DNA of 64,000 nucleotides from Phallusia mammillata (lineage: Eukaryota): NCBI GenBank assembly GCA_965637545.1, contig OZ281496.1, positions 26,722,001-26,786,000 on the forward strand. Reading direction: 5' to 3'. Below are positions 1 to 64,000 of the stretch, piece after piece (positions within the stretch are counted from its first letter, which is position 1; each line of letters starts with the position of its first letter). The notes under the pieces were generated by a model. The model searched no databases. It was not told the DNA's origin and saw nothing but the letters and a program-made list of their open reading frames with translations. Position numbers and translations under genes: made by a program.

Positions 1-3000
1 GAAACTCAACACACGATACTAAATCTAGTCCGCTTTTAGTCTTTCGCCCAGGCTAATAGCCAATAGTAGTGACATGCCATACACAGAGTGCAACATGCCA
101 AATCAGCATGCAAAACTGTTATCCTTATTATACCAAAGATGAACGACTTACTCCAGAGTTGCAACTAATTACGAAGGGAAGAACGTAAAAACCAAGAAAA
201 CTTAACTTCATTCGGTTTGGCATCAATTTCAATCTTGGCTCTACACGACTCTGGCTGCCGTCTAAAAACAAAACAAAAGTGGTACAAGAAACTTAACACA
301 GCATTTAATTTAACTATCACTATAAGCATTATATTGCATGCAAAGATGGGGTATGTGCCTGTAACACCTTCACATGTTATTAAATTAATCTAGACGATTA
401 TTATTTCAATTTACAGAAAACATTTACATGCCTATTTGCTTGTTGTAGTTACTTTCACGTTTCGTGCCTTTTAACTGTTAGATTGGATGCTCAAAAGTAC
501 CAACAAATCCTAAAAACAAACCATTATCAATAACAACACTTTGTAAGGTTATTTTGCAAAACAAACCTTGTTGATAAGTTTGCTTATACATTGACACTAA
601 ATTATATACTTACAACAACAGAATTGCCTGGCTTGAACATCCACCTTCAACGTGAGCAGCAAAAAATGACAGCAGTTGTTTACCTACATCTAACATGTCT
701 GCACATAAACCGGATTCATCCAATGGCTTCACACGTTTCGATGCTTTGTAGAAACTTGAACAAACGTCTGCAACAAAACTTACAGCAGCATTGATGTTCA
801 AACCCGATTAAGACAAAACTACATTTAATTTAATATTGTTATCGTCACCAAGTTTTATTACGCTTAAGGATAGTCAAAGCACAAGTGACATGCCAAAAAT
901 AAAGTGCAACATACCAAGCATGCAAAGTTGAAATCCTTTGAAAGTTGACAACTAGTATAATTACTTTAATAATAGCCAACTTAACTTCAATCGGTTTGTC
1001 TTCAATATCTATCTTGGCTCTGCGCGACGCTTGTCAACAGAATATAACCCATTTCAGCATCATTTCAGCGGGAACTAAACGAATAAAAAACACGCGTTTT
1101 GTTTGAAAAGATACTAAAAAGAGTTATGGCTACTGACCCTGTATTGCACTAACCTGCTGCGAAGGATTTAAATGTTAATGGATTCTGCAAGACAAAACAG
1201 GTCGAAGGTTCTAAAGGGGAAAAATAACAATAAGTATCCTAAGCATGCGGTATAAAGCGCTATGCATAGTACTAAACCTAGTTTACTACTAATCTTTTAT
1301 TCGTGCCGATGCTGACAATCTGGAAGTGAGGACACACGTGACATGCATAACATGAAGTGCAACATGCCAAACCTTCATGCACTTAGATATACTAAAACTT
1401 AACAACTATAGTTCTTTCATTAACTGTGAGTCATAGAAAAGGGAAGCCATTTGAGCTATGAAAAACTTAAAAATCAATTGAACTTAACTTGAATCTGTTC
1501 GAAGTCAATCTTGGTTCTCCTCTGAGTAGTCGATTCATGTCTTGTTGACTACCTGTAAAAAGAAAAGCAGAAGCACGGCCCGAAAACTGAATCCAAAAGC
1601 TCCTTGTTCATGTGCTAAAACATGTAAATATGCGAAGACAGTATAAGTGCACGCTACACTGTCTTCCCGTTTTCGAACATAGTAATCACATTATCAGAAC
1701 TTGCGTTTTTATCACGAAAATTCGCCGAGCAATGCACTTCTACCAATACCGCCAAACGAATAGTCACGCAAAAACACATGACATGCAAAAAACGAAGTGC
1801 AACATACTCAAGCACATGCTAGCTATTCGGATGAACACGGTAGAAGAGCTAACTTTAATTCATTGTTTGTGCCACACTATTTGCACGAGGGTTTACTTAC
1901 ACTGCTGCCTTCCTTATCTGTGCCAAAACGTATAGCTGCGGTTTGTGACGGAAATCTGAAACAAAATCAGCAATTGTTCAAACAAATATAAACAAGCCAT
2001 TTTAATAGCCAGAGAAGCTCAAAATGGTTCACTTACACATTTATCGTAGGTTTTTATTGAATTATATTTAACTCATAATTATTCTTGTTATCAATGTTTT
2101 CTAAAAATTACTAGTCTTAACTTACATGCAGTGTCAGCCAATATCTATTATGTGTATCTGTTTGCTCAGTCTGAAAAAAGTTTTATATTGTAGACATATT
2201 AGTATATTAGAATGGTTGCTCTTTCGTATATAAAGTTGAAACTAGTCTAAAAATTAGTTACCTCCAATTCAAAGACTTTGTTCCTAATAGTCGTAGATAC
2301 TGGCCGTCGCGTTCCAAGGTAAACTGTATGAAAGAAAGAAACAAACAGCAGAGACAGAAACGAATAAAAACTTGTAATGGTACATTAACACGTGCCAATA
2401 TATTATATGCGAAGACAGTATAAGTGCACGTTACCCTGTCTTGTCCTTAACCTAACTACATTACCAAAACTTAAATTTAAACCGTAAGAAACGTACGTTA
2501 ATTTGTTTTGTAAATTTGCTAAATGCGCACTTTTACCGATGCCGACAAACGAACAGTTAGCCCAAAACACATGACATGCAAAAAAATAAAGTACAACATG
2601 CTCAAGCACGGGCTACCTATTCGTATCAACATGGTAAAAGTGTTAGTTTTAAACTTGCTATCCATGTCAATATTTGCACGGGCCGACTTGTAACTGTACA
2701 GGGTATACATGTCCGTTGTTTTTACCACATATTTTAATAAACTCTTCAACGCTTTTGTGTAAAAAAGTTCACTTACATTGTTGCCTTCCGTATCTGTGTC
2801 AAAATGTAGGAGCGGTTGGTGACCGAAATCTGAAACAAAATTAACAATAGTTTAATGATAAAAAATAAATTAAAACGAACCATTCAACATACAGAAAAGC
2901 TGAAACTCTTGTAAGGAACAAGTTACCTTAAATTCGAAGGAGTTGTTCCTTGTATCTTACAAATCAGTTCCTTCTCGGCACACAAAAGACCGTCGCTCTT

Positions 3001-3600
3001 TTGATTCGTACTGTATGAAAATAAACACAGCAGAGACAGAAACTCGTAGAAAAATTAAAGCTACTTTTTCAGGCGCTAAAATATTTCAACATGCAAAGAC
3101 AGAATTAGTGCATGTTACACTGTCTTCCCATAATCGATAATAAGTTAAAAAGGGTTTGTATACATTTACACCAACCCCACATAACAAAGTTATCGCTGCC
3201 GCTATGACTTAAACGTCACCAGAAACAACGACTTACTCATTTTTGTAAGTCGTAATGAAAATTTGCCACTTAACAATCATTCGAATTTCCAAAACGTAAA
3301 TTTGTGCTATTTGTTTGAAAAAATTCGCCAGTTAGTGCACTTCTACCAATGTCGACAAACAAATAGTTACCCAACAAAAATAACATGCATAAATGAAGTG
3401 CAACATGCTCAAGCACCGGGCTAGCTATTCGCATCAACATGGTAGAAGTGTAAACTTTTATTCGCTATTTGCATTGGCCTCCAAAGGTTTTGTAACTGAA
3501 CAAAACACTTTTAAAAAATAAGTAAGAACAATAGCATTACCTGTACGCTCTCCGTTCAACACAACATCCTCCGGCAAGAGTCACCAGAAAAGAATGAGGC
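1..3600 (-). ncRNA. 5' part of a multi-exon, apparently non-coding (or long 5'UTR) transcription unit made of duplicated exon-intron modules; continues off the left edge
   Basis: Candidate minus-strand exons with AG/GT borders: about 3600-3541 (CAG|GTAATG), 3010-2927, 2829-2777, 2323-2262, 2170-2126, 1955-1901, 1552-1489, 1074-986, 261-207. Paralogous exons differ by non-triplet lengths (53 vs 55 nt; 84 vs 62 nt), and joining exons 1-3 by hand gives stops. Confidence 0.55.
69..3450 (-). repeat. Six degenerate copies of an intronic core (GCATG...TTGCACTT...GCATGTC) at 69-111, 885-923, 1338-1380, 1777-1820, 2570-2612 and 3382-3418, each within an imperfect hairpin
   Basis: Direct alignment of the six cores. 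The flanking inverted repeats are cacttctacc/ggtagaag (1735-1846), cacttttacc/ggtaaaagtg (2528-2642) and cacttctacca/tggtagaagtg (3338-3450). Confidence 0.85.
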
Positions 3601-3649
3601 AACGCACGCAAGCAAGAAGTGTGACATCCCCTTTTTCTCTTTTTCCCCC

Positions 3650-3815
3650 TCGACCAATCAGAGCTCTTGTCTAAAAAAACGTCACAGGGGCGGTCTTAAA
3701 CCAACCAATAGCAAGCGTTATTGCATCAATTAGTCATTTGCGTTTGGGAGTAGGTTAATTAAATGCTGGAGGCCGAGAGTTAGAACGCCCAATGGTCAAA
3801 GGGGTATCACGTGAC
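3650..3815. promoter_or_regulatory. Housekeeping-type promoter: three CCAAT boxes, a GC box and a TCACGTGA E-box
   Basis: ccaatca about 3654, ggggcgg about 3687, ccaatag about 3705, ccaatgg about 3790, tcacgtgac about 3806. It lies between the CEP192 3' end and the first exon of the left-hand unit, which begins with an Inr-like CTCATTCTTTTC on the minus strand. Confidence 0.6.
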
Positions 3816-4336
3816 ACAGCTTTTGTAACTTGGCAAATGACCACAGCATAAACGCACGACAAAATATGCACACCAACAGACGGTGTAGCTAAAGCCCAGT
3901 TAGTGATCTATCATTTGTGCCCGACACAACTAAAAACATTACAAACGGTGTATTATTTATAAATAGAAACATACTTCCAAAAATAATACCTGTGCGGACT
4001 TTTAAAGGTGCTGACGGTTTGGGCTGTTTAAGTTGGGTGATAGTTAGTTAATTAAACAAAAAATTAATCTCGTTTCAGATATCCATTTTGGGACTTTTTT
4101 TGTCACCATATCATACAGTATCCCATGCAGAGTTTAGGACCACAACCCACAGCAAGAACCAAGATGCGGAACAAACAAATGTCAGCAAGATTACAATTAG
4201 TTTTGATATCCTTTCCTTCAAGAGAGTACGGCTTAAAGATCATCTCATTTTCACACACCAGCATAATGCAGCAGTTAAATTTATTGACAAATAACAATAT
4301 ACGAAAAAACAAAATGGTAGTCGAGATAATGATAAA

Positions 4337-7300
4337 CTAGCAAGCGGTTGCCTTCAAAGTAACATTGATGGTGTCTCCATTTTCGGTTTGTACGACAAGT
4401 GTTCCAGTAAAAGAACCAATGCTCGTTGGTTTGAATGTGATTGGAAGATTGGCACAGTGCATCGATCTGCAAAGCAAGAACGTTCAATCAGTCAGAAGCA
4501 CCCAGGTCAGTTGTTACAAAGGCTAATTTTAACCTTACAAAATTTTCATATACAGGTTTAAACGCACGTTGTTCAGATCTTTTACACCAATGTTTTAAAC
4601 ATTTTTTTACACTACGTTCTATGATAAAAAGGAGGTTGAACTATGTTTTAAAATAAAAATGCTTTTTTACACTATGTTTGCAATGAAAAGGAGTTTTTTG
4701 CCTTTAAAAAGTTGTGTCAGACTTTATAATGTTCCCTACTTCTAGACAGAAGTGTTTGCACCGACGAGAATATTTCGTTTATTATCTATGATCAGGGCCT
4801 GATCATTTGTGGACGTGCAATCGCTTATGAATTAGATCTATTCGAACTTACCGTACTGTATGCTTTAAGTGCGCAGTATGGAATGGTGGGCGAATGTTAA
4901 CAAACTTCACCTGCGACATAAAAAGACAAATGGTTACAGCATTTTCGACCAGAAGTTCTATCTTTCCAACTATAGCACCAGTTAGATTACAACTAATAGG
5001 CCTTAAAATTGTGGTAATTTTGCATACCGTCCTTGTTCCTTTTTGGACTCCCGGCAAACATGCATTACTTACAGTGTGAGCAGTTTTGCCTTTGTTTTTG
5101 ATGGGGATTTTCAGCAGTGATGACTGGCCCACCGCGGTTTTCTCGAATGTGTACGAGTTCTCGCTAATGTAGATATCGCTTCTGTGAAGAAAGTAGTATG
5201 TTCTGACATGGGCTTGAATGATTTTTGATAGTCATGGCTTTAGTGTTCAACATTTCGTTAACCCCCTATTGTTTGGTAATTTGAAACAAGTATACACGAA
5301 AAACGTGCATTTTACCTACCGCATCCTCAGCACAAAAAATATAGTCCAGTTTATCAAAATAAAAGCAGTATAAGACAGCACTGTACAAAATTCCTAGACT
5401 TGTTAATTATGTATCTGCCCTTCTCTCCGAATTTTCTTAAAGCGTCATAGTTGGGCATTGTTAAGTCACAGAAAAACGACTGTTAACGATGTTTGGGCAT
5501 GTTACGAGCGACAAAAAAATGCTTTAAAATGTGTAGTAAACGTATTCTGTAATGACATGCACAACCATGGCATTCTGCGGTGTCTAGACTTTTTAGTGTA
5601 CAACTTCAGTTAATAGTTGCAAACAGACCTAACCATACAAAACTTTAACAATGCCTGAAATTTATCAAATTAAGACGGTTTGTATCATTTGCCATTACGG
5701 TGTGTCAATTGTTATAGCCCCCACCCAGTTAACCGAATAATCTCTATACACAAGAACAAAGTAGGATAAATCCGTGATTAATTAAGCTTTAAATATCTAA
5801 GAAACATAAATGAGGTTTTTCATTCACTTGTTTGGTTTTCTGGAAGCTGACAATGGTGCAGCGGCACGTCGAGTCGAAGCTGACTTGAGGCACTGAAACA
5901 AAAGGTCAGATATCCGTTACATGATAATACTAACAGACCGAAGCCCACTGCGGTTATGTGTATTGATTCAGAAATATACCAGCTTACCTGGCCTTGTAAG
6001 GAGATCTTCGCTCGCTGAAGGGAAAGCGCAGGGCCATCAGTTACTTCATGATACTGTAAGATAAGATAAGTAAAGTTGTTACAATATTGTTTTTTTTTGT
6101 GTTTTTGTTTGACCAGGTTATAGCATTTCATGTTGCTTAGGTAATAATTTACCAGTCGCTAAACATTATACGTATTTAACGTTTATTTTTTTTTATTATA
6201 CGTTAAGAATACGTTTATATGCTAGAAACAGACAATAAAAGCGGCAAAATTTATGGTTTTTGTTTTGCAGTTTAGTTTTTTTTTTTTTTTAAAACACACA
6301 AAAAAAACATTCATTATAGTCCATGAGCTTTATTTGACATAAAGTTCATTATATTCTTCATTCACCAATCAACAAGTCGTTGAATATATTTTTAAGTTTG
6401 TAATACAAGTAACAGTTATTCAATTAGGGGCATACATTTAATCGTATTAGAGTGCGTGCTGAGCTTGGCAACTCCTACGCAAAAACAAACTACCCAATAC
6501 TAAAAATATACACGTAAAGTTGTCAAATTGTTTTAGACACAACCCCTGTAGGAATTTCTACCTCAATTTCCCAATGCTGAGTGTACATGCCCGGGTTCAT
6601 GGGGTTAAAGGTCACGGGAACCTGGATTCGAGCTCCGGGTTCGAGTCGACCTGATGAATGCGCGAATACAAAAGCGGCGTATGTCGACCTAAACATGTCA
6701 CCTGTAATGTTAAAACATGTGTTAGCTGTTTTCAAAGAAGTTAGTCCAGATGTAAATGCGTTTGTTACAAAAAAAGTGATAATTTAAACCGCAAATAAAT
6801 ATAACGTTATAATGAGTCAACTTCTAATTCTTCTAGCTTCTGTATTTAAGTCGTTTCTCTGCCCTAATAAAGTAGACCTCTTCACACACAACTGATTACA
6901 AATGAAGTTTTACCGGCAATATCCTCGTTTATGAATTTTAAGTTGAAATAGTCAATTCTGTGCTAATAATTTACATACGTACATACACACATATATACAG
7001 GGTAGCAATACCGTCCTTATTTTCGGCTCCATGTCAGCCGTACATATATATGCTTGTAAACGATCTGGGTCGCGCTGGTGTCCATTTTACGAAAAATTTA
7101 AAATTATTTCGTTTAAAAACATGTGATTTTGTTAAGGGGGGTTTATTGCAAACAAGGGGTTACTGCACAGGGGTATATTTCACAGTGAAAATAAATAGAA
7201 ACAAGTGTCATACCAGAGGAGTCTGCGTTCTTCACATAAGCTGGAGCAAATGACGTCAAAACCCATTTTGTGTCGCGTTTGGACATGTTCCGAAACTCCA

Positions 7301-10300
7301 AGTGCGATTCTAAACAATAAACACATGTATTGTAAAAGGTACACGGAACAAATATTAAAGCTGTATCAGTTTTTGTGTAGTTTTTGCCAACCGAAGCTTA
7401 TGTCACTTACCAAACTGTAATTAAAGGTGTAAGCTGTTGCAGCCAGGCATAATATCAACATTGTAGAGCTCTTCTGGCAATTTTTATGCCAAAAAGGATT
7501 GTTTATCGTGCACTGTACTCTTTTACCCTAAAGAAGGCGAATTGTATGGGACTTTGTAACGTTGGTATGAAAATACAATTGCCAGAAAAGCTCTATAAAG
7601 TAGTAGCTAAAGGTGTTCCATTGTTAACGTTTACCACAAACAAATACAAAAATCTACTCACTTCCACTTGCTCCTGCAGCAACGTCATCAAAATCGACCA
7701 CGTGACTTGTAACGCGCAAGAGCGGCGGTTGTGGTGCAGGGAGTGAAGCGCACTCGTCGGAAGAGATCCCGCTCGTCCGTGATGAGGGAAGGGAATCGGA
7801 TTCTGGCTCTTCCTCGCTCTTGATCTGAAGATGGATGACCCTAGTGTTGTCTGAACCACCGGGACCCGAACCCGTAGCAACCACCATGGCTTGACCACAC
7901 CAGGGCAAGAGCTCTTTGTGTCCGGCTAGGGAAGGGTTTGCGCTAATAAGGAGGACTGATGCAGATCTAAGGATAAAGAATACAGAAGTTATTATGATCT
8001 GTCATTAGAACGTGGTATAGGATTTTAACTGGTGCATTTGGTTACATAATTAAAACACACACGTTTCCTATTGATTTTCTTTATACTTTAGTAAAGAAAG
8101 CCAACTCAATTTTCGCTGAGCTGCATCATTAAAGGACTCATGCTTACAATTATAGTAAAGAGCTTTGACTCAAATTCAACCAGTAATTGATCCAACAAGC
8201 GGTACCATGTTCTTTATGGATATAAATTCAACTTAATGTATAAAACACAAAAGAGTCGTACATTAAGTGTTTAAAACGGTACCAGCAAATATCTGCAATG
8301 CTACTTGGTAAAGCTCTAAAAAGTAGGTATCCATGAGCCCAGATATAAAGCATGTACTCGGTACCGAGTATAGGCAAATACTCGGTGTAATACTCGGTCA
8401 GAATGACTGTTATCAGCCACTTACTCTGGTTCTACTCGGCCTCTGTTCGGAGTTATGGTCAAATAGTGTCCTGGCCATACCACGTCATATACCAACGAGG
8501 CCATCGACCGGTTCACAATCTTAACACGACTTGCTTCTGGAACACCAAGTCTTCCCGAACCCTTCGATGGGGGCGTGGCTAGCGTTAAGTGGGCGGGGCT
8601 GACGTCCCAGTTGAGCGCAAATGACGAATCTTTTGTGACTTCGGCGGATTGTGCAGGTTTTATTGGCATCTGGAGGATAAAGAAAAAAATGACACTATCA
8701 CTTAATTTTATATAATGCTTTACGGTTATTTTATTGAGTTATTAACTGAAATAAAACAGTTTGTTTCTTCTGTAGGCCTACCGTTATTAGCTGAGTTAGT
8801 AAACTGTTTTTACGATATTTTAGGACAACATACAAAAAGTACAGGAACAGCTATGACCATTTCTTTTAATTTCATGCCATTTTGTAACTTTCTTTCATTT
8901 TATACAGCGATAACAGTTCTGTGCGACATAATGCGAATAAAATGCGTTTTATCAAACAAACGGAACATCAAAACGGTAGTTATATAGTTGTTGTCAAATG
9001 GATTACAAGTTTACACATGTATCTCATAGCAACGAGTAACCATTAAGCCGTTCTTGTTACATCAATTCTAGTGTTCTTGGTCTTTACCTGACTTCTTGAT
9101 GTTAACTTCGACAGCAGATACTGAACGTCGCGTTCAGCCTCACTGGGTCGTTGCTCAGCAACGGGTTTCGCGGCTTTGGATTGGTTAGAACCGGTCAAAG
9201 AGAGTAAATCAGGTCGCGGTTTAGGAGCAATGATCTTTATGTAAAATAATACAAACACACGACGTTTAACGGTTAAAATGTACAAGAATATGGGATGGAA
9301 GTTAAATCTGTTGTCTTACCTCGATAACTGATTGCCGAATGTTGGAGTAAAAAATTTGGACGTCGAAAGAATGAGGCTCGTGATCTTTTAAGTCTTCTTC
9401 AGCGTTTGAATCTGCGAGATAATAAAAAGTAGTTACTGCGCATTTTCACAGTTGATAGTGCAGCTGAATTTAGAACATAAACAAGTAGGATCATAGTTAA
9501 AGTCGGACCGGAATTTTTGGTCGGAGACGGACTTAACTTTAATAAACTGGCTTGATACGAGCCGGACTTACAAACCAAATTAGGCCAAATTTGTTTCTTA
9601 TTTTCATCTGGTAAAATTTTAATCTAACATTCGGGGATTTGCGTAAAAAACAATGTTAGGTGCTCTAAAGACAGAGAAAAAAGTGTGAAAGTTTTAAGCA
9701 TAATCAACTAGGATTTGTACCTTCTCCTTCAAAGATGCCATCAAATGGAACAGATCTCAGATGTGCAAAGGATTGAGGGACGTATCTGTTCACCAATGCA
9801 GCAGCCGACGGTTGTTTGCGCAATGTTATCTTTAGTGCTTGTCTCGCTAGTTCGTCACCATTCCTACGCCACAAGGAAATTAAATAAACAATACTATGTA
9901 CATGTAGTAGTGGTTTTCAAAGAATGTGTAGCTCTAGTGTCGGCATAATAATAGATTCAAACGCTGAAGAAGACTTAAAAGAGAATCATGTGTCGAATTT
10001 CGTCAGGTACAAATAAGTGATAAAAAAATTACCTAAATTTCAGTAAACAAAAAAAAGAGAAATAAAAGTGTATTCGAAACGTTTCGGCAGTTCATGAAAA
10101 GAACATGTATTTTTAACGGATTTGCTTCATCCTTAACATTTTGCATCATTTCGATGTGATGGGTTTCAGGCACAACAAACGCACCAAATGCTCAAGAAGT
10201 AGGACTTTGTCGATTCTGCGTCCGATGAGCGAACAGCGATCTTACGACTTTGGCGCTCTTGCAAAACGAACTGCTTCGGATGACACGTGATTTCTGACGT

Positions 10301-13300
10301 CACCAGCTTACAAGTCGAGTCTCTGTTGAAACCAAAAAGTATTAAGAGGTTTTATATGCATGCTTATCGAAATATATATATATGCTTAGCTTTCCTTAAA
10401 GTCCTGTTATGTTTAAATTTAACTACATAGAAGGTTTCCATCATATTGATAGACAAAAGTTATGGTTATTATCAATAAAGTAGTGCAATAATGGCATTCA
10501 CAAGGTTGCAGATTCGTGGTCTACGTGAAACTTGGACCATTTTTTTCACTTACTCGTAGACGACGATCTTCACAAATGCCATTCTGCTGCCTGTGTTTCG
10601 CAAGATGAAATTATCTCCATCTAGAAATCGACAATTGAGTATTTTTTACACACAAGTCTTTTATGAATGAGTCCATAATCAGTAATCATGCACTTTTACT
10701 GGACTATAGCAAATCTTATGTCTAAAACCACGAAGCAAAACACGTCAATAAAAACAACGAGCAAATATATTGTAAAGAATTAAACATAAATCAATGTTGG
10801 TTTGACATGATTTAAGTCTTCTATACACCTTTTTGCCATAACAACGTTTGTATCAATCGCTCGGCAGTTAAATAGGAATAGAAAAGAAATTGGTAGTTGT
10901 TGTTCTGAATTACTAGTTGATGGATGCAAAAAATACGGAATAATGAATCAATTATTTCTTACTTGTATTTCTGGTTTTTGTGTTCAGGGCAAAAACTTCA
11001 GGACGGTGGTTGTTGTGTAGGGGAATCCGCTCGGTATCAGAGAGCTCGAGACCTTCCACTGATATTTTGCTTTTACCTCCGTAACCACTCAGCGGAATCG
11101 TGTACTTGGTTGCTGGTAAATCGTCTGCAAATGCGACAAAATGGTTTTTTTACCAGGATAGCTTAATATAAAAGTATTTTGTAGATACCATGAAAGGTTG
11201 GCTACAGACAGTGCTACACTGTTTCGATGATCAGGAAGCTCAGTGGTTAAATTAAACTCAGATAGCTGAATTATTAACTGCACCGAATACTTAACAATGC
11301 AAGAAATAGATCAAAGTTAAGAATTTGGACTGAAAACTTCAGTTTGGAGTTGGTGTGATAAACATTTCGCGGCATACTTTAAAATGTTTCGGGGCCAACA
11401 GTTTGAGAGTTCGTGTTTTTTTTTCACGCCAGAAATACTTATGTAAGCCATTCACGGTTTTAAAACCTTACACAAGAAAGAAATGAGTCAACGAAGCATC
11501 ACATTTTTGACAGCTCTCATTTTTACCAGAAGAAACTGAGAAGTTTTTATGAAACTATAGGAGACCGTTCTTACCGACTGGGGTCTTCACTTCGAGTTTA
11601 GCATGGACCATCTTCTGCCGGGATGGAGCAAAAAGAATATTCACAGCTTTGTCTTGTCCCGGTGTAATCATCATATCACACCGGGCAGAGAGCTCGTCAC
11701 ATCCTGTCTCTGACGTAACAATCTGAAAAATAACATGACTCATCAACATCACAGCAATAAATACCCACCAAAAAAGCTGACTCAGCAAATTTCTTTACCT
11801 GGAAACTGTTAGTGTTGTCTCCTTTTATCGACGCCCGAAATGAGAACGGGTTTTCACATGGACCACTTCTGAGCATGAGTTTTTGACGCATGGACTCACC
11901 GATGGCCACGCCACCCCATCGCAAGCGTGTTTTATTTGTCAGTAAGCTGGTAGGAGCCGCGGAGGCAATGGAAGTGCGAACTGGTTTGTCGGCTAACGAG
12001 CCCGAGACTTTGACTTCAAACTGCGGGCCAGACGGAAGGATCTGTATTTAAGCAAAGGATTTAGCGAAAAGGAGACATACATTTCTTTTGAAAGATTCGA
12101 ATAGGGATTGGTTTAATTTATGGGTCCAAAACGACACATGAACTTAGAAATGCGTCTCGCACGCAAAACAAGAGCATCAGGTTTATGAATTTGTCATAGT
12201 AACGTGACATACGTTTTGCATGCCTCAGGAAAGACCAACACAACAAGCACAATGGACAATAATATACAATTGGTGCGCTGAACAAGGCGGTTTAGGGCTG
12301 TTTGACATTAGGCCAAGTCCAGCAACTGGCTTCTTAACTATGATTAAATTTATTCAAACAAATCCTGACACAAAGTGTAAATCAGGTCCGAGTCAAGCCC
12401 GGTTTTATGAAGAAACCTAAGCACGAACCAGTCCGGAAAAGCCCAACTCTGTGTTACATGATGCATTATATTACAGTGCTATGTCAAATCAATCTTTTTC
12501 CATCCAGTTCTAACAAGAAATTTGACAGTTTTTTCAACTTTACGGCACTTACGTTCATCAGCACAAGGGTTGAAACAGCTTCTCCACCAGGTTTAAGTTG
12601 TGTGTCATGAGGAGGTGTGAACTCGACAGTGAGCTCAATGTCGCCACCTGGTGGAAGTACTGCACTCGTGGGAGTCACTTTGAAATGGTCGCTGTGAGAT
12701 TGGACCAGAAATTCGACTTGTACTGTTATATTGCCGGCGTTCTTCACCGGAAAGGATCTGTTCTGTTTTGAGCCTGTTAATAGAAAAGTCGTCAATTGGG
12801 GTTACTACAGGTCAAAAAAGTTGCCAGTCACATAAGGTCAAAATTATTTAATCATTAAAAAAGTATCAAAACTGGGTGTATAGTGTCCGACTACCCAAAG
12901 CATATATTAATTAATTGTACCAAGCCGTTCTGACAACTGGGCTAAAGTTGCTTAAAACCTATGGTATTAAAACAATTGTTTAAGCCTTATAAGGTCACTT
13001 TCTATCGTTCTTTCATCACCAACCGCATGAATTATGTTTTAAATCTTTGCATCTTTTCTTTATCCTATATCCATTTAATGAAGCATTTCCAATTATCTTC
13101 CCAAAATTAATATACCATGCTAACGGTGCAGTAATCCAAATTTCACTTTGTAAACACATATTCCAAATACCTTTGGACGTTGAAAAACACAAGGCTTGCT
13201 GGCTTCTTGGTGCATGTAGTTTTCCCACACCCAGTAGAGCGCTCACTACAATCGAATCAAGCGCAGTTTGGACTTGTGATGACCCACTACCACTCTCCTG

Positions 13301-16300
13301 TAGTTTAAATGGAGCATCAAGAATCACTTCAATGCGGGCTTCAACGGGTTGAGGCTTTTCAGCTGCAAAATTAAAGCGACATGAGTAATTTACCTTAAAA
13401 TTTAATCACAATACAACGTAATTCCTCTAAACTTCTAAAGTATATGAAAGCTATTATTGTTTTGTGTAACATTTCGCTTGGAACCCTCTGTTACAGCTGA
13501 GGTAATTTTAGCATGATATACTGTTTTATCTGATTTATCTCGGTCGGCAAATACAAAGTTTGGACATAAATACGGTCCGCATTCTTGATGGGGTATTGTC
13601 AAAATGGTATGCTATATATGGCATGTCACAAACCATATGGACCAGCGCTTGGGGTTAAAAATGTAATACATATTCAAGTCCCGCTGCATTGCAGGTTTTT
13701 AAAACACATACCTGGTGGAAAATGACGGCTTGCTGAATTCAAATGAATCCAAACAGTTGTTGGTTGTGATCCGATGGGTAGAACGCTTTGCAGTATAGAC
13801 ATACCACCCGATGATGCATCTAAAACAGGAAAATTCAAACGTAAAAACACGTTGTCACACCAAGCTTGCTACGCAGTAAGCAAAATAGGCCCTGAATCGG
13901 GGTTTGTGCCGCCCTACAGCACAGGAGGAAAGGATAACCTGCAGCCAAGCGACCTTTAATGCAGCTAAATGTTAACATATTTGACTGTCATCAATGGCTA
14001 AGTTTTGGGATGACTTATAACACAGAATATAGTCAATGCAGCCTCTAGCCTCTATGTGTGGCGGTGGATTGTTAAATGGCAATAAACGAAAAAACCTCTT
14101 CATCGGTTTGTATTTGCAAGGTCATCATTACATCCAAATTGTAACACATCGTCTTTTGAACCACGAACGCAAATAGAGAAACGCAATGGGTTGTTTTTTT
14201 AGATACCGTATTTATTTGATTTTAAATTTTTGTACACATTTGTGCAGCTTAGCATTAAGTACATACGGTAACACCACGATTTGACATTATGTATCACACC
14301 GCTAGTTCGTAAAATATAAAAACCACTATACTGTAAATTATAATGTACCTTGGGGTGTTGATGGAACTGAAGTAAGAGAGAGCGAGAAAGATGCTCGATC
14401 CGGAGCACTGGAATAAACTACCAAACGAATCGGGGTTTCAACTTTAGCTTGGTTCAAAATCCTAAAAAAGGAAAATGTTCAAATGAGGAAAAATTCGGCC
14501 TATCATTGGGCCATTGCCTACAATCTACAATAGTGCATCTCAGCCCTTGGATCGCAACCTAAAAGTGGGTGGTCATTTCATTTAGTTGGGAGCTCGATTA
14601 CAGTCGGTCACAAATCCTAGGAAACTGAGTACCGTATATCAGGGAATTTACTTCATTTCTACACGTGGTTTGTAAACAGACACTCAAGTTCTGGGAATAT
14701 GACTTGTGAAGTTTTGAAAATACCCCATGTTAAATCATTTTTGCATGGTTCAGCATCTGCTATTGGGGAGGAATGAAAATGTTTTGAATTGTCAAGGGCG
14801 GAATTCGAAAAAGGTTGGGAACCACTGCCGTATATTATTGCATATATATAATCGGCTGACGTTTCTGATTTACAAATTCTTGCAGCAAGTTTGCAGCACT
14901 TTCAGTTTGAAAAAAATGACCAATGAGTAAAGTATTTGTTTGGGCCGTCTTAAAAAGCCCTACTCAACATAACCACTAGGGATGTGCCAAAACTGCAAGT
15001 GTTCTGTTTGGTCGAGCACTGAGCATCTCACGTTAATGCTCGGTGCTCGGCCGAGCACGCTCGGTGCATTATGACGTCACAAAAAATCCCCTTTCTACGT
15101 TATAGCTCTACAAGGTCTCTTACGTCACCAGCGGTGTATTAAGCTGTACAGGTCTCAGAAGTACACGTTTTTTTACAATCTAATACATTTGAAAAAATCA
15201 TTTGTTTTTGTTCATAGACACCCTTCTGAACACTAGTTACCTATGTTAGCAGGGCATGAATATGCAAATGTACTGCTCGGGTCAGTTTGTGCAGCTGCTC
15301 GGCCGAGCACCGAGCATCAAAAACAGCGATGCTCGGTACCGAGTACTCGGGTTCTGGCTCGGCTCGGCGCATCCCTAATAACCACCTATATTTGCCATGT
15401 TTTTCCACAAGCCTTGTATTACTGACTGGCCGCCACGACAATTTTGCAATTTCTTTAGTTCTAGAGAACGTATGGACTGGAATTTCGACTCACCTTAACG
15501 GTTGACACTTGGTGGCGCCATACACAACCTCGCCAAACGCGATAGAGCGTGACCGCTGATCACGTGGCAGCTCGGGTGTGCCAAACAACACCACGGATGG
15601 CGCTTCAACACTGCATCGGACATTTAGAGTAGTAACGTGACACCGTGGATCTTGTGTACTGCCTCCTTCCACGGCGATCAGATGTGACGTAACCTACACA
15701 TATTCACGAACAGTTTCTTTACGGTAGGCCTAGTTTAGTCATTATTATTATTATTATTATGTGATTAGGCAACAGTTTGTATTACTGGCCGCAATCTATG
15801 TTATTGACCGAAATGACGATAAAACAACTGTAAAACACAAAACAAGTTTTAATCAAATGGTTTTACTGTGTTGGAGGTTTCATTTTATTATAGTCCTCGC
15901 GACCCCCAGGAAAATGCCAAACAACCACCACAGTGGTCGCGACCTACGGGTTGAAAACCACTGGTCTTAATCATTGACAGTGAGTATTTATCAAATGCCT
16001 TACCGCTTACACTACAGGTATCTATTCCGAAAATATGGTCCATAAACAGTTTTAACAAATATGTTTAATTTTTAAACGAACAGTTTTTTATCAAATAACC
16101 TACCTCCAGGATGACGTCACAACCTCCAGACACGTGACCAACGACCGTGACGTCAGTATGTTCGACGCTGTGCGGCCCAATCACGTGTTTCCGCTTGACT
16201 GTTACGTAACTTTCGGGATTGTGTGGGGCGGTTTGTCTGTTCACAGAGACTGATATTGGACGAACTTCAACCTGAACGTGAACATATGCAGACATTAATG

Positions 16301-19300
16301 AAAGTCATCATATACTCACAGGTAGGGATGGGCCGAGCCGAGCCAGAACCCGAGTCGGTACCGAGCATCGCAGGTTTTAATGCTCGGTGCTCGGCTCGAC
16401 ACAAACTGCTAACATATGTAACTAGTGTTCTAAAGGGTGTCCATGAACAAAAACGAATGATTTTTCAAATGTATTAGTTGGTGGAAAAACGCGTACTTTA
16501 TGGGCATGTACAGCTTAATAAAACACCGCCGGTGACGTAAGAGGCCTTGTAGAGCTAAAACGTAAAAAGGGGATTTTTTGTGACGTCATAATGCACCGAG
16601 CATTAAAGTGAGATGCTCGGTGCTCGACCAAACAGAGCTTTTGCACATCCCTACGTTTAGTTGCATGATCCTTTACAAAGGAAATGAAAGCTATACACAT
16701 AAATGTTTTGGAGTGACAGGCTAAATTAGAAGTTTTTAAATCGGGTTCGATCCAACACTTGGGAACGATGGATTCAAAGCTGTATTTGGCCGCAAATTTG
16801 GGATCAAAATTAAATTTAGCTAAAATTATAACTTCTAAAAGGAGATTACGATACCGAGTGTTAAGTCCGGTTATAAGCAAGCTCGTTTAATGCAATCTTA
16901 AGCCCGAACTAAAACAGCCCGCCTAGAGTTACACAAGCGATTATTACCGCTGATTCTATTACATAATACAACAAATTCAAATAGCTAAGTGGTCCACAGT
17001 TTGGAAAGGACTGCTGAAAATCGCCTCTAATGCACATCAAAATGGTATGCTTTATGCCTCTTATCGATCCTTTCCGACGAAAAAGGTTGGGTGCTATTGC
17101 AAGTGACACATTGCATACCTGAATCCATCTTGGACAAGTGTTCTTAATGGGCAAGACAGCTTTTCCTGGCACCCCAACACAAAGGATTTTCTCTACGACT
17201 AGTTCGCCGGGAATCGAAATTGGGGAAGCACCTGGAAAGAGGCAATGAGTTAAAATAGGATAAAGTTTAGTTAATGTCGGCAATAATAAACATAAGTTTA
17301 AACAACAAAACGTTGCAAAAATTAACGAAACACTTTCTCTTAATAATTAGCAGAAAGGTTCTCGACATAAGAGAAATTCCTTCCTAGTGAAGGATTTAAA
17401 AAAATGTTGTGTAAAAAAAGGTTACATGCCAATGAATTAGCGAGTTTAGTTGCAGAAATCTGTCTCCAACGTTTTTTAATCGTTAAAATTTATGGTTACA
17501 GCGTTAAAGCAAGTTATCCAACCTATTTGCTACGCGAAACAGCATTATGCATGCAATTTTGTGTCCAAAAAACACAGCGGGTATATTAGGTGCCCTATGG
17601 CGTAACAAAGGGTTGGACAACTTGTGTTTCATAGAGACTCTGCTCTCCTCTATCTACACCTCAAACAAAAAATCTTACCGTCAAATATTTCAGGTTGTTG
17701 TTGATACATTCGTCTATCCTGGGGACACGACATTACAGAAGCACCATGGTGTGATGGATAGGGAAGCATGGTTGGGTAGCTATGAGCGGGATGAGATCGG
17801 CCACTAAATACTGTAGAGTCAAAAGAACGACTGTCCACCATGTAACCGGGACCTGTTCGAAGTTTGAAAAATGGGTTTAAATGTGTTGTATATAATTCTA
17901 ACAAATAATTCTTTGAAGGTTTTATAATACATATATTTTTCTACTGGTGCCGCCTGTATCAGTGTGCTCTAACCACTGTTCTGGGACACATGGTGGTATG
18001 CTGTATAGGTGTTTTCAGAGAGCAACAAAAATCCTTTGTCCTAACTTTATATATCTAATGTTTTTGAGTTTCAACTACAATTTGATCTCTTTGTTTATTA
18101 AAACAGTCTTATTGTTTAACTTGCAAATTAATCATTATCAACGTTTTTTATGCTTTTCGCAATGCCGCCAGAGAAAAGCACTTGCATGTGTTATAATCTG
18201 CCTCCTAAATTACAGAAACAAATGTTGTAGAAGTTTGATAACTAGAAAAAAGTAGACGTTTGTCAACTACAACGCACATAAATTGCAAATAAATAAAATT
18301 CACTCTTTCAGTTGCACGTTTTACAAATGTTACATGCAAACGAAGAGGTTCTTATGTGTAAAGCTCACTTATGTTAGTGATTGAGATCAAGGCATTACAA
18401 GTATTTAGGAACAGTCTAAGTATGAAATCAAGTACTTACCATAAGATCCGAGGGTGACGGGCATTGGTGGCATTGACAAGTTGGGATGCATTCGATGATA
18501 GAGATCACCTGGTGCGGACATATAAGATGCGGGAAGTGGAGGGATCACTGACGGTCCGGAGTAATACGGAGGATATAAAGAATGTTCAGGATGACTTGCA
18601 TCCACTGGAGGACGAATCATATACTGGGAGGGCATCATTTGTGGAGGAACAGAAGAACCACTAATGCCAGAAAGACGGTCACTAGAGCTTCGACTTGCTT
18701 GTGATAGATCAGCATCGTATTTTGTGCTTGACGCTTTCGGAATTGCATCAACAGAAGAGCAAGAAGATATTTCATGCTTGGAGCTCGATACGGACTCTAA
18801 ACTTGCACGTTTTTCTGCGTCCTCTTCTTGTATTGTATCCAGCTGTTCTGTAGGAAGGTGACGCAGGTGAAAATCGCTCTCAGTCACCGTTGCCATTTCG
18901 TTAAAACTCGTGGATGGTAGAAGGTGGTGGAAGGCTGATGATAATCGTGAGAGGTTTGTGTCGTCCAATTTTTCCCACTTAGTGAAGTCGTGTTTTTCGG
19001 GTGAAGATTGTGAAAGCGGATCCATAGAGGGTCTTGGTGATTTTTCACCCTCTTTTTCAGCCGTTTTCCTGCATAGAAAAATAAATATGAAAAAAACTGT
19101 GCAGCATGCGAACAGGTATAAGTCAAGGATAAAGCGGGCTTTGGGAATTTACCAAAATCGATCATTACTGATTTTTTTTCTAACACTCTGTGTGTGTGAT
19201 GTAATAACAGTTTTACGACGACGACTACTCCGCATGAGAATGTGTACCAAATGTGAAAGTTGTCAATCCTTTGAATGCGTTTTATAAATAGATTACCGCA

Positions 19301-22300
19301 TTTGCGGCACACAATTTAAGAACTAGAGTAGCCCTATTCGAGGTGTTGTACCGAATCAATCCGGTCTCCAAAGCACTCCCATGTGGCAATACATAGATAA
19401 AACGAACCCTAGCTAAATTAAACCCACGACAGGAGCCTATTTGGACTGGCACATCACCAATTGAGCTACGCAAGTTATATGTTATAGTTTCGTAATAGAG
19501 AATCGCCAGTGCGGCCACTTGTCAAAAAAAACAAGAGCATATTTACAGGCTTAAGCAGAATACGATTGCTGGTTTCAATGACAACTCATGGATGGTCCCA
19601 GCAGGACATGTATGGCCATACATATTACAGGAAAAAATAAATCTATTGAAGTAATGACTTGTGATAATTGTGGTAATGAGTCGGTTTAAGTTTTGCAGGT
19701 TTCCTTTATTCCTTACCACTTGCGCAAAGTCATAATTATTTTCCTATTTGTTTGTTCCACAAGGGTTTGTATCTAATGGCAATGCACTAATATTGCTATA
19801 AAACAACGGACACAAATGCGCTTTAAACACTGTAAATGCGTTGCTAAAGCGAATTTACAGCAAGTATGAAACGGCAGGAAGCAACTAACCAGCTTTTAAA
19901 ATCAGTTTCATCCACTTTCTTGCTTGGTTTGTCCAAATCATTACAGGACGCACTTTTGACTGATGATTGGGTCGTCTTGTTTGTAACCAAATCAGGTAAA
20001 GACGCATCAGTATGTACTTCTAAATAAGAAAGGCCAGAATGCAATTTTATCAGCTCAAGGCAGTTTAGAAGTTTATGGTAACTTGTGTAATACCTTTTCC
20101 ATCCAAGCGTATTCTCAGCTTCTTGTGTAGGTTTTCAATGCTTTCTCTACAGCAAAATTTATCAACAGTTAAAAGTATTGTTGAAATGGTTTTAACAAGC
20201 TTTTATCCTGCAGTATTTGTACTGAAGGCAAAAGTGTTTGTTACATTGTTTTACCTTATGAATTCAAAGACACAATATCAAATTGGGCCAAAAATCACAT
20301 TTATTTGTTAAAAGCTCTTACAAACAGTAACAAATGAAAATAAGACAATCATACCTGCTTAGGGAGCCCCTTGTCAAAGATAAATTTGCTCTGGTTGAAG
20401 ACAAAAAGTGAGAGTTGATTGAATCAGTTGAGAAAATTGTCTCGTTGTTGGGTAGAGAAGGCAACTCATCAGTTTCATACACAGGTGGTTTACCAGCATC
20501 TGGTAATTTCTGGTCATCTTTGGCAGGTGTAGGTGATTTGGCTAAAACACAGTAATACAGTATATTAACACAGTCTGCAAAAAGGAAACCTATCATTTAA
20601 ATAAAAATGAGGAAAGACTTTGTTTGATTAAAAAAAAAATCTTTTGATTTAAAACCTGTCTAAACTTTAGACTCTGAAGGGAAAACATACAGAACAGGCA
20701 CAAAGAAAACAATACATATTCAAACACTTTTGACAAAGAAAAGTTGACAATTGTTGTTATTTGTTGCAGGTGTATGTGACTTAGCTGAAACAAAATAATA
20801 CAGTAGTGTTGTCTACATACTGCCAAATAACATTTTGTATGTTGGAAAACAGTGAACGTTAAACAGCTTAAACTAAACTTTTATTTTTTTTAACTTATTT
20901 TTTTTAATTTGAAAAATAAAATACTTACATAAAACATAGACCATATCGACACAGAAAATATTACTTATCATCACAATCCTATTGGTGCATCACCAATTAT
21001 AAATCCATAATACCAATCCTCACTGGCAGATTTCATTAAGTATATATGTTGCAAGTAACAGGCAGCCAGGCAAATCTCATAATACAAAGTTGTTGAATAA
21101 TATGGTAGAACAAACCTTTTTCTAAAGCTGAAATTGCTGCTTTATCCTCAATGCTTCTCGATGAGGTGTTTGATGTATTGGAAGAATTTGATGAAGCATC
21201 AGAAAGTCGTTTGGCATGTTCAGGAATTTTCACATCATCCCCTTTCAATGTACTGTCAGCAGGCAAAGTGTCAGAAACCACGGTGCTATCTCGAACTGCA
21301 GAGAACGATTTTGAATCATCATGACTTAGAGAGTTCTTGTCGGTGTGATGGAATGGTGTAGTGTCATGAGTTGATACTGAAAGACAAATAAAATATTGAC
21401 CAAACATATATTTCGGAAATGGGCTGTTTTAAATTAGAGCACAAACCTGCAGAAGATGCCCGAGACTCAGCTTTTGAATTTGTTGATGGAACACTAAAAT
21501 ATATTTTAAAGCAAAAAATTTAGTGCTTACATTTCTCGCCAAACTGGCACAAATTGCTTCCTTTTTTTACCAAATCCTGATAAAGCTTCCAAGCAGAGTT
21601 GTGGAGTTATGAGATTCACTATTTTTAAGGCTGCTATGGCGAACTTTGGACAATGCCCAGTATATCACTGCGAAATATGTTTTTGTGTGGGTTTCAGTCT
21701 TAAAATTAAAAGGAACTTACACATGACTAGGAATAGTTGAATAAAATACCCAGTAAAGAAGTTTTTTGTCATCTGATGTAAGACCACACTCTTTTATAAT
21801 AGATGTACCTTTTCCTATCATTACAGTCATTTTTAGATATTGTGGAGGTAAAGTCATAGTTGTAATATTTTTGGTAACTGTTTCAGTCAGGTTAATAAAA
21901 AACATCAATAACTTCTGACATGGCAAAGCAAAGACTTTGGTTTAAGTTGGGAGCGGAGTTATTTTACACAAATTGATTGAAGTAGCCGTTAAAAAAATTA
22001 TAATCAACTCCATATCCATGCTTTAAACGGTCAATTCAACCCTGGTACCACTGTGTTAAAGCTTTTAAAATACAGATCCGACACACACTTACACAAACGT
22101 ATCTTTGTTGACCGCTCGCTGCTTCTGCTCCTCCAGTTTTCTGTTGGATAGAGCAACAATAAACTTGGCAAGCTCTTCATTGTTCATACTGCTCGACATA
22201 TTTGATATTGCATTTGACAAACTGTTCATCATTGACTTGTCAACTGTATCATCTGGTTTGAAAAACAAAAATATTAAACAAGGTAATGCCATTTCTGCTT

Positions 22301-25300
22301 CAAACAAGTTCCGCCAGTTGTTTCAATCTCTCTTCCAGCAGTTTTATTAACTGGCGATATAAGGGCCTATTAAAAATGTAGTATTTTATCACCCTGGTAA
22401 TAGCTTCTTTAATGGAAAGTATAAGTTGCTTTATAATAAAACTGTTAAGAGCAACATATGGTACACATAGTTAATATAGTATACTTGGCAACACCAGCTT
22501 TTTACTTATTTTTACCCAGCAATAGCTTCTAATAAAAAAATGATTTTCTATGAACAAGATCAATTCAATTGTAATACTTTTCTTAACATACCAAGTTCTA
22601 GTACAGAAGGAAGTTGTGTGTCATTGCTGTTTACTGCACCAGTTGGGTGTTTGTGAGGTGTTAGTTTTTGTTCAGAAGGTGAACTTTTTGATTCTGAAGT
22701 AAAAACAGATAACATAGTAAAAGACTTGTAAAAAGCTTGAAATCAGTTATACAGACAAATTTGGTTGATAATATATTTCATTTATATGAATAGGCATTGT
22801 GAAAAAAATTGTCGAGTTAATGGCATATTTTGGGTAATTACACTAACAAACTTAGCAAATAGATCCTGTTGCAAAATCTATTTAAACTGCATATTAACTA
22901 CTAGGGATGGGCCAAAACAGCAAATTTTCTGTTTGGTCGAGCACCGAGCATCTCACAGTAATACTCAGTGCTTGGCCGAGCACGTTCGGTACATTGTGAC
23001 GTCACTACCATTCCCTATTACACACACCGTTTTGTAGCATTCCAAGGTCCCTTACGTAACCAGCGATGTATTAAGCTGTACTGGCCCCACAAGTGTGCGT
23101 TTTACCACCATCTAACGGTCAATTTTGTTCTTAGACACACTTTCAAACACTAATTTTGTATGTTGGCAGGGCATGAATATGCAAATTTAATGCTCGGGTC
23201 AGTACATCCAACTTCTCGGCCGAGCACCGAGCATCAAAAACAGTAATGTTCGGTACCGAGTGGTTATGGCTTGGCTCGGCCCATCCCTACTAACTACACT
23301 TTGAAAGCTAAATGTCTTACCGTCACTTAAAACAGTAGAATTGCTCAACAGTTTACATGGTTTTTGTGGAGATGGAGTTCGAACTTTTAAGCCAAAGCTG
23401 GGTCTTTCAAGTGGTTTGTCCGCATTCCAGTTACCCAACTTTGCTGATCTTTCACCCATATATGTGCCAATCGACACTTTGCCAGCATCTGTACAACAAT
23501 CACCATGATTAAAAACTATGTGTGCTAATGCTTGGTGCTGATTCGATTAGTGTAGTTTATTTGAAACACTTTTGGATAGACCAAATACCAAGAAATTGCC
23601 TAAAAACAGAACACTAACAGTTATCATGCATTACTGGTTATCAACAAGTTTTAGTCCAGTAATAAAAGAACTGCAACAATCTAAAGCTGATTTATGATAA
23701 AGGAAGTACATGTGTCACAAATAGACTTATCACAAAGTTTGTATTCTTACCATCATCTGGCATTGTCAAGATTGAAGTCCGATATGTGGAAAAGTCATGT
23801 AAATTGTTGCTTTGATCTTTGGCTTGAAAATTTTCATCCAATGAAAACTGATGCTCTTTCATAAATGACTCTTCTTCCTTGTCCAAAATGGCATTAATAT
23901 TTCCTGTGCAGAAAAGTCATGTAAACAACATTGCTGGGTTATATGATTAAAGTTTTTGCTATTTGAAAAAGCACATAGGTTATATACCTGAGACAAATTG
24001 TTCTTCGCCAAATATGTCTTGCTGCATTTTTGAATCATTCTGAAATTCTGTAGCTGAGAAGTCAAGAGGATTGTTGCACTGCAAACAATGATGGCCATTC
24101 AATTAATGCCAAATTTTATCTTTTTACTAGCATTGCTGAATTAATGGACATACAACGGTTATCAGTTGAGTAGGACTTCTAAAAGACGTCAAAAGAGCCC
24201 AGTCTAAATCGTAATCTTATAATGTTTAGGATGTCATCCCACTTGGAATGATCAAGAGGTAATTTTGGCAAACTTTTACTATTGCGTCAAAATGACGGTT
24301 TTTGAGGCATTAAACCACAATGCCAACTGCATGCGTTCTATACACTTGAACCTATTAAGGAAAGTAAGATTCAAAAAAAATAATTGGAAACACATTGCGA
24401 TATAGGCAAACAGCAGCTATAAATGGCAACAGACGTTTTAATATAAAACAATAACCCCAACATGAACAAACCTGCCAATTATCATAACCATCAGTATCTA
24501 CTGTTGATGTTCTTGCAGGTACAAATGGGTTTGGCCCTCCATCAAAAACATCCTTTAAAAAACAACCTTGGTTTTGTACATCGTCTTGCAATAAAAAAAC
24601 ATACATGGTTGTTGATTAACTTACCACACCACTCGGACCAGGAATTTGGGCTTGACTTTGAATTTCTGGAGCTTGCTGATAGCTTGATGATGATGGAGGT
24701 TCTTGCTGTGACTGTGAAGCTACAACAAATGATACACATTTGTTGGTTAGTTGTAATGTAACTATGTAAGTTAAAAAGGACCATTAAAAGACTATGGATC
24801 ACTCAGGTTAAAATATATTGAACATCAAAAGCATTAGTAGTTCACCTATCATTTACCACCCCAAAACAGCGAGTTGCCGCCTAGTAAAAACGTCTAATGT
24901 ATGGAAAAAACCTTTGAGAAATATATGTTTCGAACAATGTGGTGTAACAACCTCAGTTTACCTTCCACATTACAAGTTATAAGTACCATATTAATTTGAT
25001 TGTATTTCACCATTGATTTGTGTAAATAATGTAAGTTGCCCTTGATTGCAAGCGGAATTTTGTGCAGTTAGATACTATTGTTAATGACAATAATTAACTT
25101 CCAAATTTTCCTGTGACACCCCAAATTTAGCCTTTTCTTCTTCAGTGAATGTGTTAGGCTCACTACAAGGACCCGTTGCAGTAGAGCAATAGATAAAATG
25201 TATTAATTAATAACACCATTTTCATAATAAATGGATTCAGTTGGGTTTTAATATCTTATAATTACAAAATCAGCAACTTCTGTTTGACATGCATGAGCTA

Positions 25301-28300
25301 ACAATTACCCCAACATGATGTACATTAATATAAAACTCTCAGTATTTTACGAAAAGAACACATGTGGATTTCCTCTATTTCTCACTTACCATTAAATGTT
25401 CTTGACTCATCCTCCATAGATTGCATGCTCATTTGCGCAAAGTATTTTGAATCCATCTTCGACTGGTCATACGGAGAAGCTGGGGCTGAACCCTACAAAT
25501 ATTATAATGATAAAACACAAAATATATGTTGGGAAATAGGTAGGACATTGAGGGTGGGAAAATTCAAACCTGTTCATTTTGAAATTGAGGTAAGCCAAGA
25601 CCCTTAAGAAAATCCATTGTTGTTGCATGATCATTAGAATCATCTGTTGACATTTCTTCAGCAGCAAATTTCACTTCTTGTGCTTTTGCTGCATAACAAA
25701 GAGGTAATTTAATTGTGTAACCAAGTGGTTTTCAACCTTTTGTGATAAATTCCTCCCTTAACTGTTCAAAACATTCCTATTCCTCCCTAAGAAGCAACAC
25801 AATATATGCTAAACCATGGTAGTTTGTTTAAAATTGGGTCTGTATCTACTTTGCAGGTCATTTCCCTAGAGCTAAAGTGTATATTTACAAACCGCATAAA
25901 AGTCAAATTCCTTCCTTCAAGTTTTCAAACTTTAAAATTAACTTACAAATGACCTCTTTTCTTTAAAGTAAAATTAGGTAGGGAAATAAATGAAATAAGC
26001 ACCTGGGTCTTGATTCTGTATTTTGTTTTGTTCCACTTGCTCTATATCTGGATGTTCATGACTTGCTTTCATAGTTTGATCAAGCTCTGCATCATCCTCA
26101 TTAATAAGTCCGTCCAAGTCCAGCTCAGCTTCATCAAACTCAAACTCCTAAAAGTTGAGCAAAATAATTAGGCACAGCAAATTGTACATAGTACGACAAT
26201 TTACTATTTTATCTGAGCCCAAATACAGCATTTAACAGACATGCTTGTACGTTAAATGCTGGGCTCTAATAATTTTGTAAGTGCTATCAACCAAAATAGT
26301 TGCTACAAAAGGTTTTATTAAACTTACTGAATTAATTGATTCATCACTTCCAAATGGAGACCTTGGCATCGCTTGTGTAACTGGTCCTTCACTGGTTTGC
26401 CTAAGTATAGGAAAACACTTCAGACATATACATAGTATAATGTGTATACATATATATTCATTTGCTTACTCTAAGTCTTGTTCTTGGCCATGCATAGTGT
26501 TTTCTGCAAGATCAAATGCCTCTGACCTAGACAAATATTTTTTTTCAAATAAGCTTAGCTTAAACATGGCTGGTTCAGCAAACCACATCTAATAACAGTT
26601 TTGTTGAAAATATGAATGATGTGCTCAATTAAAGAGACACACAAACAAAATACAGTAAGTTGGACTACTTTTAATTCGTTTTGTTTTTAGTATTTCAATG
26701 TATTTATAAAGATGACTTAAAGGCAAAGTTGAACATTGAAAAACTTATTATCACACCACGGTGTTTATTCCTATAACCCTGCCTGACCAAAAGTGTCACA
26801 ATTTACAAAACATACCTTTGAAGTTGATAGAAGTTGGAAACTTCATTGTGGGGAATATCATTCTTTTGAGATACTACAGTTAAAAAAAGTTATGCGTAAT
26901 AAATATTTAGGTGCAGTTAGAAAACATGTAATGTTAAGTTGCTACATACAAGGTTGAAAAGTGCCCTCATCTTCAGGAAAACAAGTGTCCAACCAACTTC
27001 CAATGCTGCTGGTTTTATTCTTTATATGTACCAAACTAGCAGAACTTCTGGCATCTAAAAGGAGAGTGTCTTATATTATATATTTAGATCTTTGAATCAC
27101 AATAGGTGAATCATACCTGATATTTCATTCAAGTCCAGAATGCTCAGTGATGAATCATCTTTGAAACTTGAATTTTCACTTTTATTACTTATTGATGACC
27201 CAGTTGATGACCTGTTGTTGGCAACCTGGGGCCTAAAAACAGGAATGACATAACTAAACATATTTTCAACATATACTGAAAACAGGATTTCAATAATGTT
27301 GTGCACGTTATTCAAACAAACCAAACAACTGTAGGTAGCACTTACAAAAGGCAGGGGACAGAAAATGTTTTTTTAAGAGTCAGTAACATCTAAACTACAC
27401 ACCCACTTAGCCCATGCCTGGTCTGATCAATGTGATTAGCCACTGCCAAGCCCGATTAGCCCTTACAGGTGGGTGCCGTCTTAAACTGTGAGCCCGCATA
27501 GCCCACACTTAGCCCCTTAGCTTACATCAAGACCGCTTAACCTGCGTAGTCCGCTTAGCTTACACAAATGTTGCTTAGTGTGCTTAACCCGCTTATAGCC
27601 ATTCGGCCTGGTTTGGTCTGTCAATCACTCGCTTAGCCCCTGTTATGGTGTGAGCAAGTGCGCTCGAAGTTTTAGATATCACGGCCTGCTTGCTAATTAG
27701 TGATGGGACGAGTACCCGGTACTCGGTATCAATAATCGAAATATTTTGTCTCTTTTTCAATACCAACGTGTGAGTACCGAAGGCCGATTTACACCATAAG
27801 AATATGGGCAACTTTATGCCAATATTTGCTTCGGACAGCACGGAATCGGGAAAAAGTTCCGACAGGTTAAGTATATTTTTTTCGCTATCATGTGGTGATT
27901 ACATTTTTTGGCATGTGTGTGTGCACGCCTGTACCCCGACCAGGCAGATAAATTAGCCAGTGATATACAACTAATTACTACATTTAAGTACTCGGTAATC
28001 GTTAGAGTTCCTTCTCGAGAATTTCTCGAGAAATCTCGAAAAAATCGAGTCTCGATTCTCGAGAAATACAAATTTCTCGAGAAAAAATACATCATGTATT
28101 ATAAACAAAAAGTAAATGCGACATCTCTCATTACGTGTATTTTGAGCACTGGACACATTACTGTCGTACTTTGTTAATGAAACAGTGATTTTTAACGTAC
28201 GTCGCCAGAAAACTTTCACCTTTCCTAAGCAGCAGTCACGCTTAGTTGCGCTATATCTATAATTCGGACCAACAGTCGCTTCGTTTTTTGCTGGTTTGCT

Positions 28301-29677
28301 AGGGAATCACTACTTGCGATCGCTACTAAAAGCGAAAAAACGTACAATCGGAAATTTTTTGGTTTGTTTTTGTTAGAAAATCGGCTTAAATAAAAATTTC
28401 GAGACTCTCAAGATTCTCGAGAAAAGAATTTTTAATTTCTTGTTTCTCGAGAAATGAAAAAGTCGAGAAATAGAGGAACCCTAGTAATCGTACTCGGTAT
28501 CGAAGGTATACATATACATGTGGTACTCGTACTCGGTATCGGTACTCGCTTCAAAACCTGGTATCATCCCATCACTAATGCTAATTATATTTTTTTCAGA
28601 TCCTGAAAAAATGCAAACAGCTAGGGCTGTCATCGTTTGGTTGAGGGTTTATAATCAAATTAACACTATTTTATATTCAAATCTCAGATAGCCCGGCTTA
28701 GCAGGTGCTAAGCAGGCTAGGTGGGCTTGTAGTTTTAGACAATATGCTCACAGACTTATGCATCAAATGAGCTAAATTTGTTTCTGGTCAAAACCAAATA
28801 TTCGACATATTACCAAAAAAGATGGCAGAATTAATTGAATCATTTGTGACAATGCATGAAGTTGTATGCATCACCTGTACAGAAACACATATGCACTACC
28901 CCTAAGCCCTTGTGCAAGATCAATTTTGGGTAAAAAGCAATTGACAAAGATGTCAAGGCAGACAATTGAATGCATTTGTTGCAAAATTTCAGGATGTAGT
29001 TGTCAAAAATTGGTGTGCAAAAACTTTTTTTAAACAACTTGCTTGTGCAGCTGCCATACTCTGCAGACCGGATTCTTGGTGCATATAATTAGGCAAAAAT
29101 AACACACTTTATACTTCAAAGTTGTTTTTGCAAAAGTTTGGCTTTGAAAACAAATCTTTAACAAAGTGCTAAGTCAAGACAGTACCATGGTTGTGCACAA
29201 AATAATTTTCCAAGGTTATATACATAAAAAAGTATATTTTGGTTGATAATGAAAGATATCCTTACCTTGAACTGGACAAGCTGACTTTGGGTCTTGGAAT
29301 GTAGCTGCCTCTAGAATTCTGGTTGTTATCAAATCTAAAATTAAAATTTTGCAACAAAAAAACACATGTAAATATATTTTGTTACCTAAGTGATGAGCAC
29401 AGAAGCTAACACTGATTAAATTAATTTGTAATTCAAATGTAATGTTTAATTTTTTTAAATTAGTTTTTTATTTATTTTTGGCAAATTTTTGGTTTATTAT
29501 ATTTTGTCTGTGAGCAAAATATGAAGCAAACCTGCTGGAATTGTTGTTGACATTTCGCTTTTGAGCTGTAGACGCAAGTAATGGTTTTGGCGTCTCGCTG
29601 TGCAAGGTGATGTCACAATTCATATTGTCCGTGTCCGAAAGCACAATCGAGTTTCTTCCGTCAAATTCATGTTCCAT
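4337..29677 (-). CDS. CEP192: Centrosomal protein of 192 kDa (Spd-2 family), multi-exon
   Basis: The last exons splice in frame: about 5181-5072 SDIYISENSYTFEKTAVGQSSLLKIPIKNKGKTAHT, 4910-4852 VKFVNIRPPFHTAHLKHTVR, and 4466-4337 SMHCANLPITFKPTSIGSFTGTLVVQTENGDTINVTLKATAC*. These match the C-terminal ASH/Ig-like domain of CEP192. Also present: STYAAFVF..SGRLEPG..QVPVTFNP..GMYTQHWEIE (about 6550-6680), KIVNRS...VVWPGHYLTITPNRGRVEP (about 8430-8530) and NAISNMSSSMNNEELAKFIVALSN (about 22140-22220). The start at 29677 (MEHEFDG) and the internal exon list are less certain. Confidence 0.9.
14977..15377 (+). mobile_element. hAT (Ac-like) MITE, 401 bp, in a CEP192 intron
   Basis: TIRs TAGGGATG...CATCCCTA, perfect 8-bp TSD ATAACCAC, and subterminal CTCGG/CCGAG repeats. 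Confidence 0.9.
16323..16653 (-). mobile_element. hAT MITE of the same family as 14977-15377, inverted, with internal deletions
   Basis: TAGGGATG...CATCCCTA termini, and the interior is the reverse complement of the 14977 copy. No matching TSD. Confidence 0.85.
22902..23289 (+). mobile_element. hAT MITE, third copy of the same family
   Basis: TAGGGATGGGCC...GGCCCATCCCTA termini, TSD ttaactac/ctaactac (7 of 8 match), collinear with the 14977 copy. Confidence 0.9.
27698..28577. mobile_element. hAT MITE (middle layer of the nest)
   Basis: TIRs TAGTGATGGGA...TCCCATCACTA, TSD ttgctaat/atgctaat (7 of 8 match), and tactcggt subterminal repeats (a fragment of similar sequence lies at about 8350-8400). 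Confidence 0.85.
28003..28483. mobile_element. hAT MITE (innermost), 481 bp
   Basis: TIRs TAGAGTTCCT / AGGAACCCTA, perfect 8-bp TSD GTAATCGT, and many (tt)ctcgag(aa) subterminal palindromes. Confidence 0.9.
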
Positions 29678-30130
29678 GATTCAAAATTTCGATTTCATAA
29701 CCGAAAATACGCAAAAAAAACAGAAACGCTAGCTGATCAACTGAAAAACCAACCACAAGTCAATCAAAACAAAACCAGCAATGTCTTTAATTGCGCGAAA
29801 GGCAAAAAAATAAGTGATGTTTCGTTTTATCCGTAACCGTTAATCACAAAAATATTTTTTAAACTGGCGCGAATCAACAACAAACATAAAGCACAATAAC
29901 TGCACCGCCTGTGGTACATTACGTACCGTTTTTTTCTAAACAGCATTTTATGAGAAAGAAACGTTTTCATGAAAAACAAGGCACTTGTAAACGAGCATGA
30001 AATGTATTTTATCCTAAAACGCATTTGAAATCGCAATAATGGAAAAGTATATAAAGCAAACCAATTAATTCAAAGTTTACATTCACAATAGACGTTTCAG
30101 GTTTCAGCATCCAAATTTTAAATGGACGTA
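29678..30130. promoter_or_regulatory. Divergent promoter region shared by CEP192 and TMEM177
   Basis: Head-to-head arrangement: the CEP192 ATG is at 29677 (minus) and a plus-strand exon ends CAAG|GTAAGC at 30166. Confidence 0.45.
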
Positions 30131-30835
30131 AAATGCTTAAGTGGTTTTCTGGGTTTAAACCTCAAGGTAAGCGATTGAGTAAAAATTGGCCAAGCTCTCT
30201 ATTGATTGACAATACATTTTCCATCCGTGTAAATATACTGGACCCAGACGGTTCCCCCGGTGAATCAACTTTTAAAACGGGAGGTTTATAAGTAAAATCA
30301 ATAGTGTTAAAATATCCTAGATGAAAATGTATTTCGGAAAACTAAGCACCTGGTTGGAACATTGAGTTCAAGGTCAGTTTATCCGCATAAACTTGTCAAT
30401 CCTGTTTCTACGTACTTTCTTCTGGAATTGGGGATTTCCCCCCAAGAATGCTTGATTGACAGTTTCAGCATGAGATTATACTGTGGTTTCATAAAGCTTG
30501 TTTTTGCTTTGTTTAAAAAATAAGCCTGCCAAGTTTATAGAGCCCTTAAACTTAAAATTATGCCTGGCAGCAACAGCTTATCTATTAAGCTTGTGTTAAG
30601 TGACAATACCAACGTGATAAGTTTCAATTTCATAGTTAATTTGCAACTATTGTAAGATTCGCTTTGTTTTAAAAGACGTTTTGTTTACATTCCGATGTAT
30701 ATTATTTTATATTGATATATGCACACTACAATCTACAAATTAAAGGAATTTTGTAAGCACCAAGGCATCTTCACAATTACAACACTATTTGCAGCAAATG
30801 TTGAACAGCATAAGTTAAACAAGATTTTATATTAA

Positions 30836-31762
30836 ATGGATGTATTTACGAAAGCATACAAAGCATTCTATAAATCAAGGCGTTGGACTGGTACGATTTT
30901 AGCCACTGCATTGGCTGCGAAAAATGGTGTCCCACATCTGTTCCCAACACATGGATTTATGCCTTTTCATGCTTCATTTATGGGATCACAGTTTCCACTG
31001 GACCATATGGTATTGTTGCTAAAATCAACCAAGGCTGAACTAGGAGTAACTGACCCAGTTTTGCCATTTGTCACAACCCGAGCTGATGTTGTAAGTGCAG
31101 GGTTTTCCGCTTTCTCGAAGATTAAACCACCATCTTCTATTGGAATTCCAAAAAATTACTTCTGTAGCAATATCTTTGAGCTAGACGACCTAAACATTAC
31201 AGTTGGAACAAATGAAAAGAAGCTTACAACGTATGGCCCTAGTGAACGTATGTTACTTGAATCACTGATACTGTCAGAATCTGCTCAAAAATTTGCCATT
31301 GCTCGGCATATTGCCTATTTAAAGCAAAACTGGGCAATTCTGCAGTCATTCCTGCCTAGTTTTTTCGTTGCACTTGGTTATGTAGCATGCTTTATTGGGC
31401 CAAGATTGCTTTTCAGTGGTACCTCACCAGTTTTTATACTGACTATTGTTCGCTATACAATTGCATGTATTTTTATAACATGGGTTGCGTGTAAACTAGC
31501 CAAGGCCATGTTGACTCATAAAATAGTCAACTCTGTTGATCGGAAAGCTGCAATGATATCCAAAGAATATGCAGAAGGTGGAATTGAATATTATGAAAAG
31601 CTTTGCTCTCGGAATAAGGCAAACCGAGCACTGCTGGGCAAGAAAGGTGAAAAAATGTTCACAGTGTTTGGTAACCAAGTTGATGGACTACTTGTAAACT
31701 GGAATGGACCAACTCTAACAGAACGAATTAGTAACATTAAAAATATTTCCAAAAGTTTTTAA
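30836..31762 (+). CDS. TMEM177: Transmembrane protein 177 (mitochondrial inner membrane, COX2 assembly), intronless CDS, 308 aa
   Basis: Motifs ILSESAQKFAIARHIAYL, DRKAA....YAEGGIEYYEKL and RALLGKKGEKMFTVFGN match the recalled human LSREAQKFALAREVVYL and GGVEFYEKLLSGNLALRSLLGKDGEKLYTPSGN. Confidence 0.92.
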   Translation: MDVFTKAYKAFYKSRRWTGTILATALAAKNGVPHLFPTHGFMPFHASFMGSQFPLDHMVLLLKSTKAELGVTDPVLPFVTTRADVVSAGFSAFSKIKPPSSIGIPKNYFCSNIFELDDLNITVGTNEKKLTTYGPSERMLLESLILSESAQKFAIARHIAYLKQNWAILQSFLPSFFVALGYVACFIGPRLLFSGTSPVFILTIVRYTIACIFITWVACKLAKAMLTHKIVNSVDRKAAMISKEYAEGGIEYYEKLCSRNKANRALLGKKGEKMFTVFGNQVDGLLVNWNGPTLTERISNIKNISKSF

Positions 31763-32189
31763 AAATTGTGTCATCTAATCAACTGTCATCTTACTGCTTT
31801 TTATTACAATAAACTTGTCAAACAATTCTACTTTTATAACAGGCTAGCAAATAACACACATATATTCATGATCTTTTCTTGATCAAACATTGCAGTAAAA
31901 TTGCACATGTAAAAGATCTTATCTGTAGATATTGAAAGTCAACATGAAAACACCTTCCACAATATTATTCAGGCAGAAAGTTGAATGAAGTAATATATTT
32001 ACAGTTAGTAAAGCGCAATGCAATAGTATACATCAAATTGTACTGGATGAAAATATTTACTGTGGTGTTTAAATATAAAGGTTAGAGCATATGAGAGATT
32101 TTACCCTCACATTAAAACGAATATTTACAATAGATATGCAAACATAACAGAGAAAAATCCTTGACATTAGTAGTAATACCTTCATGGTA

Positions 32190-35100
32190 CTATTCGTTTA
32201 AAATGCCTGCCATAATAGAATCCAGTTCATGGGGCGTTGTCCACTTTTTAGGAAATTCACCCACCAATTTACCATGATCAATCTTTTCACTATAATCGCT
32301 TGCCTGATCATTCAGGGAGGTTTTTAGTTGCTTACTTAGCCCAGGTACATCCAAATCTACTGGATTACTATCATCTACCTCACTGTTGACACCAAACATA
32401 GGCATTTCACCATTCAAAATGGAGGTAAGCTGTTGGGTTAAGGCCTGAAATGGCAAGGGTTGAGGCACCTCTACATTACACGTAGTGGTTAAGGCATTTT
32501 TTTCACTGCGATAAATGATGGCATCGATTTCACAGGCAAGAACATCAGCTGACCAAGGTTTACGCACTTCAGAAGTCATCTCTGAATCAGTAGAAACATA
32601 ATCGCCAGACAAAATTTGTTGGAACTGCATTTCAAGTGACAAAATTTGCTCATCAAAGCGCTTTTGCCCTTGAGAGCAATTTTGCATACTAGGATCATTA
32701 TCAATGCATTCCAAAGACTGGTCACCATCGATGATTGCATCAAATGCATTTCCAATAGCTGTCACAAACAGCTGGGGCCTGTCATCACCAGACAAGGACT
32801 GCCTACCACATTGCATGTCACAAATGCAATCATCAAATGTTGCACATGTTTCATTAGCTTTGCAAACATCTGCCAGCAATGGCCCAAGAACAACAGCATC
32901 ACCTAGGAGTACAGGCAATCAATAAGAGATGAGCAATTGTTTAATCCTATTTATTATAATAGATCATAAATTTTTTTTAAAAAATGACATTATAACAAAT
33001 CTAGTTGACCTATTTACAATGTTTGGTATGCAGCTTGAAGCTGAGATGAAAAATGTTCTTTTCAGATCTCAATTTTGTACTTACTGAAAAATTGGTTAAG
33101 ATCTTCAATTGCTACTCCAGGCTTAGAACAGGAGTCACCATGACACAACTTTCCACAATCAACAAAATCCTTAGCTCCCTGTTGAACAAACATGTTTTGA
33201 CAACTAGGTTTTTCTTTATAATTTGTAACAGACACATTACACACTGTATGGTAACTAAAAGCACAGTTTCAGATGGCATCCCAAGATATACATACAAAAT
33301 CAAGTTAATTCCATATCTGTGTGTATATCAAATAGGGATCATGAATCCTAACAGTTGCCATTTAGTCAGATAATCATCAAGTTAGTTGCACGATCCAGGT
33401 AATTGCATAAAAAGTTTGGCAAGTTATTTATGCAATTAACCACATAACTTCAAAAGCTACAAGATTTGCTGTGAAATGCCACATGTTTCATAGCAATACA
33501 ATACAAGTACGAACAATAAACTTCCCAAAAGAAATTCAGTTTCTTTTAGGGTAATGATAAACCAAAACAAAAAGCAAACATTATGGCATAATCACAATCC
33601 AGTTGCTATAGTAAAAAACAACCTACATGTTTAGCTGTTGTGATGTCTAAATCGTTTTCCCCAAGATCCCAGGAACAATCAGAAGAGGCATCATCCACAT
33701 GCAAAGCATTGCTAGTCACATTACCAAATCGCCGGATCATGTTGGACATAGCAATATCATCTGAATTGAAAGTTATTTGTGGGCTCTTGTCGGCCTCTTG
33801 GCTAGTCCTGCAAAAATTGTATGGGTAAAAACGACGTAAATAATTACAAAAAGCAGAAAAACGTGTAAAAACCGTTGTAGTGTAAGTTTCTTGTATTAAA
33901 ACTTAAGGACTTAGGATAAAACCCTGCTAATTATTTATGGGTCTGTACATTGTTTGTTAAACTAAATGTGTTTGTTTTGGTTTATTTATGTAATAATAAT
34001 ATCGGTACTGGAGTGTAGGCAATAAAGCACTACTTGATCCATCTACTAGGCGCACGATCGATTTATGAGGGAAAAAAGGGATTTAAATTGCGCCTTATGG
34101 TCCGTAAAATACGGTAGGCTTAACACCAAGTCCTGTGTTGTAAACATTGTTGTGAAGCAAAAGCTTCCTGTCCAGTATTTAGTTTTGTACACAGCTTACC
34201 ACTTCCTTTGCTGAACAAAACCAGTTAATCTAATAAACCACAACTCAAATACTTACAAATTCTTGTAGGTATTAATCAAGTTGGACACCAGTTTCTCAAA
34301 GTTTTTGCAATCCTTCAGCTGGGAAAATTTGCTCGCTTCAATGCAGCACAAAAGCTTGCCTTTTACCTAAAAAAAATACAAAATACATAGTAAAGTTGTA
34401 CAAATAGGGTTATATGGTGTAAAGCTGTTGTCACATTAGGTTTCATAATTAAAAAGTCAACGACCACAAAATGAAATTGTGCAATGATTATAGTTTACAC
34501 AAGACGTTTGACAGTAAACATGTTTTGTCGGCAAGTCATGATAATTGGTTTGTATATCACAAAAACAAGTGTGGTTTCAATGCTATAATATTGTATTATA
34601 TTAGACAACACCAAAGTGTAGTTACCTCTGCAACTTTTTCTGCATTTTTTTGTGAAACCAAAGTAAGACATTCAGTTATGTTATCCACTTGGTCTAATAA
34701 CCACTGCTCTCGTAATTGCAGTTGGTGTTGTTGGTTAGAAAAGGCAGCATGTATCTGGCTTTTTACCTTAACAACAACTTAATAAAGTCAGAGAAATATT
34801 ATTTCTACTGTAGCATTACGCAGAGCCTGTAAACATGAGTCACTGCAATGACTAGACAGTACAAGCAACAGGCACATCACGACAAAACAACAGGAATCCC
34901 TAACATGTTTATAAATAGACACTACTGAAGCTGTATATATAATATTTTCAGGAAGTAATTAGTAAATTAATTGTAATCACTCTAAAACAATGCATATTTA
35001 AAACATTTTCACTGTATGTTATTGTTTGTTGTCATATAATATTGATGTCATACAAAATGCAATATTATGCCATGTATGTCATTTAAAATGTTTTCCAAGA

Positions 35101-35350
35101 AGCAAAAAAGCAATTAAACTGTCTAGCTTTATTTTTACATAAAGACAATGCAAAGATTAAGGAAATCAATAACAAACAATGCCATAAAGTTTCACAGAAT
35201 TATCAATTATCTGTTCAATAGTTTGTTTCCACTTCCAAAAACCGTTACCTGTTGAATATCCGCATGCAAGCAATCTCCAGAATCATACCGGGCAGTTGGC
35301 TGCTTTAGGGTTTCAGTAATAGCATCAGTAACAATATTTTTACCAGACAT
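32190..35350 (-). CDS. NCOA4: Nuclear receptor coactivator 4 / ARA70 (ferritinophagy cargo receptor) orthologue, 5 coding exons, 399 aa
   Basis: Exons 35350-35249, 34366-34257, 33807-33627, 33178-33085 and 32902-32190 join in frame (1200 nt). DIQQVKGKLLCCI resembles NLREVKAQIHSCI; ITFNSDDIAMSNMIRRFGNV resembles LLFEADTITLRQTITTFGSL; GVAIEDL resembles GVEIENL; DVCKANETCATFDDCICDMQC resembles [21 protein letters not shown]. A non-coding first exon has its donor near 35810. Confidence 0.85.
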
Positions 35351-36545
35351 AGTAAGATTTTACTGACGATTATCTTTGGTTCTGTAAATAGAAAAAGACT
35401 GGTCAACCAAAGTACAAAGGAGGCAAACAAAAGCGGGGAAAAAATCTTTCGTGTTAAAAATATTTGGCATTTAATCCTTTGTATATCTTTTTTAAACGTT
35501 TACACTACTAAACTTTGCGTTTTTATAACGGTCATCCTACGAAAAAATTATTTCGTAATCTCAACTAAAAATTTAAGGCAAAAAATAAACACCAGACTCC
35601 AGAGTAAATTTAAGTTTAAGCTTCTACATATATTTTGTACAATCGGATAGATGCAAGCTTTATTTGCATAAGATCAAAGTCTAAACATCGTTAAAAACTT
35701 GCTGACTAGTGTTAGATGCAGACGTAATTCGCACTCGCGAACGCCGAGCAGAGCGCCATTTCTGTCTCCCGCTTGTCACGTAGTCCCGTACCGACATTCA
35801 CGTTACATACCTGTGGCTGTGCATCATTTTTCTTGCAATCATGTGAATGCATTTAAAAAATAGGATACAACTATCCACAGCATTAGTGAGTCTTTAAACG
35901 CATATTTAACAAAACAACAAAAACAAACGAATGTTTAGAACGTGCACGTTCCACTTTCATGACCTTTGTTTGTTTACGTTTTACTGAACACGTCACGCTT
36001 TAATGACGTTAGTGTTCCACAAAATATTTCCAAAAGAAAATAAACGAAGGTGTTTCCAATTTATTAATTTTTTCAGTTATGTTTTTTCGAAGTTGTAATA
36101 TAGAAAAAACATCTGCCATCATGTTAAAAAAACAAAAAAGACGGACAACATCAGATTGAGTAAGACAAAAAAACAAAGATAAGTAGTAGCTAAAGAGGTA
36201 ATCAAACATGCGTATCAAAAAGGTCGAAATACCTGAAAAGCTTTGAACGTAAACGACGAAACCTTAGTTTCGCTGTTGCTATGTGCTGGCAATGGAAAAA
36301 GTTAAGGACCAAATGTACAACTACATGGGACGGAAGTGAGAAATAGCATTGTCCTCTCTACGTGCATATAAGTTGAGTGTATTAAGATGCATTGTATCAG
36401 CCTGGTGCATATTTATTGTTGTTGTGCTGTAGTTCGCATTGTTTTTGACAGTATTTGTGTCGTGTCACAAAGTTCCCACATTCTACAGTTATTTCTGTAC
36501 CAATTTAGCTCCATCAAAACTATGCGATTTAAATTTAGTTTCTTA

Positions 36546-36707
36546 ATGTGCAAATTATACTCAAAAAGAGTGGCAGACGATAAGTGTGAGTGACAACCTT
36601 TATTTATGAAACAAACATATTAATTTCGCCTCTCTAGGCATCGTCAATTTCCGTCGTTGACACTGACGCTAATCGTCTGCCACTCTTTTTGAGTATAATT
36701 TGTATAT
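36546..36707. repeat. Foldback inverted repeat, stem of about 50 bp (31 bp perfect)
   Basis: caaattatactcaaaaagagtggcagacgat (36551-36581) is the exact reverse complement of 36672-36702, with imperfect extension on both sides. Confidence 0.9.
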
Positions 36708-37283
36708 TTGATAAGTGAAGACAGCTCAGTTGGTTACCACCCTGTTACACAGACTGATTCTTGTAGTCTGCGATGACATTTCACTTAGGTTCTCAATGTG
36801 CATCGACGATGTCAGGATAAAACCAACAATATATCAGTGGTTTTAAGTAAAAAGGATTTCAATTTAATTCAGGAGTGCGATTTTCCACCACAATTTGTAG
36901 GTAATATAAAAAAGGTTATTGACATTTTCCATCGCCCTACAGCTTAATTTTTCTAAAGCAACTTCGTTGCCTAAAGAAGCAAGCTTTTACCAATAGCTGC
37001 CAACACTATTGTACAACAGATAACACGCGAACAATGCCGGGATTGAAATTGCTGTTTTCTCAAAGTCATGGTCTTGACTTTGTAAGGTGGTGTGGTGTAT
37101 TATCGAAACAGTTTGACGAATTAGACACAAGATTACGTGGCGCAGGTCTCCTTTTCAGCTTGGCGCGTTGCCAAAGCCTTGCAGTATTTTGCAGTTACAA
37201 AATAGGCAACTTATGACAAATCAAGTATTGCTTTTTCAGACAAACAAAAAACGCCAGTGGGTATAAGATTTTAGTAAATAACG

Positions 37284-40200
37284 ATGGCAAACTATTCAAG
37301 AATACCATCAGGTAAGTTTAGTTGATACTAACTGAGTTGAAAAACGTACGTATCTCTAAAACATATTGTACGTTAGTTAAATAGTCTTTAAAAAGCGTCA
37401 CACAGTCTCCTGTTAAGCTTTCTGCAACTGAACACAGTCTAAAATACAGGGCTTTGTGTAATTTGGCTAACGTTTTTTACTTGTTTAGATGAGGCATTAA
37501 TTGGCGATGAATTCTGCAACGAAGAAATTATTAGTAAGTTTTTAAGCACCAGTAAAATTCTTATTTAAAGTGTTGGTTGTCATACGTGCAGGACCTTGAA
37601 GTCCCTAGACCTTAAGGAACCTTAGCCTATATGCAAAAAAAAATAAACCTAAAACTTATTAGTTGACATGAAAACCCCACAACCCAGCATATCACACATA
37701 TTTTCAACTTTAGAAATATACGGCAAAGGCTCAATAAAGGCATTTTTCCGTTTAGGTGCGCCTTTGTGCAACGATGGAATACAAACAGAAGATCACCTTG
37801 ATTACAGACGGTACGCCAAAGTTTTGTCCCATCATTTAAAACAAGCTAGAGGGCCACTTTCAATCGGAATTTTTTCTGCATGTGGAAATGGAAAATCATT
37901 TCTGCTCAGGCTGACAAAAGGTTGGATTCTGTAAAAGTAAAAAAAATTCTAACACAAATGCACCTTTTTCGTTTAATCAGTATTTTCAAAATCTCATCAT
38001 ATAGGTATAGGCTAACACAGGGGTCGGCAACCCCTGGAGATGGTTTTTCATGGCAAGTCAACCGATTTGCGTGTTCATATGAAGTAACAATTTACCCTGT
38101 TACACTGCTTGTTTATGCTTTTTATCATGCCATTGTCTCAAAATTCAGCCTTACATGCACAAAACACTCTGCTTTCTCTTTATTATTGATATGCGCTGGC
38201 ACGAACCACAATTATTTAGAAAAACGTTGGCACGCGAGGTCATTAACACATGGAAATAACAAGTAAGCCAAAAAGGTTGCCGACCTCTGGGCTAACAGCT
38301 GTTTTGGTTCATAGATCCAGTAAAAAGTATTCTAATTCGATGGAAATGATCGAATCTTCTCCAATTTACGACCATTTATATATCAATGTGTGTGTCCTGT
38401 GACTACCTTTTGTTATCATTTTCCAGAACTACTAACTACAAAAGAAACCAAAACAAAGACAAATAAGCTCCGGTATGTTTTCTTTGGATTTTTGTCGCTT
38501 GTGGTGTTTGGTTTGCTCATAGCTGCTCTTGCACATACAATTGAATGGTTACAAATCGTGGCTGTAGCGGTTGGAACCGTATTTGCAATTCTAATGCTGT
38601 TGCTATGTGCCACAAGCAAATCGGAAAGCAATGGGCCATATTGGAAAGTTCTTTTCTGTGCCGTCTTTAGCAACATGCCACGTTGCATAACCCCAACTAA
38701 CAACAGGTAATTAAGTTAAATAAACTTTTATCAGAGGTGCGGTATTTGTAGTGCATTTCACACTGATTTTCGTTACTTTGTTTATATTATCTTCTCCACA
38801 ACTAAGATTATCTATTCCAAAAGCGAGATACCTGAATGCTAAGATAAAATAATTATATCATACCAGATAACAACAAGCCCATGATGTGTGCACTTTAATA
38901 TAACTGCTCAACACCACATGTGTAATTCTCTACCCATCAAATTGGTGCAAGTCAAAACAGATTGTTTCCTCTAGAAAATTTATCCATGTTGATTTCAATG
39001 TTTGGGAACATGGCGGAAGTCACGACATTTCGGTTGCGATCGTCACTTCCGTTGTTGATCGCGTGGAAAAGAAATTCGGATCTTTTACCGTTAGACTTTT
39101 CCGATCAATTACTTTTAAGGAATCTCAGATTGAAGCTCAATTCAAAGGTTTGTTATAATTGCACAACAATGAATTCTATACTAAAGGCCATCACAGTACA
39201 CCAGTCCCATTGAAGGCGCCATAATGATCGAATCAGCCGGTCACCAAATCAACTGGCGTACTGTGATTTATATATGAGTGTGCCGTGATCGCTGCACTGC
39301 ATAGACGCTTCGGGGCTGATCCCAGTTATGAGTTTATGTTCATCTTCTCACAAAAGCGTTTTAACCAAAATCGATTTTTTGCAGGTTTTTGTTGCCATTT
39401 CTGGCATTATGGAACCAAAGTTATATGGGTGTCCATTGCCTTTGTTGTGGTTCTATTGCTTTCTCTGTCAATTGGAAAGTTTGACGTGGAAAACGTACGT
39501 ATTATAATGTTTTAAAAAATACCTTTTTTAAATATTAAAGCAATTTTTTATGCTTTTTAGAACTTTCATTTGGCTCTTTGGACTACGCCTACCGCTGTTG
39601 GTGCTTTGAGTGCAATTTGGGCGGCATTGAAAATAATCTACGCCCTTTGCAATTCACAAAGAGCCCGCATAAATAGAGCTCTTAACCGGACAGGGAAAAG
39701 CTTGTCTGAAAAACAAGATTTTATGAAGCTAGTTAAGAATGAGGTTAGAATTTTTCAGTGTGATTACCCTGATGAAGGTGACTTGAATATATCTATGGTT
39801 AAAACAATACACTTGTCATTAAAGCATTATTTATTCCTATCCATAATCAAATACCAAACAATTAATGTACCACCCAGTATACATGCAAAGTTAGTACTTC
39901 AATTGTTTGCTTTTAGGTCAAAGTAGTGTCTAACTTTCTACGTTCCGTTGAATATGTCTACGACCAACAATACAAGATTGTGGTGGCAATCGACAACCTA
40001 GATCGTGTCACACATGACAAAGTAAGTCGTTAAAACGTTTTTTTTTTAACTCAAATGCTAAGAATAAGGACAACAAAAGTACTTCGACCATTCGACCTTA
40101 AAGAGGCGTCATACCAAATTAGCAGATAACCATCAAGCATTTCCATGTAGCGAGGCGTAGGAGACTTTACTAACTGAACTATAAAGGCTCCGTGATGAGC

Positions 40201-43200
40201 CCATTGAAAGTCGAATCACAAGCACCGTTGCGCGCCTCGCTGCACACGGGAATTTAGAAAAAAGTAACTCCGAATCCACTTGTCATATAGCACTTGTCAT
40301 ATAATTTTCAGGTTCGCAGTGTTCTTGATGCTGTAAACCATTTGCTAAGCGATGATTCGTCACCACTTTTCTGCCTCATTGCTGTTAACCCTGCGGTGGC
40401 AGCAAAGGGCATAGATCAGAAGTACAATGGTAACAAATATCTGAAGAAATTCATCAATGTGCCGTTCTATTTTCCCGAGGTAACGTTTAGAAATTACGTC
40501 CCAAAAAGAATCTAAACCATAATTCCATTGTATGTTTGGAACGGTAGAGCTACTAACACGGTGCCTCCTGGGTGATCCAAAAGTGCCTAATTTTTAAAAC
40601 GGTATCTCAAAAAATGCTAATGGTTAGGGCTATTAGGGTCGGGGTAAGGTATTAGCATTTAAAATTCAATAAAACTAACCCAAAAAATTAGTTATTAATG
40701 TAAAATTTTTAAACATTTGCATCCTCAACCAACCCTCTTTAGCCGCTAAATAAATAATTCAGCTCTTTACGCCACCTATAAAAAATTAAGCACTTTTGGA
40801 TCACCCAGGAGGCACCGTGTTAGTAGCTCTACCGTTTGGAACTGATTTGTTGTAACTTGTAACACCTGGGTTATATCCAATGGCCAAAAGTTTTACCTGA
40901 CAATAAGTGTTTTTTTAACTATATAAAACTTTATTTGTTTCAAACATACGCATAAAGCAGTGTTTAATATGAGACATGGTGCATGTTTGTGATTGGTTTC
41001 ATGTGTCATTCCTGAGTGTCCACCAATGAAACCTCTTTTCTACCAAATGAAAGGGTTTAAACTTCAAACTAACTTGCAGATTAACCCTAGCATCAAAACG
41101 TACCTTTCGTCGATGCTTGAAAACGGATGTGAACAAGTACGGGTAGGTTTGGCAACAGTTTGCAAATAGTATTTTATAAATACAGTTTTAACGAACGGGT
41201 ATGTTTTCACAGACACCACAAAGAACTTGGGACTTTTTTGACCAAACCTATGCTTTTGAGGTGACAAGGTAAAAGCAAATCTTGCACATGTTTGTGTAGT
41301 TAGCATTGAGAACCAACAAGTATAATCAGTTATTTGAACTACTTAGAATAAATCAAACATTTATAGTTACTAAAGTTATATAACGTAAAAACTAATACGT
41401 TTAAAAGAATATTATTAAAAGTTAAAGCGTCCGTTAGTACCATTTAATTCGGTTGTACGCGCTGGCGTACGTAACCTAGGGTGTTTTTTTTTTTTCTTTC
41501 TTTTTTTGTTCTTCACGGGGTTCGAACCTAGGAACCTCCCGGGGACGAATCCCGATCAGGTTTTTTATGTCTGTATGTGGGAATCCCGATCAGGTTTAGC
41601 ATTAGCCCCCCTCCAAAATTAGACTCTCCTCAAAAATTAGACTCTCCACGGGACGTACCATAACTTAACAGACAAACTTAACCGGAAAAAGTGCCCTAAC
41701 GACAATTTAAGTCACCATGTGTTAACTTTTTCAGGGAATTTCTTCAAACCGATTTTTGTATTCAACATATTCTACCCAATCCTAGAAACATCAAACGGAT
41801 TAGGAACGTTGTTTTCATGGCAATCACGTTTGTCGCATTTCACGATCCTGAGGTTGGGTTTTAAAGGCTAAAAGGAAAAATCCTGTATCTAAAATATAGT
41901 TTAATCATAAACATAGCTGCCAAAGAACTGGTGTATATAGAATACATCATGCAGACGTTTTCAAATTTGTTTAGCATTACACCAGTTGAACGACAAATTT
42001 GTTAAATCTATGTTGTCATCTTTAGTGCAGGTTTGAGAACAGAGAATGTTGAAACGTCTGCATGATGTATTCTATTTACACCAGTACTTTGGCAGTAATG
42101 TTTATGATTAAATTACTTTTAAAGTCCGTCTATAGTGTTCCCAAAAATATAGTATTATGTAAACCAGTGGTGTTTTTTGTCTTATGCAGGAGATGATAAT
42201 GGACTCCTTGTCAATTACAAGGAAAGAGCGTAGTATGCACGAGGAAAGTTCAGTGCAGCGGGCCATTCAGGACTACATAAACATACTTAAGGTTAATGGT
42301 TTGGATAAGTTCTTCAACTTGCTCGGAAATTTGCAGTTCAGCAACAAGGATGGTACCTATGCCAAAGAACTTTTACAAGAAACATTGGAAGTGTGCAAAA
42401 CCTATGCCAAATTTGCAAATAAAGCAGACACCAACGTTCTGGCAGCAAAAGATGCAGCAAAAAGGGCAAACAACGCTGCGATCCAGGCTAAAGAATCGGT
42501 GCTCGTTGCCAAAAAGGCAGAAATCATGGCTAACCAGATAGCACAAAATGCCAAGAAAGCCAAACATGCCAATGCTGAAGAAACCACGGCACATTGCAGC
42601 AAACAAAGCACTTCAGTTGAAGCTACAGCGGGTGCATGTACTGCAAAGGAACCTAAAACCAAGAAGCAATCCTCTTTAAGATTCGATAGATTTTTTGTGA
42701 AAACAACTACTGATGAAAAAGTCAAAGAAAATTGCAGAGAAGCAGAAAGACTCGCCAAAGAAGTCGCAAATGAAGCCCAAATAAATATGGGCCAAGCACA
42801 ATCGGCAGCAAAAGAAGCCGAAGATGCTGCGGAGCGCGCTTTGAACGCCAAACGAAGCTTATCTAGCGATTCGGTTGCAAATGCGTGTGAGATAGCGGAA
42901 AAATTTGCAAAAACAGCAATGGAAGCCAGGAAAGTAGCCGAAAACGCTGCTAATATTGCTTTCACCAAAGCTAGCGATGCTAATTCTGTTGTGAAAAACG
43001 CCTGGAATGTTGCTGCCAAGTTTGCTGCGGTAAACAAAGCTAAAGTACAGGATGTAAAGAAGGCATTGACAAAGGACTTTTGTGAAAATCTAACTCTCCT
43101 GATTATAATGATTGAGCAATGGCCGTTTTTGACAACACTGCTACTGCAACAGATGAATGATAACCTTGCAAACGAGCAATGTGTCAATGCAATGAATGAC

Positions 43201-43896
43201 GAGCACAAATCATTGCAGGACGTATACGGGTAAGAAAAAAAAATTCGCGTTTAGAAAAGTAATATGGATACAAATTTTAGTTTTTTAGAACACTGCACAC
43301 GTCTTTTCTCTTGAATAATCAAAGCATTTATATATTTTTGGACAAAATTAATTGGTTAATATATTTTAGATTAATCTCATATACGTTTATATAGGTTGAG
43401 TCACTTCTACAGTAACAATAATACAGTTGATTTATCGTTTTGCTGTTATTTATCGACTGGATTTAGTTTTTTTTTAACATTAACCCCTTTGAAAAGGTAA
43501 AGTGAATGGAAGTAAGTGTTTGGATTAGGAATGTCATTAGTTATAATATTGTAGCCTTCTATGCGTTTATATAGGCTAGACCTGGTTACAATTCTGCAAT
43601 AATTTGATTTATCGTTTTGCTGTTACAGAGAAGTACAATTGAGCCAGATGAATCTTGGCGCTCTGGACGAAGACAGGCAAGTTTTTGAGCGTCTGCTGGT
43701 TCAAATGGAGAAATCAAATCACCGATTAAACCACACAACAGCTCGCAACCTCCAAAAATATGCCATCAACTTTGACCCCAGACAAGTTCGGAGCTTCTCA
43801 GCCCGTGATTCGAATGTAGTTGATCAACCAGAGCAGCGAAATGTGCATGCAACTTCACCAGCACGAAAAACCAACAAACATGAAGTGATCGTCTGA
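37284..43896 (+). CDS. KAP-family P-loop NTPase with 4 TM helices (NKPD1/Kidins220-like), paralogue 1
   Basis: In-frame exon chain from the ATG at 37284: EDHLDYRRYAKVL..PLSIGIFSACGNGKSFLL (Walker A, about 37790-37915), TM pair, FIHVDFNVWEHGG, TM pair, DFMKLVKNE, IVVAIDNLDR (Walker B, about 39977-40006), AVNHLLSD..IAVNP..YLKKFINVPF, LPNPRNIKRIRN, EQWP, DEDRQVFERLL, stop at 43896. Confidence 0.9.
38018..38289. mobile_element. hAT (Charlie-like) MITE, 272 bp, in a KAP-1 intron
   Basis: TIRs CAGGGGTCGGCAACC / GGTTGCCGACCTCTG and a perfect 8-bp TSD GGCTAACA. Confidence 0.9.
40543..40833. mobile_element. MITE, 291 bp, with about 53-bp TIRs starting GG and a 9-bp TSD (Merlin- or Mutator-like)
   Basis: GGTAGAGCTACTAACACGGTGCCTCCTGGGTGATCCAAAAGTGC (44 bp) is perfectly inverted at both ends and flanked by GTTTGGAAC direct repeats. 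Confidence 0.9.
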
Positions 43897-45307
43897 ATGT
43901 GTGCAACCTAAGTCGCATTTAGTGCAAACTTATACGAAGTAATAAATGTATGTTTTTAATGTGTAGTGATACTGGAATGTTTTGAATTTGTAATTTGACA
44001 AAGGAAATAGCCGGCGTTTAATTCTTATATTTGTTTCGTTTAATGCTGTATGCATGCCACTTGTTCATTGCAAAATAAGCCTAGTTTGTAAAGCAAACCC
44101 TTCCATGGAATAAAAATGTAAATTTTTCCAATGTCTGTAATTGCGAAGTACTCAAAGCAGTACTATAAAGTGGGATTCTTTTTTGGTGTTGTGTAGTGGT
44201 TTATATGTATTATCAGACAGTTGTAGAACTGCTGCTGGCGCTTATACCAACGTATATTCAATACTAGTTTTTTTTTTCCTTTTTGCTACATTATTGCAAT
44301 GCGTAAACATTTTTTAGTTTCTTATGTTGTTGTTGCCTGATTCAAGCATATATTAGGTGTGTATAGAATAAGTGTAAATAGATTGTATAGAATAAGTGTA
44401 AATAGATAAAACTTTTAAGCATTTTAATGGAAGATGTACATCTCGTTAAAACATATAATAAAATATGCATAGTGTATATTTCGGACAAGTGGTCATATGA
44501 AAGCTGACGTTAGTAAATTCGTTTCTCTAATACAATCAAATAAATGCCAGGTGTTACACAGCCAAGCATTCCAGCTCCTCGAACGACAGAATGATCAAAT
44601 AACAACGCGATGTCATGAACAGACAGACATTCGTAAGTCTAATTTACCACACAACGTAATTGCCATGAAAACGATTTGTAACACAATCTGTTTAAATGGA
44701 AACGACAAGTGACAACAAGGAGTTTACGCAGCGTCGGTAACGCCACGCCGTATACCATGTCAATTCATCTGTCCTGGGAAAATTGTAATTTGTTGTTGTC
44801 CGCTATAGTTATAAACAACGTTTTGTTACATACTTTGTTAGAAAGCAATTTAAAGGTCGGGAAATTGAGTTGCTCACCAGTTGCTAAGGTCCTGTGGTCA
44901 AGGTGAGGATTCTTTAGGGCAGTGGTTCAGTGCATTTTCAAACATGCGGCTCACCATAAACTAAACTTACTTTCCGCAGCACTCTTTGCAGAACAAAAAC
45001 ATTATAATACAACTAGTTTCGACCAAGATCTAAGAAACCGATTGTTCGTAAAATGAGTATTACACAATTAAACTTTGTCACTTAAACCGATAAATGTTGT
45101 TGTTGTTGTTGTTGTTACGCGTTTGACGCTGTACGCTTTTTTGACTACATATATATGTTTTTAGTTGTAATATTTGGTTTTCAGATTTTTATAAAGTGCA
45201 AAAAGCGAACAGTGTTTGCATTTGTAGCGAAATATCGTTATTGTTTGTTGCAGACAAATCAAATCAGGGTTTTCCCAGGGGTTTCTTAAAATTCAGATTC
45301 TGGCGCC

Positions 45308-48300
45308 ATGGCAAATCACGATAAAGAAAAGCAACAATTTGGTAAGATTAAGGACAGACATTCTTACTTTAAAAAGAAGTAATATGCACAAAATCTAAAT
45401 AAAAGTCTTTGGAGTACACAAATGCAGTACCACAAAAGCAGCATTATACTATGTTTTTTGTGTGCAGGCAAGCCCTTGCTTAACGATGGAATACACATAG
45501 AGGACCAGCTTGGATACAAAAATTACGCCGAAGCATTAAGTTATCAACTGAATCACGTTGCAAGCCCGCTTACAATCGGACTTTTTTCCAAATGGGGTAG
45601 TGGAAAGTCATTTTTGCTCAGGTTAACAAAAGGTCAGTGTGATTAATTAAAGTTATTTCAATACAGTAGTTAGTATCCCTTCAAACATTATGTAAGGTGG
45701 CCATATTTCATGGGTTTCAGAAAAATTACTGAGTGAATACACAAAATCTGGAGAGATAAAATTCGTCCTTTGGTATGGAATCATTTTCTTTTTCATTTCA
45801 ATTACCGCAATATTATGTTTCGTTGTCGGTATGGTAATTCAAACCAACTGGCCACTAACTGTTGCTGCGACATACGCTGGAATCCTACTGCTGACAGTGA
45901 TTATTATGCTACTGTTCTGTCTAACCAGCGAAAATAGAAAATCATATTGGAAACTTCCTATCTGTGCTACCTTTACCAAGCTGCGAGTTCAAGAGATACC
46001 TGATGAAAACATGTAAATATGAAAACTAATGCAAAGTTTGATAAAACAGCACACCACCAAAGTCTACAATTTCTGTATTTTTACCAATACCTTGTACTTT
46101 ATAGCAACATAAGTGCACGAAAATTCATTTACGTCGATTTCAATGCTTGGGAACATGGTGGAAGTGACGACATTTGGGCAGCGATCGTCACTTCCATTGT
46201 TGATGGCATGGAGAAAGAATTTGGATCTTTTACAGTCAGAATTTTTCGCTCTATTGATATTCAAAAGTCTCAGAACGCCATATTTTCTTGTAAGAATGAT
46301 AATTCGTTGACAATATTTAGTTGCCAATATTTAATATCACGTATTACTTTAATAATGAAAAGGTTTTAGACAGAGATCTTTAGGCACCACAACATACCCA
46401 ATGCAGCCAAAAAAGGCCCATAATTTTAGTTATCATATCACTAATTTTTTTGCAGGTTTCAAAAATTCGTGCCATTTTCGCACCAATATCTTGATACCTT
46501 CGGCAATTTTTTCTATTGTTCTATTGTCGGTGATACTGGTCATGTTTTTGCCAAAAAATGTACGTTTCAAATAATACAAAAATGCTTTGTTTGCTCAATT
46601 TTGTTCACTCTTTTCAGGGTTTTCAATTACCTCAATGGGTTCCTCCAGTTGTAGCTGTTGCATTAGGTGGAACTTGGGCAACATTGAAGACAGTTTATGC
46701 CTTCTGCAACTCACAAAGAACCCGCATAAACCGAGCACTCAATCGTACAAGAAAAAATATGTCGAAAAAACTTGGTTTCATGAAGCTCGTAAAGGATGAG
46801 GTAGTTTTCAGGAATTATGTGGAACCAACACATTAAATCTATAGTTGATTTTTTGTCATAGGTCAAGGCAGTTTCAGATTTGATTCATTTTGTAAGACAA
46901 GTCTACAAAGAAGACTACAAAATTGTTCTAGCAATTGACGACCTGGACCGCGTCACCCACAACAAAGTATATGATTGTAGGATGAAACGTAATAATATGC
47001 AGATTTTTGTGTATTTACGCCATTTGCTTAATTTAACAATTGGTTTACAAAATGTTTGTTAAAAAATATATGTAACTTTGGTCTTCCAAGAATCTAAGAT
47101 ATTAGGTTTGTAGGCATTACTTGTCGAAATTTACCAAAAGTCATGTAAAAAAAATTTAGGTACGCAGCATTCTTGATGCGGTGAATATACTTCTAAGCGA
47201 TCAATCGTCCCCATTCTTTTGCCTAATTGCTGTTGATCCCGTGGTGGCAGTTAACAGCATTGACGAAAGGTGTGACACTTCTATCAATGTCAAAAAACAC
47301 GGACATGAATATCTCAAGAAAATCATCAATGTGCCGTTTTGTTTACCAGAGGTATAGTAGTTACTAATTGCATTTATCTTAATATTTGTGGAGTGTCTTG
47401 GGACCTGGTCTAGCCAGTTGGTTTTAATTATTATTGTTAAAGTTGTTTAGGTGTTACGCACAGTCTATCCGTTATGCGTTAAACAAAAAAGGTTACCTCG
47501 AATTACCCCGATTTAGGTTACCCCGAAATTGACACCTTACCTTGCTTCGCTGCTTAAAGATGAAAACGGACAAGTACCCGTAAGATGCTTAACATTTGCC
47601 AAATATTTTAACCGCATTTTCCATAAACATGTTTTCTTTCCAGTCGTCAGATGATCAGAAAAAGGAAACACAAGCCGAGGTGGCTAGTTTGAAGGGTAAT
47701 AAGATCGACGAACAGAAAGAAGAAGCACCGAACGCGGAAATTTTTTTTCTTCAAAATCAAGCGTACAGTGCAACCTGGTAAATTAGATTTTTTTAGTAAA
47801 ACCTGCTTTTGCTTTAAATGTTACGCCAAGAGTCGAATTGTGTAGACAAAAGATATTTTAGTGTTGAATAACTGTAAGTATGTAGTGATTTAACTATAAT
47901 TATAATCACTATATGAAATCACTATAAAAATGAATTCCTATAATTTCCACCTGCTCGACAGATATATCTGTGGCCCTTTATTGAATAATTATTCATGTTT
48001 ATGGCCATTATATGAGGCTTTACAAAAGTAATTTAGCAAAATATTATGTTTCAGCAATTACTTAAATTTTAAATTCAACAAAATAAAGGAGTTATTTTTA
48101 GGCAATATCTTCAGAAAGACTTATGCAGAGAACACATCCTACCAAATGCACGGAATATTAAACGGATAAAGAACATTGTATCCATGGCAGTCCAATTCGT
48201 TAAATTTCACAATTTTGAGGTAAGAAACAAAACAGAAATATTGTTGCAGAAAAATAAAGCAGCGTGTTTGTATTGCAGGATGTTGTCGCAGACTCGTTGT

Positions 48301-50195
48301 CAATTCCTCGTCGCAAGCATAAAATTGATAAAGATATAGACGACACCAATGACCTCTTTATAGAATTTTTCAAGGACAAAAGCGACAATTCAAAAGTCAA
48401 CTCTATGATTGAAGTTGGGTCTTACACATCAGATATTCTAGAAAAGATTGAAGATGATATCAAGGAAAACAAAATAACAGGTACGTCACTCATTGAAAGT
48501 GTGACAGGTACGAACACAAAATAGAGGAGCGAGATAATAACTGAAAAACACCGATGAAAAAAGGCATCACCACCAAAAACAATCATGCATGATGCAGTAA
48601 AAGTAACCGACGTATCTTAAGTTGCCAAAAAGCAGGTTAACACCAACAACAACAATTCGCACAAATAAAGTAAATGCTGGTAGTAGTTTTGGATCTAAAC
48701 ACATTCTGTGTTTGCCTTTATTTCTTTTTTTTCGATTTGGTAATCTCTACCTAAAAACAAAAAAAACTTTCCGCATCAATAACAACGCAAGATGGCCTCT
48801 AAAACAATAGTTTTGCTTTCAAAAAGTGCTTATGGCATCAAGAGTAGGGTAGAGCTACACCATACCTCACGGCGAACTCACATTTAGCCACATTTAACTC
48901 ACATTTTGCTAAAGTTAGTTTTTTTGGAAATTTTACGTCAGGTATTTAGTTTTGAGTTAGTTACCTCGCACCAACCCCAAAAAACCTAACCGTCAGCATT
49001 TTTAGGGATATATATATAATTTTTAATAAGTATTCAAACTCTTTAAGTCGCCTCTTCGAATTCACCCTAATACCGTGAGGTAGAGTGTTAGTAGATTTTC
49101 TCAAGAAAAGTGGGTCCACACAGAAGCTTTCCACAGACGGTTGAAGTACATTCTTTAATGGCACATAAGGAGTGAAAAGCACCCCTCTTATTTTTTTACA
49201 AACAAACAACAAAATACATAGTTTCCGCTCTGTTTACAGAACAACCACCATAGACAGTCGACAAATTACTTTTTAGGTGCGACTTAGGTTAACTTCAGGT
49301 AAAAAAAAACTTTAGGTGAAAACCATTGGCAGTTATATACCCGCAAAATAGCTTGCAATGTTGGCATTGTGCCCAAATTTATCTCGATCATTTTACCAAA
49401 TTTGGTTTACAGAGCTGTCGGAAGTAAAAGCTGCATTAACAAAGGACTTTTGCGAAAATCTCACTTTGTTGATTTTGATGATTGAGCAGTGGCCTTTCAT
49501 GACAAGTATTATGCTGCAAAAGTTGGAAGATACTTTTCTGAGCGCAATAAGAGACGGAAAAAGGGTTCACGGACACACATCACTCCATGAAGTTTACAAG
49601 TAAGAAGAACTATAAGTGGTGGCAGATTTGCATTTATTTTGAACCCAAATACAAATTTGTAACGGTACTACATGCACTTAAATTTTGTTTTTTTGTGGTG
49701 AAACTTTGTTGTTGAATGTAGTACGATTATACCTAATATCGGCATTACATACATGCTAATCGACCGAGCTTAGTTTGGTTTGCTTCATAGTTTACTTTTT
49801 GTATCATACAAAACTAAATTTGAAAAATGTTCCGTATTTTAAATTATCTTTTCGCACGCCTATGCTCCGTTACGCCAACTACCAGAAATTAATTAACCTT
49901 TGGTGTGAGTTCCTGTGTTAGTATCCCTACCGGTGTTTATGTCTATTGTATGCCTATTGCCTATATGTTGCGACGCAGGAACGAAAACTTAAAGGACCTC
50001 AAACCGAACGTTGCAGTGGATGGTGATCCGCTTGTTTTCGAGCGTCTGCTGATCAAAATGAACAAAGAAGGCCACCATCTGAACACTACAACAGCTCGCA
50101 ACCTCCGAAAGTACGCCATTAATTTTGACCTTAGGCAAATGCAGACATATCTCGCCTCCAAAGAGGACGTTGTTCAAACAACGCAACCAACTTAA
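45308..50195 (+). CDS. KAP-family P-loop NTPase with 4 TM helices, paralogue 2
   Basis: In-frame exon chain: EDQLGYKNYAEAL..PLTIGLFSKWGSGKSFLL, TM pair, FIYVDFNAWEHGGSDDIWA, TM pair, LGFMKLVKDE, IVLAIDDLDR, AVNILLSD..IAVDP..YLKKIINVPFCLP, LPNARNIKRIKN, EQWP, DGDPLVFERLL, stop at 50195. Most intron positions match paralogue 1. Confidence 0.9.
48849..49102. mobile_element. Degenerate MITE related to 40543-40833
   Basis: Begins GGGTAGAGCTAC..TACCTCACGG and ends CCGTGAGGTAGAGTGTTAGTAG (imperfect TIRs sharing the GGTAGAGCTAC / CTACTAACAC motifs). Confidence 0.5.
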
Positions 50196-52177
50196 AATAT
50201 TAAACCAAAACCAAAAAGAAAACGAAGCTGTTCAACTGGGAGTGTGCCTGGCCTTTCTGTCACAAACGAGTGGTCCGAAAAATGTTCAGTTTAACTGCTT
50301 TAACATCGTTTCGGTTTTTACAACACATATGAGTCCGTGCTAATGGGCATAGTTGCACGATTTTATGAATCGCATTAACAAACCACCCCATTTTTACTGT
50401 TTATTTAAAATTGTTTTCAACTTAGCGGTTGTATATGCTTTTCGCAACTGCTATCAAAAGTGTTGCTCGCTTTTCATTTTTTGAAAAATGAACAAATATA
50501 AGCAGATCGTGTGTACGCATTTGTTATACTCAGCACTTATTTTTAGTATTAACCAACTTGCTCAAGAAAGAAGGCCTAGGTTTTTATAATCGTTAGTTTG
50601 AGAAGTCATATAAGCTTACTTATAGGTTATCGTTAGATAAAAAATCTGTAAAAGCCCGATGTTAATTTGATGAAAAGTAACGAACAGGTATAAAATAATG
50701 TACCCTTTTACTTTCCATGTATTGGTTAAAAAACACAAGTAATACGAGGAAAATAACTGTTATAGTTATATTCAAGACACAAAACGTCGATTCGAATTTG
50801 CATGTTTCCAGATCGAAATAATAGAACATGTTTCCAATGCACAACATTGCCAAAGCCAGTTAAAATTACTTATCATTTCGGTGTCTTTTAAATTGAAGGT
50901 CCTGAAGTTGAATAGGACTGTTCAAACACGTAGTTAATTGTCGCAAGCGTTATATACTAAACTTGGCAGGCTCGTTTGTAACAAATTAAACTAAAAATTG
51001 TAAGCTTAATTCTTAGTTTTGTCGGGACACAACTTAATTTATTACCATTTAATTAACATTTAAACACACAACAAACAATGCTGTGAAGTAGTAATCTCCA
51101 ACGTCACGTTTGCAATTCATACAGTGCAAAGTACAAATGAGACAACAAAATCGCGTGACAAGATTAGCACATAGATTGCAACATAGTTTCAGGTGCCGTG
51201 GAATTTTCTCTACACCAATGGTCGGCAACCACCGGGACGCAGCCTGGTGCCAGTCTGCATGTAGGACGTTTGTTACCAGACGACATAAAACTTGTTTAAA
51301 GTTCTCATTGAATTAAAATTGTGATAACTGTAGTTAGTTTTCAGTGCTGAACAACTGTGGTTTGTATTATAAGGCCGATCCGTGATAAAAAAATCCAGTT
51401 TAAACCGGTCCGCAGTGCAAAAAGGTTGATTAACCGTGTTTTACACTATAAATGCATAAATCACATTTCGAGGCCAAAGGTTTGCGTTTCGCAGTAGTAA
51501 ATCGACAAGCAATTGCCTCGGCAAACCGCAAACAACTCCACAATGCGTTTCAATCCTTGTTAGGTGTCGACGCTGCGATTTTCATCCATCGATGGCACTT
51601 TGACGGCCAGCTGATCATGAGGCACGACCCTTCCGCTAAGGAAACGAATGACCTGGGAAGCGATGACGTTGGGCCAGCACAGCAGAAGTGTTATAATTGC
51701 GAGGGCCATCAATCTGCGGTTTGGAGCGGGGTCGTTGGCCAGGTCAACGGGAAAACAAATGCAAATTTCCCATGCTTTTAGGGGCTGGGCAAACCGCGCT
51801 GTGTGACCTCTGATAAAGGAAGCATATCTGCTTGCGATGTTTTTTTCCAACTTGATGACATTTCATGTCCTTGGTCATATGCTCATTGATAGCAATATTA
51901 CAAAAATGTCATTAGGTTCAAGGCATAGTTCTGCATATATCACAACATGTTGCTCAACTCAGAACCTATATATACGCATTGAATTTGAGTCCTTAAAAAT
52001 GTCCATCGATGTTTTGTCACCAAACACATCGAAATTTACGAACACATCTTCCGTTTCAGTGTGTATACAAGGGTACAACTGTAAACAACAACTCCTTGCC
52101 ATAAGTACCACCAACAGGCGTTCAATTTGCTACTATCCAATGCGACTTCGGTTTTGCATTGTCGAAATTCCGGCATA

Positions 52178-53110
52178 CTACCGGCAACTGAATGGCGAAG
52201 AAAGGATTGTGTTCCATGACTCAAACGAAAGAAGGACGCTTATTAGATTAATTAGCATGTTGTACTCGTACGCCACGACTACCATGTGGCGAGTGAAGTG
52301 ACCAATCAGAGCAAACTCCAGCACAACTAACGCAAGAATATCTGAAACCACGCAAATCACAGCGAACAGGGCAGATCGCTTGAACATACGGGTAACTCGT
52401 TCAGCCCTGTTTGAGTCCGCATGCCTTCGAAGTGGAAAAAGAAATAAAAACAACATAAGAAGCTGCCCGGCGGTTACTACAGCTGTAAGGAGGATCATTG
52501 GCCAGATGGTAAACTCTTCGCTGTAGCGAGATACACAACCCCTTGACGATGCGACGAAGTTCACTGAGAAAATAAATATAAGTCCAGCCACTACGACCCC
52601 TGCACATATGATCAATATGCTGCTCCAGCTGATAAGGTTCACCCAGCATTGGTTGTGGCGTTTTAAGGCAGGGTGTTGGTATAGAGAGCGCTGTTTCAGC
52701 CATAAGAACACATACACGCATATAAGAGTAACAAAGTAGCCCAGAGCTGATACGTCAAGAGCGTATTCACATTTCCAAGGCGACGAGTCACTGTAACCCA
52801 CGTTGAAGACCACTTGATCAGCAAAGAGGCGTATGTAAGAGGACACGAACGCCACCAAAGCTGCCTTGTATACGGACGCTGCGTTTGTCTCTGAGTTATG
52901 TTTCGGGCCTTTCCGTGCAAAAAATTTCCCCTTGCGTGCACCGAAATTCGATAGTGCTATTACCACCCACGTCACAGTCAGGATGCCAGCAATGTTGCAA
53001 ATTTCCCCCACGATCCATACTGGCTGCCTGAATCTGCTGAACTCTGCCGTTGGACTTGAGTTGTTCAAGGTTTCTGTCATGTTTAAGTCTGGCAATTCAG
53101 AACCAGACAT
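52178..53110 (-). CDS. Orphan 7TM GPCR-like receptor 1, single coding exon, 310 aa
   Basis: Seven hydrophobic segments, N-terminal sequons (NMT, NNS), TM3 and ECL2 cysteines, and family motifs YVFLWLKQRSLYQHP, LFLFPL, FKRSAL and SFESWNTILSSPF. Confidence 0.85.
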   Translation of the reverse strand: MSGSELPDLNMTETLNNSSPTAEFSRFRQPVWIVGEICNIAGILTVTWVVIALSNFGARKGKFFARKGPKHNSETNAASVYKAALVAFVSSYIRLFADQVVFNVGYSDSSPWKCEYALDVSALGYFVTLICVYVFLWLKQRSLYQHPALKRHNQCWVNLISWSSILIICAGVVVAGLIFIFSVNFVASSRGCVSRYSEEFTIWPMILLTAVVTAGQLLMLFLFLFPLRRHADSNRAERVTRMFKRSALFAVICVVSDILALVVLEFALIGHFTRHMVVVAYEYNMLINLISVLLSFESWNTILSSPFSCR

Positions 53111-54321
53111 CTTGTAATGTTATTGTTTTTGTAGTATAAAGTCTAAGTGACCTGGTGGAAAAACTTGCAAAACACAGATTTAAAAAAAAATAGGGTTACT
53201 TGTATCATAACAAAAATAACCGTACATAGTAAACGACGTGCATCTAATACAAATAACATACGACAAGATTGTACTAAAGTACGTCTTTTTGGCGACTTGA
53301 CCTGTGGTTAAGCAAAAAGTGATTGACGTTAGCACTCAGGGCGAACAAAAAACTCTCATATAGTCCTTAAATTTCCTTTAACAACTAACTAAGGAGAAAA
53401 ACAATAACTAAAAGCACAAAATTGTCAACAATAAAAATAACTTGAAAGTTGAAAATATTTTTTAGCTAAAGTGTAACGGCTTTCTGTAACGCATGAACTT
53501 GTCGAAAGTTATTCACGTTAGCAATCAGACAATTTAGTCCAGAAGAAATTTCCAAATTTCTCATAAAGCTGACGAATTTCATGCAAACATTTTTCTACAC
53601 CTTATACCAGACAACCGGATAAGGAGAACGATGAAACTTCCCACAGAGGCACAAAGTGTCCACAAATTTTGCAGAAAACATGAATAGAGTTATTGCTCAA
53701 TTCCATCCTGGTCTAAGTCTTATCTAACAAAAAATTCTTCGGCCACGTTCTATTGAGTGCTGGGCTGTTCTTTTTACAACGTTATGAAGCAGCACTGTAC
53801 AGTGCCTTTTCATTAACTTTTCAGAGGCAAGTTGTTTACTACAGAAGCGAAACCAGGGTTCCTCGAACAGGGGGAATTATTACTTTACTACTTAATCGTC
53901 AGTATCCAGACAGCTCCTTATTCGGGGTTCATTAAACTTACGCAGCTAAGTTACATGTCAACCTTCAAAGTCTTATCGAATCCCACATTTTAGTTCCAGA
54001 GAAAAGGTGACCAAGAAGCGCGATACTACGTCAAGTTTCAGGAATCGAGTCCATTTTAGTTTTGGAGATGTTGGTACTAGTGATTCACTTCTCTCTGGTA
54101 ATACATAGGCTATATCTGCCGATACGTGTGGTAAATTGCATTGTTTACAATTACGCATTTCGAAATCATTGACGAAATGCAATTTAATAATAAACAACCA
54201 AGCGAGAAATTTGAAAATTACAAAGTTATAGGTATATTCTACTTTTTTATGCTGCCCTGTTTGGTAAACATCAAAACGTATAAAATGTGCAGACGAACTT
54301 CAATCCCAACCAAAACAGGCA

Positions 54322-54549
54322 CAAGCGTTGTTATGTGCTACCGTACCGAAAGCAATCTGTCGCATTTCCATATCACTTTCTAGCATTAGATAAGCCTCCT
54401 GGACGTACCAAGTTGACCTGGCATTTACATTGAAGCAAGCGTTGTTATGTGCTACCGTACCGAAAGCAATCTGTCGCATTTCCATATCACTTTCTAGCAT
54501 TAGATAAGCCTCCTGGACGTACCAAGTTGACCTGGCATTTACATTGAAG
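54322..54549. repeat. Exact tandem duplication of a 114-bp unit
   Basis: caagcgttgttatgtgctacc...gcatttacattgaag occurs at 54322-54435 and 54436-54549. Confidence 0.95.
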
Positions 54550-55327
54550 CCTCATAGCTGCGTATGCTGAGGCATCACGTTGCGCTCTCGACGTACGCTA
54601 GCTCGAGGAAGAGCTCATTGCACACTCCAGATTGTTTCCTGTAAATGATTGGTTACGCAATGCTGCGTTTGCTCTTGTTTACGGACTTCGGTCACACGAG
54701 TTTAGCTTTGCCTGTCTGTCTCTGTCAAGTCTAATAAAACGACAAATCTGCATAAACATCGCACCATCATTGGAATAGATGCCTTGTCAGTGATAACAAA
54801 ATCTCTATTTGGCAACGTTGCACATAGCTTTAACAAGTTGTGCCCAACAACATAAGTGCACAATCCACTGCTTTTATTAGTTCTGATCAGAAAATTCATG
54901 AAACAACCTGGTTACGGTCGTTGATTGATTGCGTATTCAATGACGCTTTAGTTTCGCCAGTGGGGTTTTAATAGGTATTTTGCAGGCTTGCTTACGACAA
55001 GTTTGTTTCGTTTTCCCAGGTCATTACGAATGAGAACAATAGCACTTGTCGAAACGCATCACCTTCTCTACACCACATGGTGCCATTGTTTCACAAATAA
55101 AAAACAATAACGAGGAATAATTGAGCACTTTGCAGCCTAGGCCAACTCGTTAGGCAATTAATAAGAAATACACAGTAGGCAAATAACTTTTTTAATTCAT
55201 TTTGCAACATAGAGTATAGTTTATATTGGGTCTGCATGGTCTGAATTGTCTGTTAAATCCATACTGAGCCCAATTAACCAATCAATTCATTTATGACCAA
55301 ATATTGCTAACAATCACAAGGCACTTG

Positions 55328-56305
55328 TCACAAAACAGAGCTTGACATGTGTTCATCATTTAAGGAATCGCGTATTTCCATTCGAGCCGGGTTAAAATGA
55401 TCATTGAAGGGTATGAGAACGATTGTTTTCCAGTTAGAAAATGTAAACGTAATCGCCAAACAATTTGCAATAACGTTAAGGTTCATGATAGCATATACAT
55501 GAAGGAAGTCTCTCCACTGTGAAGCAAAAATCGCTTCAACAACTAAACTTAGATTGGATGCTAAACACAGAGCTTCGGTAAGGGCACAACGCTTGAATAA
55601 ACTCTTCAATTTCTTAGCGTTTCGTGGTGTTGTGTTCGTCCGCAGAGGGTTTAGAAACAGCCAAAGTAAAATTATTTCACCCAAGGTTCCACAACAGCCG
55701 CCAACTATTAACGCAGGAAATACTTGGTATGAACTTGCAAACCCACAACCGGTTTGCTTGGAAACAAATTTACCCAAAGCCATAACAATAGCGTGAACCG
55801 AAACCAAAGAGGCAAGAATAGCCACTATGCTTAACCGACTTAGACGTCTTGTACATACACAACGCAGTTCTTTAAGCAGCGGGTCTTCGTAAAGAAAGCG
55901 CTGCCGCAACCAAAGGAACACATACACTGAGGCCTTGAAGAAAAGAGAAGCACCGATCACAATACTGTGTGAAACCATACATTCGACGTCTTGTGAATCC
56001 CCAAAGCCGACATTCATGGCATATTGAAACGATATTAAAGATATAATTCCAGTAACGTACGTTGATATTGCCGAGAGAAAAAAACATTTTGACGAATGAA
56101 CGTGTTTTTGTCCGCATTCAGAATTGCCGAAGGTTTTTCTCTTGACGGTGAAAACCACAAATGATACTGCAAGCCAAAGAGTCAGAAACAGTCCACATAC
56201 GTTGAGAATTTCGGAAATAATCCAAAACAGGTTGTCAGTTCGAGAGAGTTCTTCTTTTGAATAAGTAAACGACTTGTTTACAAAACTATTTGGCGGAAAT
56301 CCCAT
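55328..56305 (-). CDS. Orphan 7TM GPCR-like receptor 2, single coding exon, about 325 aa (first ATG at 56305)
   Basis: Same motifs: C in ECMVS, YVFLWLRQRFLYEDP, GCGF, LFLNPL, FKRCAL and TFSNWKTIVLIPF. Confidence 0.85.
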   Translation of the reverse strand: MGFPPNSFVNKSFTYSKEELSRTDNLFWIISEILNVCGLFLTLWLAVSFVVFTVKRKTFGNSECGQKHVHSSKCFFLSAISTYVTGIISLISFQYAMNVGFGDSQDVECMVSHSIVIGASLFFKASVYVFLWLRQRFLYEDPLLKELRCVCTRRLSRLSIVAILASLVSVHAIVMALGKFVSKQTGCGFASSYQVFPALIVGGCCGTLGEIILLWLFLNPLRTNTTPRNAKKLKSLFKRCALTEALCLASNLSLVVEAIFASQWRDFLHVYAIMNLNVIANCLAITFTFSNWKTIVLIPFNDHFNPARMEIRDSLNDEHMSSSVL

Positions 56306-58182
56306 TTGTGGCACTAAGAGCACAGAAAGAGTAAACCTGAGTACACCTTTAGTTATTTTCCAGAATGCCGTCTATTGAACAGCTCTTTGACCTTTAAAGA
56401 ACACAGAACATTATTACTTTTTGTGCTCAATCATGAATAAATAATTTAAAGTCAGGCGCCAAAAAAGTCTGAACATTCGCCAGTAAAATCTTTGGTAATC
56501 TCGTACTATGCTTACCAAGCTGCAACTTAATTATCGTGTATTACCTCGATGTTCTCATATTGTTAAAGCTATAGTTCAAGAAAATATCCGCACGAACACC
56601 TGAGTAGTTATCGATCTGGGATTGATATATCCTCTCTTGAGAGACTCAGTAGTGACTAAGCGGTTTATTATCTCCTTTTGTGATTTGTTTGAGAAAGATA
56701 TGTACATTACACAACCTTTGAATTGCCACATGACAGGCTAAATCATGATATTGCGAAGCCTATAATCTTTAAAACCAACATTTGAACGTCTGGAAAGATC
56801 AACGTGTAAATTGACACATATTTCATTTTAAATTAATTTCCAACATAATATAAAAGATACCCATGTACAACCACATTAAAGCTCAATTACGATAATGTGA
56901 GGCCTATAACCTTCCAAACCATCATTTATATAACTGGATATACCAGCGTGTAAATTGACTCTTCATTTCTGAATTAAATCTCACCAACGTGTGTTTACAT
57001 TTTTCATTCGAACACTTCGTCACGTACGAGCGAAGAAATAGTTTAAAAAATTAAAGCACAAATTGTAATTCTTGTCTGGAAATGAAATTCTGCATCTCAA
57101 GCAAAGCAGCATTATACGCGTATACCCATCATTGTCCAATACATTGTCCAAATAAATTGGACAGAAGTTAGGAGAACCTTTTTTTGCAGTTGGATTTATT
57201 GTTTCATCTTAATAAAACGCATTTCAATACATACAGAGACCACGAACAAATGCAAAATAACTGCATATTGCACATTTAAATAAAAAAGAGAGGGAAATAT
57301 AGGAAAGGATAAGCACAGTCAAGAATTTAGCAGAACCAAGGCAACAAGAATTAGAGTTGAAGGCGTAGAACAAATATAAACTTTTTTCAGATTCTGCAGT
57401 AAATGTGAACGGCGAGAACCCTTATATGTGTGTTGGTGGTAAACAACAACCAGGACCTTGAAATATATACAAGTAAATGAAGGGTCAGATAATATACATT
57501 GTTATGATTTATATGTGTTCCAAACTTGATGAGTGGTATTTTTCGCTGTGTTGTTTTGTTATATCATGAACAAACATTAGGTGGTGCTGCACTGCATATT
57601 TTAAGCGGTTTTATAGACCCTGCTTTGATACGAATCAAACAAACACACTAACAGCGTAGTAGAGCAAGGCAGAAATGCAACGACGTCCGCTCTCATTAGT
57701 GATAAATGGTTTCCAATTTACAACCAATTGATCAACGATCAGTGACTTTCAGACAGGGAGGAAGAGCGCATCAAATTACGTTTTGGGCAAACCGTTTGAC
57801 CCCAGGGTGGGCAACATGCAACCTACGGATCACTATTTGCTGTATACAAGTACCAAATCATTAAGAAATACTTACGCCATCACAAAAAATGTAAAAAACG
57901 TAACTAATTTTGTTTTGTAATGAAAATACAGTTGTTTGTTTGCTGGTAACGGCTGGTTTAAAGTCACAAAGTATTATTAACAAAGCTACAAACAAACAAT
58001 GAAATTAAGCAACAACTCCTAGTTTTACCTGTTGCTGTAACTGCAAAGTGGGGCACATTGCACACTTGGGGCCCTGTTTCAACAGGAATTACACGATATG
58101 CATAAAGTTACGTGTTGTACCAAAGACATGTAACAATTGAACGCATTTCTCAGTGTCTATAATATATATCTATACAGCAGAG

Positions 58183-59160
58183 TTATACAGCATCAGTGTT
58201 AGCAGTGGCCCCTTCGCTTGAGCTTGGAACCGTTTTCTTTGTGTCTGCCGGTCGCCACCAAGCCTTGAAAGGAGTGAGCATTATTTGGTCCCACGTTTCA
58301 AAGGATAGATAGACAGCGACCAAATTCACGACTACGTTGATTTCAAACAGCATCACTGCCAGATGTGTGGTTGGCCTGGCCAGGAACGCTAAGTTGATGG
58401 TGGCGGTTAGGTCGGTAATGGTGCAGATCAGCGCCATAAGGGCTGATCTCTTTAAAAGTCCGATCATTCTATCAGCACTGTGACGGTTGGCTTGAAAACT
58501 CATCGGGTACGCAAAAAGAATAAGCATTAGAATTTGCCCAAAAGTGGTAACAGCGCTGGCTAGATAAGCCGGCCATTGTGTTGGAACTCCCAAGAATAGA
58601 ATGTTACAACCGTTTGCCGTGTAGGTGTAGTGGTTTGAGGCTAGGTAGAGGATTCCGGAGACAAGTAAACCAATAAGAATTACACCAATACTTGTCCAGC
58701 TGATAATGCGAACCCAGTTTTTGTATAAGGCGTTAAGTATAGGATGCTTGTAAAGGGTACGTTGTCTGAGCCACAGAAAAAGATATATAAAGGACAATGT
58801 GATAATGTAACCTGCTGTACCCATTTGATGGGCATCCTGGCAGCCAGTCTGTGTATTCGTAGCGTAACCGTAATTGTATGTAGCAAGATCGGAAAACACA
58901 CGAATAAAACCTAAAAACTGAGCCGCCGTTGCAAATGTATACACCAGGCCGGCACTGGCCTTTGTGGAACTGTTGCTGTCGCCCGAACGCCATTTCCCGT
59001 GGTGAATTCCGTAGAAAAGGAGAGAAAACGACATCCAGGTTAGGAGAAATATTGATACCGCGTTAACCGAGGTTGCAACGATCCAGTCAACCTGGTGATA
59101 TTTGTTGATAAACTGAATGGCGGTACTTGTTACCAACGTTGAAGCGTTTGTACTCGCCAT
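58183..59160 (-). CDS. Orphan 7TM GPCR-like receptor 3, single coding exon, about 325 aa
   Basis: Same motifs: GCQDA, YLFLWLRQRTLYKHP, GCNI, LFAYPM, LKRSAL and SFETWDQIMLTPF. Confidence 0.85.
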   Translation of the reverse strand: MASTNASTLVTSTAIQFINKYHQVDWIVATSVNAVSIFLLTWMSFSLLFYGIHHGKWRSGDSNSSTKASAGLVYTFATAAQFLGFIRVFSDLATYNYGYATNTQTGCQDAHQMGTAGYIITLSFIYLFLWLRQRTLYKHPILNALYKNWVRIISWTSIGVILIGLLVSGILYLASNHYTYTANGCNILFLGVPTQWPAYLASAVTTFGQILMLILFAYPMSFQANRHSADRMIGLLKRSALMALICTITDLTATINLAFLARPTTHLAVMLFEINVVVNLVAVYLSFETWDQIMLTPFKAWWRPADTKKTVPSSSEGATANTDAV

Positions 59161-59430
59161 CACAATTGTACAGAAAAGTTTAAAATATATATTTTTACTT
59201 GCTTCACTTAAAGTACGTGTTACCCTTGAAGAAAAATAAACAAATTTACATCACAACAAGCTAAACAAATATTGTAACAAACCCCGCCACAAAATAATGC
59301 TTTGTTACCAAGGTGTGTAGTATATTATAAATCACGAGTCACCAGAGACTCAGTACGACAGATGGAGACAACAGTCGCATATAATAACAGACTGAAAACT
59401 TTGACAAGTCTGAAGTCGTCCACCGTTTTA

Positions 59431-59477
59431 TTAGACATATATATTTCGCCTAAGTAATAGGCATCGTCAGTATCTAA
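59431..59477 (-). ncRNA. Second copy of the hammerhead ribozyme (inverted arm)
   Basis: Exact reverse complement of 60998-61044. Confidence 0.8.
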
Positions 59478-59903
59478 AAACAAAACAGCGCTAAAAAATG
59501 GTATGCAAGTTAAACTATAAAGCACAAACAAACGTATTAAAACCTGCTGACAGTAAGGTAGAACTGGGACCTGCAGATGGCGCGGCCAAACACGCACTAG
59601 TAAAGATGTAACGAAAAGGAAAAACGCTCAATCTGTGGCGCGGGGCAAAAGAAGGTAGATAAGGACGGCAGAAGCGTTGTAAAAAACAATGGCGGAAACA
59701 CTGATAAAAAATGAACGGACAAAATGCGCGTAGGAATAAAAGAATAAAATGTTATTTAATGTAGGGTAAAAACATTTTTTGTATGTTTATTTCAGCTCCA
59801 ATCTTGCTGGCCCACTTACTTTCATATAGATGTCCAGTAGATGGATAGGTGGCTGCTCCAAAAACTGCACCCGAAAACACGTGCTGATAGGGTCACGGGC
59901 ATT

Positions 59904-60103
59904 NNNNNNNNNNNNNNNNNNNNNNNNNNNNNNNNNNNNNNNNNNNNNNNNNNNNNNNNNNNNNNNNNNNNNNNNNNNNNNNNNNNNNNNNNNNNNNNNN
60001 NNNNNNNNNNNNNNNNNNNNNNNNNNNNNNNNNNNNNNNNNNNNNNNNNNNNNNNNNNNNNNNNNNNNNNNNNNNNNNNNNNNNNNNNNNNNNNNNNNNN
60101 NNN
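59904..60103. other. Assembly gap (200 N)
   Basis: Run of N between the two Penelope arms; true length unknown. Confidence 1.
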
Positions 60104-60724
60104 GCAACGAGCTTTCCATCACTACTCCAACCTTCCGCAAAAGACCGAAGTGTGGTAAAAAAAAATATCACAACAACATACAAACGACCACCAACACTCG
60201 GAAACCTCCTTACCCGCTACAGGCGGCTAGCGCAAGTCGGGGAAAACAGTTCCATGCCTATTGGGGGCTCATCTGCACCTTGTGGACACTGTGCTTTGTG
60301 TGGACACTTTGGAAATCACAAAGGAATGGTTGACTATACCACTAACATACAAAACAAAAAGGGTGTAACAAAGTTACGGCAAACACTCACATGCCGCAAC
60401 TATGGCATATATGCTGCCACCTGCACAATATGCCAAAAGCAGTATGTCGGTCAAACGAAAAATAAGTTTTCAGTACGTTGGACGGGACACAGATCTATGT
60501 GGAATTCATTCAAACCGGGTGATTATAACGAAAAGGCAGCCCTTTGTCAGCACTATGCCACAGAGCATAGCGCCAATGCCCGTGACCCTATCAGCACGTG
60601 TTTTCGGGTGCAGTTTTTGGAGCAGCCACCTATCCATCTACTGGACATCTCTGAAAGTAAGTGGGCCAGCAAGATTGGAGCTGAAATAAACATACAAAAA
60701 ATGTTTTTACCCTACATTAAATAA
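60104..60724 (+). CDS. GIY-YIG endonuclease domain of a Penelope-like element (Neptune-type Cys linker), open at the gap; no RT visible
   Basis: YKRPPTLGNLL linker, CGHCALC, LTCRNYGIYAATCTICQKQYVGQT, RWTGH, QHY, ESKW. Confidence 0.9.
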   Translation, partial: ATSFPSLLQPSAKDRSVVKKNITTTYKRPPTLGNLLTRYRRLAQVGENSSMPIGGSSAPCGHCALCGHFGNHKGMVDYTTNIQNKKGVTKLRQTLTCRNYGIYAATCTICQKQYVGQTKNKFSVRWTGHRSMWNSFKPGDYNEKAALCQHYATEHSANARDPISTCFRVQFLEQPPIHLLDISESKWASKIGAEINIQKMFLPYIK

Positions 60725-60997
60725 CATTTTATTCTTTTATTCCTACGCGCATTTTGTCCGTTCATTTTTATCAGTGTTTCCGCCATTGTTTTTTACAACG
60801 CTTCTGCCGTCCTTATCTACCTTCTTTTGCCCCGCGCCACAGATTGAGCGTTTTTCCTTTTCTTTACATCTTTACTAGTGCGTGTTTGGCCGCGCCATCT
60901 GCAGGTCCCAGTTCTACCTTACTGTCAGCAGGTTTTAATACGTTTGTTTGTGCTTTATAGTTTAACTTGCATACCATTTTTTAGCGCTGTTTTGTTT

Positions 60998-61044
60998 TTA
61001 GATACTGACGATGCCTATTACTTAGGCGAAATATATATGTCTAA
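60998..61044 (+). ncRNA. Minimal type-I hammerhead ribozyme in the Penelope 3' region
   Basis: TTAGATA-CTGACGA-T-GCCT attactt AGGC-GAAA-TATATA-TGTCTAA. Stem I is TTAGATA/TGTCTAA, stem II is GCCT/AGGC, stem III is palindromic, and the predicted cleavage is after AUA (61037). Confidence 0.8.
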
Positions 61045-63779
61045 TAAAACGGTGGACGACTTCAGACTTGTCAAAGTTTTCAGTCTGTTGTTACCAAGGT
61101 AAAATAAATTCTTCAAATTTGCACACTGCCTCACTGCAATTGCTGAACCTGCTGTTTTATGGACTGCCAAAATTATATGCATATTGTAGCAGTATGCCAA
61201 TGTATGTCAGTCAGTTAGTCATCGCTCTGAAACCGAGAACTACTTTACGACGTGTCATATTTTTTGTGTCATACAGCACTGTTGAGCAAATGTCCTTAGC
61301 AACACTACATTTAAAAATGAAATGTGACAGCCCTCTAAGACGCTTAAATTAGTTTATCATCCATGGGATGCACGGGGAAAATGTTTCAAGCGTTTAACCT
61401 GAAAACTACGGATCGGTAACAAACTTCTCGCGGACCTGCACCAGGCCGCGGACCGGCGGTTGCCGACCACTGCTTCAAATAATATTAAAAGTCACCAAAA
61501 TGACCAATTAAATTAATCTGTCATGACCTCGTTTCTGTACTAAACTTTTTGTCTGCAACATTTCATGAGATACGTCTGACTAATATAAGTTTATTAGCGT
61601 TCTGCTAGACCAATTTTAACATTGTGCAACCAGTTTAGCAAGGGCTTAACTTAAAACCTAAAAAAAAACACTATTTTATTTAAAATTTTATGTATGATTT
61701 GTCAAATATATTGCTTTTTTGCAGTGTAGCCCTGTTCTAACGTAGTTCCGAAAAACAAGGCAGTTATTCAAACACACATTCGCCTCAAAATTAACACTTC
61801 ATTTTGCCATTGTATCTTTTTTGTTGTTATTAGGCGGCCATCCGGGCTAAAGCAAACGCCCTGCGCACATCCTGGTTTTATTGGGATGTAACCCTTGAGC
61901 TACTCGCAATATATACATCCCGTTCCTGGGTGCTGATTGGCCATGCAACCGCCATCATCCAACTTTCAAGCTTGATAAAATCGTCACCAACTAAAATGGG
62001 CGAATAAGCACGATTTTGACAAGGTAAAGAGCTCGTGATGAAGCGTTAAACTGCGCTAAAGGTCAGATTTGGAGGTTGATTGATCGAATCGAAGTGATGG
62101 TTATGTAAGAATATGCGTTTGTTACAATTACTGCTGTCACGGTGTCGCTATTTGCAGCCTCTTATCGTGACTTGCGCTTTTCTGCTGACACTGACTGCGT
62201 CTTACCTGGCGTGTCAAGAGTGGGGTTATTTGTGGGTTAATTTAGGATGTTAATCAACGTTGACGTGTCAGGTTGAGGTCTTCCATGTTCAAAATGATTT
62301 TTTAACGCTGTTCAAATTTGTCGCTATGTCATGATGAACTGTAGGCTGCAGACGGTACTGTTTGCGTGATATTGTGACTTGTATATAAAGTTATTATGCT
62401 GTTGTCATGTCTCCGCTTGGTGTTAAAAGCGTTTTTATTTTTCGGAGAATAAGTAATTTTCTAGCGTTTTCGGGCTTTGGGTTCGAAGAAATCAATCAGT
62501 CAACCAATCAATATAACTTATTTGTTTCAGCGCCCAAGTATAATAATAAAGAAAGGTAACATACGAATAAACGTGTGTAACAAGCGTTGGAACAAAAGGG
62601 GTGCAGCTGGAGCAACAATTCACTATTTTTACAAGCTGATACATGTATTTGTTGTCGGCAAATTTATGTATAATTGTTGCGAAACAGAAGAAAAAAGTAA
62701 GAGAGTTAGGAAAGAACAAAGAAATACTTTGGTCAAACGCCTTTTGTGAGGTTTGGTACAACAACAACAAAAAGTGCAAAAACACTGCGTCCTAAAATTA
62801 ACATAGGAACCCTTTACATAGGAACGGATTATTTAAGGCCGGACCGACTGTTTGGCTCAAGCCGTTCATGGTTGTCACGCAATGCTTACGCGTCGAAAAT
62901 TTGAAACGAGACAGTCACGTTTTGCAAAAAGAACTAGATCACCTCATTGGTGTAAACACCCTGCAGGATTTCACGTACTTCGTCATGGTTATTACACATA
63001 ACACGGTCATACGTATACTTTCTTGCGACAAAATGCGGATATGCGGTGTTGCACTATAAACAATACTTGACCTCACGTGGCATGTTTTAAATGCAGAATA
63101 CAAAGACCTAGATTTCGTTTCCGCTAGAACTACAAAAGGTTGAATCAATAAAGTTTGAAGTTACTGTATAACAGCACGGCCGGAAAACAAATGTAAGTGT
63201 CTTGTGAATCTGTTTGCTCACACCATGCACATTCAATCGTGTGTATATACTGTATACAGATCAGAGTTGTTAACCGGCCTGAAATCGGAGCCCGAACCCG
63301 GCCCAAAAGTACAAGCCCGAAATCTGGCCTGAACCCGAGTTGCCGTTTTGGTCCGTAAGTTCAATTATTGCCTCCTACGGGAAGCAAAGACAACAAATAT
63401 GGACAATAAAAGGCACTGGCCTTGAACAATACGATTTTGTGGCTGCTGGTCATTAGGTTAGGTCGAGCAACTAGCTACTTAGCTATAGAAAAGCAAGATT
63501 GACAATGAGATTGCTCGGTTATAAGACAATTGTAAAAGCACTTTCCACAAAAATAAAGAAAATCAAAATCACATATTATTGTATAAAGTATATTTCAACG
63601 AATAATTCATGTGCGGTATACAGTACGGTTGTTCAGCGCAGACAGTAAGTCCAGTAAGTTTTAAGCTGCGCTTTGTCACTTTAACCAGAGATGGATTACA
63701 TTGTAATTCAAGATTTAGGTGAGATGTGCAGCAATGGGCATAAAAATCGGCAAGTATAAACGACTCTCAGCATCCCATG

Positions 63780-64000
63780 TTAAAGATCAGTTACAGTGCG
63801 GCTGCCAGATGTAGTTTCTTCTTTTGGTTTCATCTTTATACAACTCTTAAAGGGCCAAACAGCAATCTCAAACCAAGTCTCGAACGAGAGGAAAACTCCC
63901 AGCAAGTTGAGTGTCATATTTACAGAGAAGAACATCCATGGAAGATGCGGAGCAGGTGGAGCTCTCAAATAAGCTGAAGCTATAGCATCCGTTGTCATGC
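63780..64000 (-). CDS. Orphan 7TM GPCR-like receptor 4, C-terminal part (TM6-TM7-helix 8); runs off the right edge
   Basis: TTDAIAS...VNMTLNLLGVFLSFETWFEIAVWPF matches the C-termini of receptors 1-3. Confidence 0.8.
   Translation of the reverse strand, partial: MTTDAIASAYLRAPPAPHLPWMFFSVNMTLNLLGVFLSFETWFEIAVWPFKSCIKMKPKEETTSGSRTVTDL

What the first reader, a model, noticed from the sequence alone, without database searches (positions are those of the whole stretch)
20..3600. Non-coding host-like transcript whose duplicated introns each carry a conserved GCAUG-rich hairpin with covarying stems
Seen: six intronic cores, each about 60-150 nt downstream of a predicted 5' splice site on the minus strand. 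Each has 2-3 GCATG, and several also carry GCTTG and GTATG (e.g. TGCATGCTTGGTATG at about 909-923). The cores sit at the apex of imperfect hairpins whose stalks diverge in sequence but keep pairing. Copy 6 CACTTCTACC/GGTAGAAGTG becomes CACTTTTACC/GGTAAAAGTG in copy 5 (a compensatory change), and older copies use different stalks (AAGGAT/ATCCTT). Exons drift in length while splice sites and intron cores are kept, as in snoRNA/miRNA host genes. Known: GCAUG is the RBFOX motif, and GCUUG and GUAUG are reported secondary RBFOX motifs. Inference: this is an intron-encoded structured RNA family, either RBFOX-gated long-loop pre-miRNAs or RBFOX-presenting splicing elements, in a host I do not recognise.
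Basis: partly seen in the sequence, partly recalled or inferred. Interest (0 to 1): 0.78.

Follow-up and report, generated by a model that had tools for sequence, protein, structure and literature searches.

The report
Repeated intron motif rich in GCAUG
A sea-squirt-like gene made of repeated tiny exon-intron units keeps the same ~50-base GCAUG-rich motif in six introns. It most likely serves as a binding platform for splicing proteins, but only three copies sit in a real hairpin and no RNA evidence was obtained.

Summary
The six cores are real. A composite pattern hits six times, all on the minus strand, against 0 expected. Each core has 2-3 GCATG, and minus-sense GCATG is 6.5-fold enriched. 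Each lies 53-178 nt downstream of a predicted donor.

The claim of a conserved hairpin with covarying stems holds only in part.
- Copies 4-6 share a long inherited stem (fold z -1.7, -6.5, -5.2).
- Copies 1-3 do not fold better than shuffles.
- Covariation is weak: 5 of 48 pairs changed on both sides, and 36 of 500 shuffles did as well.

A second conserved stem-loop (B) lies 76-82 nt upstream of four predicted acceptors.

Nothing matched Rfam, and there are no snoRNA boxes. The arms and core are absent from the Ciona miRTRAP microRNA tables. No spliced RNA was seen, so the transcript stays predicted. The longest exon ORF has no protein relatives.

Best reading, at moderate confidence: a cis-acting intronic RNA module with RBFOX-type sites plus an unexplained UUGCACU block, and the stem is an add-on of one subfamily. 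A small-RNA precursor is the main rival.

Earlier notes of this scan (s1-375403, s1-375404, s1-375444, s1-410980) describe what look like the same motifs in repeated units 1-1.6 Mb away. I could not compare those sequences.

The parts
3381..3428 (-). Core A copy 6 (GCUUG, GCAUGUUGCACUU, UGCAUGU)
2572..2621 (-). Core A copy 5
1779..1827 (-). Core A copy 4
1339..1385 (-). Core A copy 3 (no significant stem)
886..935 (-). Core A copy 2 (only a 6+4 bp AAGGAU/AUCCUU stalk, not above shuffles)
70..126 (-). Core A copy 1 (no significant stem)
3329..3471 (-). Extended hairpin around copy 6: outer 8-bp helix, 13-nt bulge on the 5' side, an imperfect main stem of about 30 bp (3337-3450), and an apical region of about 45 nt holding the core
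2520..2664 (-). Extended hairpin around copy 5 (main stem 2527-2643)
1726..1869 (-). Extended hairpin around copy 4, decayed by several mismatches (main stem 1734-1856)
3089..3126 (-). Element B copy: short stem-loop (arms AGACAG/CUGUCU, loop with UGCACU), 79 nt upstream of the predicted acceptor
2405..2442 (-). Element B copy, 82 nt upstream of the predicted acceptor
1628..1665 (-). Element B copy, 76 nt upstream of the predicted acceptor
337..367 (-). B-like relic (loop and 3' part kept, stem lost), 76 nt upstream of the predicted acceptor
3541..3600 (-). Predicted first exon. It begins with a pyrimidine run (CUCAUUCUUUUCU) and its donor is GTAATG.
   Evidence: boundaries inferred
3601..3800 (-). 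Promoter-like stretch with three CCAAT boxes (3654, 3705, 3789), downstream of the Cep192 poly(A) signal at 4285
   Evidence: inferred
2927..3010 (-). Predicted exon E2 (paralogue of E4)
2777..2829 (-). Predicted exon E3 (paralogue of E6)
2262..2323 (-). Predicted exon E4
2126..2170 (-). Predicted exon E5
1901..1955 (-). Predicted exon E6
1489..1552 (-). Predicted exon E7 (paralogue of E8 and E9; donor uncertain)
965..1040 (-). Predicted exon E8 (both boundaries uncertain)
614..770 (-). Predicted exon carrying the longest ORF of the locus (63 aa); the ORF has no relatives
152..261 (-). Predicted exon E9 (donor at 152 or 206). The gene runs off the window start.

Best explanation
The locus is a minus-strand gene. 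It has its own CCAAT-box promoter just downstream of Cep192, and it grew by tandem duplication of small exon-intron units.

Selection has kept two RNA elements in the introns:
1. Core A is a roughly 50-nt single-stranded platform. It lies 50-180 nt downstream of each small exon. It carries two or three RBFOX-type sites (GCAUGU, with GUAUG or GCUUG as variants), a U-rich spacer and an invariant UUGCACU block.
2. Element B is a short stem-loop at a fixed distance of about 80 nt upstream of the next acceptor.

I infer that both act in cis on the pre-mRNA. Core A would recruit an RBFOX-type protein, and probably a second factor for UUGCACU, to promote use of the weak upstream exon. Element B would shape the acceptor region.

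The roughly 30-bp main stem around copies 4-6 is a later addition in one subfamily and holds the site cluster in a loop.

Shown: the motif family, its placement, its selective retention and the stems of copies 4-6. Inferred: transcription, splicing, protein binding and the effect on splicing.
For: - Six cores against 0 expected, and none elsewhere in the window.
- Minus-sense GCATG is at 5.3 per kb here against 0.8 per kb in the rest of the window. Fourteen of 19 lie inside cores.
- The cores stay 80-90% alike while the surrounding intron is unalignable.
- The core is kept in copies 1-3, which have no significant stem. So the linear motif is the family constant, not the hairpin.
- Variant sites are GUAUG and GCUUG, which are documented RBFOX secondary motifs.
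- The core anchor lies 53-178 nt downstream of predicted donors. B lies 76-82 nt upstream of four predicted acceptors.
- GTAAGT occurs 8 times on the minus strand against 1 on the plus strand.
- In helices 2-4 of the copy 4-6 fold (main stem and apical helices), 14 pair positions show G.U in minus sense and 1 shows A.C.
Against: - No RNA evidence. Three presumed RNA runs gave no junction and no exon contig for this locus.
- The best-conserved block, AUGUUGCACU, goes beyond any RBFOX motif and is unexplained.
- The two invariant CAUG-containing blocks can pair with each other. Their conservation could therefore be structural rather than protein binding.
- Fold z-scores are similar on both strands, and the sense strand is G+U rich. 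The G.U excess therefore does not settle the strand.
- It is unclear why a gene would need arrays of such regulated mini-exons.
Confidence: 0.4

Rival explanations
1. The locus is a small-RNA host array, like the SNORD116 or C19MC arrays. In this reading the repeated exons exist only to be spliced. The element A hairpins (about 145 nt in copies 4-6) are precursors of a lineage-specific small or mid-size RNA, such as a long-loop pre-miRNA or a stable intron-derived hairpin RNA.
For: - The architecture of tandem tiny exon-intron units, each with one conserved intronic element.
- Copies 5 and 6 fold very stably, with z -6.5 and -5.2 and an imperfect main stem of about 30 bp.
- One compensatory pair in the main stem and four in an outer helix.
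- An excess of G.U in the main stem.
- Contigs from a presumed RNA run contain paralogous copies of the element.
Against: - Copies 1-3 keep the core but have no significant stem.
- The arms are no better conserved than the loop, and the arm sequences differ between copies at the would-be seed.
- There are no C/D or H/ACA boxes in the sequence.
- No Rfam family matched, even with lax filters on the hairpins alone.
- The arm and core words are absent from the tables of 380 Ciona miR loci (whether the species is the same was not verified).
- A loop of about 45 nt and a paired base outside the stem are atypical for Drosha substrates.
Confidence: 0.2
2. The array is a protein sponge or scaffold. 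The nascent or retained-intron RNA of this and the sister arrays concentrates RBFOX-type proteins through many site clusters. It would then act in trans rather than on its own splicing, as proposed for the sno-lncRNAs of the Prader-Willi region (my own knowledge, not checked here).
For: - Many clustered GCAUG sites per transcript.
- Earlier scan notes report what look like the same motifs in arrays of about 20 copies 1-1.6 Mb away.
- Additional non-identical copies are present in a DNA run and in a presumed RNA run.
Against: - There is no expression or localisation evidence.
- The fixed placement relative to donors and acceptors is more naturally explained by action in cis.
Confidence: 0.12
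3. The element works at the DNA level. In this reading the cores are clustered transcription-factor sites in an intronic enhancer module. For example, paired ACATGC-type half-sites about 11 bp apart resemble p53-family decamers.
For: On the plus strand each core reads xRACATGCxx, then 10-12 nt, then CAACATRCxx. The hairpins fold equally well, by z-score, on both strands.
Against: - The CWWG centre of the second half-site is broken (CATA) in copies 2 and 4.
- The conserved AAGTGCAAC between the half-sites is not explained.
- The main stem shows a G.U excess in minus sense.
- The spacing to splice sites is fixed.
Confidence: 0.1
4. The cores have no function. They are simply the slowest-decaying or gene-converted parts of recent tandem duplicates.
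For: All copies derive from one array by duplication, so the six copies are not independent. Covariation is not significant.
Against: Copies 1-3 have diverged from copies 4-6 beyond alignment everywhere except the core, its 3' flank, B and the exon or splice regions. Earlier notes report apparently similar motifs in separate arrays.
Confidence: 0.08

Closest known systems
RBFOX-dependent downstream intronic splicing enhancers ((U)GCAUG clusters, with secondary GCUUG/GUAUG motifs)
   Same: Two or three GCAUG sites plus secondary motifs, within about 200 nt downstream of a small exon. The sites are retained while the rest of the intron decays.
   Different: - Binding and regulation are untested.
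- An adjacent invariant UUGCACU block is not part of any RBFOX motif.
- The module is amplified with its exon in tandem arrays.
- In three copies the module sits at the apex of a long stem.
Tandem small-RNA host arrays (SNORD116/SNORD115 host genes, C19MC)
   Same: Repeated tiny, poorly conserved exons with well-kept splice signals, and one conserved element per intron.
   Different: The conserved element has no snoRNA boxes and no conserved miRNA-like arm. It matches no Rfam family. Half the copies lack any stable fold.
RBFOX-binding terminal loops of pre-miRNAs and RNA bridges that present distal RBFOX sites (own knowledge, not checked here)
   Same: GCAUG sites are displayed in an unpaired region closed by a helix.
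   Different: The loop is about 45 nt. No small RNA is known. The stem is absent from the older copies.

Membership tests
Canonical pre-/pri-miRNA | Imperfect stem of about 35 bp with single-stranded flanks | tested here: inconclusive
   Copies 5 and 6 have an imperfect main stem of about 30 bp. A further outer helix pairs the flanks. Copies 1-3 have no significant stem.
Canonical pre-/pri-miRNA | A mature arm or seed that is better conserved than the loop among paralogues | tested here: not met
   Invariant columns are 76% in the 5' arm, 71% in the 3' arm and 79% in the core. The arm sequences differ between copies 4-6 at the would-be seed.
Canonical pre-/pri-miRNA | Match to a described family or to the catalogue of this lineage | tested here: not met
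   No Rfam hit at gathering score, and only E>1 noise on the hairpins alone. No occurrence in the miRTRAP Ciona tables (species identity unverified).
Canonical pre-/pri-miRNA | 21-23-nt reads from the arms | not testable with these tools
   The single read-laying run showed contigs only. No small-RNA run was available.
Box C/D snoRNA | RUGAUGA and CUGA boxes next to a terminal stem | tested here: not met
   The nearest strings are UGAUGC, UGAUAC and UCAUCC inside the 5' arm, with no CUGA before the 3' arm. No Rfam match.
Box H/ACA snoRNA | Hairpin, H box, hairpin, then ACA 3 nt from the end | tested here: not met
   There is a single hairpin without a pocket. An ACA is present only in copy 6. 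No Rfam match.
RBFOX-type intronic splicing enhancer | (U)GCAUG sites, conserved, within about 300 nt downstream of the regulated exon | tested here: met
   There are 2-3 GCATG per core. One GCAUGU is invariant in all six copies, and a second is GCAUGU in four copies and GUAUGU in two. The cores lie 53-178 nt from predicted donors. The splice sites are predicted only.
RBFOX-type intronic splicing enhancer | RBFOX binding, and RBFOX-dependent inclusion of the exon | not testable with these tools
   This needs CLIP or EMSA, and a knock-down or minigene.
MITE or other dispersed foldback transposon | Terminal inverted repeats with target-site duplication, and copies scattered independently of their flanks | tested here: not met
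   Similarity runs past the stems into shared flanks, exons and B, which indicates segmental duplication. No copy lies in the other 60 kb. Copies 1-3 lack one arm.
Tandem small-RNA host array | Repeated exon-intron units with one conserved intronic element each | tested here: met
   on predicted splice sites.
Tandem small-RNA host array | The intronic element is processed into a stable small RNA | not testable with these tools
   No suitable reads were available.

The most novel reading that the evidence does not exclude
A tunicate-specific class of amplified genes whose introns release, or whose nascent RNA displays, stem-closed loops loaded with RBFOX-type sites plus a UUGCACU site. These would act as a titrating hub for splicing factors. 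This would be an independent invention of the logic proposed for the Prader-Willi sno-lncRNAs.
Probability: 0.1. Interest if true: 0.8.

Novelty: new variant of a known kind. Interest (0 to 1): 0.5.

Why it matters
If the cores are working RBFOX-type platforms, these arrays would be a compact natural system. The same regulatory module has been copied many times together with its exon. That would make it useful for asking how site number, secondary motifs and loop presentation tune splicing in a simple chordate. If instead the hairpins yield stable RNAs, they would be an undescribed small-RNA class. Either way, a real and selectively retained non-coding element family is currently unannotated.

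Tried and rejected
- **Rfam.** I searched the whole window at gathering score, 1-5000 at E up to 10, and the hairpins alone with lax filters. Only noise came back.
- **snoRNA boxes.** I read the sequence for C/D and H/ACA boxes and found none.
- **Pol III transcript.** Rejected, because T-runs of 5-7 lie inside the core.
- **U1A-type loop (AUUGCAC).** The core has GUUGCAC (GUUGUAC in copy 5). This resemblance is from memory only, and neither the U1 nor the PIE model scored.
- **Branch point in B.** Rejected, because an AG lies between B and the acceptor.
- **Coding host.** No ORF exceeds 63 aa. That ORF has no Pfam family and no word-search homologue. Among 1.84 billion representatives its only hit is a spurious 55-aa tandem-repeat protein. 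E3 and E6 share synonymous-looking changes, but then differ by a 1-nt indel.
- **Exact look-ups.** Three ORFs were looked up and none is on record.
- **Metagenome scan for the core pattern.** It returned 120 single chance matches, none like the family.
- **Protein search meant to fix the species.** No hits.
- **RNA runs.** No junctions were seen.
- **Joined spliced model.** It was neither built nor searched.

Full report
**What is there**

Bases 1-3600 read as a minus-strand gene.
- GTAAGT occurs 8 times on the minus strand and once on the plus strand. Pyrimidine-rich acceptors follow the same bias.
- The upstream neighbour on the same strand is Cep192. Pfam domains D3-D8 were found on exon ORFs between 4851 and 12795. 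A further C-terminal exon ORF, which I judged only by eye, ends at 4337. An AATAAA-type signal lies at 4285.
- Three CCAAT boxes (3654, 3705, 3789) precede a pyrimidine-run start near 3600. The locus therefore looks like a separate gene with its own promoter. That is an inference.
- The gene runs off the window start.

**Repeat structure**

A sensitive self-comparison finds similarity only within 1-3500, all in direct orientation. The repeated blocks are:
- small predicted exons with their splice sites;
- core A, six copies;
- element B, a short stem-loop with arms AGACAG/CUGUCU, in three copies plus one relic.

Between these blocks the introns cannot be aligned. Similarity extends beyond the hairpins into shared flanks and exons. 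The copies therefore arose by tandem segmental duplication, not by transposition.

**The cores**

- The pattern ATGTTGYACT-N4-14-GCATGTYA hits six times, all on the minus strand, against 0 in 100 shuffles.
- Each core has 2-3 GCATG. GCTTG is in four copies and GTATG in three.
- Minus-sense GCATG density is 5.3 per kb here against 0.8 per kb in the rest of the window. Fourteen of 19 lie inside the cores.
- The invariant blocks are AUGUUG.ACU and GCAUGU.A. The U-rich spacer between them varies in sequence and length.
- GCUUG and GUAUG are reported RBFOX secondary motifs (10.1101/840272).
- The UUGCACU part is not explained by RBFOX. A related UGCACU sits in the loop of element B.

**Placement**

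The core anchor lies 53-178 nt downstream of a predicted donor in all six units. B ends 76-82 nt upstream of a predicted acceptor in all four cases.

**The hairpin**

- On the minus strand, copies 6, 5 and 4 fold with z -5.2, -6.5 and -1.7. Copies 3, 2 and 1 give +2.1, +0.6 and -1.3.
- A flank-against-flank duplex test gives p 0.004, 0.015 and 0.32 for copies 6, 5 and 4. It gives 0.97, 0.6 and 0.15 for copies 3, 2 and 1.
- In the six-way alignment, the 3' flank of the older copies is homologous to the 3' arm of copies 4-6, but the 5' arm has no counterpart. The long stem is therefore an addition in one subfamily, not the family constant.

**Covariation in copies 4-6**

- On the RNAalifold structure, 92% of cells pair. 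Five of 48 pairs changed on both sides, and 36 of 500 shuffles reach that number.
Four lie in an outer 8-bp helix whose sequence is otherwise poorly conserved.
- In helices 2-4 (main stem and apical helices), 14 pair positions show G.U in minus sense and one shows A.C. The outer helix shows 2 against 4.
- Minus-strand folds are 9-15 kcal/mol more stable, but z-scores are similar on both strands, and the sense strand is G+U rich. RNA-level pairing on the minus strand is suggested, not proven.
- Arms and core are about equally conserved among copies 4-6.

**Known families**

- Rfam gives nothing at gathering score, and only E>1 noise in focused searches.
- There are no C/D or H/ACA boxes.
- The arm and core words do not occur in the tables of 380 predicted Ciona miR loci. 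I could not verify that the window comes from that species.

**Host coding potential**

- No minus-strand ORF exceeds 63 aa.
- That ORF has no Pfam family, no word-search homologue, and only a spurious tandem-repeat hit among 1.84 billion representatives.
- Exons E2-E6 (301 nt) contain no AUG, where 6.6 are expected. This would fit a long 5' leader as well as a non-coding RNA.
- The joined spliced model was not built or searched.

**Expression and other copies**

- No run on record as RNA holds the stretch.
- Of three presumed RNA runs, two gave nothing. The third gave five short contigs that are 90-95% alike. Four cover cores 1 (two contigs), 5 and 6. The fifth covers only 760-792, at the start of the 63-aa-ORF exon. 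All have flanks unlike this locus, so they come from paralogous copies.
- In the DNA run, 107 of 194 laid contigs are only 90-95% alike. Several join non-adjacent copies. More family members therefore exist in the genome.
- Earlier notes of this scan describe repeated mini exon-intron units with a GCAUG cluster and a short stem-loop about 0.99 Mb away. They also describe about 20 copies of a 50-nt GCATG motif about 1.59 Mb away. These look like the same family, but I could not read those sequences, so I treat them as leads.
- A metagenome scan for the core gave only chance hits.

**Verdict**

The motif family is real and selectively retained. The 'conserved covarying hairpin' is true only for the three youngest copies, and only weakly.
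- The best reading is a cis-acting intronic RNA module: RBFOX-type sites plus an unknown UUGCACU reader, with B near the acceptor. Confidence is about 0.4.
- A small-RNA precursor array is the main rival, at about 0.2.
- Neither can be settled without reads or relatives.

Noticed in passing
window 3228-3256: A perfect 9-bp hairpin (ACGACTTAC ... GTAAGTCGT) lies in the first intron. Its minus-sense 3' arm carries GAGTAAGTCGTT, a 12-nt stretch identical to the predicted donor of the copy-1 exon (142-153). It looks like a relic donor site locked in a stem.
   Followed up: partly
window 4337-21400, minus strand: A Cep192 orthologue lies here. Pfam domains D3, D4, D6, D7 and D8 were found on exon ORFs. 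A C-terminal exon ORF (judged by eye) stops at 4337, and an AATAAA-type signal lies at 4285. The repeated-unit gene starts only about 650 nt downstream on the same strand.
   Followed up: partly
window 1901-3010 (predicted exons E2-E6): The five predicted exons total 301 nt and contain no AUG, where about 6.6 are expected. This is as expected for a 5' leader under selection against upstream start codons.
   Followed up: partly
window 2777-2829 and 1901-1955: Paralogous exons E3 and E6 differ over their first 24 nt only by changes that are synonymous in one frame (ISVTNRSY, including TCC against AGC). They then differ by a 1-nt indel. This hints at a coding ancestry.
   Followed up: partly
window 701-840: Many contigs of the DNA run lie on this stretch. 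A contig of the presumed RNA run matches only 760-792, at the start of the 63-aa-ORF exon. This suggests a further short repeated segment.
   Followed up: no
P0001: The only hit in the large protein search is a 777-aa protein made of about fourteen 55-aa tandem repeats. It is probably a translated satellite, and the match is spurious.
   Followed up: yes

Follow-up and report, generated by a model that had tools for sequence, protein, structure and literature searches.

A canonical KAP P-loop NTPase gene beside a divergent sister copy in the ascidian Phallusia mammillata

Two adjacent, intron-rich genes of the KAP P-loop NTPase family lie head-to-tail on the + strand of the window (the whole stretch of 64,000 nucleotides of sea-squirt DNA that was analysed), and the first of them (P1) departs from the second (P2) at several sites of the nucleotide-binding domain. 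The locus raises the question of whether P1 is a decaying duplicate, an enzyme with an altered active site, one half of a functional pair or a retained copy with shifted constraints.

Gene models, family membership and membrane helices

Splice-aware modelling of P1 against P2 and ascidian homologues, and splice modelling of P2 with tblastn of ascidian homologues, gave the following structures:

37284-43896, + strand: P1, divergent KAP NTPase gene, ~880 aa
37284-37311, 37756-37920, 38427-38706, 38975-39147, 39385-39494, 39561-39743, + strand: P1 exons 1-6, modelled
39917-40021, 40312-40479/40484, 41080-41142 (candidate), 41735-41852, 42190-43229, 43629-43896, + strand: later P1 exons, modelled
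45308-50195, + strand: P2, canonical KAP NTPase gene, 732 aa
45308-45341, 45468-45632, 45721-46012, 46114-46289, 46456-46559, 46618-46800, 46862-46966, + strand: P2 exons 1-7, modelled
47160-47351, 47517-47579, 47644-47777, 48102-48219, 48279-48507, 49413-49599, 49979-50195, + strand: P2 exons 8-14, modelled

Both models contain GT-AG introns only, at positions common to the two copies, and 1.4 kb separates the P1 stop (43896) from the P2 start (45308). P1 opens with a short first exon, ATGGCAAAC... (37284-37311; MANYSRIPS, donor GTAAGT), the P2 counterpart of which (45308-45341) encodes MANHDKEKQQF; the splice models, with this short exon at 37284, bear out the gene positions and P1 start given in a preliminary description of the locus. 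The introns of P1 are longer than those of P2 and contain high-copy repeats. A Pfam scan of the long ORFs upstream of the pair returned no family.

Pfam scans of P1 and P2 ran on exon pieces only and gave matches for two exons, with KAP_NTPase (PF07693) scoring 26.3 bits (cut-off 20) on the P1 piece 40291-40512 and 18.8 bits on the P1 Walker B exon. BLASTP of the full models retrieved PF07693-bearing proteins (best E 5e-44 for P1 and 4e-60 for P2), the family matches in these homologues ranging from 1e-25 to 1e-37, and by this profile evidence both predicted proteins are KAP P-loop NTPases.

Four transmembrane helices are predicted in each protein, inserted within the NTPase domain, and are encoded in P1 by these exons:

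38427-38706, + strand: P1 exon for transmembrane helices 1 and 2, placed after the Walker A helix (hydropathy scan)
39385-39743 (39385-39494, 39561-39743), + strand: P1 exons for transmembrane helices 3 and 4 and the pre-Walker B helix

In P1 the hydropathy scan placed one pair of helices between Walker A and strand 2 and a second pair ahead of Walker B; in P2 it found the first three, and the fourth, which was sub-threshold, was placed by alignment with P1. Helices 1 and 2 of P1 occupy the same site as helices 69-95 and 103-133 in the predicted model of the homologue P0024, and the overall layout matches both that model and the two or four inserted helices that define KAP proteins.

Nucleotide-site motifs of the two copies

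The motifs of the nucleotide site and of the C-terminal helical part were located as follows:

37875-37898, + strand: P1 Walker A SACGNGKS, G-K-S kept, family Trp replaced by Cys and Ser by Asn
45587-45610, + strand: P2 Walker A SKWGSGKS
38994-39032, + strand: P1 strand-2 motif FNVWEHGGSHDIS, family-invariant Ala replaced by Val and invariant Trp by Ser
46139-46177, + strand: P2 strand-2 motif FNAWEHGGSDDIW
39986-40006, + strand: P1 Walker B AIDNLDR, GAC AAC at 39992-39997, second acid replaced by Asn (AAC, 39995-39997)
46931-46951, + strand: P2 Walker B AIDDLDR, GAC GAC at 46937-46942
40381-40392, + strand: P1 AVNP, Asn for the Asp ending the strand after Walker B (sensor-1-like position)
47229-47240, + strand: P2 AVDP, sensor-1-like Asp kept
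41778-41801, + strand: P1 NPRNIKRI, conserved Arg motif of the C-terminal helical part

P1 retains the P-loop Lys-Ser, the first Walker B Asp and the C-terminal NPRNIKR Arg motif, and is without the second Walker B acid and the Asp ending the next strand, whereas P2 retains all of these residues. The strand position of the latter Asp was taken from the predicted model of P0024 (strand E402-408, then D409). The Walker A signature G-K-[ST] is present in both copies, as is the C-terminal Arg motif of the family (NARNIKRI in P2), the role of which in KAP proteins is a proposal from the literature. The two-acid Walker B pattern hhhhDD is found in P2 (IDDLDR) and not in P1 (IDNLDR), but it does not decide KAP membership, because the accepted members Kidins220 (DGLDS) and NKPD1 (xNLDR) lack it too. 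The Leu-Asp of DDLDR is invariant in 27 family members including NKPD1, occurs also in Kidins220-type DGLDS and is kept in P1.

Every motif difference between P1 and P2 given in the preliminary description proved exact, coordinates included. Its term "degenerate" overstates the change in Walker A, where loop length and G-K-S are kept. It had also named sequencing error as a possible source of the Asp-to-Asn change. Two public DNA runs contain the locus, and contigs of one of them (X2) span all four P1 motif stretches with the same motif codons as the window, the Asn codon among them. Eight differences between X2 and the window occur in unique (non-repeat) sequence, none within the P1 motif stretches, and the contigs over Walker A (37650-38088) and Walker B (39317-40231) show no differences; this agreement makes a sequencing slip unlikely.

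Animal KAPs have lost the second Walker B acid repeatedly (Kidins220 DGLDS, NKPD1 xNLDR, P1 DNLDR), and the family tree shows three independent losses; P1 aside, the position is D or E in all members outside the Kidins220 and NKPD1 clades. That the loss is the rule in those two proteins was overlooked in the preliminary description. P1 is also altered at sites that NKPD1 keeps (Ala in FNAWE, Trp in LWAG, one Ile in ILLSD), departures that it likewise did not mention.

Origin, rates and integrity of P1

The ascidian KAPs used for comparison included Ciona intestinalis LOC100180590 and a 'Kidins220 B-like' gene, Clavelina lepadiformis LOC143462849, a Phallusia mammillata protein named after Ciona LOC100178218, and others. 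Judged from the family tree, P1 and P2 are sister genes (100% SH-aLRT support) from an old tandem duplication in an ascidian-specific KAP clade, the other members of which are ascidian proteins and unnamed database entries (99-100% support). Orthology of the pair with NKPD1 or Kidins220 was rejected, as those form separate clades, and a clade uniting the pair with Ciona P0005 as its orthologue was disfavoured (AU test, p = 0.027). A word search of other species with exon 40312-40482 gave no candidate P1 orthologue, and a metagenome scan for P1 found no relative. At the one Ciona locus examined (L001) there is a single canonical gene, and the 10 kb flanking it on each side contain no second KAP copy.

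The rate of evolution is 1.4-2 times higher in P1 than in P2. Changes unique to P1 and to P2 relative to ascidian outgroups stand at 57:36, 59:27, 64:38 and 56:34, and the terminal branches measure 0.70 vs 0.49 and 1.15 vs 0.64. Of the 72 columns with at least 85% conservation across 21 other family members, 16 are altered in P1 only and 2 in P2 only; a stricter set of 32 columns, with at least 90% conservation across 27 members, has 11 departures in P1 and 3 in P2, the latter all common to P1. In these alignments the asymmetry at conserved columns exceeds chance.

The two copies share 50% identity, with dN 0.34, dS 1.2-1.3 and an omega of 0.26-0.36 between them (pairwise, 527 codons). All recognised P1 exons (~880 codons) are open, without an in-frame stop, and all introns are GT-AG. 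The junction between 40479 and 41735 is less regular: joining the ancestral-type donor after 40479 to the conserved acceptor at 41735 shifts the frame and leads to a stop at aa 421, and an in-frame join of 40479/40484 to 41735 needs a weak donor, an exon of only 20 nt or a further exon that escaped recognition. For P1 the description of both genes as intact is borne out in the recognised exons and only provisional across this junction, where one linker exon was considered:

41080-41142, + strand: candidate P1 linker exon INPSIKTYLSSMLENGCEQVR, counterpart of P2 exon 47517-47579

Both exons are 63 nt long, preceded by AG and followed by GTAGGT, and are identical at 40/63 nt in an ungapped alignment; no P1 counterpart of the next P2 exon (47644-47777) was recognised among in-frame candidates. 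Downstream of the junction, 473 codons keep the family motifs at an omega of 0.24-0.46. Of the possible point changes in P1, 4.2% would introduce a stop, and the probability of a still open frame after neutral drift of as little as 0.05 per site is ~0.004; together with the open frame, this excludes long neutral drift of P1. The ~880 open codons and the pairwise dN/dS of 0.26-0.36 at dS ~1.2 speak against simple decay of P1.

In three small RNA-like runs (X3, X6, X8) no P1 exon was covered, contigs falling only on intron repeats at 90-95% identity. Twelve RNA-like runs hold ~1% of the words of 37600-47500, with P2 equally absent, and these runs favour neither expression nor silence of P1.

A further difference lies in the C-terminal part:

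42190-43229, + strand: large P1 exon, 346 codons, ending with the conserved DFCENLTLLIIMIEQWPF block

Within it, ~42400-43040 encodes a ~250-aa insert rich in Ala, Lys, Glu and Asn, where P2 has a 905-nt intron (48508-49412). Single-sequence prediction renders the insert as long helices (pLDDT 65-77). No Pfam family, DNA tandem repeat or homologue of 190-605 aa was found for it, and the exon as query (42190-43227) retrieved no relatives at E <=0.001. This segment is absent from the preliminary description.

Readings of the pair and comparison with known KAP systems

We regard it as possible, though rather unlikely, that P1 is a duplicate on its way to loss, unexpressed or mis-spliced, with motif changes that reflect relaxed constraint and no new role. 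Such a course would fit its faster evolution, its changes at family-invariant sites (even those kept by the degenerate NKPD1), its longer introns with high-copy repeats, the unrecognised counterpart of P2 exon 47644-47777 with the frameshift of the direct join, and the lack of P1 RNA in the RNA-like runs. P2 is equally missing from those runs, however, in-frame splice paths exist, the share of stop-creating changes excludes long neutral drift, all ~880 codons of the recognised exons are open, and the 473 codons past the doubtful junction keep family motifs under an omega well below one. Since the other members outside the Kidins220 and NKPD1 clades all carry D or E as the second acid, and P1 has altered two further residues of the site, the sensor-position Asp and the Walker A Trp, we think it quite unlikely that P1 is still an active NTPase in which another residue does catalysis; the candidate would be the family-invariant Asp of the LDR triplet, which P1 keeps together with GKS and the Arg motif, within an invariant Leu-Asp found even in Kidins220-type DGLDS, in a family without known structure or mechanism.

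The preliminary description went on to suggest a linked sensor/executor pair with an immune role, a proposal left unsupported by the head-to-tail order of plain tandem duplication and by the fact that no immune context was seen. An obligate hetero-oligomeric pair of this kind in membrane surveillance or immunity is very doubtful in our view. The genes are adjacent and both have been retained since an old duplication, KAP proteins have relatives in bacterial defence, the NTPases PifA and QatA, the ring-forming RADAR protein RdrA is the best structural match though a weak one, and an amphioxus KAP is fused to NACHT and LRR domains; yet the copies lie 1.4 kb apart as plain duplication gives, only one canonical gene is present at the Ciona locus examined, no known domain was recognised in the P1 insert, and neither the head-to-head arrangement nor the shared regulation of paired NLR genes is seen, both genes being on the + strand head-to-tail. 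We give only the slimmest chance to its fullest form, a single membrane hetero-oligomer of innate immunity in which turnover would come from P2, and a non-hydrolysing, permanently NTP-loaded P1 would present its helical insert as a surface for binding or as bait. Were it true, the pair would be an animal counterpart of the bacterial KAP defence proteins.

The reading that we prefer, and hold to be moderately probable on the sequence evidence, is that P1 is a selected old duplicate with shifted constraints, probably a slow or non-hydrolysing, nucleotide-bound scaffold or regulator. Both proteins would sit in the membrane through two helical hairpins inserted in the NTPase fold, an arrangement that would keep the nucleotide site on one membrane face, presumably the cytosolic one. 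P2, with its full catalytic set, most likely binds and hydrolyses NTP. P1 would still bind Mg-NTP through the elements that it retains (P-loop Lys-Ser, first Walker B Asp, C-terminal Arg motif); it has lost the second Walker B acid, the sensor-1-like Asp and several family-invariant residues and has gained the ~250-aa helical segment, and its course would be the same evolutionary step that Kidins220 and NKPD1 each took independently. The earlier characterisation of P1 as ATP-binding and hydrolysis-poor is accordingly a fair reading of the sequence, given the kept and lost residues. Binding without hydrolysis, and a scaffold role, are what we infer for P1; that the second acid takes part in catalysis in KAP proteins is itself an analogy drawn from STAND and AAA+ proteins. 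No sequence match to a solved KAP domain structure was found, the only Kidins220 chain in the PDB being the ankyrin part, and Foldseek with the predicted model of P0024 gave weak matches only (best RdrA, E = 2e-3).

The closest comparison is with the other ascidian KAP paralogues, which share with the pair their clade, a short N-terminus, the location of Walker A near residue 50, the four transmembrane helices within the domain, the motifs DDLDR and AVD (as in P2), GHEYLKKIINxPFCLPE and NPRNIKRI, and intron positions. Their core identity to P1 and P2 is only 35-47%, however, the pair sitting on its own long stem; most carry a large insert between the strand-2 helix and transmembrane helix 3 that is absent from P1, P2 and Ciona P0005, and none of those compared has the P1 substitutions. 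Beyond the bacterial relatives, PifA and QatA, which are prokaryotic with other partners and contexts (PifA without transmembrane helices), paired plant NLRs offer a further comparison. These are adjacent paralogous NTPases, one with altered nucleotide motifs, but they are of STAND class, typically head-to-head, with an integrated decoy domain and proven genetic co-dependence.

Kidins220/ARMS, described in the literature as a scaffold, resembles P1 in its four transmembrane helices within the NTPase domain, its kept Walker A GKS and its lost second acid (DGLDS), and differs in its ankyrin repeats, SAM-like domain, long tails and kept sensor-position Asp; because it sits in a different clade, its loss is independent of that in P1. 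Vertebrate NKPD1 is, like P1, a short KAP protein with Asn at the same position (xNLDR) and, in some members, AVNP; unlike P1 it has also lost the first Walker B Asp and GK[ST] and keeps the FNAW Ala and LWAG Trp, and it is not orthologous. The pair is therefore real but not very surprising, since named animal KAPs show the same loss, and apart from the unnamed, fast-evolving ascidian branch of the family documented here it represents ordinary asymmetric divergence after tandem duplication. Kidins220 and NKPD1, the two named vertebrate KAPs, are both without the second Walker B acid, and P1, which keeps Walker A and the first Asp and is without that acid, has made part of the same change. Standing beside its canonical sister, this partly changed copy offers a natural before-and-after comparison, in which two closely matched proteins of one genome make the step from enzyme to scaffold testable.

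Structure of the tandem genes

The window DNA is AT-rich and eukaryotic, with short GT-AG introns and a single run of N (59904-60103). Gene models, built by comparing the divergent KAP NTPase gene (P1) with its canonical neighbour (P2) and with ascidian homologues, place the two head to tail, the layout that tandem duplication leaves:

37284-43896, + strand: P1, 11 or 12 exons, ~880 amino acids (modelled)
45308-50195, + strand: P2, 14 exons, 732 amino acids (modelled)

The preliminary description had located the gene start correctly; in both copies a tiny first exon opens ATGGCAAAC (MAN...) and is spliced in phase 1 to the Walker A exon. Every modelled intron is GT-AG, and the two copies have their intron positions in common; the introns of P1 are longer and contain high-copy interspersed repeats (38050-38270, 39250-39330, 40600-40800, 41515-41580 and 41900-42110), and P2 introns are far shorter than these repeat-bearing ones. 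In a second DNA run (X2), these repeats reach summed contig depths hundreds to thousands of times those of neighbouring unique sequence, and RNA-like runs (public sequencing runs checked for transcripts) have contigs of the same elements at 90–95% identity. Two single-exon open reading frames upstream of the pair, one of 308 amino acids (30836-31762, +) resembling a multi-pass membrane protein and one of 242 amino acids (32190-32918, -), matched no Pfam family.

Exon pieces match Pfam KAP_NTPase (PF07693), the full models match ascidian proteins bearing this domain, and all of the closest homologues come from the ascidians Clavelina, Ciona and Phallusia. Hydropathy places two helices past the Walker A helix of P1 and two ahead of the Walker B strand; for P2 the scan detected the first three, and the fourth, sub-threshold, was placed by alignment with P1. 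An AlphaFold model of the KAP homologue P0024 (pLDDT 71, pTM 0.71) has the same helix order, and this layout is the classical one described for Kidins220. Four ascidian paralogues (P0009, P0011, P0007 and P0151) carry an extra ~150–200 amino acids between the strand-2 helix and transmembrane helix 3, with a conserved GVV...WW.V.Y pattern and no Pfam domain name, a segment missing from P1, P2 and the Ciona gene P0005. Many amphioxus KAP genes (among P0035, P0155-P0160 and P0148) are fused to other modules, one to NACHT and LRR and several to ankyrin repeats and a C2 domain, and in a stramenopile protein KAP occurs together with TPR and ankyrin repeats; the KAP module thus appears to have been shuffled separately in individual lineages.

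The motif differences reported earlier between the copies were confirmed, motifs and coordinates alike being exact:

Walker A: P1 SACGNGKS, 37875-37898; P2 SKWGSGKS, 45587-45610
Strand 2: P1 FNVWEHGGSHDIS, 38994-39032; P2 FNAWEHGGSDDIW, 46139-46177
Walker B: P1 AIDNLDR, 39986-40006 (GAC AAC, 39992-39997); P2 AIDDLDR, 46931-46951
After the next strand: P1 AVNP, 40381-40392; P2 AVDP, 47229-47240

A sequencing slip, raised there as a possible source of the P1 changes, is unlikely, because X2 contigs cover all four P1 motif stretches and match the window at them, none of the eight unique (non-repeat) differences in 6 kb falling within a motif; X2 and the likely source sample come from one study, which makes X2 weak evidence on the population. 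Two of the X2 differences are coding: at 40473 the window has T and X2 has G, giving Leu in place of the second Phe of PFYFPE, as in the family consensus PFCLPE, and 38434 A>G is synonymous. The remainder are intronic (five substitutions and one 1-nt deletion).

Age and asymmetric divergence of the pair

As paired KAP NTPases of the ascidian lineage, P1 and P2 have diverged asymmetrically. They share 50% identity over 653 aligned residues, and at the DNA level their exons are 70–80% identical and their introns unalignable. The dN/dS check proposed earlier, run pairwise over 527 well-aligned codons, gave dN 0.32–0.36, dS 0.9–1.3 depending on method, and omega 0.26–0.36. Judged from these sequences, the duplication is old and both copies are, on average, under purifying selection. 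Two family trees recovered P1 and P2 as sisters (100% support) on a long stem, within a clade otherwise consisting of ascidian proteins and unnamed database entries (99–100% support) and apart from vertebrate NKPD1 and true Kidins220. A clade joining P0005 to P1 and P2 was disfavoured (p-AU 0.027), and the P0005 locus (L001) holds a single canonical KAP gene, the 10 kb on each side containing no further copy. At L001, a Walker A exon (9781-9969) absent from the annotated 439-amino-acid C. intestinalis 'Kidins220 B-like' protein lies just upstream of its annotated start; the public model is thus N-terminally truncated.

Changes unique to P1 exceeded those unique to P2 by 1.4- to 2.2-fold with seven ascidian-clade outgroups (p < 0.05 in six of seven tests), and the terminal branch of P1 was 1.4–1.8 times that of P2 in two trees. 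Of 72 columns with at least 85% conservation across 21 other members, 16 are altered in P1 only and 2 in P2 only; of 32 with at least 90% conservation across 27 members, P1 differs at 11 and P2 at 3, and P1 also differs at those 3. Among the residues altered in P1 are both D-to-N positions, Trp in Walker A, Ala in FNAWE, Trp and Ala in LWAG, and Glu in GHEYLKK. P1 retains G-K-S in the P-loop, the first Asp of Walker B, the invariant Leu-Asp in DDLDR, and NPRNIKRI.

Integrity of P1 and its large exon

The ~880 codons of P1 are open; 4.2% of its point changes would create a stop, and the probability of the frame staying open under neutral drift of 0.05 per site is ~0.004. One junction is doubtful: direct joining of the ancestral-type donor GAG|GTAACG (exon end 40479) to the conserved acceptor at 41735 gives a frameshift and a stop at amino acid 421. 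A counterpart of the 63-nt linker exon of P2 is recognisable at 41080-41142 and none was recognised for its 134-nt exon; the reading frame can be kept through a weak donor at position 40484, through an exon of 20 nt (41080-41099) or through an exon not recognised. Past this junction, 473 codons preserve the family motifs at omega 0.24–0.46. No P1 exon was covered in three small RNA-like runs, but this silence is not specific to P1, because the stretch whose words are scarce in these runs (~1% in all twelve) also takes in half of P2, and it probably reflects the tissues sampled.

The large P1 exon 42190-43229 and its helical segment are differences additional to those first described. The exon is a single 346-codon open frame, ~250 residues of which are Ala/Lys/Glu/Asn-rich; P2 lacks a counterpart of these residues and has a 905-nt intron there. 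Searches for a Pfam family, a DNA repeat or a database homologue of this insert each returned none, and single-sequence prediction suggests, at modest confidence, three long helices arranged around a disordered linker. A 268-amino-acid open frame opposite this exon (42402-43208, -) is most likely a by-product of biased codon make-up and not a gene.

Nucleotide site and comparison with known KAP proteins

The literature places KAP proteins in the ASCE class of NTPases alongside AAA+ and STAND, and gives STAND Walker B motifs two acids; for want of structures, it regards KAP activation as poorly understood, with a sensor-2-like Arg as the one element proposed. The PDB contained no KAP domain, its lone Kidins220 chain comprising ankyrin repeats only. 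In the P0024 model, the Asp of AVD would lie at the end of the strand after Walker B, in a sensor-1-like position, and Foldseek found only weak matches to this model, the foremost being the ring-forming ATPase RdrA of RADAR and ORC/MCM proteins. By analogy with STAND and AAA+ proteins, P1 should bind Mg-NTP with slow or no turnover, and would then serve as a nucleotide-bound scaffold or regulator. The hydrolysis-poor P1 of the preliminary description is plausible; its sensor/executor immune pair is unsupported, the sequence carrying no sign of joint action or immunity. Among profiles of defence proteins, those of PifA and QatA are matched by ascidian homologues.

Among 118 family segments, Walker B takes three main forms. 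DDLDR or DELDR is found in most lineages. DGLDS with intact GKS characterises long Kidins220-type proteins, named from mite and cephalopod and unnamed from nemertean and hemichordate, and xNLDR without GK[ST] characterises vertebrate NKPD1 (hagfish, elephant shark, sturgeon, frog and teleost), some members of which have AVNP, as in P1. Because both Kidins220 and NKPD1 lack the second acid, its loss is the rule among named animal KAPs, which makes P1 less surprising, and the pair is of some use as a matched set for testing the role of the KAP nucleotide site. The tree places three separate losses, in Kidins220, NKPD1 and P1; the loss in P1 is independent of the other two and younger, and the canonical sister gene of P1 is adjacent.
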